Part shown: one piece after another, positions 1 through 59,219 of the stretch
Position numbering within the stretch: position 1 is the stretch's first letter
Layout: each line of letters starts with the position of its first letter
Sequence record: SRR31156797_7933
Length of the DNA: 59,219 nt
Direction: 5' to 3' (one strand)
The notes under the pieces: generated by a model
What the model was told of the DNA's origin: nothing
Seen by the model: only the letters and a program-made list of their open reading frames with translations
Databases searched by the model: none
Made by a program: the position numbers and the translations under genes

Positions 1-1
1 T

Positions 2-970
2 ACGCTTGCTTATGCAGGCTCTGCCGCGGCTGCCGATATTGAAATGACAATCGGTCACGTCGACTCACAAGATTGGACAACATCTAAGAAAGGTGCTGCT
101 ACTCAGGTGTTCAAAAACATCGTTGAAGCAGAATCTGGCGGTCGAATTAGTGTGAATGTATACCCATCAGGTCAGCTTGGTGGTGAAACAGAATTGTTAC
201 AATCAGCACAGGAAGGCATGCTAACGATGGCAATGGTTTCAGGTGCTTACGCTAAGCTTTGTCCTGAAGCGAGTGTGTTAGAAATTCCATATTTGTTCCC
301 TTCTGCACCAGTGGCGTGGAAAGTTCTTGACGGTGAATTCGGTGAAAAGCTGAGCCAGCACTGTTTGCAGGAAACAGGTTTACGTAACCTAGCTTACGCG
401 GAAACAGGTTTCCGTCACTTCACCAACTCTAAACGTGAAATCAGTACACCTGAAGATCTACAAGGTCTTAAAATTCGTGTCATGACTACTCCGCTTTACG
501 TTGAACTGCTTAAATCTATGAAAGCAGAGCCAACACCTATCGCATTCCCGGAAGTGCCTGCAGCTCTGACAACCGGTGTTATTGATGGCCAGGAAAACCC
601 AGTAAGTGTCATTAGTTCAAACAAGTTTTATGAACTACAGAAGTACATCACTTTGGATGGCCACGTTTACGGCACAGATTTCATGTTAATTAACGATGAC
701 TTCTATAAAAACCTGAAAGCAGAAGATAAAGCCATTATCGACAAAGCTGCGAAAGTAGCAGGTACAGTTGGCCGCGCAATTCAGCAAGTGAACTCAGCTT
801 CAGGCCTAGAAGTACTGGCTAAAAATGGTATGAAAATTACCTCTCTTACTCCAGAGCAACAGAAACAGTTTAGAGACATGACTCAGCCGGCGGTAATTAA
901 ATGGCTAGAAGGTCAAATCGATCCAAGCTGGATTAAAGAAGTTCTAAAAGCGGTTGATGCTGCAAATTAA
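2..970 (+). CDS. dctP: TRAP transporter substrate-binding protein DctP (5'-partial)
   Basis: Frame is open from the window edge (TLAYAGSAAAADIEM..., the end of a signal peptide). DctP motifs include YPSGQLG, GFRHFTN, GLKIRVM and DGQENP. Confidence 0.93.
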   Translation, partial: TLAYAGSAAAADIEMTIGHVDSQDWTTSKKGAATQVFKNIVEAESGGRISVNVYPSGQLGGETELLQSAQEGMLTMAMVSGAYAKLCPEASVLEIPYLFPSAPVAWKVLDGEFGEKLSQHCLQETGLRNLAYAETGFRHFTNSKREISTPEDLQGLKIRVMTTPLYVELLKSMKAEPTPIAFPEVPAALTTGVIDGQENPVSVISSNKFYELQKYITLDGHVYGTDFMLINDDFYKNLKAEDKAIIDKAAKVAGTVGRAIQQVNSASGLEVLAKNGMKITSLTPEQQKQFRDMTQPAVIKWLEGQIDPSWIKEVLKAVDAAN

Positions 971-979
971 TGAGTAACT

Positions 980-1005
980 AGCCGCAAAGTATAGGCTTTG
1001 CGGCT
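980..1005 (+). other. Intercistronic stem-loop after dctP
   Basis: agccgcaaag-tatagg-ctttgcggct is a perfect 10-bp inverted repeat, typical of hairpins that stabilise binding-protein mRNA. Confidence 0.6.
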
Positions 1006-1023
1006 CTCTTTAGGAGAAGAGCT

Positions 1024-1518
1024 ATGGTAGCGCGATATAAAAAGTTACTGGCGTTCCTTTCGGGGACCTCATTACTGCTGCTATTTGTTGTGATGCTCAT
1101 GACTACTATTAGCCGTTATTTTTTCAACACTTCCATCCTTTGGGGTGAAGAGCTGTCTAAATACTCGATGATTTATGGTGTGATGTTCGCAACATCATTA
1201 TGTTATCTCGAAGGTCTGCACATTAAGTTTGCCGTTCTGGATTCACTCAAATCCGCACTGTTCCAAAAAGTACTCGCCATCATCGTTGATTTAGCGGTTC
1301 TGGTAAGTTCGATAATCATGACCTGGTCTGGTTACCTGTTTGTGGTAAAACGCGGAGGCATTATGTCTCCGGGCATCGGTATCAGTATGTACTATTTTCA
1401 AGCCGCACTGGTTATCGGAGGTGTATGTCTTTTTATTGCTTCAGTGATTCGTTTGCTTCAATACATCAAATTACCTTGCCGCTCTAAAGCGTTCAACGTT
1501 AATCATAGTGATGTTTAA
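1024..1518 (+). CDS. dctQ: TRAP transporter small permease DctQ
   Basis: 164 aa with 4 hydrophobic segments, the SRYFFN..WGEELSKY and HI motifs, and a position between dctP and dctM. Confidence 0.92.
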   Translation: MVARYKKLLAFLSGTSLLLLFVVMLMTTISRYFFNTSILWGEELSKYSMIYGVMFATSLCYLEGLHIKFAVLDSLKSALFQKVLAIIVDLAVLVSSIIMTWSGYLFVVKRGGIMSPGIGISMYYFQAALVIGGVCLFIASVIRLLQYIKLPCRSKAFNVNHSDV

Positions 1519-1527
1519 GGATTTACT

Positions 1528-2793
1528 ATGCCGTCTATAGTTTTAATGGGAGCCATGCTGGTTCTGGGTGTACCACTGGTATTTGCGATTATCCTGGCGA
1601 TGTCCTTTTACATTTCCAACACGCCGATCTCAATAAGCTTAGTTGCTCAACGTATCTTCAGTGGCTTGGATTCATTTTCAATACTTGCTGTTCCATTGTT
1701 TGTTTTAGCCGGTGAGTTGATGAACAAGAGCGGGATTACCAGCCGCATCATCGATTTCGCTAATGCACTTGTCGGGCATTTTCGCGGTGGTCTAGCACAA
1801 GTTAACGTTTGGTCATCTGTCATGTTCGCAGGAATTTCAGGTTCCGCAGTCGCTGATACATCAGCTCTTGGTCGAGTCTTTATTCCGCAGATGGAAAAAG
1901 AGGGCTATAGCAAAGAATTTTCATCGGCACTGACTGCCGCCTCTTCAGTTATCGGTCCTATGATTCCGCCCAGTATCCCTGTCATTATTTATGCTTTGAT
2001 CGCGACAGGCGTTTCTGTACCCGCTCTTTTCTTAGCAGGTATTGTTCCGGGTATTCTTTCAGCGATTGCGCTCTCTATTTTTGTTTATTACTACGCCACC
2101 AAACATAACATTCGTAGTACTGTTGAACGTCAAAGCCGACGTAAAGCATTAGTTAAGGCATTTATCCCTTTAACGATGCCCATTTTCATCCTGGGTTCTA
2201 TTTTGCTTGGGATTGTTACACCAACGGAAGCGGCTGCCTTTGCTGCGTTTTATGCTCTTACTGTAGGTATGTTCTTCTACAAGACGCTGAAGATTAGCGA
2301 TTTACCAGAAGTGTTCATGCGCTCGATGCGTGACTCTTCAATCGTTTTGATTCTGATCGCGGTCATCTCTGTAGCAAACTGGCTTTTGACTTTCTCTCGT
2401 GTTCCGCAATACATCAGTCAGCAGGTTCTGAGCTCAATTAGTGACCCAATGGTCTTTTTGATCATGGTAAACGTCATTCTGCTAATTGTCGGGCTGTTCC
2501 TTGAAGGCATTGCAGCCATGCTGATTCTGGTTCCGATTTTCCATCCAATCGCTATGAGCTTTGGTATTGACCCTGTTCATTTTGGCATTGTGGTGATCTT
2601 CAATCTGATGATCGGATTAATTACACCACCAATGGGAATCTGTCTGTTTGTTGCCAACACCATATCCAATGTCGGAATCTCTGCGATTTCGAAACAGGTT
2701 ATCCCTCTATTTTTACTTGAAGTTCTAGTTTTGATGTTCATTACATTTGTGCCTCAAAGCGTTCTGTTTTTGCCCACCATTTTTGGTTACTAG
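1528..2793 (+). CDS. dctM: TRAP transporter large permease DctM
   Basis: Motifs LAVPLFVLAGELM, SGSAVAD, IPPSIP, TPTEAAA and GLITPPMG. Confidence 0.95.
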   Translation: MPSIVLMGAMLVLGVPLVFAIILAMSFYISNTPISISLVAQRIFSGLDSFSILAVPLFVLAGELMNKSGITSRIIDFANALVGHFRGGLAQVNVWSSVMFAGISGSAVADTSALGRVFIPQMEKEGYSKEFSSALTAASSVIGPMIPPSIPVIIYALIATGVSVPALFLAGIVPGILSAIALSIFVYYYATKHNIRSTVERQSRRKALVKAFIPLTMPIFILGSILLGIVTPTEAAAFAAFYALTVGMFFYKTLKISDLPEVFMRSMRDSSIVLILIAVISVANWLLTFSRVPQYISQQVLSSISDPMVFLIMVNVILLIVGLFLEGIAAMLILVPIFHPIAMSFGIDPVHFGIVVIFNLMIGLITPPMGICLFVANTISNVGISAISKQVIPLFLLEVLVLMFITFVPQSVLFLPTIFGY

Positions 2794-2832
2794 TGGGGTA
2801 TCACCACGCTTCTAATCGACAAGGATGAATTT

Positions 2833-4656
2833 ATGAAGTATTCAATTGCGACTGTCTGTTTATCGGGCACTCTAGAGCAAAAAATGCATGCGGCCGCCAA
2901 AGCTGGTTTCCATGCTATAGAGATTTTTGAAAACGATTTGACTCAATACCGAGGTTCGGCAAGCGATGTAAAACGTATTGCTGACAGTCTTGGGTTGGAA
3001 ATTTTAGTGCTGCAACCATTCCGTGATATGGAAGGCCTACCGAGTCTTCTTCGCGATAAAAAGTACCGAATGATGGAGCGAAAAATCGAGTTGGCTCATC
3101 AGCTTGGTACTGATCGTTTGATGATGTGTAGCAGTGTTCATCCTTTGGCTTCCGCGGACAAAAATCGTTGTGCTGAAGACCTGTTTGCGTTAGCTGAATT
3201 AGCTAAACGTGAAGGAATGAAGTTAGGTTATGAAGCGTTGGCATGGGGCAGACATATCGCGGACTATGACGATGCATGGGATCTTGTAAAGCGTGTAGAC
3301 CATCCTAACCTTGGCGTTGTGTTGGATACTTTCCACATGTTTGCCCGCGGCAATACATTAGATACCCTGAAGAAAGACATTCCGGTAGAAAAAATCGCAC
3401 TTGTTCAGGTAGCTGACGCGCCAAAAATGCAGATGGATATTCTGCAATATAGTCGCCACTATCGTTGCTTCCCGGGGCAGGGCGATTTCCCTGTTATCGA
3501 CTTTGTTCAGGTGTTGAAAGACAAAGGCTTTGATGACTACCTGTCACACGAAGTGTTTAATGATGAGTTTCGCTCTTCATCGCCGATTGAAAAAGCCATT
3601 GATGGTATTCGATCGCTCAAGTGGCTCGAAGATCAGACGAATGATAATTTCGAAGCTCCTGAGATCAGTGATGTCAGCTTTGTGGAGTTTGCTGTTAAAG
3701 AGCGGGAAAACAACCCGTTTACGGACGTTATTGAATCTTTGGGTTTTAAGAAGACTCATTGCCACAAGAGTAAAAACGTCGATTTGTATCAGTTGGGCGA
3801 TATTAACTTCATCTTCAACTATGAGAAAAACAGTAACGCCCGAAGCTATCTGGAAGGGCATGGCGAATCGGTTTGCGCGCTTGGTGTTTTAGCAAAGGAT
3901 TCTGGTCGCCTAGTCGAGCTGGCGAAGCGTTACAATAGCCCAACCATTTACCAGAGTCGCAAAGAGAATGAGCTGGATATTCCGACACTAAGAAGTACAG
4001 GCGGTATGCTCATTCACTTGCTGGACGACAATCAGGCCCAGAAATTTTACGAAGTTGACTTTGAACCTGTAGCAGGCGTTTCAGCCTATAATGAAAACCT
4101 AATGGGTATCGATCATATGGGGCAGGTGGTCTCACCTGAAATGCTGTTGTCTAACTTGTTCTTTTATAAGTCTATTTTTGGCTTTGTACCAGAAGAAAGT
4201 TATGACTTGCCAGATATCAATGGTTTGATTACTAGCCGTACGATCACCAGTCCAAACGGAAACATCAAGATAGCGTTGAACACCACGAGTGCGAAGCAAA
4301 CGTCAGCGCAACGATTCCTGAATGATTCAAACGGAGCGAGCATTAATCAAATTGCGATTCGGTGCCATGATATTTTTGTTGCGGTTAAAGATTTGTCGCC
4401 AATATATCAGCTTAAAATTCCCAATAACTACTATCTGGACATTCAGGCTCAGTACGACTTGTCCGATGAATTCATTAACAAGCTGAAAGAGAACAACATC
4501 CTTTATACAGAAGATGATACCGGAAGCTTTATGCACTTCTATACTAAGGAAATTAATGGTCTGTTTTTTGAAGTGCTACAACGTGTCGGTAGCTATAAGA
4601 AATATGGTGAAACTAACGCGTTTATTCGTTTAGCCGCGCAATCCTATCGTGGTTGA
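2833..4656 (+). CDS. 3-dehydroshikimate dehydratase, QuiC/QsuB type (sugar-phosphate isomerase TIM barrel fused to HPPD-like domain)
   Basis: N-terminal SIATVCLSGTL, YEALAWG, DTFH, RCFPGQG, EVFNDEFR; C-terminal HPPD-like IDH...FFEVLQR..YG; adjacent to aroQ and an SDH-family gene. Confidence 0.85.
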   Translation: MKYSIATVCLSGTLEQKMHAAAKAGFHAIEIFENDLTQYRGSASDVKRIADSLGLEILVLQPFRDMEGLPSLLRDKKYRMMERKIELAHQLGTDRLMMCSSVHPLASADKNRCAEDLFALAELAKREGMKLGYEALAWGRHIADYDDAWDLVKRVDHPNLGVVLDTFHMFARGNTLDTLKKDIPVEKIALVQVADAPKMQMDILQYSRHYRCFPGQGDFPVIDFVQVLKDKGFDDYLSHEVFNDEFRSSSPIEKAIDGIRSLKWLEDQTNDNFEAPEISDVSFVEFAVKERENNPFTDVIESLGFKKTHCHKSKNVDLYQLGDINFIFNYEKNSNARSYLEGHGESVCALGVLAKDSGRLVELAKRYNSPTIYQSRKENELDIPTLRSTGGMLIHLLDDNQAQKFYEVDFEPVAGVSAYNENLMGIDHMGQVVSPEMLLSNLFFYKSIFGFVPEESYDLPDINGLITSRTITSPNGNIKIALNTTSAKQTSAQRFLNDSNGASINQIAIRCHDIFVAVKDLSPIYQLKIPNNYYLDIQAQYDLSDEFINKLKENNILYTEDDTGSFMHFYTKEINGLFFEVLQRVGSYKKYGETNAFIRLAAQSYRG

Positions 4657-4680
4657 TATGTTCATATCATAGTGAAACAG

Positions 4681-4707
4681 AAAGAGGTGCTAAAAAGCAC
4701 CTCTTTT
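4681..4707. terminator. Bidirectional intrinsic terminator between convergent quiC-like gene and aroQ
   Basis: aaagaggtgc-taaaaa-gcacctctttt hairpin flanked by A and T runs. Confidence 0.75.
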
Positions 4708-4732
4708 ACTAACTAAACAACAGAGGGTTTAC

Positions 4733-5179
4733 TTAGAGTTGTTCAGTTAAATAGCGAACCCCGAGTAGATAGCCTTTGGTACCCATGCCGATAACTGTCC
4801 CTGCGGCTACAGGTGAAATGTAGGAGTGGTGTCGGAAGCTTTCTCTGGCGTGTACGTTGGTAATGTGTACTTCCACTACCGGAGCTGAAATGGCACTGAT
4901 AGCATCATGCAATGCGATAGATGTATGCGTATAGGCACCAGGGTTAAATACGATACCCAATAGCTCGCCATTGTTATGTTCAGCGCCTGCCTGATGAATT
5001 GCATTGATCAACTCACCTTCAATATTGCTTTGACAAGATTCAAGCTCACAACCGAATTGTGTAGCAAGTTGTCGGCAGTTTTGTTCGACATCTTGGAGTG
5101 TTTCGTTACCATATTTGCCTGGTTCTCGTGAGCCAAGCAGGTTGAGATTAGGGCCATTCAACAATAATATTTTTTTCAT
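4733..5179 (-). CDS. aroQ: Type II 3-dehydroquinate dehydratase
   Basis: Signature LNGPNLNLLGSREP..YG, NPGAYTHTSIAL.DA and EVHITNVHARE.FRH.S. Confidence 0.96.
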   Translation of the reverse strand: MKKILLLNGPNLNLLGSREPGKYGNETLQDVEQNCRQLATQFGCELESCQSNIEGELINAIHQAGAEHNNGELLGIVFNPGAYTHTSIALHDAISAISAPVVEVHITNVHARESFRHHSYISPVAAGTVIGMGTKGYLLGVRYLTEQL

Positions 5180-5189
5180 GGTTCGCCCT

Positions 5190-6029
5190 TTAAGAAGTCA
5201 GCTGTGAGAAGTGAGAGTCTCGGAATTGTTGCAGTTGCTCTTCACTAGGTTTTGTATCGGTAAACAGAGAAAAACCGTCGATTGCCTGATTGAAAAACAG
5301 TTCGAACCCGCTAATCGTTTCGATATTCTTGCTCTTGGCACATAACAGAAATTCGGTATCGATTGGCGTGTAAACCGCGTCAAAAACCCAGCTTTGAGCA
5401 CTAATCCATTCCGCTTTTACCGGAATCCCTGGTGTAGCGTAGTGACCAACAGGCGTGCAGTTCACCAGACCAGTGGCACTTTTGATATTCGATTCTAAAT
5501 TCGACTGATTTGAGGTGCTGACGTTGACATTTTCTTTTGCTATTTGGCTGGCAAGTTGGCTGGACTTGTTTTCATCCATATCAAATAGGATTAACTCTTC
5601 TACGTCTAAATCGACCAGTGCCATTGCGATGGCCTTACCAACTCCGCCACAGCCAATAAGCACAACTTTTCCCGGCTTTTCTCTACGTGTTTTTTCATAG
5701 GCTTTTTTGAAGCCAGAGTAGTCAGTGTTGTATGCGATGATTTTTCCATCGCGCTTAATCAAGGTATTTGCAGCCCCAATTCTTTGTGCAGAAATGTCGA
5801 GTTTGTCTGCCACTTCAATCGCGATTTCTTTAAACGGATAGGTCACATTAGAAGAGGTAATAGTACTTGAAAACAGCTGTTTAGCTTGAGATTTAAATTC
5901 GTCAATATCACCACTATCGATACTGTTGAGTTGATAGGTAAGATCAATATTTAAATGCTTAGCGAGCTCGTTGTGAAAATAGGGAGATTTTGAGCGAGTG
6001 ATATTCTTCCCAAACAGACGACATTGCAT
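5190..6029 (-). CDS. Shikimate/quinate dehydrogenase family protein
   Basis: S.SP..H, NVT.PFK, GAANT, NTDY.GF, the Rossmann GCGGVG, NCTPVG and DAVYTP..T motifs. Confidence 0.9.
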   Translation of the reverse strand: MQCRLFGKNITRSKSPYFHNELAKHLNIDLTYQLNSIDSGDIDEFKSQAKQLFSSTITSSNVTYPFKEIAIEVADKLDISAQRIGAANTLIKRDGKIIAYNTDYSGFKKAYEKTRREKPGKVVLIGCGGVGKAIAMALVDLDVEELILFDMDENKSSQLASQIAKENVNVSTSNQSNLESNIKSATGLVNCTPVGHYATPGIPVKAEWISAQSWVFDAVYTPIDTEFLLCAKSKNIETISGFELFFNQAIDGFSLFTDTKPSEEQLQQFRDSHFSQLTS

Positions 6030-6125
6030 ATTATTAACTCCAAATATAAATGTTAACGCAAGGTTAACTTATGCAAGATGTCGTCGGGTAATCACATTTT
6101 TCGAGTGCCCATTCAATAATGCAAA

Positions 6126-6983
6126 TTAGCTTTCGTCATTAGTCACTGGCACAACGCGTTTATCCGGGTCAGCGAGTTCACTACCGCAATGTTTGCAGAA
6201 TAATGCGTCAGCTTCATGGCCGGATAACGAACAGTTCGGACATTTGACTAAAGCTCTGTGAGCGTTCATTTCCTGATGCAATTCAGCGGTGATGATGCCG
6301 GTAGGCACAGCAAGAATCGAGTAACCCAGTAACATGGTTAATGCTGCGATACCTTTGCCTAATCCTGTTTGAGGTGTTATGTCACCGTATCCGACAGTGG
6401 TGATGGTCACAATGGCCCAGTAGATACTTTGTGGAATGCTGGTGAACCCGTTTTGTGGACCTTCAATTACATAGATCAGAGAGCCTAAAATCATCACCAG
6501 TATCGCGACAGTGCTAAAGAAAATGATGATTTTCCGGCGAGCACCAAGAAGAGAGCGAAGTAGCAAGTTGGAATCATGTAGATAACGAACCAGCTTGAGG
6601 ATGCGGAAAATACGCATCACCCTTAATGCACGTATCACTCCCATGAATGTCGCAGATGGGAACACGAGCACAAGGTAAGTTGGAAGAATAGCTAAAAGAT
6701 CAATGACGCCATAGAAGCTCTTCATATAAGCAAATGGCTTAGGCGAGCAGTAGAGCCTGACGAGATATTCAATGGTAAACAGGGCAGTAAAGGCATACTC
6801 CATCATTCGCAGTTCTGTCCGCCATTCAACACGGACTTCTGGGATGGACTCTAATATTAATACCGCGAGAGATGCGACAATGGCGACGATCAGAAAGAGA
6901 TCGAATGTTTTACCTGCTTTGGTATGAGTACCAAAAATGATGACGTAGAGCTGATGTCTTAAGTTTTCATTAGAGATTAACAT
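6126..6983 (-). CDS. Voltage-gated-type potassium channel (ion transporter) with C-terminal zinc ribbon
   Basis: TTVGYGD selectivity filter, Arg-rich S4 (RALRVMRIFRILK), and CPNC...CKHC. Confidence 0.92.
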   Translation of the reverse strand: MLISNENLRHQLYVIIFGTHTKAGKTFDLFLIVAIVASLAVLILESIPEVRVEWRTELRMMEYAFTALFTIEYLVRLYCSPKPFAYMKSFYGVIDLLAILPTYLVLVFPSATFMGVIRALRVMRIFRILKLVRYLHDSNLLLRSLLGARRKIIIFFSTVAILVMILGSLIYVIEGPQNGFTSIPQSIYWAIVTITTVGYGDITPQTGLGKGIAALTMLLGYSILAVPTGIITAELHQEMNAHRALVKCPNCSLSGHEADALFCKHCGSELADPDKRVVPVTNDES

Positions 6984-7034
6984 GATAGAGCGACCCTATA
7001 TTTTTATCGCTCTATCATAGCTTCATGTTAAGGC

Positions 7035-7670
7035 TTACGCTAACCCTGGAAATAAGCTTCTCAAGCCATTGGTAATGAACTCGATACCTAACGCGCCAAG
7101 AATTAAGCCCATGATACGAGTAATCACGTTGATACCTGTTTGACCAAGTAGCTTTACTATATAAGGAGCAGAGCGGAACAGCAGCCATGAACATAAGCAG
7201 AAAACTGCGATCGTCAACACGATACCTGTGGTGTCCATTAAACCTGGGTAACGTGAGCCGTAAACAATCGTAGAACTAATTGCACCCGGGCCAGCCATTA
7301 GTGGCATGGCTAGCGGTACAACACCAATTTGTTCACGACTGATGTATTCAGACTTTTCCTGTTTGTTCTGCTTATCTTCACCCAACTTACCGCTCATCAT
7401 CGAAAATGCGATGCTCATCAGTAACAACCCGCCGGCCACACGGAATGAATCCAATGAGATACTGAACATATCTAATAGCATTTGGCCGCCAAGCAGAGCG
7501 ACAGTCAAAATAACCGCAACGGCTAGGTTAGCGGTAGCCGCTGTTTTGTTCTTTTCTTCTGGTGTCATGTGCCCAGTTAATGACACAAACACTGGCATGA
7601 TACCCACTGGGTTTACAGCAGCGACAAGCCCCAGAAAAAACTGAAGGAAGATGGCGATCTCAAACGACAT
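7035..7670 (-). CDS. ychE: MarC/YchE family (NAAT) membrane protein
   Basis: NPVG, FRVAGG, VPLAMPLMAGPGAI and TRIMGLIL motifs; divergent from adhE as in enterics. Confidence 0.88.
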   Translation of the reverse strand: MSFEIAIFLQFFLGLVAAVNPVGIMPVFVSLTGHMTPEEKNKTAATANLAVAVILTVALLGGQMLLDMFSISLDSFRVAGGLLLMSIAFSMMSGKLGEDKQNKQEKSEYISREQIGVVPLAMPLMAGPGAISSTIVYGSRYPGLMDTTGIVLTIAVFCLCSWLLFRSAPYIVKLLGQTGINVITRIMGLILGALGIEFITNGLRSLFPGLA

Positions 7671-8136
7671 GTTGGGTTCTCTTAGCTTTAGTCAGGAATG
7701 AAATAATTAGCGCGTAATCTAAGGCAAAGTTAATCAAAGCACGAATGAAAAAATTTGCAATTTTGTGCCGCTTATACGTGAGAAAAACTAATTATGAGCG
7801 ATAATTGAAAACTGATTGTTTGATTTTTGTGCTTGGTTGAGCCTCAATATGAACGGTGTATTAACATTTGCACATTTTTTATAAAAAATGTCACTTGCAC
7901 TGGAGAGCTATAAGGTTGAGGATATACTATGAGTAGCACATAAAAACTTGTCTACATGTAGTTTTGTTGTACAAAAATGAAACTTTTTTACATTTGGTTG
8001 TATGTTTTTTAAATTTTTGGTTCAAATGCGGTAAATTTAACCAGTTTGATTTTTTAGATTTTAACCTTATAAATCAGACGGTTGTGTTATGTTCTAGACG
8101 GGTGTTACCCATTAGGGGTTAATTAGTTTTTTAGAA

Positions 8137-8178
8137 CTGATCTGAGTCAATTTTTTTCACGCACTGAAATATTATACT
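8137..8178 (+). promoter_or_regulatory. Putative FNR-dependent (class II) adhE promoter
   Basis: CTGAT-ctga-GTCAA (8137-8150) resembles TTGAT-N4-ATCAA. A -10 TATACT at 8173-8178 places the site centre at about -41.5. Confidence 0.65.
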
Positions 8179-8303
8179 CAAGCCATGAAAGCAATTTACT
8201 AAGCTTGTAGTTATTAAACCTTTGATGCGGTAGTAAAAAGACATACACAACGTGCTTAATAAAAAGTTTTTTATTTTTATATTTATATTTTAGGAGATCC
8301 ATT

Positions 8304-11003
8304 ATGCCTGTAACTAATCTGGCTGAACTTGATGCTCTAGTAGCTCGCGTTAAAGCGGCTCAAGCTGAGTTTGCTACTTACTCTCAAGAGCAAGTAGACA
8401 AAATCTTCCGCGCAGCATCTCTTGCAGCTAACCAAGCTCGTATTCCACTAGCGCAACAAGCGGTAGCAGAGTCTGGCATGGGCATTGTTGAAGATAAAGT
8501 GATCAAAAACCACTTTGCATCTGAGTTTATCTACAACAAATACAAAGACGAGAAAACTTGTGGTGTTCTAGAAGAAGATGACAATCTAGGCACTATGACA
8601 ATCGCAGAACCTGTAGGTATCATCTGTGGTATCGTACCAACGACTAACCCTACATCTACAGCAATCTTCAAATCTCTAATTTCTCTGAAAACTCGTAACG
8701 GTATCATCTTCTCACCACACCCACGTGCGAAGAACTCTACTAACGATGCTGCAAAACTAGTTTTAGACGCTGCTGTAGCGGCTGGTGCTCCAAAAGACAT
8801 CATCGGTTGGATCGACCAACCATCAGTTGAGCTTTCTAACGCACTTATGAAGCACGACGGTATCGCTCTTATCCTTGCTACTGGTGGTCCAGGCATGGTT
8901 AAAGCAGCTTACTCTTCAGGTAAACCTGCTATCGGTGTTGGTGCTGGTAACGTTCCTGTTGTTATTGACGAAACGGCTGACATCAAGCGTGCAGTTGCTT
9001 CTATCCTTATGTCTAAAACTTTCGATAACGGTGTTGTTTGTGCTTCTGAGCAGGCTGCAATCGTTGTTGATGAAGTATACGACGAAGTTAAAGAGCGTTT
9101 CGCTTCTCACAAAGCTTACGTATTAAGCAAAGCTGAAGCAGAAAAAGTACGTAAAGTACTGTTAATCGATGGTGCACTAAACGCGAAAATCGTAGGTCAA
9201 CCAGCTCCAGCAATCGCTGAAATGGCAGGTGTTAAAGTTCCTGCAGATACTAAAGTTCTAGTTGGTGAAGGTCTTGGTAAAGTATCTTACGATGACGAGT
9301 TCGCTCATGAGAAACTATCTCCAACTCTAGGTCTATTCCGTGCTGACAACTTCGAAGACGCAGTTGCTCAAGCGGTAACTATGGTTGAAATTGGCGGTAT
9401 CGGTCACACATCTGGCCTATACACTAACCAAGACGTTAACGCAGACCGTATCCGTTACTTCGGTGACAAACTGAAAACTGCACGTATTCTTGTAAACATT
9501 CCAACGACTCACGGTGGTATCGGTGACCTGTACAACTTCAACGTTGCACCGTCTCTAACACTAGGTTGTGGTTCTTGGGGTGGTAACTCAATCTCTGAGA
9601 ACGTAGGTCCTAAGCACCTAATCAACAAGAAAACTGTAGCGAAGCGAGCTGAAAACATGTTGTGGCATAAACTACCTAAGTCAATCTACTTCCGTCGTGG
9701 TAGCCTTCCAATCGCTCTTGGCGACCTAGAAGGTAAGAAACGCGCATTCCTAGTAACTGACCGTTTCCTATTCAACAACGGTTACGCAGATGATGTTGTT
9801 AGCCTACTTAAAGCTCAAGGCATGGAAGTTCAAACGTTCTTCGATGTAGAAGCAGATCCAACTCTATCTGTAGTAGAGAAAGGTGCTGCTCAAATGGCTA
9901 GCTACCAACCAGACGTGATTCTAGCTCTAGGTGGTGGTTCACCAATGGATGCTGCGAAGATCATGTGGGTTATGTACGAGCACCCAGAAACTCACTTTGA
10001 AGAACTAGCAATGCGCTTTATGGACATCCGTAAACGTATCTACAAGTTCCCTAAAATGGGTCAGAAAGCTGAGCTTGTATGTATCACTACAACTTCAGGT
10101 ACGGGTTCAGAAGTTACTCCATTCGCGGTTGTTACAGACGACAAGACTGGTGCTAAGTACCCACTAGCTGACTACGAAATCACGCCAAACATGGCTATCG
10201 TTGATGCTAACCTAGTAATGAACATGCCTAAGTCTCTAACAGCATTTGGTGGTTACGATGCAGTAACTCACGCTCTAGAAGCTTACGTATCTGTTCTTGC
10301 TAACGAATACTCAGATGGTCAAGCTCTTCAAGCACTTAAGATGCTAAAAGAGTACCTACCATCAAGCTACGCGAACGGCGCTAACGACCCAATCGCTCGT
10401 GAGAAAGTACACAACGCAGCAACTATCGCTGGTGTAGCGTTTGCGAACGCATTCCTAGGTGTTTGTCACTCAATGGCTCACAAACTGGGTGCTGAGTTCC
10501 ACATCCCACACGGTTTGGCTAACGCATTACTTATCTCTAACGTTGTACGTTACAACGCGAACGATAACCCAACTAAACAAACTGCGTTCTCTCAATACGA
10601 CCGTCCACAAGCACGTCGTCGTTACGCTGAAGTTGCTGACCACCTAGGCCTAAGCCAAGCTGGTGACCGTACTGCTCAGAAGATTGAACGTCTACTAACA
10701 TGGTTGGATGAGCTTAAAGTTAACCTAGATATCCCAATGTCTATTCAGGCTGCAGGTGTTAACGAAGCTGATTTCGTAGCTAAACTAGATGAACTAGCGG
10801 TTGAAGCGTTCGATGACCAGTGTACAGGTGCTAACCCACGTTACCCTCTAATCACTGAGCTGAAAGAAGTTCTACTATCTTCTTACTACGGTAAAGCTTT
10901 CGTTGAAGGTGAAACTTTCGAAGGTACTACTGTAATCAAGAAGAAAGCAGACCAAGAAGCAGCTAAAGCGCCAAAAGCAGCTAAGAAAAAAGCAGAAGCT
11001 TAA
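8304..11003 (+). CDS. adhE: Bifunctional acetaldehyde-CoA/alcohol dehydrogenase
   Basis: ALDH domain (SKTFDNGVVCASEQ), the GCGSWGGN linker and an Fe-ADH domain (GGGSPMDAAK, HSMAH); strongly biased codon usage. Confidence 0.98.
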   Translation: MPVTNLAELDALVARVKAAQAEFATYSQEQVDKIFRAASLAANQARIPLAQQAVAESGMGIVEDKVIKNHFASEFIYNKYKDEKTCGVLEEDDNLGTMTIAEPVGIICGIVPTTNPTSTAIFKSLISLKTRNGIIFSPHPRAKNSTNDAAKLVLDAAVAAGAPKDIIGWIDQPSVELSNALMKHDGIALILATGGPGMVKAAYSSGKPAIGVGAGNVPVVIDETADIKRAVASILMSKTFDNGVVCASEQAAIVVDEVYDEVKERFASHKAYVLSKAEAEKVRKVLLIDGALNAKIVGQPAPAIAEMAGVKVPADTKVLVGEGLGKVSYDDEFAHEKLSPTLGLFRADNFEDAVAQAVTMVEIGGIGHTSGLYTNQDVNADRIRYFGDKLKTARILVNIPTTHGGIGDLYNFNVAPSLTLGCGSWGGNSISENVGPKHLINKKTVAKRAENMLWHKLPKSIYFRRGSLPIALGDLEGKKRAFLVTDRFLFNNGYADDVVSLLKAQGMEVQTFFDVEADPTLSVVEKGAAQMASYQPDVILALGGGSPMDAAKIMWVMYEHPETHFEELAMRFMDIRKRIYKFPKMGQKAELVCITTTSGTGSEVTPFAVVTDDKTGAKYPLADYEITPNMAIVDANLVMNMPKSLTAFGGYDAVTHALEAYVSVLANEYSDGQALQALKMLKEYLPSSYANGANDPIAREKVHNAATIAGVAFANAFLGVCHSMAHKLGAEFHIPHGLANALLISNVVRYNANDNPTKQTAFSQYDRPQARRRYAEVADHLGLSQAGDRTAQKIERLLTWLDELKVNLDIPMSIQAAGVNEADFVAKLDELAVEAFDDQCTGANPRYPLITELKEVLLSSYYGKAFVEGETFEGTTVIKKKADQEAAKAPKAAKKKAEA

Positions 11004-11053
11004 TATGAGATAGGTGGTTTTCGCTAGCACGTAAACCAATATCTAAAAAGTAG

Positions 11054-11083
11054 AAAGCCCCACTTCGGTGGGGCTTTTTTTTT
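11054..11083 (+). terminator. adhE intrinsic terminator
   Basis: aaagccccac-ttcg-gtggggcttttttttt. Confidence 0.9.
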
Positions 11084-11276
11084 CTACTTAAACATCAGTA
11101 ATTGTCCAATGATTCTTTCTGAAGGGAGGATTGGTAACCTAATTTGAAATCTTATATTTCATACTTATCTAATATCATGATTTATATAAATAAATATTGA
11201 AAGCATTGCTCTGGATAATTATTCTTTGGCTTGGTAATTCATGCCATCAATACAATAAATCCAAGGATAATTTTGA

Positions 11277-11690
11277 ATGAATAAAAAAGTGGTATTGCAA
11301 GTGTTGGGACTTGCTCTTGTAACAAATATTATGGTTGGTTGTGCTAGCACTTCAAATAGCTCTTCTGCTGAGCAAACAACAAGCGCAGAGGTTGCCAACT
11401 CAAGTGTGGTTAATAGTAATATTCCTGCAAACAGCATCTTCTCTAAAGTGAAAGTCGGCATGTCAATGGCTCAGGTTTATGACACGATCGGTGACCCAAC
11501 CGATACGACAAGTTACATTACTGGAAAATCGTTTATACCGTTTTATTTTGGTAGTGACGCGGCACGGGTAGAAGCGTTATATAAAGGTGAAGGGCGCATA
11601 GTATTTACCGGAGGAACCGGATTTGGTGCCAGAGTCTTTAAAGTTTACCAAATCAGATATAATCCAAACGAGCCTGGTTATAACATGTGA
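11277..11690 (+). CDS. Hypothetical lipoprotein (possible SmpA/OmlA/BLIP-like fold)
   Basis: Signal peptide with lipobox MVGC, a Ser/Thr-rich linker and the VKVGMS..QV...IGDP pattern. Confidence 0.75.
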   Translation: MNKKVVLQVLGLALVTNIMVGCASTSNSSSAEQTTSAEVANSSVVNSNIPANSIFSKVKVGMSMAQVYDTIGDPTDTTSYITGKSFIPFYFGSDAARVEALYKGEGRIVFTGGTGFGARVFKVYQIRYNPNEPGYNM

Positions 11691-11751
11691 GTTTAAAACA
11701 GTGAGGCGATCCCTGTCGCCTCACTAGTCAATGTATCAAGACGATTGCAAG

Positions 11752-12627
11752 TTATGTCCACATCACCATCACTGCTGCAACGGCTACGAGCACTAAGCCC
11801 AACCCGTCTTTAATTCGAATTTTTTGTTTTAGCCAAAAAACGGAAATCAACATAGTAAAAAATATCTCAATTTGACCGAGAGTTTTTACGTAAGGTACAG
11901 CCTCTAAAGACATAGCACTGAACCACCCAATGGAACCTAAGCAACTGGTGAAACTGGTGAGAAAAACGATCTTTGGTTTTGACCACAATACCTTGAGTGT
12001 ATTTCGATCTGTCACAACCAGGTAACCTACAATCATCAGGGTCTGTAATGAAATGACCAGTAACAATACCCAAGCTGCACTGTACGGGAAGGGGAGCCCA
12101 GAAGCTAAGCTCGCTTCACGCACCCATAGAGACGTCAGAGCAAAGGCACTTCCACAGCTAACGCCCAAGGCGACGGTAGGTAAAGATATCTGACGAACGT
12201 TACCCTGAGTGCTCATCATGAACACGCCGACACCGCCAATGAAAACCCCAATCCAGCCTAGCAAGCTCAAATGTGTGCCAAAGAAAAGCATGCCAAGAAA
12301 CGCCGCAACCAAAGCTTCGCTTTTGGCTAAACCAGCACCTACCGCGTAATTGTTGAACTTAAAGAGTTTGACCATTAATGCCGTGGCAATGATCTGCATA
12401 ATGGATGCGCCGAAGATAAATTTTATAAACGAAACATCAAATCGAGGTAATTCTGAAGGTTCAATAGAGTAGAGCGTAATAAGATAAATTGCCGCTATCG
12501 GACTAGCCCAGAGAAAGCGAGCTAATGTGACCCCCGCAGTTTTTACATCACCGGAAAGGTGGCTTTGAAAGGCGTTACGCCATGACTGCATAAAGGCAGC
12601 GAGAAAAGTAAAAAGAATCCATGTCAT
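11752..12627 (-). CDS. DMT/EamA-family transporter
   Basis: 291 aa, about 10 TM segments in two similar halves. Confidence 0.8.
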   Translation of the reverse strand: MTWILFTFLAAFMQSWRNAFQSHLSGDVKTAGVTLARFLWASPIAAIYLITLYSIEPSELPRFDVSFIKFIFGASIMQIIATALMVKLFKFNNYAVGAGLAKSEALVAAFLGMLFFGTHLSLLGWIGVFIGGVGVFMMSTQGNVRQISLPTVALGVSCGSAFALTSLWVREASLASGLPFPYSAAWVLLLVISLQTLMIVGYLVVTDRNTLKVLWSKPKIVFLTSFTSCLGSIGWFSAMSLEAVPYVKTLGQIEIFFTMLISVFWLKQKIRIKDGLGLVLVAVAAVMVMWT

Positions 12628-12740
12628 CGTGAGAAATCCAAAAGAGCAGAGTGATCACTATGCAATGAATATGCTGACACATCAAATTTAAGGCATAAAA
12701 AAGCCTCTCGAAAGAGAGGCTTAGATAGTGTTAACAGAGG

Positions 12741-14300
12741 TTAACCAGCAAGTACGTCGGTTGCCACTTTGTAGCTTGGGTCTTCTTTTACGTTGATTTC
12801 AACTAAGCTACCCGCTTTGTGCAACAGTGCTCTACAGTCCTGACTTAAGTGGCGAAGGTGCAACGTCTTACCCACAGCGGCATAGCGCTCAGCAACCGTT
12901 TCAATCGCTTCAATAGCAGAGTGATCAGCAACACGTGATTGAGCAAAGTCTACAATCACATCTTGTGGGTCATTTGGTGCGTCAAACAACTCTAAGAAGT
13001 TAGCCGCTGAACCAAAAAAGATTGGACCGTTAATTTTGTAAACTTTAGAACCTTCCTCATTGAGTTCGCTACTCGCATAGATATGCTTGGCGTGCTCCCA
13101 AGCAAACATAAGCGCTGAAACAATAACACCAACACCAACAGCAATCGCTAGGTCAGTAAATACTGTAACAACGGTTACCAGGACAATAACGAAGAAATCT
13201 TGCTTAGGGACACGGCGAGCCAGCTTAAATGTTGCCCATTCAAAGGTACCGATAACCACCATAAACATAACACCAACCAGAGCTGCTAGCGGAATCATTT
13301 CAATTAATGAAGAAGCAAACAGGATGAAGAACAGCAGCATGATGGCAGCAACAATTCCTGATAAGCGACCACGACCACCAGAGTTTATATTGATCATCGA
13401 TTGGCCGATCATCGCACAACCACCCATAGCACCGAATACAGAACAGGTGATGTTTGCCAGGCCTTGCCCCATACACTCACGGTTAGATTTACCACGAGTA
13501 TTGGTCATTTCATCTAGCACTGTAAGGGTCAATAATGATTCGATTAGACCGATAGCCGCTAAGATAATGGAATAAGGCAGAATAATTTGCAGCGTTTCCA
13601 GCGTCATAGGTACGACAGGGAAAGCAAAAGTCGGTAACGTACCGGCTAGAGTTGCAGCTTCATCACCAGACATTGCTCGAAGGAAATCAACAACAGTACG
13701 AGTCTCTAAACCTAAGCCTTGAACGAGCAAAGTCACAGTAACAATTGCTGCCAGTGAAGATGGTACTGCAGTAGTGATTTTTGGCAAAAAGTGGATTATC
13801 GCCATAGTCAGTGCAACTAAACCAAGCATCAACATCAGTTGCTCGGTTGGTAACCAGGAAAGAACACCGTTGATATCTGGTGCTTTAAACTGGCCAAGTT
13901 GTGCCAGGAAGATAACGATAGCAAGACCGTTAACAAAGCCAATCATTACAGGGTGGGGCACCATGCGAATAAACTTACCCAGTTTAAACACACCTGCAGC
14001 GATCTGTAAGATTCCGGCAAAAAGTATTGCGGCAAACAAGTATTGAACGCCGTGGCTCGCAACCAAGCTCACCATCACAACGGCCATTGCGCCGGTTGCG
14101 CCAGAAATCATACCTGGACGGCCACCGAATATAGAGGTTACAAGACCAACGATGAAAGCTGCGTATAAACCAACCATTGGGTCTACACCTGCAACAAATG
14201 CGAAAGCAACCGCTTCTGGAACTAAAGCTAGGGCAACGGTAAGGCCTGAAAGCACATCATTCTTTACCGAATGTTTAGAAAACTGGGGAAATTCAAACAT
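12741..14300 (-). CDS. SulP family inorganic anion transporter with STAS domain
   Basis: [25 protein letters not shown] and GGCAMIGQS motifs; C-terminal GPIFFG...DHSA STAS domain. Confidence 0.93.
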
Positions 14301-14518
14301 GGCTTGAGTGTTTTTCCTGATTGTTAATGAAATAGTTAACTTTAAGTATTAGTGCTTATTGAACAAAAGTGGATCTGCTAAGGAAGTTCTTAAGCAAAAA
14401 AGTGTATTCAATATAGTAAGAGCGCTAAGTAAAAGATGAATGGCGGATGCTACAGAAATGTGTGATGAAGTTCAATATTGAACCAGTCGTTACACTTAAT
14501 TACATTCGCCGAAATAAC

Positions 14519-14547
14519 AAAAAGCCACCTATTAAGGTGGCTTTTTG
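14519..14547 (-). terminator. rne intrinsic terminator
   Basis: aaaaagccacct-atta-aggtggcttttt just past the rne stop. Confidence 0.8.
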
Positions 14548-14561
14548 GAACGGCAAAGAAA

Positions 14562-17558
14562 TTAGTAGCCTTGAGGCTTACTCATTGCTGCACCTGCTTG
14601 GCTGCGAGCAACTTGGCTGCCTGCACCAATAGGTGTGTATCTTTCGCTACGCAAAGGTGCTGCGTTAACAGTGATCTCTTTAATTTCTTGAGGACCAGAC
14701 GCCTTTGCCATTGGCGCAGAAGCATGCCCTTTAGCTTGAACAACCGCAGTTTCTTTCAATTCAATTGTTTCAGTTGCTTGAACAGGTGTTTCTACAGCTG
14801 CAGGTTGTTCTTCGATAACAGGCTCAACGACTGGTACTGATTCTACAACAGGAGCTGTCTCTACAACCGTTTCAACTGATGGTTGTTCTACAACCTCTGC
14901 AGTTTCAGTAACAGTAGGCTCAATAACAGGCTGCTCATTTTGCAGTTCAGCTTTCGCTTCAACAGGCTTCTCTTCATGGCGGATGATCACTTTACCCATC
15001 GCCATTTCAGGGAATGCATAGCCGCCATGTACAGGAGCAGTTGTTACTTCTAATTGCTCTGAAATAGGTTCAACTTTAGCTTGTGGCTTAACTGCTGGCT
15101 TAGTTAAATCATATCGTGGCATGACTTTACCCATTGCCATCTCTGGAGAGGCAACCCCACCTTTACGCAGGCGGAATGGGTTAGGACGACGGTCACGACC
15201 GCGACGACGACGTTGGCCACTAGCTCGCAGGTGACGTGGAGAGCGACGGTTGCGACGTTGCTTCTGCTCTTCAGGCTGTTCAGCATTGGCGTTATCATTC
15301 TGCTCAACGTTATCGAGTTTAGCTTCCTGGTTAGCTGGAGCAGATGTTTCCACGACTGGTGCAATATCGTTAGTTTCTACTTCGTCTTCCGCTTTATTTA
15401 CTCGAACTGGTTTGTTCAGTTTACGACGTTGACGACGTTCTTTGACGATCGCAGCTTTTTCTTGCTTAGGCTTAGCCGGTTGTTGTTCAGGGCTGTCTTG
15501 TTGAGCATCAGCCGCTAATTGACGACCTTCTTCCTGCAACTTATTCGATTTAGCATCATTGCGGTTACGCTTGTTACGACGCTCTTGCTTAGGCTTACGA
15601 TCTTGTTGCTTAGGCGCTTTAGTATCAGCAGACTGTTCAGCTTCTACTTTGTCGCTTGTTTTTTCATTTTGCTTACGACGATTCTTGTCACGTGAGTTGT
15701 TACGACGGCGGTCGTTACGCTCACGGCGTTGTGAAGAATGCTTCTTATGCTCGTTGTCGTTAGTTTCTTTAACGACTTCAACTTCTTTCTTCTCTTCTTC
15801 GCCAGCGAAAATACCTGCTAATGCTTTAAATAGGCGGCTAATCAAACCTGGTTTAGCTTCAGCAACAGGAGCTGCTTCTTTCTTCATTTCAGGTTTTGGT
15901 TTAGCAACAGGCGCTGGAGCTGGAGCCGGAGCCGGTGCTGATTGTGCTGGTGAAGTAAATCCTTTCAGAACAGGCTCTTCAAGACGTCGTGGACGCAGAT
16001 CTTGCTCAATGCCAGCTTCTTTGCTTTCCGCTTCTTTTAGCGCTTCAAGCTTCTTAGGAATCAGGTAAGAAAGAATCTCATGTTCTTCACCCTCACGGAT
16101 ACGAATCACTTCGAAGTGAGGCGTTTCCATGTCAGAGTTAGGAACGATGGTGATTTTCACTTCTTGAATGCGTTCAATGTGATTGATTGAACGACGCTTT
16201 TCATTCAACAAGTAAGAAGCAATAGACACAGGCACCACAGCAAGAACCTGTGATGTATTGTCTTTTAACGCTTCTTCTTCAATTAAACGTAAAACAGATA
16301 ATGCTAGAGATTCGTTGTCACGAACCACCCCAGTACCTGTACAGCGAGGACAGATATGATGGCTAGCTTCAGCCAGAGAAGGGCTCAAGCGTTGGCGTGA
16401 CATTTCAAGCAGACCAAAGCGAGAAATACGGCCGATTTGAACGCGAGCACGGTCTAAACGAACAGCTTCACGTAAGCGGTTTTCAACTTCACGCTGGTGG
16501 CGAACTGGAGTCATATCGATAAAGTCGATAACAACCAAGCCACCTAGGTCACGTAGACGTAATTGACGAGCAATTTCATCTGCCGCTTCTAAGTTAGTGT
16601 TCAGAGCGGTTTCTTCGATATCCCCGCCTTTAGTTGCGCGAGCGGAGTTGATATCAATAGAAGTTAGTGCTTCTGTTGGGTCGATTACGATCGAGCCACC
16701 AGAAGGTAAGCGAACTTCACGCTGGAAAGCAGATTCGATCTGGCTTTCGATTTGGAAGTGGCTAAATAGTGGTACTTCGCCATCGTATTTCTTAACACGA
16801 TTAACAAAGTCTGGGCGAACTAAACGGATATGGTCTAGTGCACGCTCGTAAATGGTGTTGCTATCAATCAGGATTTCACCAATATCACGACGTAAATAGT
16901 CACGGATTGCACGAACAATTACGTTACTTTCTTGGTGAATCAGGAATGGCGCAGGGTTGGAATCTGACGCTTGTTTGATCGCTGCCCAATGGTTTAGTAG
17001 AACGTTTAAATCCCACTCTAGCTCTTCAGCATTTTTGCCAACACCTGCAGTGCGAACGATTAAGCCCATACCTTGTGGAAGTTCTAGTGTGCTTAGTGCA
17101 GCTTTAAGTTCAGTACGCTCTTCGCCTTCGATACGACGTGAAATACCGCCAGCACGAGGGTTATTAGGCATTAGAACAAGGTAGCTACCCGCTAGGGAAA
17201 TAAAGGTTGTTAATGCGGCGCCTTTACTACCGCGTTCCTCTTTTTCAACTTGAACGATGACTTCTTGGCCTTCTTTAAGCACTTCTTTAATGCTTGGACG
17301 ACCTTGGTATGTGTAACCTTCAGGGAAGTATTCGCGGGCAATTTCTTTAAGAGGAAGGAAACCATGTCGTTCTGCGCCGTAGTCGACAAATGCAGCTTCT
17401 AGACTTGGTTCAATACGGGTAATACGGCCTTTGTAGATATTCGCTTTTTTGGATTCGTGTCCTGGACTTTCGATATCAAGATCGAACAGTCGCTGGCCAT
17501 CAACCAAAGCGACACGCAACTCTTCTTTCTGAGTTGCGTTAATTAGCATTCTTTTCAT
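14562..17558 (-). CDS. rne: Ribonuclease E
   Basis: [25 protein letters not shown]-terminus, catalytic DINS, CPRC zinc link, membrane-targeting helix [14 protein letters not shown] and a disordered Arg/Glu-rich C-terminal half. Confidence 0.99.
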
Positions 17559-17900
17559 TTAAAAATCTCGTAAATTTTTCTTTGTTTTGATTATCGTTCT
17601 TGCTGCGTGTATTTCGTATTCACGGTGTCAGATCCCATGGCTTGTTCGTTACAGCCTCCCGGCTGGAGAGGGATGCTCTGAGGACACGTCAGTTATCACA
17701 AACTCAATTTCGCTTGTGATCCGCATTGAGGCGGAGGTACTCAACATGAAATATCGAAGAGTAGAGCAACAAGAAGCCTTAACTCAAAATGTCTTACGCC
17801 ATATGCAGCATAGAGTTTTAGGCTTACTACTCAAGTATTTGCTTTAACTAGACGGTAGAAAACAAAAACACTACCAGTTCAATTATCGCAGGTGTGAACT
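17559..17900 (-). promoter_or_regulatory. Structured rne 5' UTR (autoregulatory leader)
   Basis: Long untranslated leader with nested stems (gtgtc..gatccc / gggat..gacac, 17625-17688; cagcc-tccc-ggctg) and a TGGCGTAAGAC motif (17791-17801, minus) that I recall from the enteric rne hp2 element. Boundaries are approximate. Confidence 0.6.
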
Positions 17901-18193
17901 ATAGCAGTGACTGCTGGCTACAGCAATGTGCTTTATTAGAAAGCACTTAAAAATTTCTATCTCTATCCAAAACATACTTATAAATAGCAGAAATTCTCAT
18001 CAAAAAACGTTTAAAATTTGTATTTTGTCAATAGTGACTTGCCCTGCTGTCGGGAAAAACAAACGATCTGATGTATATTTCATCGATTTAATAAAAAAAT
18101 GGTTATGAAATGCCATTTTTAATTAATCAATAAATCGCGTTAAACAACTATCTTAAGGTTACTTCAATATCACATTCGGTTAGAATATTGCGC

Positions 18194-19144
18194 ATGAACG
18201 AAATTAGAACTCAAGTCCAGTTCATCGATATTGATGAAGATATGGCTGGTCAACGCATCGATAATTTTTTGCGTAACCAATTAAAATCAATCCCTAAAAG
18301 CATGGTTTATCGAATCCTGCGTAAGGGCGAAGTGCGCGTAAACAAAAAGCGCATTAAAGCTGAATACAAACTGGCGGCAGGCGATGTTGTACGTATACCG
18401 CCAGTGACAATTGAAGTGAAAGCTGACGAAACTGCTGCACCGAGTACCAAGCTGAATAAGGTGGCAGAGTTAGAACATTGCATCCTGCACGAAGATGAGC
18501 ATGTACTAATACTCAACAAACCTTCAGGTACCGCTGTGCATGGAGGGAGTGGCTTGAAATTTGGCGCTATTGAAGCATTGCGTGCTTTGCGTCCTGAAGC
18601 GCGTTTCCTCGAGCTAGTACATCGCATCGACCGTGACACGTCGGGAATACTATTGGTGGCAAAAAAGCGTTCGGCATTGCGTCATCTTCAGGCTCAGTTC
18701 CGAGAGAAAACCGTTCAGAAGTATTATTTTGCTTTAGTGATGGGGGAGTGGAAGAACAGCTGCAAAGCGGTTAATGCTCCGTTGCTTAAGAATGAAGTGA
18801 ACAGTATTGTTCGTGTTAACCCGAATGGTAAACCGTCGGAGACACGTTTTAAAATTTTAGAAAAGTTTGCTCAAGCAACCTTGATTCAAGCGAGCCCGAT
18901 TACTGGTCGTACTCACCAAATCCGTGTTCATACGCAATATACCGGGCATCCAATTGCCTGGGATGACAGATACGGTGACCGTCGATTTGATGCGTACACC
19001 GCTCAGTTTGGGATAGACCGCTTATTCTTACATGCAGCGAATATTCGTTTTATTCACCCTGCAACAGAAGAAAAAATGGAAGTGAACGCACCACTAGAAG
19101 CAAAATTGGAAAGCGCTTTAGCTAAGATGAGAGAAGCGAAATAG
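18194..19144 (+). CDS. rluC: 23S rRNA pseudouridine(955/2504/2580) synthase
   Basis: S4 domain GQRIDNFL, LVHRIDRDTSG and GRTHQIRVH; divergent from rne. ATG 18194 preferred over TTG 18188. Confidence 0.96.
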   Translation: MNEIRTQVQFIDIDEDMAGQRIDNFLRNQLKSIPKSMVYRILRKGEVRVNKKRIKAEYKLAAGDVVRIPPVTIEVKADETAAPSTKLNKVAELEHCILHEDEHVLILNKPSGTAVHGGSGLKFGAIEALRALRPEARFLELVHRIDRDTSGILLVAKKRSALRHLQAQFREKTVQKYYFALVMGEWKNSCKAVNAPLLKNEVNSIVRVNPNGKPSETRFKILEKFAQATLIQASPITGRTHQIRVHTQYTGHPIAWDDRYGDRRFDAYTAQFGIDRLFLHAANIRFIHPATEEKMEVNAPLEAKLESALAKMREAK

Positions 19145-19198
19145 CGGGTAGCGGTTATTTTAATTGATTAAGGGCTTGTTATGACAGGCCCTTTCTTT

Positions 19199-19780
19199 TT
19201 AAAGTACCTTAAAGTTTTCGTTCTCTAGTAGTTGTATTAGTCGGATTAGCGGCAAACCAATCAAAGAATTAGGGTCATCGCCTTCGAGACGCTCAAACAG
19301 ACTGATACCCAGGCCTTCACTTTTAAAACTGCCTGCACAATTTAATGGTTGTTCTTTTTTCACATAGCTTTCCACCATTTCTTTGTTCAACTCTCTGAAA
19401 TGAACAACAAATGGTTCGCAAATCACCTGTGTTTTTTGTGTTTCACTATTAAATAGAGCAACCCCCGTAAAGAAGGTGATCGCTTTTCCGCTTTGTTTTA
19501 ACAACTGCTCAATGGCTTTCTCTTCTGTATGAGGCTTACCGACAATGTTGCCATCGATAACACAGACTTGATCGGAACCTATCACCAAGCTTGCTTTATC
19601 TATTGCACAAGAACGCGCTTTCTTTTCGGCCAAACGCATGACTAAAGCTTGAGGCGATTCATTGTCTAAAGGCGTTTCATCGCAATCTGGTTGAGCTGTA
19701 ACGAAAGGTATAGCCAGTTTACTGAGCAATTGTTGGCGAAAAGGTGATGTCGAGGCTAAAACTAGTTGGTAATTTGGCAT
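19199..19780 (-). CDS. yceF: Maf family nucleoside triphosphate pyrophosphatase
   Basis: [19 protein letters not shown] and [11 protein letters not shown] motifs; synteny between rluC and yceD. Confidence 0.92.
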
Positions 19781-19927
19781 TTTGAGTTAGAATCTTACTG
19801 AGTTTGACAGCAGCATATACGAAGTGATGCTGTTGTTCATAACTCTGGCTATAAAAAGGGAAAAAATGATGACTTTTTTGCCTTTTTCTTTGACTAAACC
19901 TGTTTTGGAAGATAATATTCGCGCCCT

Positions 19928-20452
19928 ATGCAAAAGGTAAAAATACCGCGAACGGTTGATCCGGGTAAAGCGGCTCAAAAACGACTTGATTACGATGGTA
20001 TCATCCAAATGAGTCTTTTGAAGCGCTTAGAGGAATCAGTCACTAGCGTAAAACGCGACGCACAAGTCTCATTGTCATTTGGGCTTGATGAACAGCAACT
20101 TGTTGTTATCTCTGGTAAAGCTAACATCGAAGTTGATTTAGAGTGTCAGCGCTGTAATGAGGCATTCGCACACGAGTGTGAAGTCGAATTCACTTATTCA
20201 CCGATTACTGGTCGAAAGAGTGATGAAGAAATTCCCGAAGATTATGATTTGGTAGATCTTAATGAATTCGGAGAAATTGACCTGATTCAGTTAGTTGAAG
20301 ACGAGTTCATCTTAGGTTTGCCTCAAGTAGCAATGCACGAAGATGCGGATTGCAGCGTTAAATCAGATAATTTGGTGTTTGGTGAGATTCCAGAAGAAGT
20401 TTTGGAAGATAAACCGAATCCATTCGATGTATTAAGAAGTTTGAAGAAGTAA
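19928..20452 (+). CDS. yceD: 23S rRNA accumulation protein YceD
   Basis: MQKVK.P..VDP, CQRC and C-terminal KPNPFDVL; upstream of rpmF. Confidence 0.95.
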
Positions 20453-20484
20453 CGCTTCAAACTCATAACCTAGGAGTAGGGTCA

Positions 20485-20655
20485 ATGGCCGTACAAAAAA
20501 ACCGTAAAACACGTTCTAAGCGTGGTATGCGTCGTTCACACGATGCGCTTTCTGCAGCTGCACTATCTGTAGACGCGACTTCAGGTGAAACACACCTACG
20601 TCACAATGTAACTGCTGAAGGTTACTACCGTGGCAAAAAGGTTATCAACAAGTAA
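20485..20655 (+). CDS. rpmF: 50S ribosomal protein L32 (not in ORF track)
   Basis: Manual translation [56 protein letters not shown] (56 aa); AGGAG RBS; located between yceD and plsX. Confidence 0.98.
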
Positions 20656-20664
20656 GGTTGACCT

Positions 20665-21690
20665 TTGCAAAATTTAACCGTTGCACTTGATGCAATGGGC
20701 GGGGATTTCGGTCCTCGCGTAACAGTGCCTGCCGCCGTGCAGGCACTGTCGCATTTCCCAGAGCTAAAAGTGACCCTCATCGGTGATCAGACTGAGATCG
20801 CCCAGCAACTTTCACTCTTAGGTTACGAACCGAACGCTCGTTTGAGTGTCGTGCATAGTGACCGAGTCATTTCGAATTCAGAAAAACCTTCATTAGCATT
20901 GCGTAACAGTGCGGGCAGTTCTATGCGTATGGCTATCGATGCCGTATCTGATGGCGCTGCTGATGCGTGTGTCAGCGCGGGCAATACTGGCGCTTTGATG
21001 GCGTTATCCCGATTTAGATTGAAACTGTTACCTGGTATCGATAGGCCAGCTCTTGTTTCTGCACTGCCGACGGCATCAGGGGGTAAAACCTGGATGCTAG
21101 ACTTAGGTGCGAATGTGTCGAGCGACGCCGATTCCCTGTTTCAATTTGCCGTAATGGGTGCCGCTTTAGCCGAGCAACATTTAGGCCGAGCACCAAGAGT
21201 CGCGATTTTAAATATCGGCGCAGAAGAGATTAAAGGTAATGATTTAGTCAAACGTTGTGCAGAAATGCTCACTCAGACACACGCAGTGAATTTTATCGGC
21301 TACATTGAAGGGAACCAATTATTAATTGACGCAGCAGATGTTGTCGTGTGTGACGGATTTGTTGGCAATGTATGTTTAAAAGCCTGTGAAGGGACGGCGC
21401 AACTTTTCATTGATAGGTTAAGAAGTAAATTTTTAGGCTCATCCATAAAAGGTTGGATTGCGAAAAAGCTGTTCCCAGAACTATTTACCGAATTAAAAAC
21501 ACTGAACCCCGACCAGTATAACGGCGCAAGTTTGCTAGGATTGCGCGGCATTGTAATAAAAAGTCATGGAAGTGCTGATGTATCCGCTGTCGTGAATGCG
21601 ATTTCAGAAGCGGTGCATGAAGTTAAACGACAAGTACCCAGCCGTATAAGCGATCGTTTGGAAGCGGTTTTACTCGAGAGGCATTATTAG
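20665..21690 (+). CDS. plsX: Phosphate acyltransferase PlsX
   Basis: [25 protein letters not shown] and KSHGSAD motifs; TTG start. Confidence 0.96.
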
Positions 21691-21695
21691 TCTTC

Positions 21696-22646
21696 ATGTA
21701 TAGCAAAATTTTAGGTACCGGCAGCTACCTGCCATCTCAGGTGCGTACCAACGCAGATTTAGAGAAAATGGTAGATACTAGTGATGAGTGGATTGTAACT
21801 CGCACGGGTATTCGCGAGCGTCGTATTGCTGCTGAAGATGAAACAGTTGCAGATATGGCGTTTTATGCAGCACAAAACGCGATCGAAATGGCGGGCATTG
21901 ATAAAAACGACATCGATCTGATTATTGTTGCGACAACCAGTAGTAGCCATACATTCCCTTCTTCTGCTTGTCAGGTGCAGGGCAAGTTAGGCATCAAGGG
22001 ATGTCCTGCTTTTGATCTGGCTGCTGCATGTTCAGGGTTTGTCTATGGTTTATCTGTTGCTGATCAACACATCAAATCAGGTATGTGCAAAAATGTACTT
22101 GTGATTGGTGCAGATGCATTATCAAAAACTTGTGATCCAACAGACCGCTCAACCATTATCCTGTTTGGTGATGGCGCAGGTGCGGTTGTCGTTGGCGCAA
22201 GTAAAGAGCCGGGCATTCTTTCCACTCACATCTATTCTGACGGTGAGTTTGGCGACCTGCTAAGCCTGCCTGTACCAGAACGTGGCGGCGATGTAGACAA
22301 ATGGCTCTACATGGCAGGTAACGAGGTATTTAAAGTAGCGGTTACCCAACTGTCTAAGTTGGTGAAAGATACCTTAGCGGCTAACAATATGCACAAGTCT
22401 GAATTAGATTGGCTAGTGCCACATCAGGCTAATTACCGCATTATTTCTGCGACAGCGAAGAAACTTTCGATGTCACTTGACCAAGTTGTATTGACGTTAG
22501 ATAGACACGGCAATACTTCTGCAGCGACAGTTCCTACTGCTTTAGATGAAGCGGTAAGAGATGGACGCATTAAGCGCGGTCAAACTTTATTATTAGAAGC
22601 TTTTGGTGGTGGTTTCACCTGGGGCTCAGCTTTAGTTAAGTTTTAA
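21696..22646 (+). CDS. fabH: 3-oxoacyl-ACP synthase III
   Basis: AACSGF, PHQAN and GNTSAA catalytic triad motifs. Confidence 0.97.
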
Positions 22647-22716
22647 CAAATACGATTTATTATTGTCTTTAAGGCGTTGAAATAACGCCTTAATCATTTT
22701 TGAAAGGGAAACAACC

Positions 22717-23640
22717 ATGAGCAAGTTTGCTATTGTATTTCCAGGTCAAGGTTCTCAAGCAATTGGTATGCTTGCAGAGCTTGCACAGCAGTATGACGTA
22801 GTTAACCAAACATTTGCAGAAGCGTCTGACGTGTTGGGCTATGATCTGTGGTCTTTAGTTCAAAACGGTCCTGTCGAAGATCTAAACCAAACATTCCGCA
22901 CTCAACCTGCACTGCTTGCAGCTTCTGTTGCTATTTGGCGTGTTTGGCAAGAACTGGGTCTAGAGCAACCAGAAGTGTTAGCGGGTCACAGCTTGGGTGA
23001 ATATTCGGCATTAGTTTGTGCTGGTGTTATCGACTTTAAGCAAGCGATCAGCTTAGTTGAGCTACGTGGTAAAGCGATGCAAGAAGCGGTTCCTGCAGGA
23101 ACCGGCGCTATGTACGCAATTATTGGTCTTGATGATGCCTCAATTGCTAAAGCGTGTGAAGAAGCTTCACAAGGTGACGTTGTTTCTCCAGTAAACTTCA
23201 ACTCACCGGGTCAAGTGGTTATCGCTGGTCAAAAAGAAGCGGTAGAACGTGCTGGTGCTTTATGTAAAGAAGCGGGTGCGAAACGCGCACTACCGTTACC
23301 AGTATCTGTGCCATCACACTGTGCATTGATGAAGCCAGCGGCAGACCGTTTAGCAGAAGCGCTAGCTGATATTGAATTCAATGCTCCTCAAGTTCCGGTC
23401 ATCAATAACGTTGATGTGATTGCTGAAACGGATCCTGCAAAAATTAAAGATGCGCTAGTTCGTCAATTATACAGCCCAGTACGTTGGACTGAAGGTGTTG
23501 AGAAAATGAACGAACTCGGCGTAGAAAAACTATTGGAAATGGGCCCTGGTAAAGTTCTGACTGGCCTAACCAAACGTATTGTTAAAACCTTAGACGCAGC
23601 AGCAGTGAACGATATTGCTTCACTGGAAGCAGCTAAGTAA
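22717..23640 (+). CDS. fabD: Malonyl-CoA:ACP transacylase
   Basis: FPGQGSQ and GHSLGEY motifs. Confidence 0.97.
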   Translation: MSKFAIVFPGQGSQAIGMLAELAQQYDVVNQTFAEASDVLGYDLWSLVQNGPVEDLNQTFRTQPALLAASVAIWRVWQELGLEQPEVLAGHSLGEYSALVCAGVIDFKQAISLVELRGKAMQEAVPAGTGAMYAIIGLDDASIAKACEEASQGDVVSPVNFNSPGQVVIAGQKEAVERAGALCKEAGAKRALPLPVSVPSHCALMKPAADRLAEALADIEFNAPQVPVINNVDVIAETDPAKIKDALVRQLYSPVRWTEGVEKMNELGVEKLLEMGPGKVLTGLTKRIVKTLDAAAVNDIASLEAAK

Positions 23641-23655
23641 TTATAGGAATTAAAC

Positions 23656-24402
23656 ATGAGTCAATTCATGAGCCTAGAAGGCAAAGTGGCACTAGTAACG
23701 GGTGCTAGCCGAGGTATTGGTAAAGCAATTGCTGAACTACTCGTAGAGCGTGGCGCCACCGTTGTTGGTACTGCAACAAGTGAAAGCGGCGCAGAAGCGA
23801 TCAGCGCCTATCTTGGTGATAACGGCAAGGGTTTTGCTCTGAACGTTACTGATGTGGATTCAATTGAAGCAGTATTAAAAGCAATTAATACTGAATTCGG
23901 TGGAATTGACATTCTAGTGAATAACGCGGGTATTACTCGTGATAACCTACTAATGCGTATGAAAGACGAAGAGTGGTCTGATATCTTAGACACTAATTTG
24001 ACGTCTATCTTCCGCATGTCTAAAGCAGTACTACGCGGCATGATGAAAAAGCGTAACGGCCGTATCATCAACGTAGGTTCTGTTGTTGGCACTATGGGTA
24101 ACGCAGGTCAAGCAAACTACGCTGCGGCAAAAGCGGGTGTTATTGGCTTTACCAAGTCAATGGCGCGCGAAGTTGCTTCTCGTGGTGTGACTGTGAACAC
24201 AGTAGCGCCAGGTTTCATTGAAACTGATATGACAAAAGCACTGAATGATGAGCAACGTGCTGCTACACTTGCACAAGTACCAGCGGGTCGTTTAGGTGAT
24301 CCACGTGAAATTGCTTCAGCTGTGGTATTTTTAGCTTCAAATGAAGGTGCATACATTACGGGCGAAACTTTGCACGTAAATGGTGGCATGTATATGGTTT
24401 AA
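23656..24402 (+). CDS. fabG: 3-oxoacyl-ACP reductase
   Basis: TGASRGIG, NNAGITRD and YAAAK motifs; position in the fab cluster. Confidence 0.97.
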   Translation: MSQFMSLEGKVALVTGASRGIGKAIAELLVERGATVVGTATSESGAEAISAYLGDNGKGFALNVTDVDSIEAVLKAINTEFGGIDILVNNAGITRDNLLMRMKDEEWSDILDTNLTSIFRMSKAVLRGMMKKRNGRIINVGSVVGTMGNAGQANYAAAKAGVIGFTKSMAREVASRGVTVNTVAPGFIETDMTKALNDEQRAATLAQVPAGRLGDPREIASAVVFLASNEGAYITGETLHVNGGMYMV

Positions 24403-24536
24403 TACCACTTTTGTGCTAAGTTGGGTAATGAGTCTAAAAACTTGACTGACTTGTACAAAAAATGACATAGAAGTGTGTAACATTTATACGTGATATATGT
24501 CAAAAGTGGTGTGAATTTCGGTTAAAATCGCCAATT

Positions 24537-24590
24537 TTGTGGTTTGACCAGCAAGGACCCCCTTGCAACTTTCCCTAGTTAGAATAAACT
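24537..24590 (+). promoter_or_regulatory. acpP promoter with putative FadR site
   Basis: ttgTGGTttGACCAgca (24537-24553) compared with the FadR consensus AACTGGTCnGACCAGTT, followed by TTGCAA (-35) and TAAACT (-10). Confidence 0.6.
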
Positions 24591-24634
24591 ACGGAATCAT
24601 CGCATTAGGCGAAATCTGTAAAGGAAAAGAAAAA

Positions 24635-24868
24635 ATGAGCAACATCGAAGAACGCGTAAAGAAAATCATTGTTGAACAGCTAGGTGTAGACGAAGCAGAA
24701 GTTAAAAACGAAGCTTCTTTCGTTGAAGATCTAGGTGCGGATTCTCTAGACACTGTAGAACTAGTTATGGCTCTAGAAGAAGAATTTGACACTGAGATTC
24801 CTGACGAAGAAGCAGAGAAAATCACTACTGTTCAAGCTGCGATCGACTACGTAAACAGCGCTCAGTAA
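24635..24868 (+). CDS. acpP: Acyl carrier protein
   Basis: [12 protein letters not shown]...[15 protein letters not shown] 24635 follows an AAGGA RBS (77 aa). Confidence 0.98.
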
Positions 24869-24953
24869 TGTATCCTCCCAGGCGGCCTTCTGGCCGCCTG
24901 AGTTTTTCTCACTCATCTTTACCTCTCATTGAATTTTTCAATTCCCGGAGAAT

Positions 24954-26204
24954 ATGATCGTGTCCAAGCGTCGTGTCGTTGTCACTGGCATGGGTATGTT
25001 GTCACCGGTAGGCAACACTGTAGAATCTTCTTGGAAAGCCCTGCTAGCTGGTCAAAGTGGTATTGTTAATATTGATCACTTTGATACAACCAATTATTCA
25101 ACTCGTTTCGCGGGTCTAGTTAAAGACTTTAACTGCGAAGATTACATGTCTAAAAAAGACGCCCGCAAAATGGATTTATTTATCCAGTACGGTATTGCCG
25201 CGGGTATTCAAGCTTTAGATGACTCAGGTTTAGAAATCACTGAAGAAAATGCTCCACGCGTTGGTGTAGCTATTGGTTCAGGTATTGGCGGCTTAGATTT
25301 AATCGAAAGCGGTCACCGTTCTTTACTTGATAAAGGCCCTCGCAAAGTTAGCCCATTTTTCGTTCCATCAACCATCGTAAACATGGTAGCGGGCAACTTA
25401 TCAATTATGCGTGGTCTACGTGGTCCAAACATCGCTATTTCAACCGCATGTACAACTGGTCTCCATAATATCGGCCATGCGGCTCGTATGATTGCATACG
25501 GTGACGCTGAAGCTATGGTAGCGGGTGGTTCTGAAAAAGCATCTACACCACTAGGTATGGCTGGCTTTGGCGCAGCAAAAGCGTTATCAACTCGCAACGA
25601 TGACCCACAAAAAGCTTCTCGCCCTTGGGATAAAGACCGTGATGGTTTCGTTCTGGGTGATGGTGCTGGTGTGATTGTTCTTGAAGAGTACGAACATGCT
25701 AAAGCGCGTGGTGCTAAAATTTACGCAGAAATTGTTGGCTTTGGTATGTCGGGTGATGCTTATCACATGACTTCACCAAGCGAAGATGGCTCTGGTGGTG
25801 CACTAGCAATGGAAGCGGCGATGCGTGATGCAGGCTTAACTGGCGTTCAAGTTGGTTACGTAAACGCTCACGGTACATCAACGCCAGCTGGCGATGTTGC
25901 TGAAGTGAAAGGCATCAAACGCGCGTTAGGTGAAGAAGGCTCTAAACAAGTTCTTATTTCTTCTACCAAGTCGATGACAGGCCACTTGCTAGGTGCTGCT
26001 GGTTCTGTTGAAGCCATTATCACTATTAAGTCATTGGTTGACCAAATTGTTCCACCAACGATTAACCTAGAAAACCAAGAAGAAGGGCTAGACGTTGACC
26101 TTGTTCCAAATACCGCTCGTAAAGTAGAAGGTATGGAATACGCAATGTGTAACTCGTTTGGTTTTGGTGGTACAAACGGCTCATTGATCTTTAAGCGCGT
26201 ATAA
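24954..26204 (+). CDS. fabF: 3-oxoacyl-ACP synthase II
   Basis: [26 protein letters not shown] and NSFGFGG motifs. Confidence 0.97.
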
Positions 26205-26283
26205 AGTTCATCGAACTGTACTTGTTTTGAAACGGCTTAATGCTTAGCATTAGGCCGTTTCTTTATTTTCAGGGAAAGGAAAT

Positions 26284-27087
26284 ATGGTTTGGGTTAACGG
26301 TATCGTTAGTGACGTGATTTCCGTTGGAGATCGATCTTTTCAATATGGTGACGGTTGCTTCACAACGATTTTGACCAAAAATGGTAAGGTGCAGCATTGG
26401 GAGTTGCATGTTGAGCGCCTAGAAGCTTGTTTAAATGTTTTAGCTATTCCTTTACCGGATTGGCAAAAAGTCGAAGAGTGGATGGCGCTTGCTTTATTAC
26501 CTGATACGAAAGCGGGTTTGAAAATCCACATTACCCGAGGTGAGGGTGGGCGCGGGTATAGTCCATCTCAGTTGACCAAACCGAATGTTACGATTAGCCA
26601 CTTTGCTTTTCCCGCACATTATGCACAATGGCAAGCTGAAGGTTTAGCACTCGGCTTGTGCTCGAAGCGTATGGGTCTTAATCCCATGTTGGCAGGGCAC
26701 AAACATAATAATCGATTGGAACAAGTTCTGTTAAAGGATGAAATGGACAAAGCAGGGTACACCGATGGGCTTTGCTTAGATATCCATGGGCATATTGTTG
26801 AAACCACATCCGCTAATATTTTTTGGGTGAAAGGTGAAACCTTGTATACCCCATCTTTAGACAATGCTGGCGTGGCTGGTATTGCGCGTAAAACAATACT
26901 GAATGTTGCCGTAGAATGTGGGATGAAAGTGGTGATGGGAGACTTTGAACTCGACCACTTAGACAATGCAGAAGAAGTGTTTATATCGAATGCTTTACTT
27001 GAAGTGGCTCCTATCATTCAAGTTGGTCACAATAAATATGCCATCGGTAAATACACACGACGTTTTCAGGAGAGTTTCAATTCGTGA
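26284..27087 (+). CDS. pabC: Aminodeoxychorismate lyase
   Basis: [13 protein letters not shown] and KH.NRLEQV motifs; synteny. Confidence 0.94.
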
Positions 27088-28097
27088 TTAAGAAGTTATT
27101 TGCGCTACTTATTGTCGCTTTAGTTTGCGCATTAGGTGGTTATTTCTATGTACAATCTCAAGTAGAAGATTATCTAAGCCAAACCTTACAGGTAGAGCAG
27201 CCTGAAATTATTACCATTCCTAATGGCACGAGTTTAAACCGTGCCATGGCGATGTTGGTGGAAAACCAATGGGTCAATGCTTCTTCCTATTCAGGTTTAG
27301 TGCATCGTTTTCACCCTGAGTTGTCACGTTTAAAAGCGGGGACATACCAACTTCAGCCACAAATCAGCTTAGAGCAAGCGCTTCATGTATTGATTGAAGG
27401 AAAAGAGCACCAGTTTGCCATTACTTTTGTTGAAGGCAGTCGTTTCAGTGAATGGCTTGATATTCTAGGTCAAAACACCAATCTCAAACAGACCTTAGCT
27501 GGACAGTCGGAAGCTGAGATTGCAGAGCAACTGGGGATTGAAAGGAAAAAACTGGAAGGTTTGTTCCTTGCGGAAACCTATCATTTTACTCATGGTGCCA
27601 GCGATTTAGATATCTTAAGACGTGCTAATAAGAAGCTGACCGCGGTGTTATCTGATGAGTGGGAAAACAAGCAGAATGGCTTGCCTTTAAAATCTTCTTA
27701 TGAAGCGTTGATCTTAGCCTCAATCATTGAAAAAGAAACGGCTGTAGAAGATGAAAGGACACAAATAGCGTCTGTGTTCGTCAATCGGTTAAATAAAAAG
27801 ATGCGTTTGCAAACTGATCCAACTGTTATTTACGGTATGGGTGAAGATTACGATGGTAATATTCGTAAAAAGGATTTAAGAACTCCGACACCGTACAATA
27901 CTTATGTGATTTCAGGTTTACCGCCTACGCCGATCGCAATGGCAGGTCCAGCATCAATCCACGCGGCATTGAACCCAGATTCAAGTCATTACTTGTACTT
28001 CGTGGCGAGTGGCAAAGGCGGACATGTGTTTTCTAAAACACTGACTGAACATAACCGCGCAGTTCGCGCTTATTTAAAAACAATTCGAAACCAATAA
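27084..28097 (+). CDS. mltG: Endolytic transglycosylase MltG
   Basis: N-terminal [20 protein letters not shown] and GLPPTPI motifs. Confidence 0.95.
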
Positions 28098-28726
28098 TGA
28101 ACTCTAAATTTATCGTAGTCGAGGGCCTTGAAGGGGCCGGTAAAAGCACCGCAATCCAAGCTATTGTAGAAACCTTGCACGCGCATGGTATTGATAACAT
28201 CACGCGTACCAGAGAGCCTGGTGGAACGGTATTAGCAGAGAAAATGCGTGAGCTTGTGAAACAAGAACACGAAGGAGAAGATCTTCAGGATATGACGGAA
28301 CTTCTTCTGATGTATGCCGCGCGTGTACAATTGGTTGAGAACGTCATTAAACCGGCATTAAGCCGAGGTGACTGGGTGGTGGGTGACCGTCACGATATGT
28401 CTTCTCAAGCGTATCAGGGTGGTGGCCGTCAGATTGCTCAACAAACAATGCAGAGCTTGAAGCAGACCACGCTGGGGGACTTTAAGCCCGACTTAACGCT
28501 TTACTTAGATATTGACCCAAGAGTGGGTTTAGAGCGTGCTCGTGGCCGTGGTGAACTGGATCGTATTGAAAAAATGGATATCAGTTTCTTTGACCGTAGC
28601 CGAGATAAGTATCTGGAAATCGCCAACTCTGATGACTCGGTTATTGTTGTCAATGCCCAGCAAGAAATCGATAACGTCTCGGCAGACATTAAAAACGCCC
28701 TGGAACAATGGTTAAAGAGTGTTTAA
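28097..28726 (+). CDS. tmk: Thymidylate kinase
   Basis: [11 protein letters not shown]-loop, TREPGG and DR..SSQAYQG. Confidence 0.97.
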
Positions 28727-28729
28727 TCG

Positions 28730-29695
28730 ATGAAAAAACTCCATTCTTGGCTGCAGAACCCTTGGAATAGCTGGAAATTACAGCTTGATCACAATAGCTT
28801 TGCTTCGGCAACCTTGCTTACCGGATCTCATGGGTTAGGCATTTTTACGCTAGCGGAGCAATTTGGGCGTGCTTTGATGTGTAATACTGCATCCAGCGAG
28901 CCTTGCGGTTTTTGTCATGGGTGCGATTTAATGCAATCGGGTAACCATCCGGATTACCACGTTATCAAACCTGAAAAAGAAGGTAAGGCAATCACTGTCG
29001 ATCAAATTCGCCAGTGTAATCGTATTGCTCAAGAATCCTCGCAACTTTCGGGTTATCGTCTGTTTGTTATCGAACCGGCTGAAGCGATGAACGAATCAGC
29101 GGCGAACGCTTTGTTAAAGACGTTGGAAGAGCCACCAGAGAAGTGTGTATTTATACTGATCGCTTCAAAAGCGAATGCGCTGTTGCCAACCATTGTTAGC
29201 CGTTGCCAACAAATAGCCATTGCTGATCCTCAACCGCAAGCTGTGACCGCTTGGTTAACTCATGAAGTTACGCAGGAAGTGCCAGCATTTGCCGCCCATA
29301 TTAATGGCAATGCACCTGTTAAAACCAAAGCGTTTATTGAACAGGGTGGGGTAAAGCAGTATCTCGATTTGGAAAGCGTATTCCTTACCGCAGTGAAGGG
29401 CGATGTCGCTGCGACATTGCAGTGCGTGAAAAAGATCAATGAAGCCCCTATTCAGCGCTTAACCTGGCTTTGGTATTTGCTGACCGATGCTCAAAAGGTG
29501 TCTTTCGGTGTTGAAACGCGAAGTTTTACACCTGGTTGTTACACGTTATCATCACAGATGAGCTATGGTGTTTTAGAGCAGCAATCTTTGTCACTCGCGG
29601 AGTTGATTGAGCAGATTCGTCATTTCCCAGGCTTGAATACAGAGCTTCTTATCACTGACTGGATATTTAAATTTAACGAGGAAACATGTTTGTAG
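28730..29695 (+). CDS. holB: DNA polymerase III subunit delta'
   Basis: PCGFCHGC zinc motif, HPD, AANALLKTLEEP and SRC. Confidence 0.94.
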   Translation: MKKLHSWLQNPWNSWKLQLDHNSFASATLLTGSHGLGIFTLAEQFGRALMCNTASSEPCGFCHGCDLMQSGNHPDYHVIKPEKEGKAITVDQIRQCNRIAQESSQLSGYRLFVIEPAEAMNESAANALLKTLEEPPEKCVFILIASKANALLPTIVSRCQQIAIADPQPQAVTAWLTHEVTQEVPAFAAHINGNAPVKTKAFIEQGGVKQYLDLESVFLTAVKGDVAATLQCVKKINEAPIQRLTWLWYLLTDAQKVSFGVETRSFTPGCYTLSSQMSYGVLEQQSLSLAELIEQIRHFPGLNTELLITDWIFKFNEETCL

Positions 29696-30453
29696 ATTCT
29701 CACTGCCATCTGGATAAATTGGATTACCAAGAATTACACACTGATATTAGCGATGTGCTCAATAAAGCAGAGCAAGCCAATGTTAAGCAGGTTCTTTCGG
29801 TTGGGGTTACGTTAGATTCGTTTCCTGACATGATTGAGATGATCACACCTTACGACAATGTACATGCTTCATGTGGTGTGCACCCATTGGATGTGGAAAG
29901 CGATTTTGAGTTAGATAGATTCCATGAGTTTGCCAAACATCCTAAAGTGGTCGCGATTGGCGAAACAGGTCTGGATTACCATTATCAACCTGAAACTGCC
30001 GAACTACAGAAATTACGCTTTTCTCAACAAATAGAAACAGCGGTGAGCCTGAACAAGCCATTGATAATTCATACACGTAACGCACGTGAAGATACTTTAG
30101 GGTTACTTCAAGAAGGTGGTGCAGAGCGTTGTGGGGGGGTGATCCATTGCTTTACCGAGGATTTAGCGTTTGCAAAAGCTGCGATGGACCTTGGCTTCTA
30201 CATTTCGATCTCAGGTATTGTCACGTTTCGTCAAGCGACAGAGTTAAAAGAGGTGGTCAAAGCATTGCCTTTAGAACGTTTGCTTATAGAAACGGATTCC
30301 CCGTACTTAGCGCCAGTACCTCATAGAGGCAAGCAGAACCAACCGGCTTATGTTGTCGAGGTGGCGGCCTATATCGCACAGTTGAAAAATTGTTCTTTGT
30401 CTGAAGTCGCCGCAAAAACCACACAAAATTTCGAAAATCTTTTTTTGCGATGA
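29686..30453 (+). CDS. ycfH: TatD family hydrolase (YcfH)
   Basis: DSHCH, GETGLDY, HCF and ETDSPYLAP motifs; follows holB. Confidence 0.93.
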   Translation: MFVDSHCHLDKLDYQELHTDISDVLNKAEQANVKQVLSVGVTLDSFPDMIEMITPYDNVHASCGVHPLDVESDFELDRFHEFAKHPKVVAIGETGLDYHYQPETAELQKLRFSQQIETAVSLNKPLIIHTRNAREDTLGLLQEGGAERCGGVIHCFTEDLAFAKAAMDLGFYISISGIVTFRQATELKEVVKALPLERLLIETDSPYLAPVPHRGKQNQPAYVVEVAAYIAQLKNCSLSEVAAKTTQNFENLFLR

Positions 30454-30469
30454 GAAATCAAAAGAGACT

Positions 30470-30498
30470 AAAAAAGGAGCGCTAGCTCCTTTTTTTTA
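30470..30498 (+). terminator. Intrinsic terminator after ycfH
   Basis: aaaaaaggagc-gcta-gctccttttttt. Confidence 0.8.
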
Positions 30499-30772
30499 TG
30501 TCTATAGCACGAAATTTACGTCTTTAGCTAGTTGTTAACTAAATCTGTTGATTTTGAGGGTTGAGTTTTGTCTAAAGTTATTATGTTACAAAAAATAACA
30601 AGCAACCTTATTTTATTTACTGGGTAAAATTAAGATTTATTCTTGAAAATATCTTTTAATACAATGATTTAATGCTGATGTAATCCATTGCTCACGCTGT
30701 GCTGTACTGTGATCTGTCTATTACTTTGAAACTAAACTCTGACATCTTCTAGAAACCGGTATCATCAACAAG

Positions 30773-30797
30773 ATATATTTAGAGCCGGAAAATATAT
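30773..30797 (+). promoter_or_regulatory. Mlc/NagC-type operator upstream of the PTS paralogue
   Basis: atataTTT-agagccgga-AAAtatat: TTT-N9-AAA in an AT-rich palindrome. An equivalent site sits at the same position before ptsG. Confidence 0.6.
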
Positions 30798-30819
30798 TGA
30801 TTTTGGTCTATGTAGTTTC

Positions 30820-30895
30820 TATTGAAGTTGGCACTAAGGCTACGGGGGTGTGCCGCCGACTTCGAATATTCTAAAAATTTAATCAGGAGCATAAA
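30820..30895 (+). ncRNA. Putative structured 5' leader element, copy A
   Basis: gaagttggc/gccgacttc outer stem, 5-nt bulge, GGC/GCC inner stem and an 11-nt UACGGGGGUGU loop; homologous to 33302-33375. Confidence 0.55.
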
Positions 30896-30898
30896 CTA

Positions 30899-32518
30899 AT
30901 GAAAGCTTTCTTTAGCAAACTTTCACAGTCCATTATGTTACCCATCGCATTGCTGCCGGCTGCGGGTATCATGTTGGGTATCGGGGGGAGTTTTACAAAC
31001 CCTACAATGATCGAAGCATACAACATCAGTATTCTTCAAAACGGAAGCCTATTAAACAACTTCCTTCAAGTAATGACAGCTGCAGGTGACATCGTATTTG
31101 CAAACCTTCCTGTAATGTTTGCTCTAGCAATCGCTGTTGGTTTTGCACGTGCTGAAAAAGGTGCTGCTGCACTTGCTGCATTGATCTCTTACCTAGTAAT
31201 GAACGTTGCTATCGCTAAAACTTTAGCGGTTACAGGTATGATTAATGTTGATTCGCACACTGTTGTCCTAATGGGTAGTGAATACGCTGGTATCTTGTCT
31301 AACTCTTTAGGTATCACAAACACTTTAAGTATGGGTGTATTCGGTGGTTTGATTGCGGGTGCTTTCACTGTTGTTCTTCACAACAAATACCATGATGCAA
31401 AACTACCAGATTACTTAGGCTTCTTTGGTGGCGCGCGTTTCGTTCCTATCATCAGTGCATTCGCTGCATTGTTCTACGGTATCGTTCTGACTTTCATCTG
31501 GCCATTCTTTGGTGCTGCATTCGGCGCTATCGGTGCTGCTCTTGGTGAAATGACTGCATCTGGTCACGGTTACATTGCATCTCTGATCTTCGGTATCATT
31601 GAACGTTCTCTAATCCCTGTTGGTCTTCACCACGTATTCTATCTTCCACTATGGCAGACAGAGATCGGTGCAACTGCAGAAATTGCTGGTGAACTTGTGA
31701 AGGGAACACAAAACATCTTCTTCGCTTCTCTAGCATCAGGTGACTTCTCTCAATTCACATCAACTAACTTCATGACAGGTAAATTCCCATTCATGATGTT
31801 TGGTCTTCCAGCTGCAGCGTACGCTATGTACTCTCTAGCAGATGCTGAAAACAAGAAAGCGGCGGGTGGTCTACTATTCTCTGTTGCTCTAACTGCGTTC
31901 CTAACTGGTATCACAGAGCCAATCGAGTTTACATTCCTATTCCTAGCTCCAGCGCTTTACTACGCGATTCACGTTCCTCTAGCAGGCCTATCATTCATGT
32001 TGATGGATATGCTGAACGTTAAAGTTGGTATGACATTCAGTGGCGGTTTCATCGACTTCTCACTATTCGGTGTTCTACCTGGCGTAACGGGTACTGCAAA
32101 CAATTGGTACTTCATCCCACTAGTGGGTATTGCATACGCGTTCATCTACTTCTTTGTATTCCGTTGGTTTATCGTTAAGTTCGACGTTAAAACTCCTGGT
32201 CGTAAAGGTAGCGCAGTAGCAGTAGTATCTAAGAAAGATTACCACGCAGCTAAAGGCGGCGCGGCAGGCGACAACCAAAAAGCAAAAGACATGATCGAAG
32301 CTCTAGGTGGCGCTGAAAACATCGTTGACGTTGATGCATGTATCACTCGTCTACGCATCACTGTTAAAGATGGCGCTCAAGTGAAAGGCAATGATCACTG
32401 GACTCAAGAGCTAGGTGCTCGTGGTCTTGTGAAAGTTGGTGACACTGGCATCCAAGCTATCTACGGTGCGGAAGCTGCTGGTTACAAAGCTCAAATTAAC
32501 TCTCTACTTGGTAAGTAA
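30899..32518 (+). CDS. PTS glucose-family EIICB transporter (divergent PtsG/MalX-like paralogue)
   Basis: [42 protein letters not shown], the KTPGR linker and [12 protein letters not shown]. Confidence 0.92.
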   Translation: MKAFFSKLSQSIMLPIALLPAAGIMLGIGGSFTNPTMIEAYNISILQNGSLLNNFLQVMTAAGDIVFANLPVMFALAIAVGFARAEKGAAALAALISYLVMNVAIAKTLAVTGMINVDSHTVVLMGSEYAGILSNSLGITNTLSMGVFGGLIAGAFTVVLHNKYHDAKLPDYLGFFGGARFVPIISAFAALFYGIVLTFIWPFFGAAFGAIGAALGEMTASGHGYIASLIFGIIERSLIPVGLHHVFYLPLWQTEIGATAEIAGELVKGTQNIFFASLASGDFSQFTSTNFMTGKFPFMMFGLPAAAYAMYSLADAENKKAAGGLLFSVALTAFLTGITEPIEFTFLFLAPALYYAIHVPLAGLSFMLMDMLNVKVGMTFSGGFIDFSLFGVLPGVTGTANNWYFIPLVGIAYAFIYFFVFRWFIVKFDVKTPGRKGSAVAVVSKKDYHAAKGGAAGDNQKAKDMIEALGGAENIVDVDACITRLRITVKDGAQVKGNDHWTQELGARGLVKVGDTGIQAIYGAEAAGYKAQINSLLGK

Positions 32519-32964
32519 TGAGTATTGGTGACAAATTCAGAAGAACCGGCGCTTTCGTCATTGATGTGATGATTGCAAAAATGTTCACTCAGGTGGTGTT
32601 GTCGGTTCTCGCTTTACTCGTGACAGGTATTTTTAGCGGTAAAGTGGGTGGTTTATCATTGAACGATGATTTAGCACTGCCCGTTTTACTGATGATAATA
32701 GTCGTTATGCTGTTGGTTTTTATAGGGATATATCTAGGCTTTTGCTCAATCAGCTATAAATTGATTGGTAAGTCACTAGGTAAATATCTGCTGAGAGTTG
32801 ACAGTGGAGCAGAACAAAAGGATTTGTCAGCATTCATTGCTCGTGAAAAGCAGAAAATTGTTCTTTGCATATCAACATTAGGACTTTATGCCGCTTATTC
32901 AGCGATTCAGCTCTATATGTTTGATAAAGAACCTTTGCATGAGTTAAAAGCGAAACAGAATTAA
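32518..32964 (+). CDS. RDD-family-like membrane protein
   Basis: N-terminal RRTGAFVID and GKSLGKYLL match RDD-family patterns; start overlaps the PTS stop (TAATG). Confidence 0.65.
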   Translation: MSIGDKFRRTGAFVIDVMIAKMFTQVVLSVLALLVTGIFSGKVGGLSLNDDLALPVLLMIIVVMLLVFIGIYLGFCSISYKLIGKSLGKYLLRVDSGAEQKDLSAFIAREKQKIVLCISTLGLYAAYSAIQLYMFDKEPLHELKAKQN

Positions 32965-32971
32965 AAATGAT

Positions 32972-33000
32972 AAAAGCCTGCTAATTAAGCAGGCTTTTTT
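32972..33000 (+). terminator. Intrinsic terminator closing the PTS-RDD operon
   Basis: aaaagcctgct-aatta-agcaggctttttt. Confidence 0.85.
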
Positions 33001-33253
33001 ATTACAAATAACAGAATATTAAAAATTTTTTCCCAGAGTTATTTCCGCCAAAACTTTCGTTGTTTTTATGCATTTCCAGAATCTACTGATAAATATCATT
33101 TTTATTAATATGTATGTAACAAAAAATTAAAGTGTTTTTATATCAATAAATTGAAAGTGGCATTTTTGTGTTTTTTTCCATATTAGTCGATTTGTTTTCG
33201 ATTTTCGTGATCTGTAAATATTTATCTGTTACGAAGTTTGAACAGTATCAATA

Positions 33254-33278
33254 ATATATTTTGAGGTCTGAAATATAA
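33254..33278 (+). promoter_or_regulatory. Mlc-type operator upstream of ptsG
   Basis: atataTTT-tgaggtctg-AAAtataa; ptsG is the canonical Mlc target. Confidence 0.65.
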
Positions 33279-33301
33279 TTCCTCTTGTGGTCACATTTCT
33301 A

Positions 33302-33375
33302 TTGGGTGCTAACATTTAGGCTACGGGGGTAAGCCGTTAGAACCCAAATTCTAATAATTTAATCAGGAGCATAAA
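33302..33375 (+). ncRNA. Putative structured 5' leader element, copy B (ptsG)
   Basis: ttgggt-g-ctaac/gttag-a-acccaa outer stem, 5-nt bulge, GGC/GCC inner stem and an 11-nt UACGGGGGUAA loop. Confidence 0.55.
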
Positions 33376-33376
33376 A

Positions 33377-34807
33377 ATGTTTAAAAACGCTTTTGCTAAC
33401 CTGCAAAAAGTAGGTAAGTCTCTGATGCTACCAGTATCAGTACTTCCAGTTGCAGGTATTTTGCTTGGTGTGGGTGCGGCTAACTTTAGCTGGCTTCCAG
33501 AAGTTGTTTCTCACTTAATGGAACAAGCTGGCGGCTCAGTTTTTGGCCAAATGGCACTTCTTTTTGCTGTCGGCGTATCTTTAGGTTTTACTAACAACGA
33601 CGGTGTATCAGGTCTTTCCGCTATTGTTGGCTACGGTATCATGGTAGCAACATTAAGCGTCATGGCTGACATGATGGGTGTTGACCATATAGAAACAGGT
33701 GTTTTAGGTGGTATCCTAGCTGGTGGTGTTGCAGCATGGGCCTTCAACCGATTCTATAAAATTCAACTTCCAGAATATTTAGGTTTCTTCGCTGGTAAGC
33801 GTGCAGTACCAATTATTACTGGTTTCCTATCGATTGGTCTTGGTGTCATTCTTTCTATTATTTGGCCACCAATTGGCGCAGTGATCGCTTCATTCTCTGA
33901 TTGGGCGGCAAACCAGAACCCAGTAACAGCATTCGGTATTTACGGTGTTGTTGAACGTTCTCTAATTCCATTCGGTCTGCACCACATCTGGAACGTACCA
34001 TTCTTCTACGAAGCTGGTACTTGTACGAACAACTCTGGTGAAATTGCTCACGGCATCATGACATGTTTCCTAACCGCTGATGACGCTTCGCGTGCAGCTG
34101 GTAATGGTTTCGGTCAGTTAGCGGGTGGTTACTTGTTCAAGATGTTCGGTCTGCCAGCAGCTGCTATTGCAATTGCACACTCTGCTAAGCCAGAAAACCG
34201 TGCAAAAGTTATGGGTATCATGGCTTCAGCAGCGTTGACATCATTCCTAACCGGTATTACAGAACCAATTGAGTTCTCGTTCCTATTTATCGCACCAATC
34301 CTATACGGTATCCACGCGGTACTAGCTGGTGTTGCATACATGCTAACGAACTCTCTAGGTGTTGTTCACGGTCATACTTTCTCTAACGGTTTCATTGACT
34401 TCGTTGTTCAATCTCCGCGTGCAGAAAACATGATTCTACTGGTTGGCCTAGGTATCGCATACGCAGTGCTTTACTACGTAGTGTTCACTTTCGTTATCCG
34501 CGCTATGGACATTAAGACTCCTGGTCGTGAAGATGAAGAAGAAGGCGCTGTAGTGGCTTCTGGTAACGAAATGGCTGGTGAACTGGTTGCAGCATTCGGT
34601 GGTAAAGAAAACATCACTAACTTAGACGCATGTATCACTCGTCTACGTGTATCGGTTGCGGATACTGAAGTTGTTGACCAGGACAAACTGAAGAAACTTG
34701 GGGCTGCTGGTGTAGTCGTTGTTTCTGGTGGTGTTCAGGCTATTTTCGGTACTAAATCTGACAACCTTAAAACAGATATGGATGAGTGGATCCGTAACCA
34801 CGGCTAA
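33377..34807 (+). CDS. ptsG: PTS glucose transporter subunit IIBC
   Basis: [25 protein letters not shown]-terminus, GITEPIEF and [11 protein letters not shown]. Confidence 0.97.
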
Positions 34808-34832
34808 TACTCAAATATCTCTTCCCCTATAG

Positions 34833-34858
34833 AAAAGGAGACTTCGGTCTCCTTTTTT
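34833..34858 (+). terminator. ptsG terminator
   Basis: aaaaggagac-ttcg-gtctcctttttt. Confidence 0.88.
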
Positions 34859-34969
34859 GTGCTCAATTTCCTACAAAACCCTAAACGCTACTTAACGCCT
34901 ATTTGACAGCACCGCCTTGTGATATGGCTAGAATTTAGCTTTTACTATGGCGACTTTGAGATTTCTAAT

Positions 34970-35374
34970 ATGAAAAAAATCGCGTTATTGGCGATATGCT
35001 GTCTGACATCCATCACGACTTTTGCCCAGCAGAACAAAGGGTTTTCTGTAGGGTTGGCCGTTGATCAACAATTAAGCGCGGTATTTGAAATCGATCAGCA
35101 GTATCGATTTGTTTTAGGCAATGATGGGGCTGCGTTTGATTATATTTTCGCTAAAGGTAGCTTCAATAATCCAGATGTGCCTTTTGATTGGTATGTGGCT
35201 GGTGGTGCATGGGCGGAATGGGAAGATGATTTTGGTGCACGTTTACCATTAGGTCTTAACTGGCAAATTAATAATCGTTTTAACTTGTATGGTCAGGTTC
35301 ACCCGGAAGTGAACTTTTATACAGGACCTGAGTTACAAATAGGTGCGGCTTTAGGTTTAACTTATCATTTTTGA
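34970..35374 (+). CDS. Hypothetical small outer-membrane beta-barrel-like protein
   Basis: MKKIALLAIC...FA signal peptide from ATG 34970, alternating beta-strand pattern and a C-terminal LGLTYHF (BAM-type terminal Phe). Confidence 0.7.
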   Translation: MKKIALLAICCLTSITTFAQQNKGFSVGLAVDQQLSAVFEIDQQYRFVLGNDGAAFDYIFAKGSFNNPDVPFDWYVAGGAWAEWEDDFGARLPLGLNWQINNRFNLYGQVHPEVNFYTGPELQIGAALGLTYHF

Positions 35375-35514
35375 GCTAGTATCTTTAATGTGAAATCCTC
35401 AGTGGTTGAGGTAACGGGGCGTCAGTAAATTCTGAATGATTGTCGTCATCAATCGATTATCTTGATCCAATTTTTCAGTTAAGTTAGCGGATTAAACAGC
35501 GTGCTAAATATAAT

Positions 35515-35542
35515 AAAAAACCGGCTGTTAGCCGGTTTTTTT
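35515..35542. terminator. Bidirectional terminator
   Basis: aaaaaaccggct-gtt-agccggttttttt. Confidence 0.8.
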
Positions 35543-35560
35543 GGTTATTTGCTTAAAGGA

Positions 35561-35653
35561 TTATTTGTCCATCGCTTTCTTGATACAGATAGCTGCGCCA
35601 CCCCAAGTGATGCCCAGACCAATAACCATCATAATGATTGCACTCGTTGTCAT
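35561..35653 (-). CDS. MetS-family small subunit of NSS transporter (30 aa, not in ORF track)
   Basis: MTTSAIIMMVIGLGITWGGAAICIKKAMDK, single TM with a WGG motif; starts 2 nt after the NSS stop, with an AGGAGG RBS inside the end of the NSS gene. Confidence 0.85.
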   Translation of the reverse strand: MTTSAIIMMVIGLGITWGGAAICIKKAMDK

Positions 35654-35655
35654 TA

Positions 35656-37113
35656 TTATGCCTCCTTACGGCTTGTTGCATTGATGATGATACCAACGAC
35701 TAGCAGTACACCAATGACTGCCCAACCTAGGGTTAAGTCGTAGCCGCCATAGCCTTCTGTAAATAGTGCGATGAATTTTGTTGCTACGATAATCGCTAAG
35801 ATAACTGGCGTAATGAATCGTAGACAGATGTCGAACCATACACCCACGCTAAAGTCAGAGATGCTGTTTACGTACTTACGAACATCAGAAATCTTAAGCA
35901 ACCAAGTCATCAGTACGATTTCAACTAGACAACTTGCCATGATACCTACGTTGTTAGCGAAGTGGTCAACAAGGTCTAGCAGTAGCAGGCCACCGTTAGT
36001 AGCAAATGCCATTGATAGGATAAAGCCAACACCGATAACACAGTTTGCTGCCTTTTTACGGCTCCAGTTTAGCTTATCAATTACCGCTGAAGTCACGGCT
36101 TCAATAATTGAGATGTGCGAGCTTAGGCCAGCAACAACAAGAGCTAAGAATAGCAGTGGACCAAAGATGTATGGTGCTGGTAGTAGGTTAATTGCTGCTG
36201 GTAGCGTAACAAACGCTAGACCAACACCTGCAGATACAACTTCAGTTAGAGGTTTACCTTGCTCTTGAGCCATGTAACCTAACACAGAGAAGATCATGAT
36301 ACCCGCTAGAATTGAGAAACCACAGTTAATCAACACAGTCATAAAGGCGTTGTTAGTGATATCTGATTTCTCAGGAAGGTAGCTTGAATATGCCAGCATG
36401 ATGGCGAAACCGATACTTAGCGTAAAGAAGATTTGACCATACGCCGCCGCCCATACTTTCACATCCCAGATTTTGCTGAAATCAGGTTCGAACATGTAGT
36501 TCACACCGTCAAGTGCGCCAGGAAGAACGATCATACGGCCGATTAAGATAAGTACCATGATGAAAAGAATCGGCATCATCACCTTAGAAGCACGTTCAAT
36601 ACCAGATTTAACACCACCAACAATAGCTGCGTAGGTAATTGCCCATGCGATGGTCATTGCCAAAGCGATACCCCATTGGATGCTACCAAGATTGGTTGGT
36701 GAGTTGTCGCCTAGTGCAAGATACTCGCTAAAGAAGAATGCATTAGTATCGGTGCCCCAGCTTTGATTAAACGACATACCAAAGTAAGAGATTGCCCAGC
36801 CAATGACCGCTACATAATAAATAGCGATAACCGCAGCGATACCAACCTGAAACCAACCTAACCATTCAAACTTAGAGTTGATTTTTGCTAGTGTCGAAGG
36901 TGCTGAACCACGGTTTTTCTGACCCATGCTGAACTCAAGGATCATGAACGGGATACCCGCTGTGATTAGAGCAAAGATATAAGGAATGAAAAATGCGCCG
37001 CCGCCATTCTCATAAGCCATATATGGGAAACGCCAAATGTTTCCTAGACCGATAGCAGATCCCACTGCTGCAAGGATAAATCCTGCACGGGATCCCCACT
37101 GTTCTCGCTTCAT
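35656..37113 (-). CDS. Sodium-dependent NSS (neurotransmitter:sodium symporter) family amino acid transporter
   Basis: REQW.SR, GSAIGLGNIWRFPY..YENGGGAF and QIFFTLSIGF motifs. Confidence 0.95.
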   Translation of the reverse strand: MKREQWGSRAGFILAAVGSAIGLGNIWRFPYMAYENGGGAFFIPYIFALITAGIPFMILEFSMGQKNRGSAPSTLAKINSKFEWLGWFQVGIAAVIAIYYVAVIGWAISYFGMSFNQSWGTDTNAFFFSEYLALGDNSPTNLGSIQWGIALAMTIAWAITYAAIVGGVKSGIERASKVMMPILFIMVLILIGRMIVLPGALDGVNYMFEPDFSKIWDVKVWAAAYGQIFFTLSIGFAIMLAYSSYLPEKSDITNNAFMTVLINCGFSILAGIMIFSVLGYMAQEQGKPLTEVVSAGVGLAFVTLPAAINLLPAPYIFGPLLFLALVVAGLSSHISIIEAVTSAVIDKLNWSRKKAANCVIGVGFILSMAFATNGGLLLLDLVDHFANNVGIMASCLVEIVLMTWLLKISDVRKYVNSISDFSVGVWFDICLRFITPVILAIIVATKFIALFTEGYGGYDLTLGWAVIGVLLVVGIIINATSRKEA

Positions 37114-37804
37114 GTTTAACTCCTGTACAACTCTCTGAGATATGAAGCTTCTTTATGGCTATTAGAGAACCCATGTTTTGAGAAGATTTGTTAGCGTTCT
37201 GGTAAACGGCTTTATATTTTATCTATCTTCCATGAATTCTTTAAAAGTTAGTATTAAATTTTGTTAGCCCAAAGAAAACTCAGAGTTTTATGCTTTATTA
37301 TTTGATGTGTGTTTGCGAAATCTGAAATAATCAGCTACGCATGGCATTGAGACTACAGACTAATACTGTTAATAGCAATAGATTGTAAATGTTACTTTTT
37401 GGTGTCTTTTGTGTGGAATAGTTCGAGTTATGGCTTTTTATTTGGTGGTTAATTTTGTTTGTTATGGGTTTGTTGTTGCGATCATTCGACAATATCCCTT
37501 ATTTGCAATTGATATCACTATTAAAAATATAAGTGTGTATGACTGAAAAATGAACAATTGTTAGTGAATCACTCCACATTTAACAATTTATTGACTGGTG
37601 AGTGTTTTTTAGAAGCACCAACAAGTCAGTAACTCGGAGCTTTGAAACGGCAAATATGGAAGTGGTAGATATGCCCAATTCCCACAGCTTTTTTGATGAT
37701 TGAGTTATTGTGAGGGCAGCTGCATAATTGATGTTGAGAAGCTAGCAAATCTTGAAGCACCTCTAAGTCGATGTTATTACTTTGTTAAGTAAATGGAGGT
37801 GTGT

Positions 37805-37894
37805 ATGGAAAGTGATTTTAAATTTGCTGTAATTTCTGTAGCAATAATCTTCACAGTGCTTGTTGGTTTCGGGTTGATAGCTATTACTCACTAA
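37805..37894 (+). CDS. ynhF: YnhF/CydH-like small membrane protein (29 aa, not in ORF track)
   Basis: MESDFKFAVISVAIIFTVLVGFGLIAITH with a GGAGG RBS. Its length and D.KF...H pattern match enteric YnhF as I recall it. Confidence 0.75.
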   Translation: MESDFKFAVISVAIIFTVLVGFGLIAITH

Positions 37895-37912
37895 CTAATA
37901 AGGGTTCTACTG

Positions 37913-39100
37913 ATGGACAATAGTGGAACTGTTTCTGATGTTGATAAACGGATCGATATCGATCGATTGTCTAAATTCATCAGCGGTAAAAATGCTTTGG
38001 TCGCTCAAGGTGGAGGCCAGAGAGGTATCTTTACTGCTGGTGTTTTTGATGCTTTTAATCTCGCCAACTTTGACCCTTTCGATGAGTTCTACGGTACTTC
38101 TGCTGGTGCTTTAAACATTAATGCTTTTTTATGCCGTCAGCATGGTTTGGGTAAAGCTTTTATTACCGAACTCACCACAGATCCCAAGTTCTTCCATCTT
38201 TTCAGTTATATCCGTAGAAAGAATTACATGGATCTGGACTGGGCGTTAGACAAAATTTGTGACTATCCCTATCAGATGGATTTAGATATGGGCCGCAGAG
38301 TTTTAGGCGGTCGAAAAGCGCTTGCAGCCGTCACTTCCTCACAAAGCTTAAACGACGAATACTTCCCGATGTTAGGTAAGCATTGGCGAGATGTGATGCG
38401 CGCGACCTGTGCGATCCCTCGTTTATATCCCGAACAAGTCGAACTTAGTGGTCAAATGTACATTGATGGTGGTGTTTCCGCTTCGATACCCGTTCAGGAA
38501 GCCTGGCGCAGAGCCGCGCGTTTTATTACCGTGATTCGTACCGAAGAAATTGATGCTGAGCCTGGGTTGATTATGCCTCCCGTTGAAAGGCAGCATGATG
38601 TTAAGTGGTTTAGAGATTCATTTAACTCGATACAAACTCAGTGGCAAAGTCGTCTCGATCAATGGAAGCTGGATTGGAACCGCTTTTTCCAGCAACAAAT
38701 CTCTCGCTCTAAAATGTTGAAAAGTGAACATAATCACTTACAAACTTTAAATGGTGGACGTTGGCTATTTGGTGCTGATGATATTTATCGACTTAGCCAT
38801 CTGCTCGGAGACAAGTTTGATTCAGGGCTAGCAGACATGTTGATGGTGCACTATCAAACTTATTCTTTGACGAGAGAGTTCTTAAATTCTCCTCCTGATG
38901 ATGCTTTTATCGTGCAGATCGTGCCAGAGAAGCCCTTGAAGTCCAGTTCATTGATGAGTAGTAAAGAGGACTTATTGCATGATTACGAACTCGGTGTTCA
39001 AGCAGGTAATCGTTTCATTGATGTGTTTATGCAAGCTGAATCAATAAGAGCAGGGCGTGCCGTGAAAGCTGACTTTAGTTCCTTAAGTTTGGGTGAATGA
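37913..39100 (+). CDS. Patatin-like phospholipase family protein
   Basis: GGGQRG oxyanion motif, GTSAG nucleophile elbow and DGG. Confidence 0.9.
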   Translation: MDNSGTVSDVDKRIDIDRLSKFISGKNALVAQGGGQRGIFTAGVFDAFNLANFDPFDEFYGTSAGALNINAFLCRQHGLGKAFITELTTDPKFFHLFSYIRRKNYMDLDWALDKICDYPYQMDLDMGRRVLGGRKALAAVTSSQSLNDEYFPMLGKHWRDVMRATCAIPRLYPEQVELSGQMYIDGGVSASIPVQEAWRRAARFITVIRTEEIDAEPGLIMPPVERQHDVKWFRDSFNSIQTQWQSRLDQWKLDWNRFFQQQISRSKMLKSEHNHLQTLNGGRWLFGADDIYRLSHLLGDKFDSGLADMLMVHYQTYSLTREFLNSPPDDAFIVQIVPEKPLKSSSLMSSKEDLLHDYELGVQAGNRFIDVFMQAESIRAGRAVKADFSSLSLGE

Positions 39101-39130
39101 AAAAGCTCCGAGCTAATGACTCGGAGCTTT
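39101..39130. terminator. Bidirectional terminator between patatin and pyk
   Basis: aaaagctccgag-ctaatga-ctcggagcttt. Confidence 0.75.
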
Positions 39131-39136
39131 GTTGAT

Positions 39137-40582
39137 TTAAAGAACAGGGAGAATACGCATACAGTTTGTCGACCCTTCCACTTCCATAACATCGCCTTGA
39201 GTGATAATCACAAGATCGCCAAACTCAAGCAGCTTTTTCTCTTTAAGTGATTCAAGTGCCGCTTGAGCAACGGTAAATCCTTCCTCTTGTTTACTGTCGA
39301 AATAATAGGGAGTGACACCTCGGTACAGCGCACAGCGGTTTAAAGCTTGTTCGTTGCGAGACATGGCAAAAATGGGGAATACCGAATTAAGACGAGAGGT
39401 CATTAGGGCGGTTCGACCTGATTCAGTGAGTGTCACCATGGCTTTTACCCCTTGAAGGTGGTTTGCTGCGTATATGGTAGACATGGCGACCGTTTCTTCT
39501 GCGGTGACGAAAGAGCGGTCAATACGATAGTTCTGTTGATTCGACTCAATGGTCTTTTCTGCCCCAATACAGACTTCGGCCATTGCTCTCACTGTCTCTA
39601 CCGGATATTTACCTGCTGCGGTCTCGCCAGACAGCATAACCGCATCGGTACCATCCAACACGGCATTCGCCACATCCATCACTTCGGCTCGGGTTGGCAT
39701 TGGGCTAGTGATCATTGACTCCATCATTTGGGTTGCGGTGATAACAACACGGTTGAGTGCTTTAGCGCGATGGATGAGCTTTTTCTGCACGCCCACTAAT
39801 TCTGGGTCGCCAATCTCTACGCCTAAATCCCCTCGAGCAACCATAATGACATCTGAGGCCATTATAATATCGTCAATGTTCTCGTCACACGATACGGTTT
39901 CAGCGCGTTCCACTTTGGCTACCAAACGCGTTTCCAATCCGGCATCGCGTGCTAATCTTCTTGCATAGTTCATATCCTCACCGTTGCGAGGGAAGGAAAC
40001 AGCGAGGTAGTCGACTTTGATTTCCGCTGCCAGAAGAATGTCTCGCTTGTCTTTTTCCGTGAGCGCATCAGCGGACAGTCCGCCACCTTTTTTATTGATG
40101 CCTTTGTTGTTTGAAAGCGGGCCACCAATGGTCACCATGGTGAATACTTTGCTGCCTTCGACCGCCAGCACTTGTAATTGGACCCTGCCATCATCAAGCA
40201 GAAGAATATCATCACGTTTTACGTCCTCAGGTAACGCTTTGTAGTCAATTCCCACTGATTCTTGGTCGCCCATTCCGGGCTCTAGTTCGGCATCAAGAAC
40301 AAAACGCTCACCTTCTGTAAGTATGATTTTCCCTTCTTTGAAGGTTGAAACTCTGATTTTTGGGCCTTGTAAATCGCCAAGAATGGCAACGTTTTTGCCC
40401 AGTTTGGCCGCAATTTCTCGGACCTTTTTGGCTCTGTTTTTATGATCTTCAGCAGTACCGTGTGAGAAATTCATGCGGACGACGTTCGCACCTGATTTTA
40501 TAATCGCTTCAAGGTTGTCGCCGATATCTGTTGAAGGCCCGAGTGTAGTGACAATTTTTGTTCTTCGTTGAGCTGATGTCAT
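39137..40582 (-). CDS. pykA: Pyruvate kinase (PykA type)
   Basis: [36 protein letters not shown] and DAVMLSGET motifs. Confidence 0.95.
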
Positions 40583-40833
40583 GATGTTCTCCTGAGATTA
40601 TTGGACAGGATAGGATATAAGCTAAGCACTTTGAGATTACTTGGGTTAAGTATAAGCAAGATATTCGAACAGGTTTAAAAGTCGTCGTAATAAAACCTTG
40701 CCATTAACAAACCAAGCTTTGTTTGACTTCGGTCGAGCTTAAAAAATAGTCAGAAAATCTTTGCTTTGTTTCGTAATTCATGTCGAATTTACTCCGTACA
40801 ATTTGACTGAATACACAAAGTTATGAGTATATA

Positions 40834-40849
40834 CGTGACGATGGTCACG
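40834..40849. promoter_or_regulatory. CRP site upstream of mlc
   Basis: CGTGA-cgatgg-TCACG, close to the consensus TGTGA-N6-TCACA. Confidence 0.7.
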
Positions 40850-40871
40850 GGTATTCGTCAAAGCTCTTCAC

Positions 40872-40896
40872 AATTACTTCGCAAAGTAAAAAAATT
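40872..40896 (+). promoter_or_regulatory. Putative Mlc autoregulatory operator
   Basis: aattacTT-cgcaaagta-AAaaaatt (TT-N9-AA), about 30 nt before the mlc start. Confidence 0.55.
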
Positions 40897-40926
40897 AGCA
40901 GGTTGTTGATTTCTGGAGCGCGTCTC

Positions 40927-42144
40927 ATGTACATGGCTCAACCAGGCCATATTGATCATATCAAACAGGTCAATGCTGGCCGAGTTTATAAACTTATAGA
41001 CCAAATGGGTCCGATATCTCGTATAGATTTATCGAAACAGAGTGAACTTGCACCAGCAAGTATTACTAAAATCACTCGTGAGCTTATAGATGCGCACTTA
41101 ATCCATGAAACAACCGTTCAAGAAGCGATTAGCCGAGGGCGTCCGGCTGTCGGCTTACAAACCAATAATGAAGGTTGGCAATTTCTCGCCATGCGTTTGG
41201 GACGAGGTTACTTAACGCTCGCGTTGCATGAGCTGGGTGGCGACGTTCTTATTGATACCAAAATTGAAATTCACGAAATTGATCAGGATGATGTTCTTCA
41301 GCGCCTATTATTTGAAATTGAAGAGTTTTTCCAAACTTATGCTGATCAGCTTGGCCGTGTAACCAGCATAGCCATCACTCTCCCGGGCTTAGTTAATTCA
41401 GATAAAGGCATTGTTTTACAAATGCCTCACTACAACGTGAACAACTTAGCGCTAGGTCCTGAAATCTACAAAGCGACTGGGCTGCCAGTTTTTATTGCCA
41501 ACGATACGCGAGCCTGGGCATTAGCTGAAAAATTGTTTGGCCATTCCCAAGATGTTGATAACTCGATTCTTATTTCTATTCACCATGGCCTGGGTGCCGG
41601 TATCATTTTAGATGGCCGGGTGCTTCAAGGACGTAATGGTAATATCGGTGAGTTAGGTCATATCCAAATCGACCGCAACGGTAAGCGTTGTCACTGCGGC
41701 AATATTGGCTGTTTAGAGACCGTTGCGAGTTCGCAAGCGATTCGAGAAGAAGTGGCTGGCCGTATTGCTAACGGTGAATCGTCCAGTTTGAGTGAGATTG
41801 CGGAAATCACCATCGAGGATATTTGTTCTGCCGCGGCTGAAGGTGATCTTCTGGCTGTGGATGTGATTGAAAAGTTAGGCGGTTACTTAGGTGCTGCAAT
41901 TGCGATTGTGATTAACCTGTTTAACCCAGAAAAGATCCTCATCGGTGGTGTTATCAACCAAGCAAAAGATGTTTTATACCCTGCTATTCAGCATTGTATC
42001 GAAGAGCAAAGCTTGCCTGTATACCATCAGGACCTTCAACTGGTGGAATCTCGTTTCTATAAACAAGCGACCATGCCGGGTGCAGCTCTCGTTAAGCAAG
42101 CTCTCTATGATGGTTTGTTACTAATGAAAGTGATCGAAGGCTAA
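40927..42144 (+). CDS. mlc: ROK-family sugar regulator Mlc
   Basis: QPGHID..KQ.NAG.VY, ISRIDLS...LAPASITKI, ELGH...C.CGN.GCLE and the C-terminal LYDGLLL helix; ATG 40927 follows GGAG. Confidence 0.93.
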   Translation: MYMAQPGHIDHIKQVNAGRVYKLIDQMGPISRIDLSKQSELAPASITKITRELIDAHLIHETTVQEAISRGRPAVGLQTNNEGWQFLAMRLGRGYLTLALHELGGDVLIDTKIEIHEIDQDDVLQRLLFEIEEFFQTYADQLGRVTSIAITLPGLVNSDKGIVLQMPHYNVNNLALGPEIYKATGLPVFIANDTRAWALAEKLFGHSQDVDNSILISIHHGLGAGIILDGRVLQGRNGNIGELGHIQIDRNGKRCHCGNIGCLETVASSQAIREEVAGRIANGESSSLSEIAEITIEDICSAAAEGDLLAVDVIEKLGGYLGAAIAIVINLFNPEKILIGGVINQAKDVLYPAIQHCIEEQSLPVYHQDLQLVESRFYKQATMPGAALVKQALYDGLLLMKVIEG

Positions 42145-42253
42145 TTGATGTTAGGTCGATCGACTTAGTACATTATAATTAGTTGCTTTAGTTTCATTTA
42201 CATTTATCCTTTCTAGCTATACTGTTATTGGGTTTTAGTTTTCGGAATTTTGT

Positions 42254-43198
42254 ATGTCAGGTGTTTTAAATTCTGTCGATCAGCGTACGAATTTAGTGGG
42301 TGAGAACCGACTTGAGTTACTGCTGTTTAGTTTAAACAGTCGCCAACTGTTTGCTATTAACGTATTTAAAGTTAGAGAAGTGATTAAAGTCCCGCCTCTG
42401 GCTAAAATGCCTGGTGCTCATTACAATGTTACAGGTGTAGCAACATTGCGAGGCGTACCTGTTCCTATTATCGATTTACGACAAGCGATCGGTTTCCCGC
42501 CATCTCGCATGGAAAAACCGGAACAGAACCTGATCATTACTGAGTATAATCGTACCACTCAAGGTTTCTTGGTGGGGCAGGTACGTAATATCGTAAATAC
42601 CACATGGACAGAAATTGAGCCGCCACCTAAATCAGCTGGACGTGCTACTTACCTGACGGCGATTACTCAGATTAAGGAACAAGATCAGACAAATATCGTT
42701 GAAATCATCGATGTAGAGAAAGTGTTGGCAGAGATCATTGATTATGATGTGTCTATTTCTGCGGAAGTGCTTGACCATGACATCATTGGTGAGATGGCTG
42801 GCCGTAATGTACTGATTGTTGATGACTCTTCAACAGCAAGAAACCAGATCAAAGATACCCTTTCTCAACTGGGTTTAAATATCATTGAGTGCCGCGATGG
42901 GCTTGAGGCGCTGACTTTACTTAAGTCATGGTGTGATGCCGGTAAAGACGTCACCAGCGAGTTACTGATGATGATTACCGATGCAGAAATGCCAGAGATG
43001 GATGGTTATCGACTGACACATGAAGTTCGTAATGATCCGCGAATGAAAGATCTGTTCATTACCTTAAATACTTCGTTGAGTGGCAGTTTTAATGAAGCCA
43101 TGGTAGAGAAAGTCGGCTGTAACCGATTTATATCAAAATTCCAACCAGACTTGTTGGTCGGTGTCGCGCAAGAGCGGCTTCGTGAGGTTCTAAAATAA
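42254..43198 (+). CDS. cheV: Chemotaxis protein CheV (CheW-REC)
   Basis: NRLELLLF..FAINVFKVRE CheW domain and a REC domain (VDDS, TDAEMPEMDG). Confidence 0.95.
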   Translation: MSGVLNSVDQRTNLVGENRLELLLFSLNSRQLFAINVFKVREVIKVPPLAKMPGAHYNVTGVATLRGVPVPIIDLRQAIGFPPSRMEKPEQNLIITEYNRTTQGFLVGQVRNIVNTTWTEIEPPPKSAGRATYLTAITQIKEQDQTNIVEIIDVEKVLAEIIDYDVSISAEVLDHDIIGEMAGRNVLIVDDSSTARNQIKDTLSQLGLNIIECRDGLEALTLLKSWCDAGKDVTSELLMMITDAEMPEMDGYRLTHEVRNDPRMKDLFITLNTSLSGSFNEAMVEKVGCNRFISKFQPDLLVGVAQERLREVLK

Positions 43199-43203
43199 AC
43201 GAG

Positions 43204-43229
43204 AAAGCGCTGAATATTCAGCGCTTTTT
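43204..43229. terminator. Terminator between cheV and the AEC transporter
   Basis: aaagcgctgaa-ta-ttcagcgctttttt. Confidence 0.75.
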
Positions 43230-43256
43230 TGTTACTTGAATTGCTTTTTCTGTAGT

Positions 43257-44189
43257 TTAAAGAACCACTAATAAGCCACTGAGCGTAAAAAACGAAAGGA
43301 CAGTCGTCACTAACATAATGGCCGACGCTGTTTGTTCCTGCCCGTAAGCTTGAGCCAAAATAGTGTAGGTTCCCATCATTGGGATTGCGGCGCTGATGAT
43401 AATGACTTGGTAGAAGTTTGCATCCAGTGGCGACAAGCCAAGGCTTGTCACAACCCATAACATTGCCAGGGTTGTGATTGGGTGCAACAGCAGTTTACCG
43501 ATAACGACAGGGAAAATTCTACTTTTCATCCCTTTTATTGAAAGACCCGTTAATGTCCCACCAATGATGAATAACGATAAAGCACCACTTGCCTGAGAGA
43601 ATAAGTTGACCGTGCGCGTAATAGCCTCAGGCAGAGGAATGCCGAGAATCGAAACGCACGAACCTGCGACCAAAGCAATGATAAGAGGGTTTTTCGCCAA
43701 CCCAACTAAGGTTTTACTGAGCATCACCTTACCCTCTGAATGATTGCGTTCTGCCATGATGAGGATAAGAGGGATCATCACTAGATTTTCGACGATGACG
43801 TGTAGAGCAAATGCGATACCCGCAATATCTGGTGCAATCAGCAATAGGATAGGAAAACCGATAAATCCGCTGTTGGAACACGACGCACCCATAGCATTGA
43901 ATGTCGATGCTTGGCGATTTTCTTTAAGAATGTAAACAGAGACATAGTAGCCAATCGCCAGCGTTATCACTGATGCTAGAAGATAGGTCATTAAGTAAGT
44001 CGCATTGAATATATCGGCGATAGGGCGTTGAGATAAAGAGCTAAATACCAGTGCCGGAAGCGCAAACTTCAGCACAAATTTACCAAATACCTGAAGTTCA
44101 CTCTTATTGAAAATCCCATTTTTTGTCGCATATAAGCCGAGTAGGATGGCAAGGTAGATTGGGCCTGTGATGGAAAGAATATCGAGCAT
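43257..44189 (-). CDS. AEC (auxin efflux carrier) family transporter
   Basis: About 10 TM; FALPALVF, NSGFIGFP, KNP and KLLLHP motifs. Confidence 0.88.
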   Translation of the reverse strand: MLDILSITGPIYLAILLGLYATKNGIFNKSELQVFGKFVLKFALPALVFSSLSQRPIADIFNATYLMTYLLASVITLAIGYYVSVYILKENRQASTFNAMGASCSNSGFIGFPILLLIAPDIAGIAFALHVIVENLVMIPLILIMAERNHSEGKVMLSKTLVGLAKNPLIIALVAGSCVSILGIPLPEAITRTVNLFSQASGALSLFIIGGTLTGLSIKGMKSRIFPVVIGKLLLHPITTLAMLWVVTSLGLSPLDANFYQVIIISAAIPMMGTYTILAQAYGQEQTASAIMLVTTVLSFFTLSGLLVVL

Positions 44190-44337
44190 GATTTTGTTTT
44201 GCGCCTATTGATAGTGGATACACATCCTGTGATAGAACTATAAATTACAGGAAAATCGGTATGCTATCTGGATTAATTTGATGAATTTTACTTTTAAGTT
44301 CAACTCGCCTTTGTCGTTTGTGTTGCGGCACGATTGT

Positions 44338-47300
44338 TTAATGAAAATCTCTGGAGTGAGTTTGTAGCTGTTGAAGTAGTGGTGTGATATCTATCAGTCT
44401 TCCAGCAATGATATGAATGACATCGCCCTCTTTTTCTAAAATACCTTTCACCATTAATAGCTTAGAGCTGATATACGCGCTTTTCTGAGCTCGGGCTGTC
44501 GCTTGCCAAACCACGACATTAATATTTCCTGTATCATCTTCTAGAGTGAAAAAGGTTACGCCAGCGGCTGTTCCCGGAGCTTGTCTTCCTGTCACCACAC
44601 CAGCCACCGTGACCAGAGATTTATGTGCGATTTGAGAAAGCTCACTTTTGCGAGTGAACTTACCCAGCTTATTGGCTTTATCGAGCAAGGTTATAGGGTG
44701 CTGATCTAAGGACAACCCCAGTGACGCATAGTCTTCCACTAAGTTTTCAAATGATGAGGGTGAGCTGTATAACGGCTTTTCTTCTTCTAAGATATTTTGA
44801 AACAGAGGAAGATCAGACAATGAATCCATCATTGCCCAGCGCGTGGCGTAACGATTATCGGCAATTAAATGTAAAGCATTTGCCGAAGCGAGTGATTCAA
44901 GATCTTTCTGATTGAGTCCAGCGTTTTTTAATTGATTCACGTGTAAAAAACCACCTTCAGGGCGACGGCGGATTAATGTCTGTCCGCCCGAGGTACTTAA
45001 ACCTTTGACTAAGCGTAAACCCAAGCGAATAGCAAACCCTTGCTGGTGGGTAATGACTTGATGATCAAATTCCGAATGATTGATACAAACGGGGAGAATC
45101 GTAATACCGTGCCGTTGTGCGTCCTGAATCAGCTGAGAAGGGCTGTAAAAGCCCATGGGAAGGCTGTTGAGCAGTGATGTATAGAACGCTTCAGGGTAAT
45201 AGTATTTGAGCCATGCAGAGCAATAAGCCAAAACTGCGAATGAGGCGGAATGACTTTCTGGGAAACCATACTCACCGAAGCCGCAAATTTGATCATAAAT
45301 ACGCTCAGCAAACTCACGTTCGTAGCCTCTTTCCAGCATACCGTTGACCAGTTTAGGTTTGAACTTACTGAGCTGGCCACTCTTCTTCCAAGAAGCCATT
45401 GCACGCCTTAGCTGGTCGGCTTCTCCACCACTAAATCCTGCTGCGACCATCGCCAGTTTAATCACTTGCTCCTGAAAAATAGGTACCCCCATAGTGCGAG
45501 ATAACACTTGTTCCACCTCTTTGGATGGGTAAGAAATCAGTGCCGGATTGTTACGGTATTTAAGAAATGGATGCACCATATCGCCCTGAATAGGGCCGGG
45601 GCGAACAATCGCAATTTGAATCACTAAGTCGTAATAAGTGCGAGGTTTCAGTCTGGGTAGCATACTCATTTGCGCTCGAGACTCGATTTGAAAAACGCCG
45701 ACAGTATCCGCTCGCTGAATCATGCCATAAACATTTTGGTCATCTTTTAAACGGGTAATCTCCGCAATACTTAAAGTACGCTGGTGGTGCTTTTTAATGG
45801 TAGCAAAGCATTTTCTAATCGCAGTGAGCATGCCTAATGCCAGTACATCCACTTTCATTAATCCTAAACTTTCTAGGTCATCTTTATCCCACTGGATAAT
45901 CGTACGCTCAGGCATTGCTGCGTTCTCTACTGCCACCAGTTCATAAAGCGGCCCTGAAGAAATCACAAACCCACCGACATGTTGAGAGAGGTGGCGGGGG
46001 AAAGTGAGGATCTCATTCACAAGGTCGATAAACAGCTGTCCTTTATGTGACTGAGGCTCTAGACCGAGTTCGACGATTTGCGCCTGCCAGCCAAGAGCTC
46101 GGTCACGTCGATTGGTATTTTTGATAAAAAAATCCAGTTGGGTTTCACTGATGCCCAGAGCCTTACCAACATCACGCACGGCACTTTTAAAGCGGTAGGA
46201 GATAACCGTTGCCGCGAGTGCAGCTCTCTCCCGGCCATATTTCTGATAGAGGTATTGAATGACTTCTTCACGCCGTTCATGTTCGAAATCGACATCGATA
46301 TCTGGCGGCTCTTGCCTCTCTTTACTAATAAAGCGTTCAAATAACACCGCGACTTGGCGAGGGTCGACAGCGGTAATTTCCAAGCAGTAACAAACCACTG
46401 AGTTGGCGGCTGAACCGCGCCCTTGATAGAGAATACCTTGCTGTTTCGCGAACATCACAATGTCGTGAATAGTGAGGAAGTAAAACGGGTAATTCAGCTC
46501 TTCAATCAGGTCGAGTTCTTTATCTATAGTGAGTTGAATGTCGCTGGGTACGCCATCAGGAAAGCGGATTCGTTTGCCGTTTTCTACCAGATCTCTTAAA
46601 TGTCCCATAGGAGTAGAACCATTGGGAATCAGCTCGCTGGGGTACTCATATTGCAGTTCGCTTAGTTGAAAGTGGCAATGTTGTGCAATGCGAACACTTT
46701 CTTCTAACCATTGTGGTTGGAAGATCCTCGCGAGCTTTGCCTGACTACGAAGCGCCCGCTCGGTATTACTCATTAAATGAGTCTGAACATTTTCAACTTG
46801 CTGGTTATGTTTAATTGCTGTTAACACATGTTGCAGTGGTAAGCGGGTGGCACTGTGCATCAACACGCCTCCGCAGGCCGTGATTGGAAGGTCAAATTGC
46901 AATGCGAGCTGCTGACAATGCTCAACGTATTCATGGTCGTTAGCACCTAAGTGCCTTTGTAGGGCAACCCATAATCTTCCGAAGTGGTATTGCTTTAACC
47001 ATTTGCCCCAGTCAGAGTCTATTTCCTGATGTGTTGGCAGCCATAAGATGAAGCAATGTTTTGCGGACATTAAATCCCACTCTGAAAGCTGATAGCTACC
47101 TTTTTCACTACGTCGGCGGGCATTAGTGATAATTCGGCATAGTTCTGCATAAGCTTGTCGGTTTGGGCACAGTAAAACGACCTGACATTCATCGTTAAGC
47201 CAAAACATACTGCCTACAATTTGCTTGATACCAAGTTGATGCTCTTTGATGGCGGTATGTGCTCTGACAACACCTGCAATGGAGCATTCATCGGTAATCG

Positions 47301-47409
47301 CCAGTGCTTGGTAACGGAGAAAATTGGCCTGAATAATCAGCTCTTCCGCGTGAGAAGCCCCAGTAAGAAAAGAGAAGTTACTCTGACAAAACAGTTCTGC
47401 ATACGACAT
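44338..47409 (-). CDS. dnaE2: Error-prone DNA polymerase DnaE2 (ImuC)
   Basis: YAEL.CQSNFSFL, GRGSAANS, PDIDVDFEH, FPESHSASFA and C-terminal SRDFH. Confidence 0.97.
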   Translation of the reverse strand: MSYAELFCQSNFSFLTGASHAEELIIQANFLRYQALAITDECSIAGVVRAHTAIKEHQLGIKQIVGSMFWLNDECQVVLLCPNRQAYAELCRIITNARRRSEKGSYQLSEWDLMSAKHCFILWLPTHQEIDSDWGKWLKQYHFGRLWVALQRHLGANDHEYVEHCQQLALQFDLPITACGGVLMHSATRLPLQHVLTAIKHNQQVENVQTHLMSNTERALRSQAKLARIFQPQWLEESVRIAQHCHFQLSELQYEYPSELIPNGSTPMGHLRDLVENGKRIRFPDGVPSDIQLTIDKELDLIEELNYPFYFLTIHDIVMFAKQQGILYQGRGSAANSVVCYCLEITAVDPRQVAVLFERFISKERQEPPDIDVDFEHERREEVIQYLYQKYGRERAALAATVISYRFKSAVRDVGKALGISETQLDFFIKNTNRRDRALGWQAQIVELGLEPQSHKGQLFIDLVNEILTFPRHLSQHVGGFVISSGPLYELVAVENAAMPERTIIQWDKDDLESLGLMKVDVLALGMLTAIRKCFATIKKHHQRTLSIAEITRLKDDQNVYGMIQRADTVGVFQIESRAQMSMLPRLKPRTYYDLVIQIAIVRPGPIQGDMVHPFLKYRNNPALISYPSKEVEQVLSRTMGVPIFQEQVIKLAMVAAGFSGGEADQLRRAMASWKKSGQLSKFKPKLVNGMLERGYEREFAERIYDQICGFGEYGFPESHSASFAVLAYCSAWLKYYYPEAFYTSLLNSLPMGFYSPSQLIQDAQRHGITILPVCINHSEFDHQVITHQQGFAIRLGLRLVKGLSTSGGQTLIRRRPEGGFLHVNQLKNAGLNQKDLESLASANALHLIADNRYATRWAMMDSLSDLPLFQNILEEEKPLYSSPSSFENLVEDYASLGLSLDQHPITLLDKANKLGKFTRKSELSQIAHKSLVTVAGVVTGRQAPGTAAGVTFFTLEDDTGNINVVVWQATARAQKSAYISSKLLMVKGILEKEGDVIHIIAGRLIDITPLLQQLQTHSRDFH

Positions 47410-47436
47410 TGTGTTGCCTTCTTATTCCTGAGTCTG

Positions 47437-48834
47437 TTAACTAAATTGACCGTGGAGAAACCACTGTTTATCTTGGTTGCGAAATACCCATAACCAGCGC
47501 CCTTGTTCACTGTGAGCGATGAAATAATCCCGGGTAATCATGTCGTTATCCCACCAACCGGTAACAATACGTTCTGGGCCATGAACTAAAGAGACGATTT
47601 CGCACAATGGTTGTGGTTCGGGAAGAAGGAAGCTTGGACGCAGTACCGTCGCTCTTGATGAGGAGTATGAATCATCAGAAGGGGAGATATATTGGCTACG
47701 CTTTTCCGGTCGAGGGTCATCACTTAAGCTTGGTTTGCAAACCTGAGTTTGTCCCAATTTGGCCTGTAACAGTGTGATTAATTCCAGAGGCGTTTGTTTT
47801 CCTTTCATGCCACAGAAAATATCCGCTGCCATCTGATTACTTTCTCCCGAACGTACGACCTTGAGTGTCATTTCTGTCACTGGTTGAGAGAGCTGTATCG
47901 ATTCCATTGTTAGCTCGCAGAGCTTCGCCCATACCGTTGCACGGTATTCCCCTTGAGCAGAAGTGAATATGACCCTGTTTTTGGTTAGATCGCGTTGTAT
48001 TAGTACCATTTCGAGTTCAAAAGCCACCTGATTACGTAATTTCAAGAACTGCTCTAGTTGTTTTAACAAACGGGAAAGCGGTTTTTCTAACCACTGGACA
48101 TTGGTGATCTCGTACAACAGTTCTAAATGGCTACTGAAGGCTTCAGGAGGATGATAGAAGGTGACCGGATGCTTAAATTGCCCGAGTAACCGACCGACAT
48201 AGTTCACCAGGTCAATATCAAACCGCCTTGCCAGCTCTTGGATAGGTAACTCGAGCAACGCTTTAATATCTCTGATCCCGACTCGTGCCAGTTTTTCGAC
48301 TTGTTTGTCTGCTAACTCTGTCAACGTCAGTGAATGAGTGTGAATGTCAGCCAGCAATTGCTCTCTATTATCGGTAATACAATTCGTTCCGCTTTTCGCC
48401 AGTAAAGTGGCGCAAAGGGGCGAAAAGCCTGTGGCATACTGGTAACGTACGTTTCGCTGAGCCAGATGGTGGTTGAGTGTTTGCCAATAATTTTCTAAGC
48501 CATCGTATAAAGAGAGCATATTGGTAATTTTGAGTAGCAAGCCTTGTGGTGGCTGCAACACAATGTCGGATGTGATCAGGTATAGCCATTGGGCGATTTG
48601 TTCGATGGCTTTGACTTCAACGTTTTCATTGTAGGGTTGTACCTGAAGTTCACGGCATAGTGAGGCCGCACTGCCTATTCCCATGCCCAACGTAATGCCT
48701 TGCGCTAAAGCTAAAGGATTGGCTTGCACAATACGGTTATCCCGCCCGTCAACAATCACTAAAGGCTGAGATTGTTCTGCATAGAGCGAGTCCAGTTGTA
48801 GGGCTGGAAAGTGAAGGTAGAGCCACAGAGCCAT
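47437..48834 (-). CDS. imuB: ImuB (inactive Y-family polymerase-like protein)
   Basis: MALWLYLHFP start 2 nt after the imuA stop; C-terminal GPERI..GWW....RDYF; lies between imuA and dnaE2. Confidence 0.92.
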   Translation of the reverse strand: MALWLYLHFPALQLDSLYAEQSQPLVIVDGRDNRIVQANPLALAQGITLGMGIGSAASLCRELQVQPYNENVEVKAIEQIAQWLYLITSDIVLQPPQGLLLKITNMLSLYDGLENYWQTLNHHLAQRNVRYQYATGFSPLCATLLAKSGTNCITDNREQLLADIHTHSLTLTELADKQVEKLARVGIRDIKALLELPIQELARRFDIDLVNYVGRLLGQFKHPVTFYHPPEAFSSHLELLYEITNVQWLEKPLSRLLKQLEQFLKLRNQVAFELEMVLIQRDLTKNRVIFTSAQGEYRATVWAKLCELTMESIQLSQPVTEMTLKVVRSGESNQMAADIFCGMKGKQTPLELITLLQAKLGQTQVCKPSLSDDPRPEKRSQYISPSDDSYSSSRATVLRPSFLLPEPQPLCEIVSLVHGPERIVTGWWDNDMITRDYFIAHSEQGRWLWVFRNQDKQWFLHGQFS

Positions 48835-48836
48835 CG

Positions 48837-49517
48837 TTATCCCTGCTTCTGCTGCGGGAAAGGCAATACAGTAGGTGAAGTGAGTGGTAAAACTAGGTTT
48901 GCCCAACGTTCATGCATGGACACATTAAAGCTACTTAATGGCCAACCACCTTTACGTTTCGGTACACTGATTTTCAAACCTCTAGGGCTAGGCTGTAAAG
49001 ATAGGCTGAGAGAAACAGGTAGTGAAAAAACACTATCTTGTATCGAACGGAAAAGAAATTGCAGGCAATTTCCTGTTTCACTGGCAACGGTTAAACGACG
49101 AACCTGATGTACTTCAAGATTGTCTTGCCATAACAAAACCTGATCACAAGCCCCACTTTTTAGACATTGCTCTGCTGCCCATAGTGCTTCTTTGTGATTA
49201 TTCGGTGTCACGATCAGTACATTATCCAGATCGATCCCCATATGCTTTAAGCTTTCCGCATGAACAATGCCAGGTGGATTTACAAACACGGTTAAGCGTT
49301 GATTATTCTGTTTTAAATAGGGATAGAGCAGACGCAATTCACCAATACCAGATAAAGATTGGATCTCAACGATACCGTGGGCTGGAAAGCCGCCAGAGAG
49401 TTTTTCGTCCAGCTCTTTTACCCCAGTAGAATCACTACTGAGTTCTGTTTTGGTTTCGGACCCTTGCCAGAGCCAATGCTTGTTTTTTAAATGTTCAATC
49501 AGTTCATACATAATCAT
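48837..49517 (-). CDS. imuA: Translesion synthesis protein ImuA (RecA/SulA-like)
   Basis: STG..ELD..L.GGFP, GIGELRLL and LWAAEQCLKSG motifs. Start is uncertain (49511, 49517 or 49526). Confidence 0.9.
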   Translation of the reverse strand: MIMYELIEHLKNKHWLWQGSETKTELSSDSTGVKELDEKLSGGFPAHGIVEIQSLSGIGELRLLYPYLKQNNQRLTVFVNPPGIVHAESLKHMGIDLDNVLIVTPNNHKEALWAAEQCLKSGACDQVLLWQDNLEVHQVRRLTVASETGNCLQFLFRSIQDSVFSLPVSLSLSLQPSPRGLKISVPKRKGGWPLSSFNVSMHERWANLVLPLTSPTVLPFPQQKQG

Positions 49518-49531
49518 ATACTGCAATTTAC

Positions 49532-49547
49532 CTGTATATACATACAG
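49532..49547 (-). promoter_or_regulatory. LexA (SOS) box overlapping the imuA promoter
   Basis: CTGT-atatacat-ACAG; on the minus strand TTGAAT-16nt-TATACT overlaps the box. Confidence 0.92.
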
Positions 49548-49669
49548 TATATTTTATTGGTTTGAACATTCAAGAAAAATGTCGCGGGCGAAAAACAACA
49601 AAGCCTCGCTATGAGAGCAAGGCTTTGATTATCTTCTTAATCAGGGACAGCAGCCCTTAAGACTTTTTA

Positions 49670-50413
49670 CTATTTCTTCGGTTGAGCATCAATGCATTGA
49701 CCGTTGACGGCGTGACTTTCTGGTGCCATTAAGTACAGGTATAACGGCATAATGTCTTTTGGTGTTTTTAGTAACTGTGCATCTTCGGCTGGGAAAGCTT
49801 TAGCACGCATACCAGTGCGAGTACCACCTGGATTGATCGCATTAACACGGATATTTGTATCGCTAAGTTCATCAGCAAGAACTTGCATCATGCCTTCGGT
49901 CGCAAATTTGGACATTGCGTAAGTTCCCCAGAAAGCACGGCCAGAGTGGCCTACGGTCGAGCTAGTAAAGATGATGCTCGCATCATCTGATTTATGCAGT
50001 AAAGGCAGCAAAGCTTGAGTCATCAGGAACTGAGCTTTAACATTCACCTGCATTACATCGTCATACGAGTCTTCACCGATTTGGTCAAATGGGCTTAACA
50101 CCCCTAGAATGCTGGCGTTATGCAGAACACCATCAAGACGGCCGAACTGACCGTCAATGGTATCCGCCATATCCAAATAGTTCTGTTTGGTCGCCCCTTT
50201 CATATCCAGCGGGATAATCGCTGGTTGTGGGTAGCCTGCCGCTTCTATTTCGTCATAAGTTTGCTCAAGCTTTTTCACGGTGCGTCCGAGTAAAATCACA
50301 GTCGCGCCTTGTTCTGCGTAGGTTAGGGCTGCTTGTTTACCGATGCCGTCACCAGCACCTGTAACTAAAATTACTTTATCTTTTAGGGCGTTTGCAGACA
50401 CAGAATAATCCAC
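49670..50413 (-). CDS. yciK: YciK family SDR oxidoreductase
   Basis: TGAGDGIG, YAMSK and NPGGTRT.MR motifs; divergent from sohB. Confidence 0.93.
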   Translation of the reverse strand: MDYSVSANALKDKVILVTGAGDGIGKQAALTYAEQGATVILLGRTVKKLEQTYDEIEAAGYPQPAIIPLDMKGATKQNYLDMADTIDGQFGRLDGVLHNASILGVLSPFDQIGEDSYDDVMQVNVKAQFLMTQALLPLLHKSDDASIIFTSSTVGHSGRAFWGTYAMSKFATEGMMQVLADELSDTNIRVNAINPGGTRTGMRAKAFPAEDAQLLKTPKDIMPLYLYLMAPESHAVNGQCIDAQPKK

Positions 50414-50491
50414 GTTACGTTTCCTTATTGTTATGATTTACTTTATTAAGTGGTTACAATACACCAATTCGCATTGAAGAGGATGAGTACA

Positions 50492-51550
50492 TTGGAATTT
50501 TTGTTGGACTACGGCTTATTTTTAGCCAAAATCGCAACCGTAGTTGTGGCGATTGTCGTGTTATTAGTCATTGCTAAATCCGTCGGTGGAAAAGGTGCTG
50601 CGAAAGGTGAACTAGAAGTTACCGATCTAACTAAGCAAAATAAAGAGAATGCTGAGCATTTAGAAGCGCACTTGCATGATGAATCATTTTTAAAAGCTCG
50701 TCATAAAGCAGAAGCTAAAGGCGAGAAAGAGAAACATAAAGAGCGTGAGAAAGCGGTAAAGAAAGCAGCGAAAGCTGGCGATTTGAAAGAACAACGCGAT
50801 CCACACTTATTCGTTCTCGATTTCCACGGCAGTATTGATGCGAAAGAAGTGGCATCACTACGTCAGGAAGTGACCGCGATTCTGGCTGTTGCACAGGAAG
50901 GGGATGAAGTATTACTCCGCCTTGAAACTGGCGGTGGTATGGTTCACGGCTATGGCTTAGCGTCTTCACAGCTTGATCGTATTAAAGCAGCAGGTTTACC
51001 ACTGACGATTGCAGTTGATAAAGTGGCAGCCAGCGGCGGTTATATGATGGCGTGTATCGCTGATAAAATTGTATCAGCACCGTTTGCGATTGTGGGTTCT
51101 ATTGGCGTGATTGCTCAGTTGCCTAACTTCAATAAGTTGTTGAAAAAGCATGACATTGAATTTGAACAACTGACGGCGGGTGAATACAAACGTACGCTAA
51201 CGATGTTTGGCGAAAACAGTGATAAAGCGCGTGATAAGTTTAAGCAAGAGCTGGAAGAGACTCATGGCTTATTTAAAGACTTTATCCGTGTGCGTCGTCC
51301 TGATTTGGATTTAGATAAAGTGGCAACGGGTGAACACTGGTTTGGTACTCAAGCGAAAGATCTTGGGCTGGTAGATGAAATTAAAACGTCTGACGATTTG
51401 ATCGTTGAAGCGTGTAAAGAGAAAACGGTTCTATCGATACGCTATGTTCAGAAGAAAAAACTGGCAGATAAATTGGCGGGTGTCGCTGGAGAAGCCGCTG
51501 ATAGTGTTCTATTGAAACTGATTAATCGTGGTCAACGCCCTATTGTTTAA
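50492..51550 (+). CDS. sohB: Protease SohB (S49)
   Basis: (M)EFLLDYGLFLAK, GGMVHGYGLA, VAASGGYMMA and ATGEHW; TTG 50492 is the likely start. Confidence 0.95.
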   Translation: MEFLLDYGLFLAKIATVVVAIVVLLVIAKSVGGKGAAKGELEVTDLTKQNKENAEHLEAHLHDESFLKARHKAEAKGEKEKHKEREKAVKKAAKAGDLKEQRDPHLFVLDFHGSIDAKEVASLRQEVTAILAVAQEGDEVLLRLETGGGMVHGYGLASSQLDRIKAAGLPLTIAVDKVAASGGYMMACIADKIVSAPFAIVGSIGVIAQLPNFNKLLKKHDIEFEQLTAGEYKRTLTMFGENSDKARDKFKQELEETHGLFKDFIRVRRPDLDLDKVATGEHWFGTQAKDLGLVDEIKTSDDLIVEACKEKTVLSIRYVQKKKLADKLAGVAGEAADSVLLKLINRGQRPIV

Positions 51551-51585
51551 TGTTTTATCTGACTAAAAAACAAATTTTTCTCTAT

Positions 51586-51609
51586 AAACCTGCTTCGGCA
51601 GGTTTTTTT
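51586..51609 (+). terminator. sohB terminator
   Basis: aaacctgc-ttcg-gcaggtttttttt. Confidence 0.85.
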
Positions 51610-51643
51610 GTATTTGTTAATCATACTGAACATTTGTTTTTAA

Positions 51644-51662
51644 TATAATGATAACTATTATC
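51644..51662. promoter_or_regulatory. Fur box
   Basis: TATAATGATAACTATTATC matches GATAATGATAATCATTATC at 16 of 19 positions; 53 nt upstream of the monooxygenase ATG. Confidence 0.8.
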
Positions 51663-51715
51663 GTTTACGTTTGGGTGTTATTCTTTATAAACTCTATGAT
51701 TTAAAAGGATATTGC

Positions 51716-53017
51716 ATGCAGTTTGAACGCCCGATTGATATTGGTTTAGCCCTTGCCGCTAGCTGGATAAGCAAAAATGGTTGGCGTCGTGAAGATAGCC
51801 GAGTCGAAGAGCTTTACTCGCCTGAAATTTATATTGAGTTGGCTCAGAAGGCGGAACAGCAGAACATTGATTTTCTGTTTCGGCCAGATGTGATGTTTCT
51901 TAATCAGCATAATGTCTCGGCAGAGCCCGGTTTTTCTAGCTTGGAACCGATAAGCCTACTGAGTGCTATTGCTACTCATACGCAAAAAATCGGCTTAGTC
52001 GCGACCATTTCTACCAGCTTTTTTCCACCGTATATTGCAGCACGACAGCTTCAATCGTTGCAATGGTTGAGTAAGGGACGGGCGGGATGGAACATCGTAA
52101 CGGCATTGGAAGGGGGAAATAATTTTGGTCAGAACTCTCTACCGCCATCCGAGCAGCGTTATCAAATCGCGCAAGAGTTTGTGGATGTCGTTCAGAAGCT
52201 ATGGGCCAGCTACCCACACAAAGCGATAAAGGCTAATCGGGAGCAAGGAATCTATGCCGATTCGCAACAGGTCAAACCCATTGATCACCATGGCGAGCAT
52301 TTTTCTGTAGAAGGACCTTTAAACTTACCGAGCTACCCAAACCAGAGGATCGCATTTTTTCAGGCAGGTTCATCCGATTCAGGAAGAGATTTTGCTGTTA
52401 GAAATGCAGATGCGATTTTTGCTGCCACACCGGACTATGAAGCCGCTTTTGAGCTAAAGAGTGATTTTGTTAAACGAGCGGAATCACTTGGCCGCTCTGG
52501 CTCCTCAACCAAAGTCTATCCCGGGCTAAGCCTATTTCTTGCACAGACAAAACAGCAGGCGGAAGAGTTGTTTAAACAGACTCATAGCCAAACCAATCTG
52601 AGTCGAATGCGAATGCATTTAAGCAAGACGTTGAGTGTTGATTTTCAAACTTGGCCATTGGACAAAGTTGTTCATCATCAAGATATACCCGATGACCTTT
52701 CACAGAGTCGCAGTATTACTCATGCCAACCTGATTCGTCGTCGCTTGAAAAAACAGGCATTAACACTGCAAGAGTTATTGATCACGCCCGAAGTGATGGG
52801 ATCTGCACACTGGTTGGTCGTCGGTACCGCTGATGATGCGGTCCATTCGATTATTGAACATGTCGAAAAAGGCGCAATTGATGGCTTTATCGCTATTCCC
52901 GGAGGCTCGATAGAATCAGCAGGAATCTTCTTTGACCAAGTGATGCCAAAACTACGAGAGATAGGCCTAGCAAAGAGAGTCTATCCGCAAGGTGGGCTGG
53001 TTGATTATATTCGTTAG
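51716..53017 (+). CDS. NtaA/DmoA/SnaA family FMNH2-dependent monooxygenase (luciferase-like)
   Basis: LAQKAE...DFLF.PD, LEP..LLSAIA..T.KIGLVAT.ST, GRAGWNIVT, H.GEHF.VEGPLN and QAGSS.SGRDFA; ATG 51716 follows an AAGGA RBS. Confidence 0.9.
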   Translation: MQFERPIDIGLALAASWISKNGWRREDSRVEELYSPEIYIELAQKAEQQNIDFLFRPDVMFLNQHNVSAEPGFSSLEPISLLSAIATHTQKIGLVATISTSFFPPYIAARQLQSLQWLSKGRAGWNIVTALEGGNNFGQNSLPPSEQRYQIAQEFVDVVQKLWASYPHKAIKANREQGIYADSQQVKPIDHHGEHFSVEGPLNLPSYPNQRIAFFQAGSSDSGRDFAVRNADAIFAATPDYEAAFELKSDFVKRAESLGRSGSSTKVYPGLSLFLAQTKQQAEELFKQTHSQTNLSRMRMHLSKTLSVDFQTWPLDKVVHHQDIPDDLSQSRSITHANLIRRRLKKQALTLQELLITPEVMGSAHWLVVGTADDAVHSIIEHVEKGAIDGFIAIPGGSIESAGIFFDQVMPKLREIGLAKRVYPQGGLVDYIR

Positions 53018-53571
53018 GATGAACCCATGACCTTTCGGGCTTTTACAACATTAGCCAAACAGAGTAAAAGTCCGAAAATTAACCCGCTAAGGTGCGCCTC
53101 GGTGGCCACTCTTGCCTGAATAAGTTCTGCTGTACTGGTTGAAGCCCCCAACCACTGTTCACTGAGCACTTTGGCGATAACACCAATCACTAATAGCCAA
53201 CTGCTTTTGCGTCCGTTTAACGCTTCACTCAAGGCGTAAAAGGCGAAGATCCCGTGCAATGTTCCCGACAAGCCTACATAACTGTGCAGGCTTGTTGCAA
53301 GTAGGCTGATGCCAACCAATGTGCTAATACCAATGAGTAGTATGCTTAAACTGCGGACGGTCGGTTTAAAAAGGTAGCTGATGACCCATAGGCCCAGTAA
53401 GTTCATCGTGAGATGAGTAAAGTTGGTATGGGTGAAGTTTCCTGTTACGATTCGCCACCACTGCCCGTCTTGTATACTTGTTAGTTGCCAAGCCGTAAAC
53501 TGGTTTAAAGGCTCGAATTGAAGCCCAAAGCAACCGATAGTGACTATAAATAACAGCAGGTAAAGATTCAC
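53014..53571 (-). CDS. rrtA: Rhombosortase (GlyGly-CTERM processing rhomboid protease)
   Basis: GQWWRIVTG.FTH...HL.MN, YVGLSG.LHG and EAHL.G motifs; GTG start at 53571 preferred. Confidence 0.9.
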   Translation of the reverse strand: MNLYLLLFIVTIGCFGLQFEPLNQFTAWQLTSIQDGQWWRIVTGNFTHTNFTHLTMNLLGLWVISYLFKPTVRSLSILLIGISTLVGISLLATSLHSYVGLSGTLHGIFAFYALSEALNGRKSSWLLVIGVIAKVLSEQWLGASTSTAELIQARVATEAHLSGLIFGLLLCLANVVKARKVMGSS

Positions 53572-53574
53572 AAT

Positions 53575-54180
53575 ATGTCTCGTTATTGTTCTCAGTGTGG
53601 AAAAGCACGTAAAGCGTGTATCTGTGAAAGCATTGTTGCGCTTGAATCGCAGGTTGAGCTTATCATTCTTCAACATCCAACTGAAGAACAGCGACCTATG
53701 GGCACCGCGCGTATTTTAAGTCTCTCGTTAAACAATAGCCGTTTGTTGGTGGGTGAAGACTTTCGTCATCACGCGGAGCTTAATGAGTTACTGTCTGAGC
53801 CTGATGTTGCTCATTTCGTGTTATACCCAAATGATGTTTCACAATCTGCAGCTAATCTGAGCTTTCCTGCCAAACAAAAAATACGTGTAATTTTGCTGGA
53901 TGGCACCTGGAAGAAAGCGTTTAAAATGTGGCAGGTCAACACCCAACTTCATCATTTGCCTTGTTTGCACTTGCCGGAAGACTTGAAAGGTAATTATCGG
54001 ATCCGCAAAGCGCCCAGTGATAATGCGTTATCAACCGTGGAAGCTGGTTATCATGTTTTGCAATTATTGCAGCCTGAAAGCGACTTTTCGCCGCTTTTAG
54101 GCGCATTTGAAGCTATGGTCGATTATCAAATCAAACAAATGCCGGCTGGTGTTTTTCAGCGCAATTACGGATCTGAATAG
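53575..54180 (+). CDS. DTW domain protein (tRNA-uridine aminocarboxypropyltransferase family)
   Basis: C..C......C.C, LQHP.E, LDGTW.KA, YRIRK and LSTVEA motifs. Confidence 0.92.
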   Translation: MSRYCSQCGKARKACICESIVALESQVELIILQHPTEEQRPMGTARILSLSLNNSRLLVGEDFRHHAELNELLSEPDVAHFVLYPNDVSQSAANLSFPAKQKIRVILLDGTWKKAFKMWQVNTQLHHLPCLHLPEDLKGNYRIRKAPSDNALSTVEAGYHVLQLLQPESDFSPLLGAFEAMVDYQIKQMPAGVFQRNYGSE

Positions 54181-54193
54181 ACCAATCAGCTTT

Positions 54194-55543
54194 TTAGTAA
54201 TGCGTATGGGCAGAAAACAGTTGCTGGTGGAGTCTCTGAGCGTAGGCGTCGGTCATGGCGGAAATGTAGTCACAGATAACCCGTAACCCATCGCCTGAAG
54301 TTCGCTCTGCCAATTGCCATTTCTCTTTGGTTGCTGTGGGTAACAAACGCTCTGGGTCAGCCGCTAATGCTTCAAACATATCCATAATGATCTGTTGACC
54401 TTTGTATTCAAATCGCTGAACTTCCGGTATTTGAATCACATATTGACTGACGAAGTGTTTGAGTACTTCCAAGGCTTTTGCCATGTGTGGCTCTAAGTAA
54501 GCATTAAAGGCAAGCAATTCGCTATTAAACGGGGCATCGACAGGTCTAATGCTAATACTGGTTAGTAGTGCGTTGACGATACCGCCAATAGCATCTTTAC
54601 GCACGTGGTGTTTACCAGAAAAAAGCATGTCACTTAATTGACTGGTGTGGCCGCCAAACCAAGAATCTCCGCACTGTTCTAACTGAATAGCGGCTTCTTG
54701 CCACTGCTCACGGGAGACCATCCCAAGCACAATCGCATCTTCTAAGTCATGAACACCGTAGGCAATGTCATCAGCCAATTCCATGATCGAACAATCTAAT
54801 GATTTAAAACGTGTTTTTTGGTGCTTGTAGGGCAGTCTTTCCTCGTCGCGCATTTGACTGATCAAACGACGATCGTTATCCGTGAGAGGTGCAAGAACCC
54901 AGTTAAATACTTGGCTATCGCAATTGTATACCCCCTTCGCTGGAGACCAATCTTTGGCTTTTAACTGACGTTGATGTGGTACCGAGCCCGGGATTTTTTC
55001 AGCTCGGGTTTCACTGAGCAGAGCTGGATACTTTAATAGTCCGAGCAAGGTTCTACGCGAAAGGTTCATTCCGTGATGTTCTGTGTAAGGCTCTAAACTG
55101 GTCACGATACGAAAGGTTTGTGCATTGCCTTCAAAGCCGCCATGTTCTCGCATCATATAGTTTAGAGCGACCTCTCCACCATGCCCGTAGGGCGGGTGGC
55201 CAATATCATGTGCCAGGCAAAGAGAATCAATTAGAGTATCGGATACGAGCAGTTGACGAAATTCAGGTTGCTTGAGCTCGAGTTGAGCCACAATTCCGGT
55301 GCCGATTTGTGCCGCTTCCAGTGAATGGGTAAGGCGAGTTCGGTGGAAGTCATTCAGGCTTGTGCCATGAACTTGAGTTTTCGCTTGAAGGCGACGAAAT
55401 GCAGCAGAGTGAAGAATACGTGCTCTATCGCGTTGGAAGGGGCTACGGTGGTCATTACGACGGATCTTATGCTCGTCATCTTTACGTTCATGCCACTCAA
55501 CACTGTTTTCTTGATTGTTTGTTTGCTCAGAAGATGACTGCAT
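54194..55543 (-). CDS. dGTP triphosphohydrolase (HD-domain dGTPase family)
   Basis: RDRARILHS.AFRRLQ.KTQV, RTRLTHSLE, AHDIGHPPYGHGGE, FEGNAQ, ELADDIAY and DYI..MTD motifs. Confidence 0.94.
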   Translation of the reverse strand: MQSSSEQTNNQENSVEWHERKDDEHKIRRNDHRSPFQRDRARILHSAAFRRLQAKTQVHGTSLNDFHRTRLTHSLEAAQIGTGIVAQLELKQPEFRQLLVSDTLIDSLCLAHDIGHPPYGHGGEVALNYMMREHGGFEGNAQTFRIVTSLEPYTEHHGMNLSRRTLLGLLKYPALLSETRAEKIPGSVPHQRQLKAKDWSPAKGVYNCDSQVFNWVLAPLTDNDRRLISQMRDEERLPYKHQKTRFKSLDCSIMELADDIAYGVHDLEDAIVLGMVSREQWQEAAIQLEQCGDSWFGGHTSQLSDMLFSGKHHVRKDAIGGIVNALLTSISIRPVDAPFNSELLAFNAYLEPHMAKALEVLKHFVSQYVIQIPEVQRFEYKGQQIIMDMFEALAADPERLLPTATKEKWQLAERTSGDGLRVICDYISAMTDAYAQRLHQQLFSAHTHY

Positions 55544-55637
55544 TGAAAACTCCTACACTGGTTTCCTATAACTTATAGTGAATAGGGCAAGTTCGTCTAG
55601 GCTTTAACTAAGCGATAAATAAGAAAATTGCTCGTAT

Positions 55638-56399
55638 CTAGTTGTACTGAGGAATAACCGAGAAACCGAAACGAGACAATATTTGCTCATAAGAGCCATC
55701 TTGCTTCATGGCTAAAAGCGCTTTGTTAAAGGCTTCTGCTATTTCAACGCTGTGAGGTAACTTACGGCCAAAGGCGTTATATATTTGAAAATACTGAAAT
55801 GGTGGCGTGATAATTTGCATCTCACCCCAGTTAATGGTTTCGACTGTTTCAGCATGCTGAATGTATCGGAAGTGTTCCAATGACATCAAAGCTAAGTCAA
55901 CTCGATCTTTAGCTAGCAATATCATACTGCTCAAGTTGGCATTTGTTGGGTAAATAGTAAATCCTTCATCTTGAGCTACTTTTGCTTGGTGAGTGCCCAG
56001 TTGGACTGCGACAACTAACGGATGGTTTGTCTGAGGCTTCTTTTTTGATGTTGTTCTTTTAATAAAAACCTGCTGACTTTGGTAAATCGCGTCAGTAAAA
56101 GCGAGCGTGCGTTCTCTTTCTTCGGTAAAGTACAAGCCAAGAACACCATCAAATATCCCACTTTGTGCGCCACCTAAAGCTCGTTTCCAAGGCATAAAGT
56201 TAATTTCTAACTGATATCCCGCTCGCTGAAAAGCCTCCCGAGTTATTGCTGCGACTACGCCATTTTCAGGTAGGTTTTGACCATAAAAAGGAGGCCATTC
56301 CATTGCGGCCATAGTCACGGTTTTGCTGGCGTTCACCTGACTTATTGGCATCAAGCTTAGAAATATTATAAAACTTAACTGGAACAAGTTCTTGAGCAT
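55638..56399 (-). CDS. Periplasmic substrate-binding protein (family 3-like), with no permease genes nearby
   Basis: Signal peptide; EWPPF, MPWKRAL, T.ERE, RVDL and FN.AL..MK.DG.Y..I motifs. Confidence 0.85.
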   Translation of the reverse strand: MLKNLFQLSFIIFLSLMPISQVNASKTVTMAAMEWPPFYGQNLPENGVVAAITREAFQRAGYQLEINFMPWKRALGGAQSGIFDGVLGLYFTEERERTLAFTDAIYQSQQVFIKRTTSKKKPQTNHPLVVAVQLGTHQAKVAQDEGFTIYPTNANLSSMILLAKDRVDLALMSLEHFRYIQHAETVETINWGEMQIITPPFQYFQIYNAFGRKLPHSVEIAEAFNKALLAMKQDGSYEQILSRFGFSVIPQYN

Positions 56400-56437
56400 A
56401 AACCCTCCGATGGCACTGCTAAGATTATAGATGATAT

Positions 56438-56464
56438 TAAAGGTTGCCGTTTTTAGGCCGCTAT
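56438..56464 (+). promoter_or_regulatory. Putative sigma-28 (FliA) promoter for the MCP
   Basis: TAAAGGTT-N11-GCCGCTAT compared with the consensus TAAAGTTT-N11-GCCGATAA. Confidence 0.55.
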
Positions 56465-56616
56465 ATCTATTACTAAATTAGTAAATAATTAAAAATATAT
56501 ATCGCTAAGCGAAACAGGTTTCTAGAGGTGTCAGTAAAGTTTACCTCTTTATAGATGGATATAATCTATACTGTCAGCAACTAGCTGTGTTACTTGCATA
56601 TTTCAGGGGTGAGAAG

Positions 56617-58515
56617 ATGCGTGCACTGGGATTAAAAAAAACATTATTAATATCCGTTATTTTACTTGTTGCGATATCTGTATCTATGGCGAATCTCGCT
56701 TCATATCAGCAACAGAAAACTTCCTTAACCAACAACATATTAAGTAAGAGCAAACTTTACGTAGCTGAGCAAGCACTGGTTATTGAAGACTACATTAATC
56801 AGAAGGCTGGAGGTGTTAGTAAGGTTGCCCAACAACATAAAGCCAAGTCTATTAGTGGTTCTCCTGAAGAAATTATTGAACAAACGAAGTTCCTCGCAAA
56901 TGCGATGAACTTAGACAGTGCTGTGATTGCATTTGATAACGGTGACGCCTATTGGAGTATAGCGAGTGATACATGGCCGAATCATAAGCTAGACGGAGAT
57001 GTAACACAGCGACCTTGGTACCAAGCAGCACAGAACTCGAGTGGCGTGACGGTCACCGATCCATACATGGGAACGGATGGTATTTATTGGGTCACCATAA
57101 TCGATAAAGTGAAAGGGGGGACGGTTTCAGTTGATATGACGTTGTCATTTCTGAATGACATGGTGAAAACATCCATGCCAGGTGCCGTTGCTATTATTAT
57201 GAATCAGAGTGGGACACTATTAGCTTCTTCCTCTGAAGTCGTGAAGTCTGGAACGAATGTAAAAGATTATCCTTGGTTTAAAGCGGCGGCACAAAGTGCC
57301 ATTAATGGATCTGAAGTCGTTTCACCCTATCAATTGAATGGGCAGGATAAGTTACTGTTCTCACATGAGGTTAAAGTCGGGGATAAGGTTTGGTATTACG
57401 CATTAGGACTTGATAAATCTGTAGCCTTTGCAGAATTAGAAAGTGTTAAGTTTTCTGCAGTTGTCGTAACAGCAATTGCGACAATCATCAGTATTGTTGT
57501 TGCGTTTGTTTTAATTAACTTTCTGTATCGTCCAATCATTTCTTTGCGCAAAACCATTACTGACCTCTCAAGTGGTAATGGTGATTTAACTCAACGTTTG
57601 GCTGTAAGATCGAACGATGATATTGGTGAAATATCATCTGGAGTGAATCGGTTTATCGAAGATCTTCAAAATATGATGTTAGAAGTACAAAACGTTAGTC
57701 AAACCTTACACGATAATGTTGAGCGGCTTCGAGATCAGTCAAGGCATAACGGTGAAATACTTCAAAGTCATGTCACTGAGACCGAGCAGATTGTCACCGC
57801 TGTGGATGAGATGGACGCAACAGCCAACTCCATGGCAACGGATGCAGCGAATACCGCCAACATTACTGAACAGGCAAACAGCACCAGTAACGATTCTCGT
57901 CTAATTTTGGAGAAATCTAAACAGACGATATCAGCGTTAATTGCGGATGTAGAAAAAGCCTCTCTGGATGTTCAGCAAATGAACAATCAAACACAAAGTA
58001 TTAGCACTATTCTCACCGTGATCGGTGATATTGCTGAGCAGACAAACTTATTGGCACTAAACGCGGCTATCGAAGCTGCACGTGCTGGTGAGCAAGGTCG
58101 TGGATTTGCCGTGGTTGCTGATGAAGTACGCAAACTGGCGAGTCGAACCAAAGAAAGCACCGCTGAGATCGAAGGCGCATTAACTGAGTTGTTAGCAGGA
58201 TGTCAGCGCGTTGTGGAATCGATGGGGTATACCAAAGAGCGTTGCCAGGAAACGGCATCTGGGTCAGTGGAAGTTGAAACCAGTCTGCACTCTTTAACTC
58301 AGTTTGTGGATGAAATTAACGATTTAAGCTCGCAAATTGCAACAGCAGCGGAAGAGCAAAGTAGTGTGACCAAAGAGGTTAGCCGTAACATGAATGCCAT
58401 CAGTGAGATTGTGTCTAATCTCGATCAGAATGGATTAGAAGCGATTAAAAATGCTGAAGGTATTGCCACTGTCAACGACAGGTTGATTTCGGTCGTCGGG
58501 CGATTCAAATTGTAG
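56617..58515 (+). CDS. Methyl-accepting chemotaxis protein (dCache-HAMP-MA)
   Basis: Two TMs, periplasmic RPWY...TDPY, HAMP GDLTQRL and [37 protein letters not shown] 56617 is the likely start. Confidence 0.96.
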
Positions 58516-58528
58516 ACGGTTAATTTTG

Positions 58529-58557
58529 ATAGGCATGCTTTATAGCATGCCTATTTT
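58529..58557. terminator. Terminator between the convergent MCP and yfbR
   Basis: ataggcatgct-ttat-agcatgcctatttt. Confidence 0.75.
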
Positions 58558-58564
58558 CTTGGTA

Positions 58565-59149
58565 TTAACTAATCTCGTCCAGAGTTAGCTCAAAGCTTGG
58601 AGCAAAGGTCTGAAGAAAGTATTCCATCTCGTCAGAGTGACGCTCTTTAAGCGTGACGTCTAAACGTTTCTTAGCTAATGCGTATTCGTGGTTACCGGCA
58701 CTGAGTTCCTCTAAACATTTCAGATAAGCACAAAGACAGTCTGCCTGCTTTACGATGGCAGAGTCTTCAGGATGTGCCGACTCGGATACCAAAAACGGTG
58801 CAAAATCTTCATGGAACTCTTCGGGCAGCATTTCGAGCAGACGTTTCTCAGCCGCAGACTCGATCTTTTTATACTCTTTGGCAATATCTGGGTTGTAGTA
58901 TTTAATCGGTGTTGGCAAGTCGCCAGTCAGAACTTCGCTAGAATCGTGGTACATAGCCAGAATAGCGATCCGCTCAGGGTTAAGGTTACCGCCAAACTTT
59001 TTGTTTTTGATTACCGCGAGAGCATGCGCGACAAAAGCAACCTGAAGGCTGTGTTCTGAAATGTTTTCGGTGGAAACAGAGCGCATTAATGGCCAGCGCT
59101 GGATTAATTTCATTCGGGCGAGGTGAGCGAAAAAGTGACTTTCTTGCAT
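58565..59149 (-). CDS. yfbR: 5'-deoxynucleotidase (HD family)
   Basis: [19 protein letters not shown]...[25 protein letters not shown] and KQAD motifs. Confidence 0.96.
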
Positions 59150-59219
59150 ATTATACCAACCTACATAAGTTTCTGTTCATGCTTGCTTGCTAAAAACGCC
59201 AATAACTGCGTTATAGATT

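Follow-up and report, generated by a model that had tools for sequence, protein, structure and literature searches.

In Vibrio cholerae, the PTS genes ptsG, nagE, treB and ptsHI are repressed by VcdR, the RNA half of VcdRP, an Hfq-dependent dual-function RNA that is itself repressed by CRP (PMC8672173). According to the text of that article, deletion of the CCCC stretch of VcdR abolishes ptsG repression, a two-C change in VcdR is rescued by a two-G change in the V. cholerae ptsG mRNA, and the pairing is placed at 'translation initiation sites'; in the same text the words 'hairpin' and 'stem-loop' do not occur, and 'loop' appears in two reference titles only (PMC8672173). Reviews describe a further small RNA, TarA, with complementarity to the ptsG 5' region; ToxT, a virulence regulator of V. 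cholerae, activates it. The stretch of Vibrio DNA analysed here (the window; 59,219 nt) contains ptsG and a second PTS gene, each preceded by a leader with the same organization. The elements are listed below, copy A being the leader of the second gene and copy B that of ptsG.

30772..30798, + strand: copy A operator, AT-rich palindrome (TTT 30778-30780, N9, AAA 30790-30792), Mlc/NagC type by resemblance
30793-30798, + strand: copy A -10-like TATATT, in the right half of the operator
30816..30824, + strand: copy A UUUCUAUUG, immediately 5' of the hairpin; the exact 9-mer also lies at 33296-33304
30824..30863, + strand: copy A hairpin, outer stem 30824-30832/30855-30863
30833-30837, + strand: copy A 5' bulge, ACUAA
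30838-30840/30852-30854, + strand: copy A inner stem, GGC/GCC
30841-30851, + strand: copy A loop, G5 at 30844-30848
30864..30898, + strand: copy A AU-rich linker and SD, AGGAG at 30885-30889
30899..32518, + strand: glucose-family PTS EIICB paralogue, 539 aa, Pfam PTS_EIIC and PTS_EIIB
32518..32964, + strand: 148-aa membrane protein, conserved downstream partner of the paralogue
32972..32998, no strand: terminator-like palindrome that ends the paralogue unit and precedes the promoter of ptsG
33237-33252, + strand: copy B CRP-like box, by inspection of the sequence
33253-33279, + strand: copy B TTT-N9-AAA operator; its centre, at 33266, precedes the ATG (33377) by 111 nt
33274-33279, + strand: copy B -10, TATAAT
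33296..33304, + strand: copy B UUUCUAUUG
33302..33347, + strand: copy B hairpin, outer stem 33302-33313/33336-33347
33314-33318, + strand: copy B 5' bulge, AUUUA
33319-33321/33333-33335, + strand: copy B inner stem, GGC/GCC
33322-33332, + strand: copy B loop, G5 at 33325-33329
33348..33376, + strand: copy B AU-rich linker and SD, AGGAG at 33365-33369
33377..34807, + strand: ptsG, glucose PTS EIICB, 476 aa, NCBIfam equivalog NF008301 (846.9 bits, cut-off 647)

All leader coordinates given in an earlier note on this DNA match the sequence. Both leaders carry, in the same order, the AT-rich TTT-N9-AAA operator (centred in copy A at 30785, which is 114 nt upstream of the ATG, 30899), UUUCUAUUG, the bulged hairpin with its GGGGG loop, and the linker with the SD; the latter segment, ATTCTAA[A/T]AATTTAATCAGGAGCATAAA, is nearly identical between the copies. 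Comparison of the two intergenic regions by blastn yielded a single significant match (30837-30895 against 33318-33375; 78% over 63 columns, E 2e-10), with colinear short matches at the operator, at UUUCUAUUG and at a GTGATCTGT box. A UUUCUAUUG-related UUUUC(A/U) is present in orthologues, and in the predicted minimum-free-energy fold of copy A UUUCUAUUG would pair with the SD.

The promoters were compared with the Mlc/CRP-controlled ptsG promoter of E. coli and with the operator consensus sequences as reference model. Like this promoter, both copies appear to have their -10 overlapped by a TTT-N9-AAA palindrome rich in A and T, and copy B has a CRP-like box whose centre, by inspection, lies 41.5 nt before the probable transcription start, about where a class II CRP promoter would have it; unlike it, copy A has a CRP-like box upstream of its operator with a degenerate left half-site (by inspection). 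The operator element is kept in the ptsG promoters of other Vibrio, and the copy B layout (CRP-like box, operator, -10) is conserved in orthologues. As judged by eye from the geometry of the -10 and the CRP box, transcription probably starts near 30805 in copy A and near 33286-33287 in copy B, so that both hairpins would be transcribed as part of the mRNA.

We then asked whether the hairpin is maintained as a structure. In each leader, the hairpin that had been proposed is the minimum-free-energy fold (copy A: -21.0 kcal/mol, z -3.5; copy B: -18.7 kcal/mol, z -3.0), and in neither case did any of 200 shuffles fold as well. Folding is predicted to add two to three apical pairs within the loop (U.G or U-A, A-U, C-G); with these, the first four Gs would form a tetraloop (P(unpaired) 0.82–1.0) and the fifth would pair with C. 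An alignment of 104 hairpin instances, 73 of them distinct, was used to follow the pairs: 93.9% of its cells pair, versus 32–50% when the partner is slid by 1–3 columns, both sides have changed in 9 of the 16 pairs (60 cells), and the covariation score of 0.262 (0.165 after shuffling) was reached by none of 500 shuffles. The inner stem occurs as GGC/GCC, GAC/GUC or GCU/AGC, the outer stem sequences are wholly different between lineages, and the many G.U cells fit an RNA made from the + strand. The five Gs of the loop (columns 29-31, 33 and 34) are invariant in 73/73 distinct sequences, as is the flanking C, and the U that follows them is kept in 72/73. Within Vibrio, the 5' arm of the ptsG hairpin is nearly invariant while the 3' arm drifts. 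Copy A could also fold by pairing ggcac with gtgcc, but other lineages do not preserve this alternative. The covariation that the earlier note had seen inside one genome thus extends over about 100 instances, and these compensatory changes are a record of selection on the fold. Taken together, these data demonstrate that the hairpin is a real RNA structure under selection, with as consensus a 9–12 bp outer stem, a 4–6 nt A/U-rich 5' bulge, a short inner stem and an invariant apical GGGGG.

Of 151 Vibrionaceae genomes, 77 have the hairpin according to two models, R1 and R2. R1, which scores copy A at 61.4 bits and copy B at 70.6 bits, has exactly one match per genome in 62 of the 151; R2 was built because R1, even with filters off, did not detect a third architecture, GGCAA-GGGGGAUA-UUGCC, which was found in 15 further Vibrionaceae genomes. 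Among 151 genomes of the order, R1 matched 6 only, all within the Vibrionaceae sample and none in another family. Rfam 15 has no match in the window at the gathering score, and none of its 16 matches at E up to 10 overlaps either leader. No described ptsG leader stem-loop in Vibrio was found in the literature searched, where figures and supplements may bear on the point. The ptsG 5' UTR of Vibrionaceae carries a family-wide structured motif that is undescribed and absent from Rfam, the regulatory pair itself being already known. TarA, to our knowledge confined to V. cholerae, could not explain conservation of the hairpin across the family.

Does the candidate partner RNA have a comparable distribution? 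The vcdRP locus was located in a V. cholerae genome as a 29-codon ORF with AAA as third codon, a CCCC at nt 229-232 of a unit of ~306 nt, a CRP box upstream and a distance of ~120 kb from carB; we assign it as vcdRP because the ORF, the CCCC, the CRP box and the carB distance fit the descriptions given in PMC8672173 and PMC12310071. By blastn, vcdRP is present in 92 of the 151 Vibrionaceae genomes. Its seed, UGUUCACCCC, was found in 30/30 loci and in 11/11 diverged lineages, with a C-run of 4–7, and is predicted to be single-stranded, in a linker between hairpins. There is no vcdRP match inside the window; the closest relative having the tandem paralogue locus (G003) has vcdRP with the same seed, and the source organism probably has VcdR as well. 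Hairpin and vcdRP occur together in 71 genomes; 6 have just the hairpin, 21 just vcdRP and 53 neither. These counts come from related genomes and do not constitute an independent test. The 6 hairpin-bearing genomes without a vcdRP blastn match and the 21 with vcdRP and no model match count against VcdR as the partner; at least one of the 21 (G041, L349) has a hairpin missed by the models.

Pairing between VcdR and the leaders was then predicted. As duplexfold runs of the whole leader against the ~100 nt sRNA gave unphysical end-to-end duplexes, windowed scans including opening energies were used. In these scans the G loop is the top predicted VcdR site in the three leaders: -10.2 kcal/mol at -56..-48 from the AUG in copy A (next site -2.9), -7.9 kcal/mol at -53..-46 in copy B (next -2.1) and -7.6 in V. 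cholerae ptsG (next -5.8). On other targets the same scan picks G-rich SDs (nagE -11.7, ptsH -10.4, treB -9.7). All three leaders are thus predicted to offer the CCCC seed an accessible, complementary G-run, and runs of at least three Gs lie solely within the hairpin in the probable V. cholerae leader. The energies predicted for loop and VcdR are modest. Against shuffled seeds, copy A reached -15.1 versus -9.7 +/- 2.1 (3/200 shuffles as good) and copy B only -12.4 versus -9.5 +/- 2.3 (21/200 as good). Of 38 cognate sRNA/leader pairs, 35 have their best raw duplex on the loop; in the other three, V. cholerae among them, it falls on the 5' arm, GGGUGCUAACA, so that the published ptsG G-to-C rescue could have involved the arm instead of the loop. 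When a longer segment of the sRNA (38 nt) was used, the raw duplex that scored best on ptsG of V. cholerae was at -10..+6 and left out the CCCC (-11.9, versus -10.9 for the loop). The predicted G loop site lies 46–56 nt upstream of the AUG, versus the 'translation initiation sites' of the published account (PMC8672173). The earlier note had pointed to VcdRP with its C-run and had proposed the G5 loop as a docking site for loop–loop sRNA pairing or for a protein. The VcdR idea survived: vcdRP was found, its C-run seed is conserved and the loop is its best predicted site. Loop–loop pairing is not supported, as the VcdR seed is predicted to lie in a single-stranded linker and the contact would be one of linear seed to loop.

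Our preferred reading, to which we give a probability of roughly 0.6, is that the hairpin displays its G-run so that the C-rich seed of VcdR, which is single-stranded, can pair with it. In nagE, ptsH and treB, the G-run is the SD itself; the ptsG SD (AGGAG) has no G-run, which would be why the run is carried on a hairpin ~50 nt upstream. The invariant GGGGG would be displayed at the hairpin apex in the ptsG 5' UTR, UGUUCACCCC would pair with it, and expression would be lowered via Hfq/RNase E decay or blocked ribosome loading, reducing sugar uptake. Such an arrangement would give a structural reason why ptsG, with an SD lacking a G-run, is still caught by a four-C seed. The five invariant Gs with their flanking C and U exceed the need of a four-C seed, which counts against this reading. 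As the regulatory pair is already published, what is added is detail of mechanism and a system well suited to clean tests, and not a new principle.

The loop might instead be read by the ribosome. The anti-SD core is CCUCC, which the VcdR seed resembles; GGGGGU(G) would then mimic G-rich SDs and park or load the 30S subunit upstream of the real SD. GGGGG or GGGG is a working SD in this family, being used as such by nagE and ptsH of three Vibrio genomes, and the near-invariant U after the Gs would fit this idea too. We nevertheless consider it unlikely, since the real AUG is ~50 nt away, far beyond SD range, no conserved start codon was seen by inspection at a usable distance past the loop, and folding predicts that the fifth G pairs. 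A leader peptide was rejected on inspection, AUG or GUG right after G5 being neither conserved nor spaced for initiation. Standby and VcdR pairing may coexist, the sRNA perhaps competing for the loop. In an elaboration that we hold to be equally doubtful, the upstream pseudo-SD would capture 30S for the weakly G-rich ptsG start, VcdR would compete, and the element would have moved with its promoter in front of an acquired transporter; if so, an SD-mimic module would plug a horizontally acquired transporter into glucose control. Recognition by another trans factor, be it a C-rich sRNA other than VcdR or an RNA-binding protein reading C-GGGGG-U on a bulged stem, is no more probable than standby. 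The seven kept positions (C, five Gs, U) exceed what a four-C seed requires, and the contrast between the two arms of the ptsG hairpin in Vibrio hints at more sequence-specific contacts. However, a scan of five genomes for ACCCCCGT, the full loop complement, gave 10–27 matches per strand per genome. V. cholerae has 26 including the ptsG leader, and 24 of the 25 others were examined; long open frames, the tmRNA gene, one hairpin of a mobile element and a palindrome in L283 account for them, with no conserved sRNA among them. On the protein side, no candidate emerged, and the loop nowhere contains GGA, the core of CsrA-type sites. A CsrA/RsmA hairpin is defined by this GGA, which 73/73 distinct sequences lack in the loop, and was likewise rejected.

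Two readings that dispense with recognition of the loop RNA fare less well. A purely structural hairpin, guarding the mRNA from 5'-end-dependent decay, would suit both its position, ~15–20 nt from the probable 5' end, and stems that covary freely; as a stabiliser needs no invariant loop, while G5 is kept in all 73 distinct sequences and across three stem architectures, we regard this as very improbable. Least credible of all is a DNA-level inverted repeat acting as an operator, or a transcription attenuator. An inverted repeat beside a regulated promoter invites both; yet an operator would not tolerate the compensatory substitutions and G.U pairs found in the arms, and no T-run follows either hairpin, the terminator scan being blank at 30824-30863 and 33302-33347.

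Display of the G-run to VcdR, the reading that we favour, bears on the second transporter as well. The paralogue is 37% identical to the ptsG protein, so that 'very divergent', as it had been called, is a fair description; its best NCBIfam match, TIGR02002, stays under the cut-off (518 bits versus 591.8), and its nearest relatives beyond Vibrionaceae-like genomes are from Leptotrichiaceae and Firmicutes (45–65%). The 148-aa partner, which matches Pfam RDD at sub-threshold level only, directly follows the paralogue in 18 of 80 paralogue loci (tblastn). The palindrome at 32972..32998 draws generic terminator-type Rfam noise. ptsG itself lies in the context holB-ycfH(tatD-like)-...-ptsG. The idea that the ptsG control module had been copied is borne out: operator, -10, leader, hairpin and SD also precede this other PTS gene, which looks unrelated, both in the window and elsewhere among the lineages. 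A Firmicute-like paralogue with its 148-aa partner has thus taken over the entire ptsG control module; the gene pair would have acquired the Mlc/NagC-type operator, the -10, the leader, the hairpin, the linker and the SD of ptsG. Among hairpin-less orthologues of the paralogue, UAGGGGU lies between SD and AUG in two of four lineages (L129 and L135), and a third (L127) has GGGG there; these G-runs near the start represent convergence. As the paralogue has the ptsG front end, the second transporter would be switched by the same inputs, a natural regulatory co-option in which a foreign PTS gene is placed under a full promoter–leader–sRNA-site cassette.

The element shares with CsrA/RsmA sites a purine-rich motif in an apical loop and a GGA in the downstream SD, and differs from them by a loop without GGA in all 73 distinct sequences. 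sRNA sites far upstream of the SD exist as standby or enhancer sites, for example in IstR-1/tisB and among GcvB targets; the predicted site resembles them, in resemblance only, by lying tens of nt upstream of the start codon. SgrS pairs at the ptsG ribosome-binding site, whereas the predicted VcdR site is a hairpin loop. In both systems a dual-function sRNA represses ptsG mRNA and limits sugar uptake; the SgrS–ptsG pair of Enterobacteriaceae is listed in PMC4098024. The closest system is VcdRP–ptsG of V. cholerae, from the same gene family and the same bacterial family; a four-C seed near the 3' end required for repression, the need for Hfq and the repression of the sRNA gene by CRP are published for it, and the vcdRP locus found here fits the published description (PMC8672173). 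Unlike in that account, as far as its text goes, the G-run lies on a covarying hairpin ~50 nt upstream of the AUG; the same text has neither the motif with its three architectures nor its spread through the family, nor the copy before a second transporter, which is not a listed target (PMC8672173).

The window carries, in order, holB, the tatD-like ycfH, the gene for a 539-aa PTS EIICB protein followed by a 148-aa ORF, and ptsG. The features referred to here are as follows.

30470-30495, terminator-like palindrome 3' of ycfH, perfect and bidirectional
30824-30863 (+), leader hairpin of the paralogue (copy A), with five Gs (G5) in its loop at 30844-30848
30899-32518 (+), 539-aa PTS EIICB paralogue
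32518-32964 (+), 148-aa predicted membrane protein with only a sub-threshold RDD-family match
33302-33347 (+), leader hairpin of ptsG (copy B), G5 at 33325-33329
33377-34807 (+), ptsG

The earlier note had placed a hairpin with a G5 loop in both leaders. Its coordinates were all correct against the sequence, and folding returned the two hairpins as minimum-free-energy structures, at -21.0 kcal/mol for copy A (z -3.5) and -18.7 kcal/mol for copy B (z -3.0), with 0/200 shuffles as good in either case. Comparison of the two intergenic regions by blastn gave a single significant match, from the loop to the SD (78% over 63 columns, E 2e-10), and short colinear matches at the operator and at UUUCUAUUG; the copies are thus old and do not stem from a fresh duplication. 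UUUCUAUUG lies immediately 5' of each hairpin (30816-30824 and 33296-33304), reads UUUUC in orthologues and could pair with the SD according to the fold predicted for copy A. A CRP-like box is well formed before ptsG (33237-33252) and has a degenerate left half before the paralogue (30754-30769); the two copies may depend unequally on cAMP-CRP.

Searching 185,579 species genomes for exact copies of the loop and inner stem gave at least 120 loci. Among the 120 listed, 73 are Vibrio leaders of this hairpin type (49 distinct 60-nt strings), with a ptsG-like ORF downstream in 72 and a paralogue-like ORF in one (L035). R1, a model of the hairpin built from 22 sequences, matched 62 of 151 Vibrionaceae genomes, exactly once in each. 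Twenty of the 27 matches below 52 bits were fetched, and all were G5 hairpins in leaders: ten before ptsG, one before the paralogue and nine of the Photobacterium type. Among these low-scoring matches the inner stems included GAC/GUC and GGC/GCU, and the outer-stem sequences were unrelated. In four genomes lacking an R1 match the hairpin has a third architecture, with GGCAA-GGGGGAUA-UUGCC atop an AAUUAC/GUAAUU stem, and G5 is again the sole run of four or more Gs in these leaders; R2, a model built on these sequences, matched 15 further genomes. Across the whole order, R1 matched 6 of 151 sampled genomes, all six already in the Vibrionaceae sample. The Rfam search that had been proposed gave no match on either leader.

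The covariation analysis used 100 sources, which yielded 104 matches (73 distinct rows) and included all but 6 of the 49 distinct Vibrio strings. As the alignment was fitted to the model, the following figures lean towards structure: 93.9% of cells pair (32-50% with slid partners), both sides vary in 9 of 16 pairs (60 cells), and the covariation score is 0.262 versus 0.165 after shuffling. None of 500 shuffles reached 0.262, a count that is no probability because the aligned sequences are related. The two-sided changes bear out the maintained, covarying hairpin proposed from the window. G5 is invariant in all 73 distinct rows, and the C before it and the U after it are each kept in 72. In Vibrio ptsG leaders the 5' arm GGGUGCUAAC is nearly constant, and the 3' arm drifts at two positions, giving mismatch or wobble. 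We conclude that the hairpin is a genuine leader motif, under selection and family-wide.

The downstream genes are far apart in sequence. ptsG was assigned by the NCBIfam equivalog NF008301 (846.9 bits); the paralogue, 37% identical to PtsG, has EIIC and EIIB domains and falls under all NCBIfam cut-offs (top TIGR02002, 518 against 591.8). Its orthologues (L121-L136) are found in a restricted set of Vibrio and Photobacterium genomes and in one Endozoicomonas-like genome; the next closest proteins (L138-L200) come from MAGs of Leptotrichiaceae (65%) and Culicoidibacterales (63%), then from Clostridia and Bacilli (45-51% identity). Since these groups hold the nearest relatives outside Vibrionaceae-like genomes, the sequences suggest that the paralogue was acquired horizontally and then captured the host ptsG control region. 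The 148-aa protein, directly 3' of the paralogue in 18/18 loci with a tblastn match (Vibrio, Photobacterium, the Endozoicomonas-like genome and a Leptotrichiaceae MAG), appears to be an accessory subunit of this transporter, as yet unnamed.

Copying of the ptsG control module onto a second transporter, also put forward previously, is supported by the entire ptsG front end standing before the paralogue in the window, at L121-L126 and in one more genome (L233). In L121-L126 (6 of 16 orthologue loci) the ptsG-type leader is directly upstream, its outer stems quite different yet pairing, and in L126 the inner stem is changed to GCU/AGC. In five Photobacterium loci ~245 nt separate the hairpin from the paralogue downstream; the leader is unrelated in four other lineages and in the Endozoicomonas-like genome. 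At Photobacterium-type loci (L235, L236, L240, L241, L245-L248, L250; L128, L130-L132, L134 ~2750-3000), ATGTTCACTAAC comes after the hairpin leader and SD and resembles what is left of a ptsG start; ~170 nt of additional, palindrome-containing leader then precede the paralogue's own SD, and this stretch may encode a leader peptide, act as a second regulatory element or be a scar.

A partner for the loop is offered by VcdR, the sRNA half of VcdRP, a dual-function RNA that is CRP-repressed and Hfq-dependent and also codes for a 29-aa protein (PMC8672173, Venkat et al. 2021). According to the text of that study, VcdR represses ptsG, treB, nagE and ptsHI; its seed is four consecutive Cs (residues 229-232 of 306 nt), deletion of which abolishes repression, and mutating two Cs to two Gs is compensated in each mRNA by changing two Gs to two Cs. 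Pairing is located there at 'translation initiation sites'; 'hairpin' and 'stem-loop' are absent from the text, and 'loop' occurs in two reference titles only. Walking from carB, we located vcdRP in V. cholerae, with a CRP box, a 29-codon ORF, a correctly spaced CCCC and a terminator; the third codon, AAA, matches the codon changed to TAA in the published study, and the distance from carB agrees with the position between vc2278 and vc2279 given in a review (PMC12310071). Blastn found vcdRP in 92/151 Vibrionaceae genomes. The seed UGUUCACCCC is present in 30/30 fetched loci (with an extra A in one), in 11/11 diverged lineages (C-runs of 4-7) and in the closest relative of the tandem locus seen in the window, and is predicted to lie within a single-stranded linker. 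Rfam has no entry for VcdR. Two paralogue loci with the unrelated leader (L129, L135) carry UAGGGGU, a perfect 7-nt seed match, between SD and AUG.

In V. cholerae, the SDs of the validated VcdR targets nagE (GGGGG) and ptsH (GGGG), and of treB (GGGUGG), are G-rich; that of ptsG is AGGAG, and runs of at least three Gs in its inferred leader are confined to the hairpin 5' arm and loop. The predictions below come from scanning windows for duplexes with a 24-nt seed segment and adding mRNA opening energy.

Predicted best VcdR pairing sites (kcal/mol)
V. cholerae nagE: G-rich SD, -11.7; next -7.9
V. cholerae ptsH: G-rich SD, -10.4; next -5.4
V. cholerae treB: G-rich SD, -9.7; next -4.5
V. cholerae ptsG: loop (-54..-47), -7.6; next -5.8 at the SD, without CCCC
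Window copy A: loop, -10.2; next -2.9
Window copy B: loop, -7.9; next -2.1

The loop is therefore the top predicted site in both window leaders, in line with the suggested pairing. The best raw duplex falls on the loop in 35 of 38 genomes with both loci in hand, and on the 5' arm in three, including V. cholerae. Against pairing at the loop, a longer sRNA segment favours the TIR of V. cholerae ptsG by raw energy, for copy B the shuffled-seed control gives a weak result (21/200), and the invariant C-G5-U exceeds the need of four Cs. Among 151 genomes, 71 have hairpin and vcdRP, 6 the hairpin alone, 21 vcdRP alone and 53 neither, a distribution of descriptive value only, given the relatedness of the genomes and the cases that each detector misses.

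The nearly invariant ptsG 5' arm GGGUGCUAACA (33304-33314 and Vibrio orthologues) also matches the VcdR seed by complementarity, across a 2-nt bulge (raw energy -9.8 kcal/mol); its opening is costly, and it is lost from paralogue leaders. It could allow VcdR to pair in a second way that opens the structure, or could serve as a site for some other partner. A separate intergenic hairpin in V. cholerae (contig C2, L269/L285 ~1210-1290), with a transposase-like fragment in the same region, shows in its loop ACCCCCGUA, which complements the ptsG loop perfectly over 9 nt; this match may be chance.

The best reading of these predictions is that the hairpin presents the site where VcdR pairs with ptsG mRNA, and that the second transporter has come to reuse the module; here we infer VcdR binding to the loop, the TSS, the means of repression and the presence of VcdR in the source organism. 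The literature searched, whose figures or supplements may already show the site, gave no description of the structured motif, its covariation or its reuse; the VcdR-ptsG regulatory pair, as described in the text of PMC8672173, is already published.
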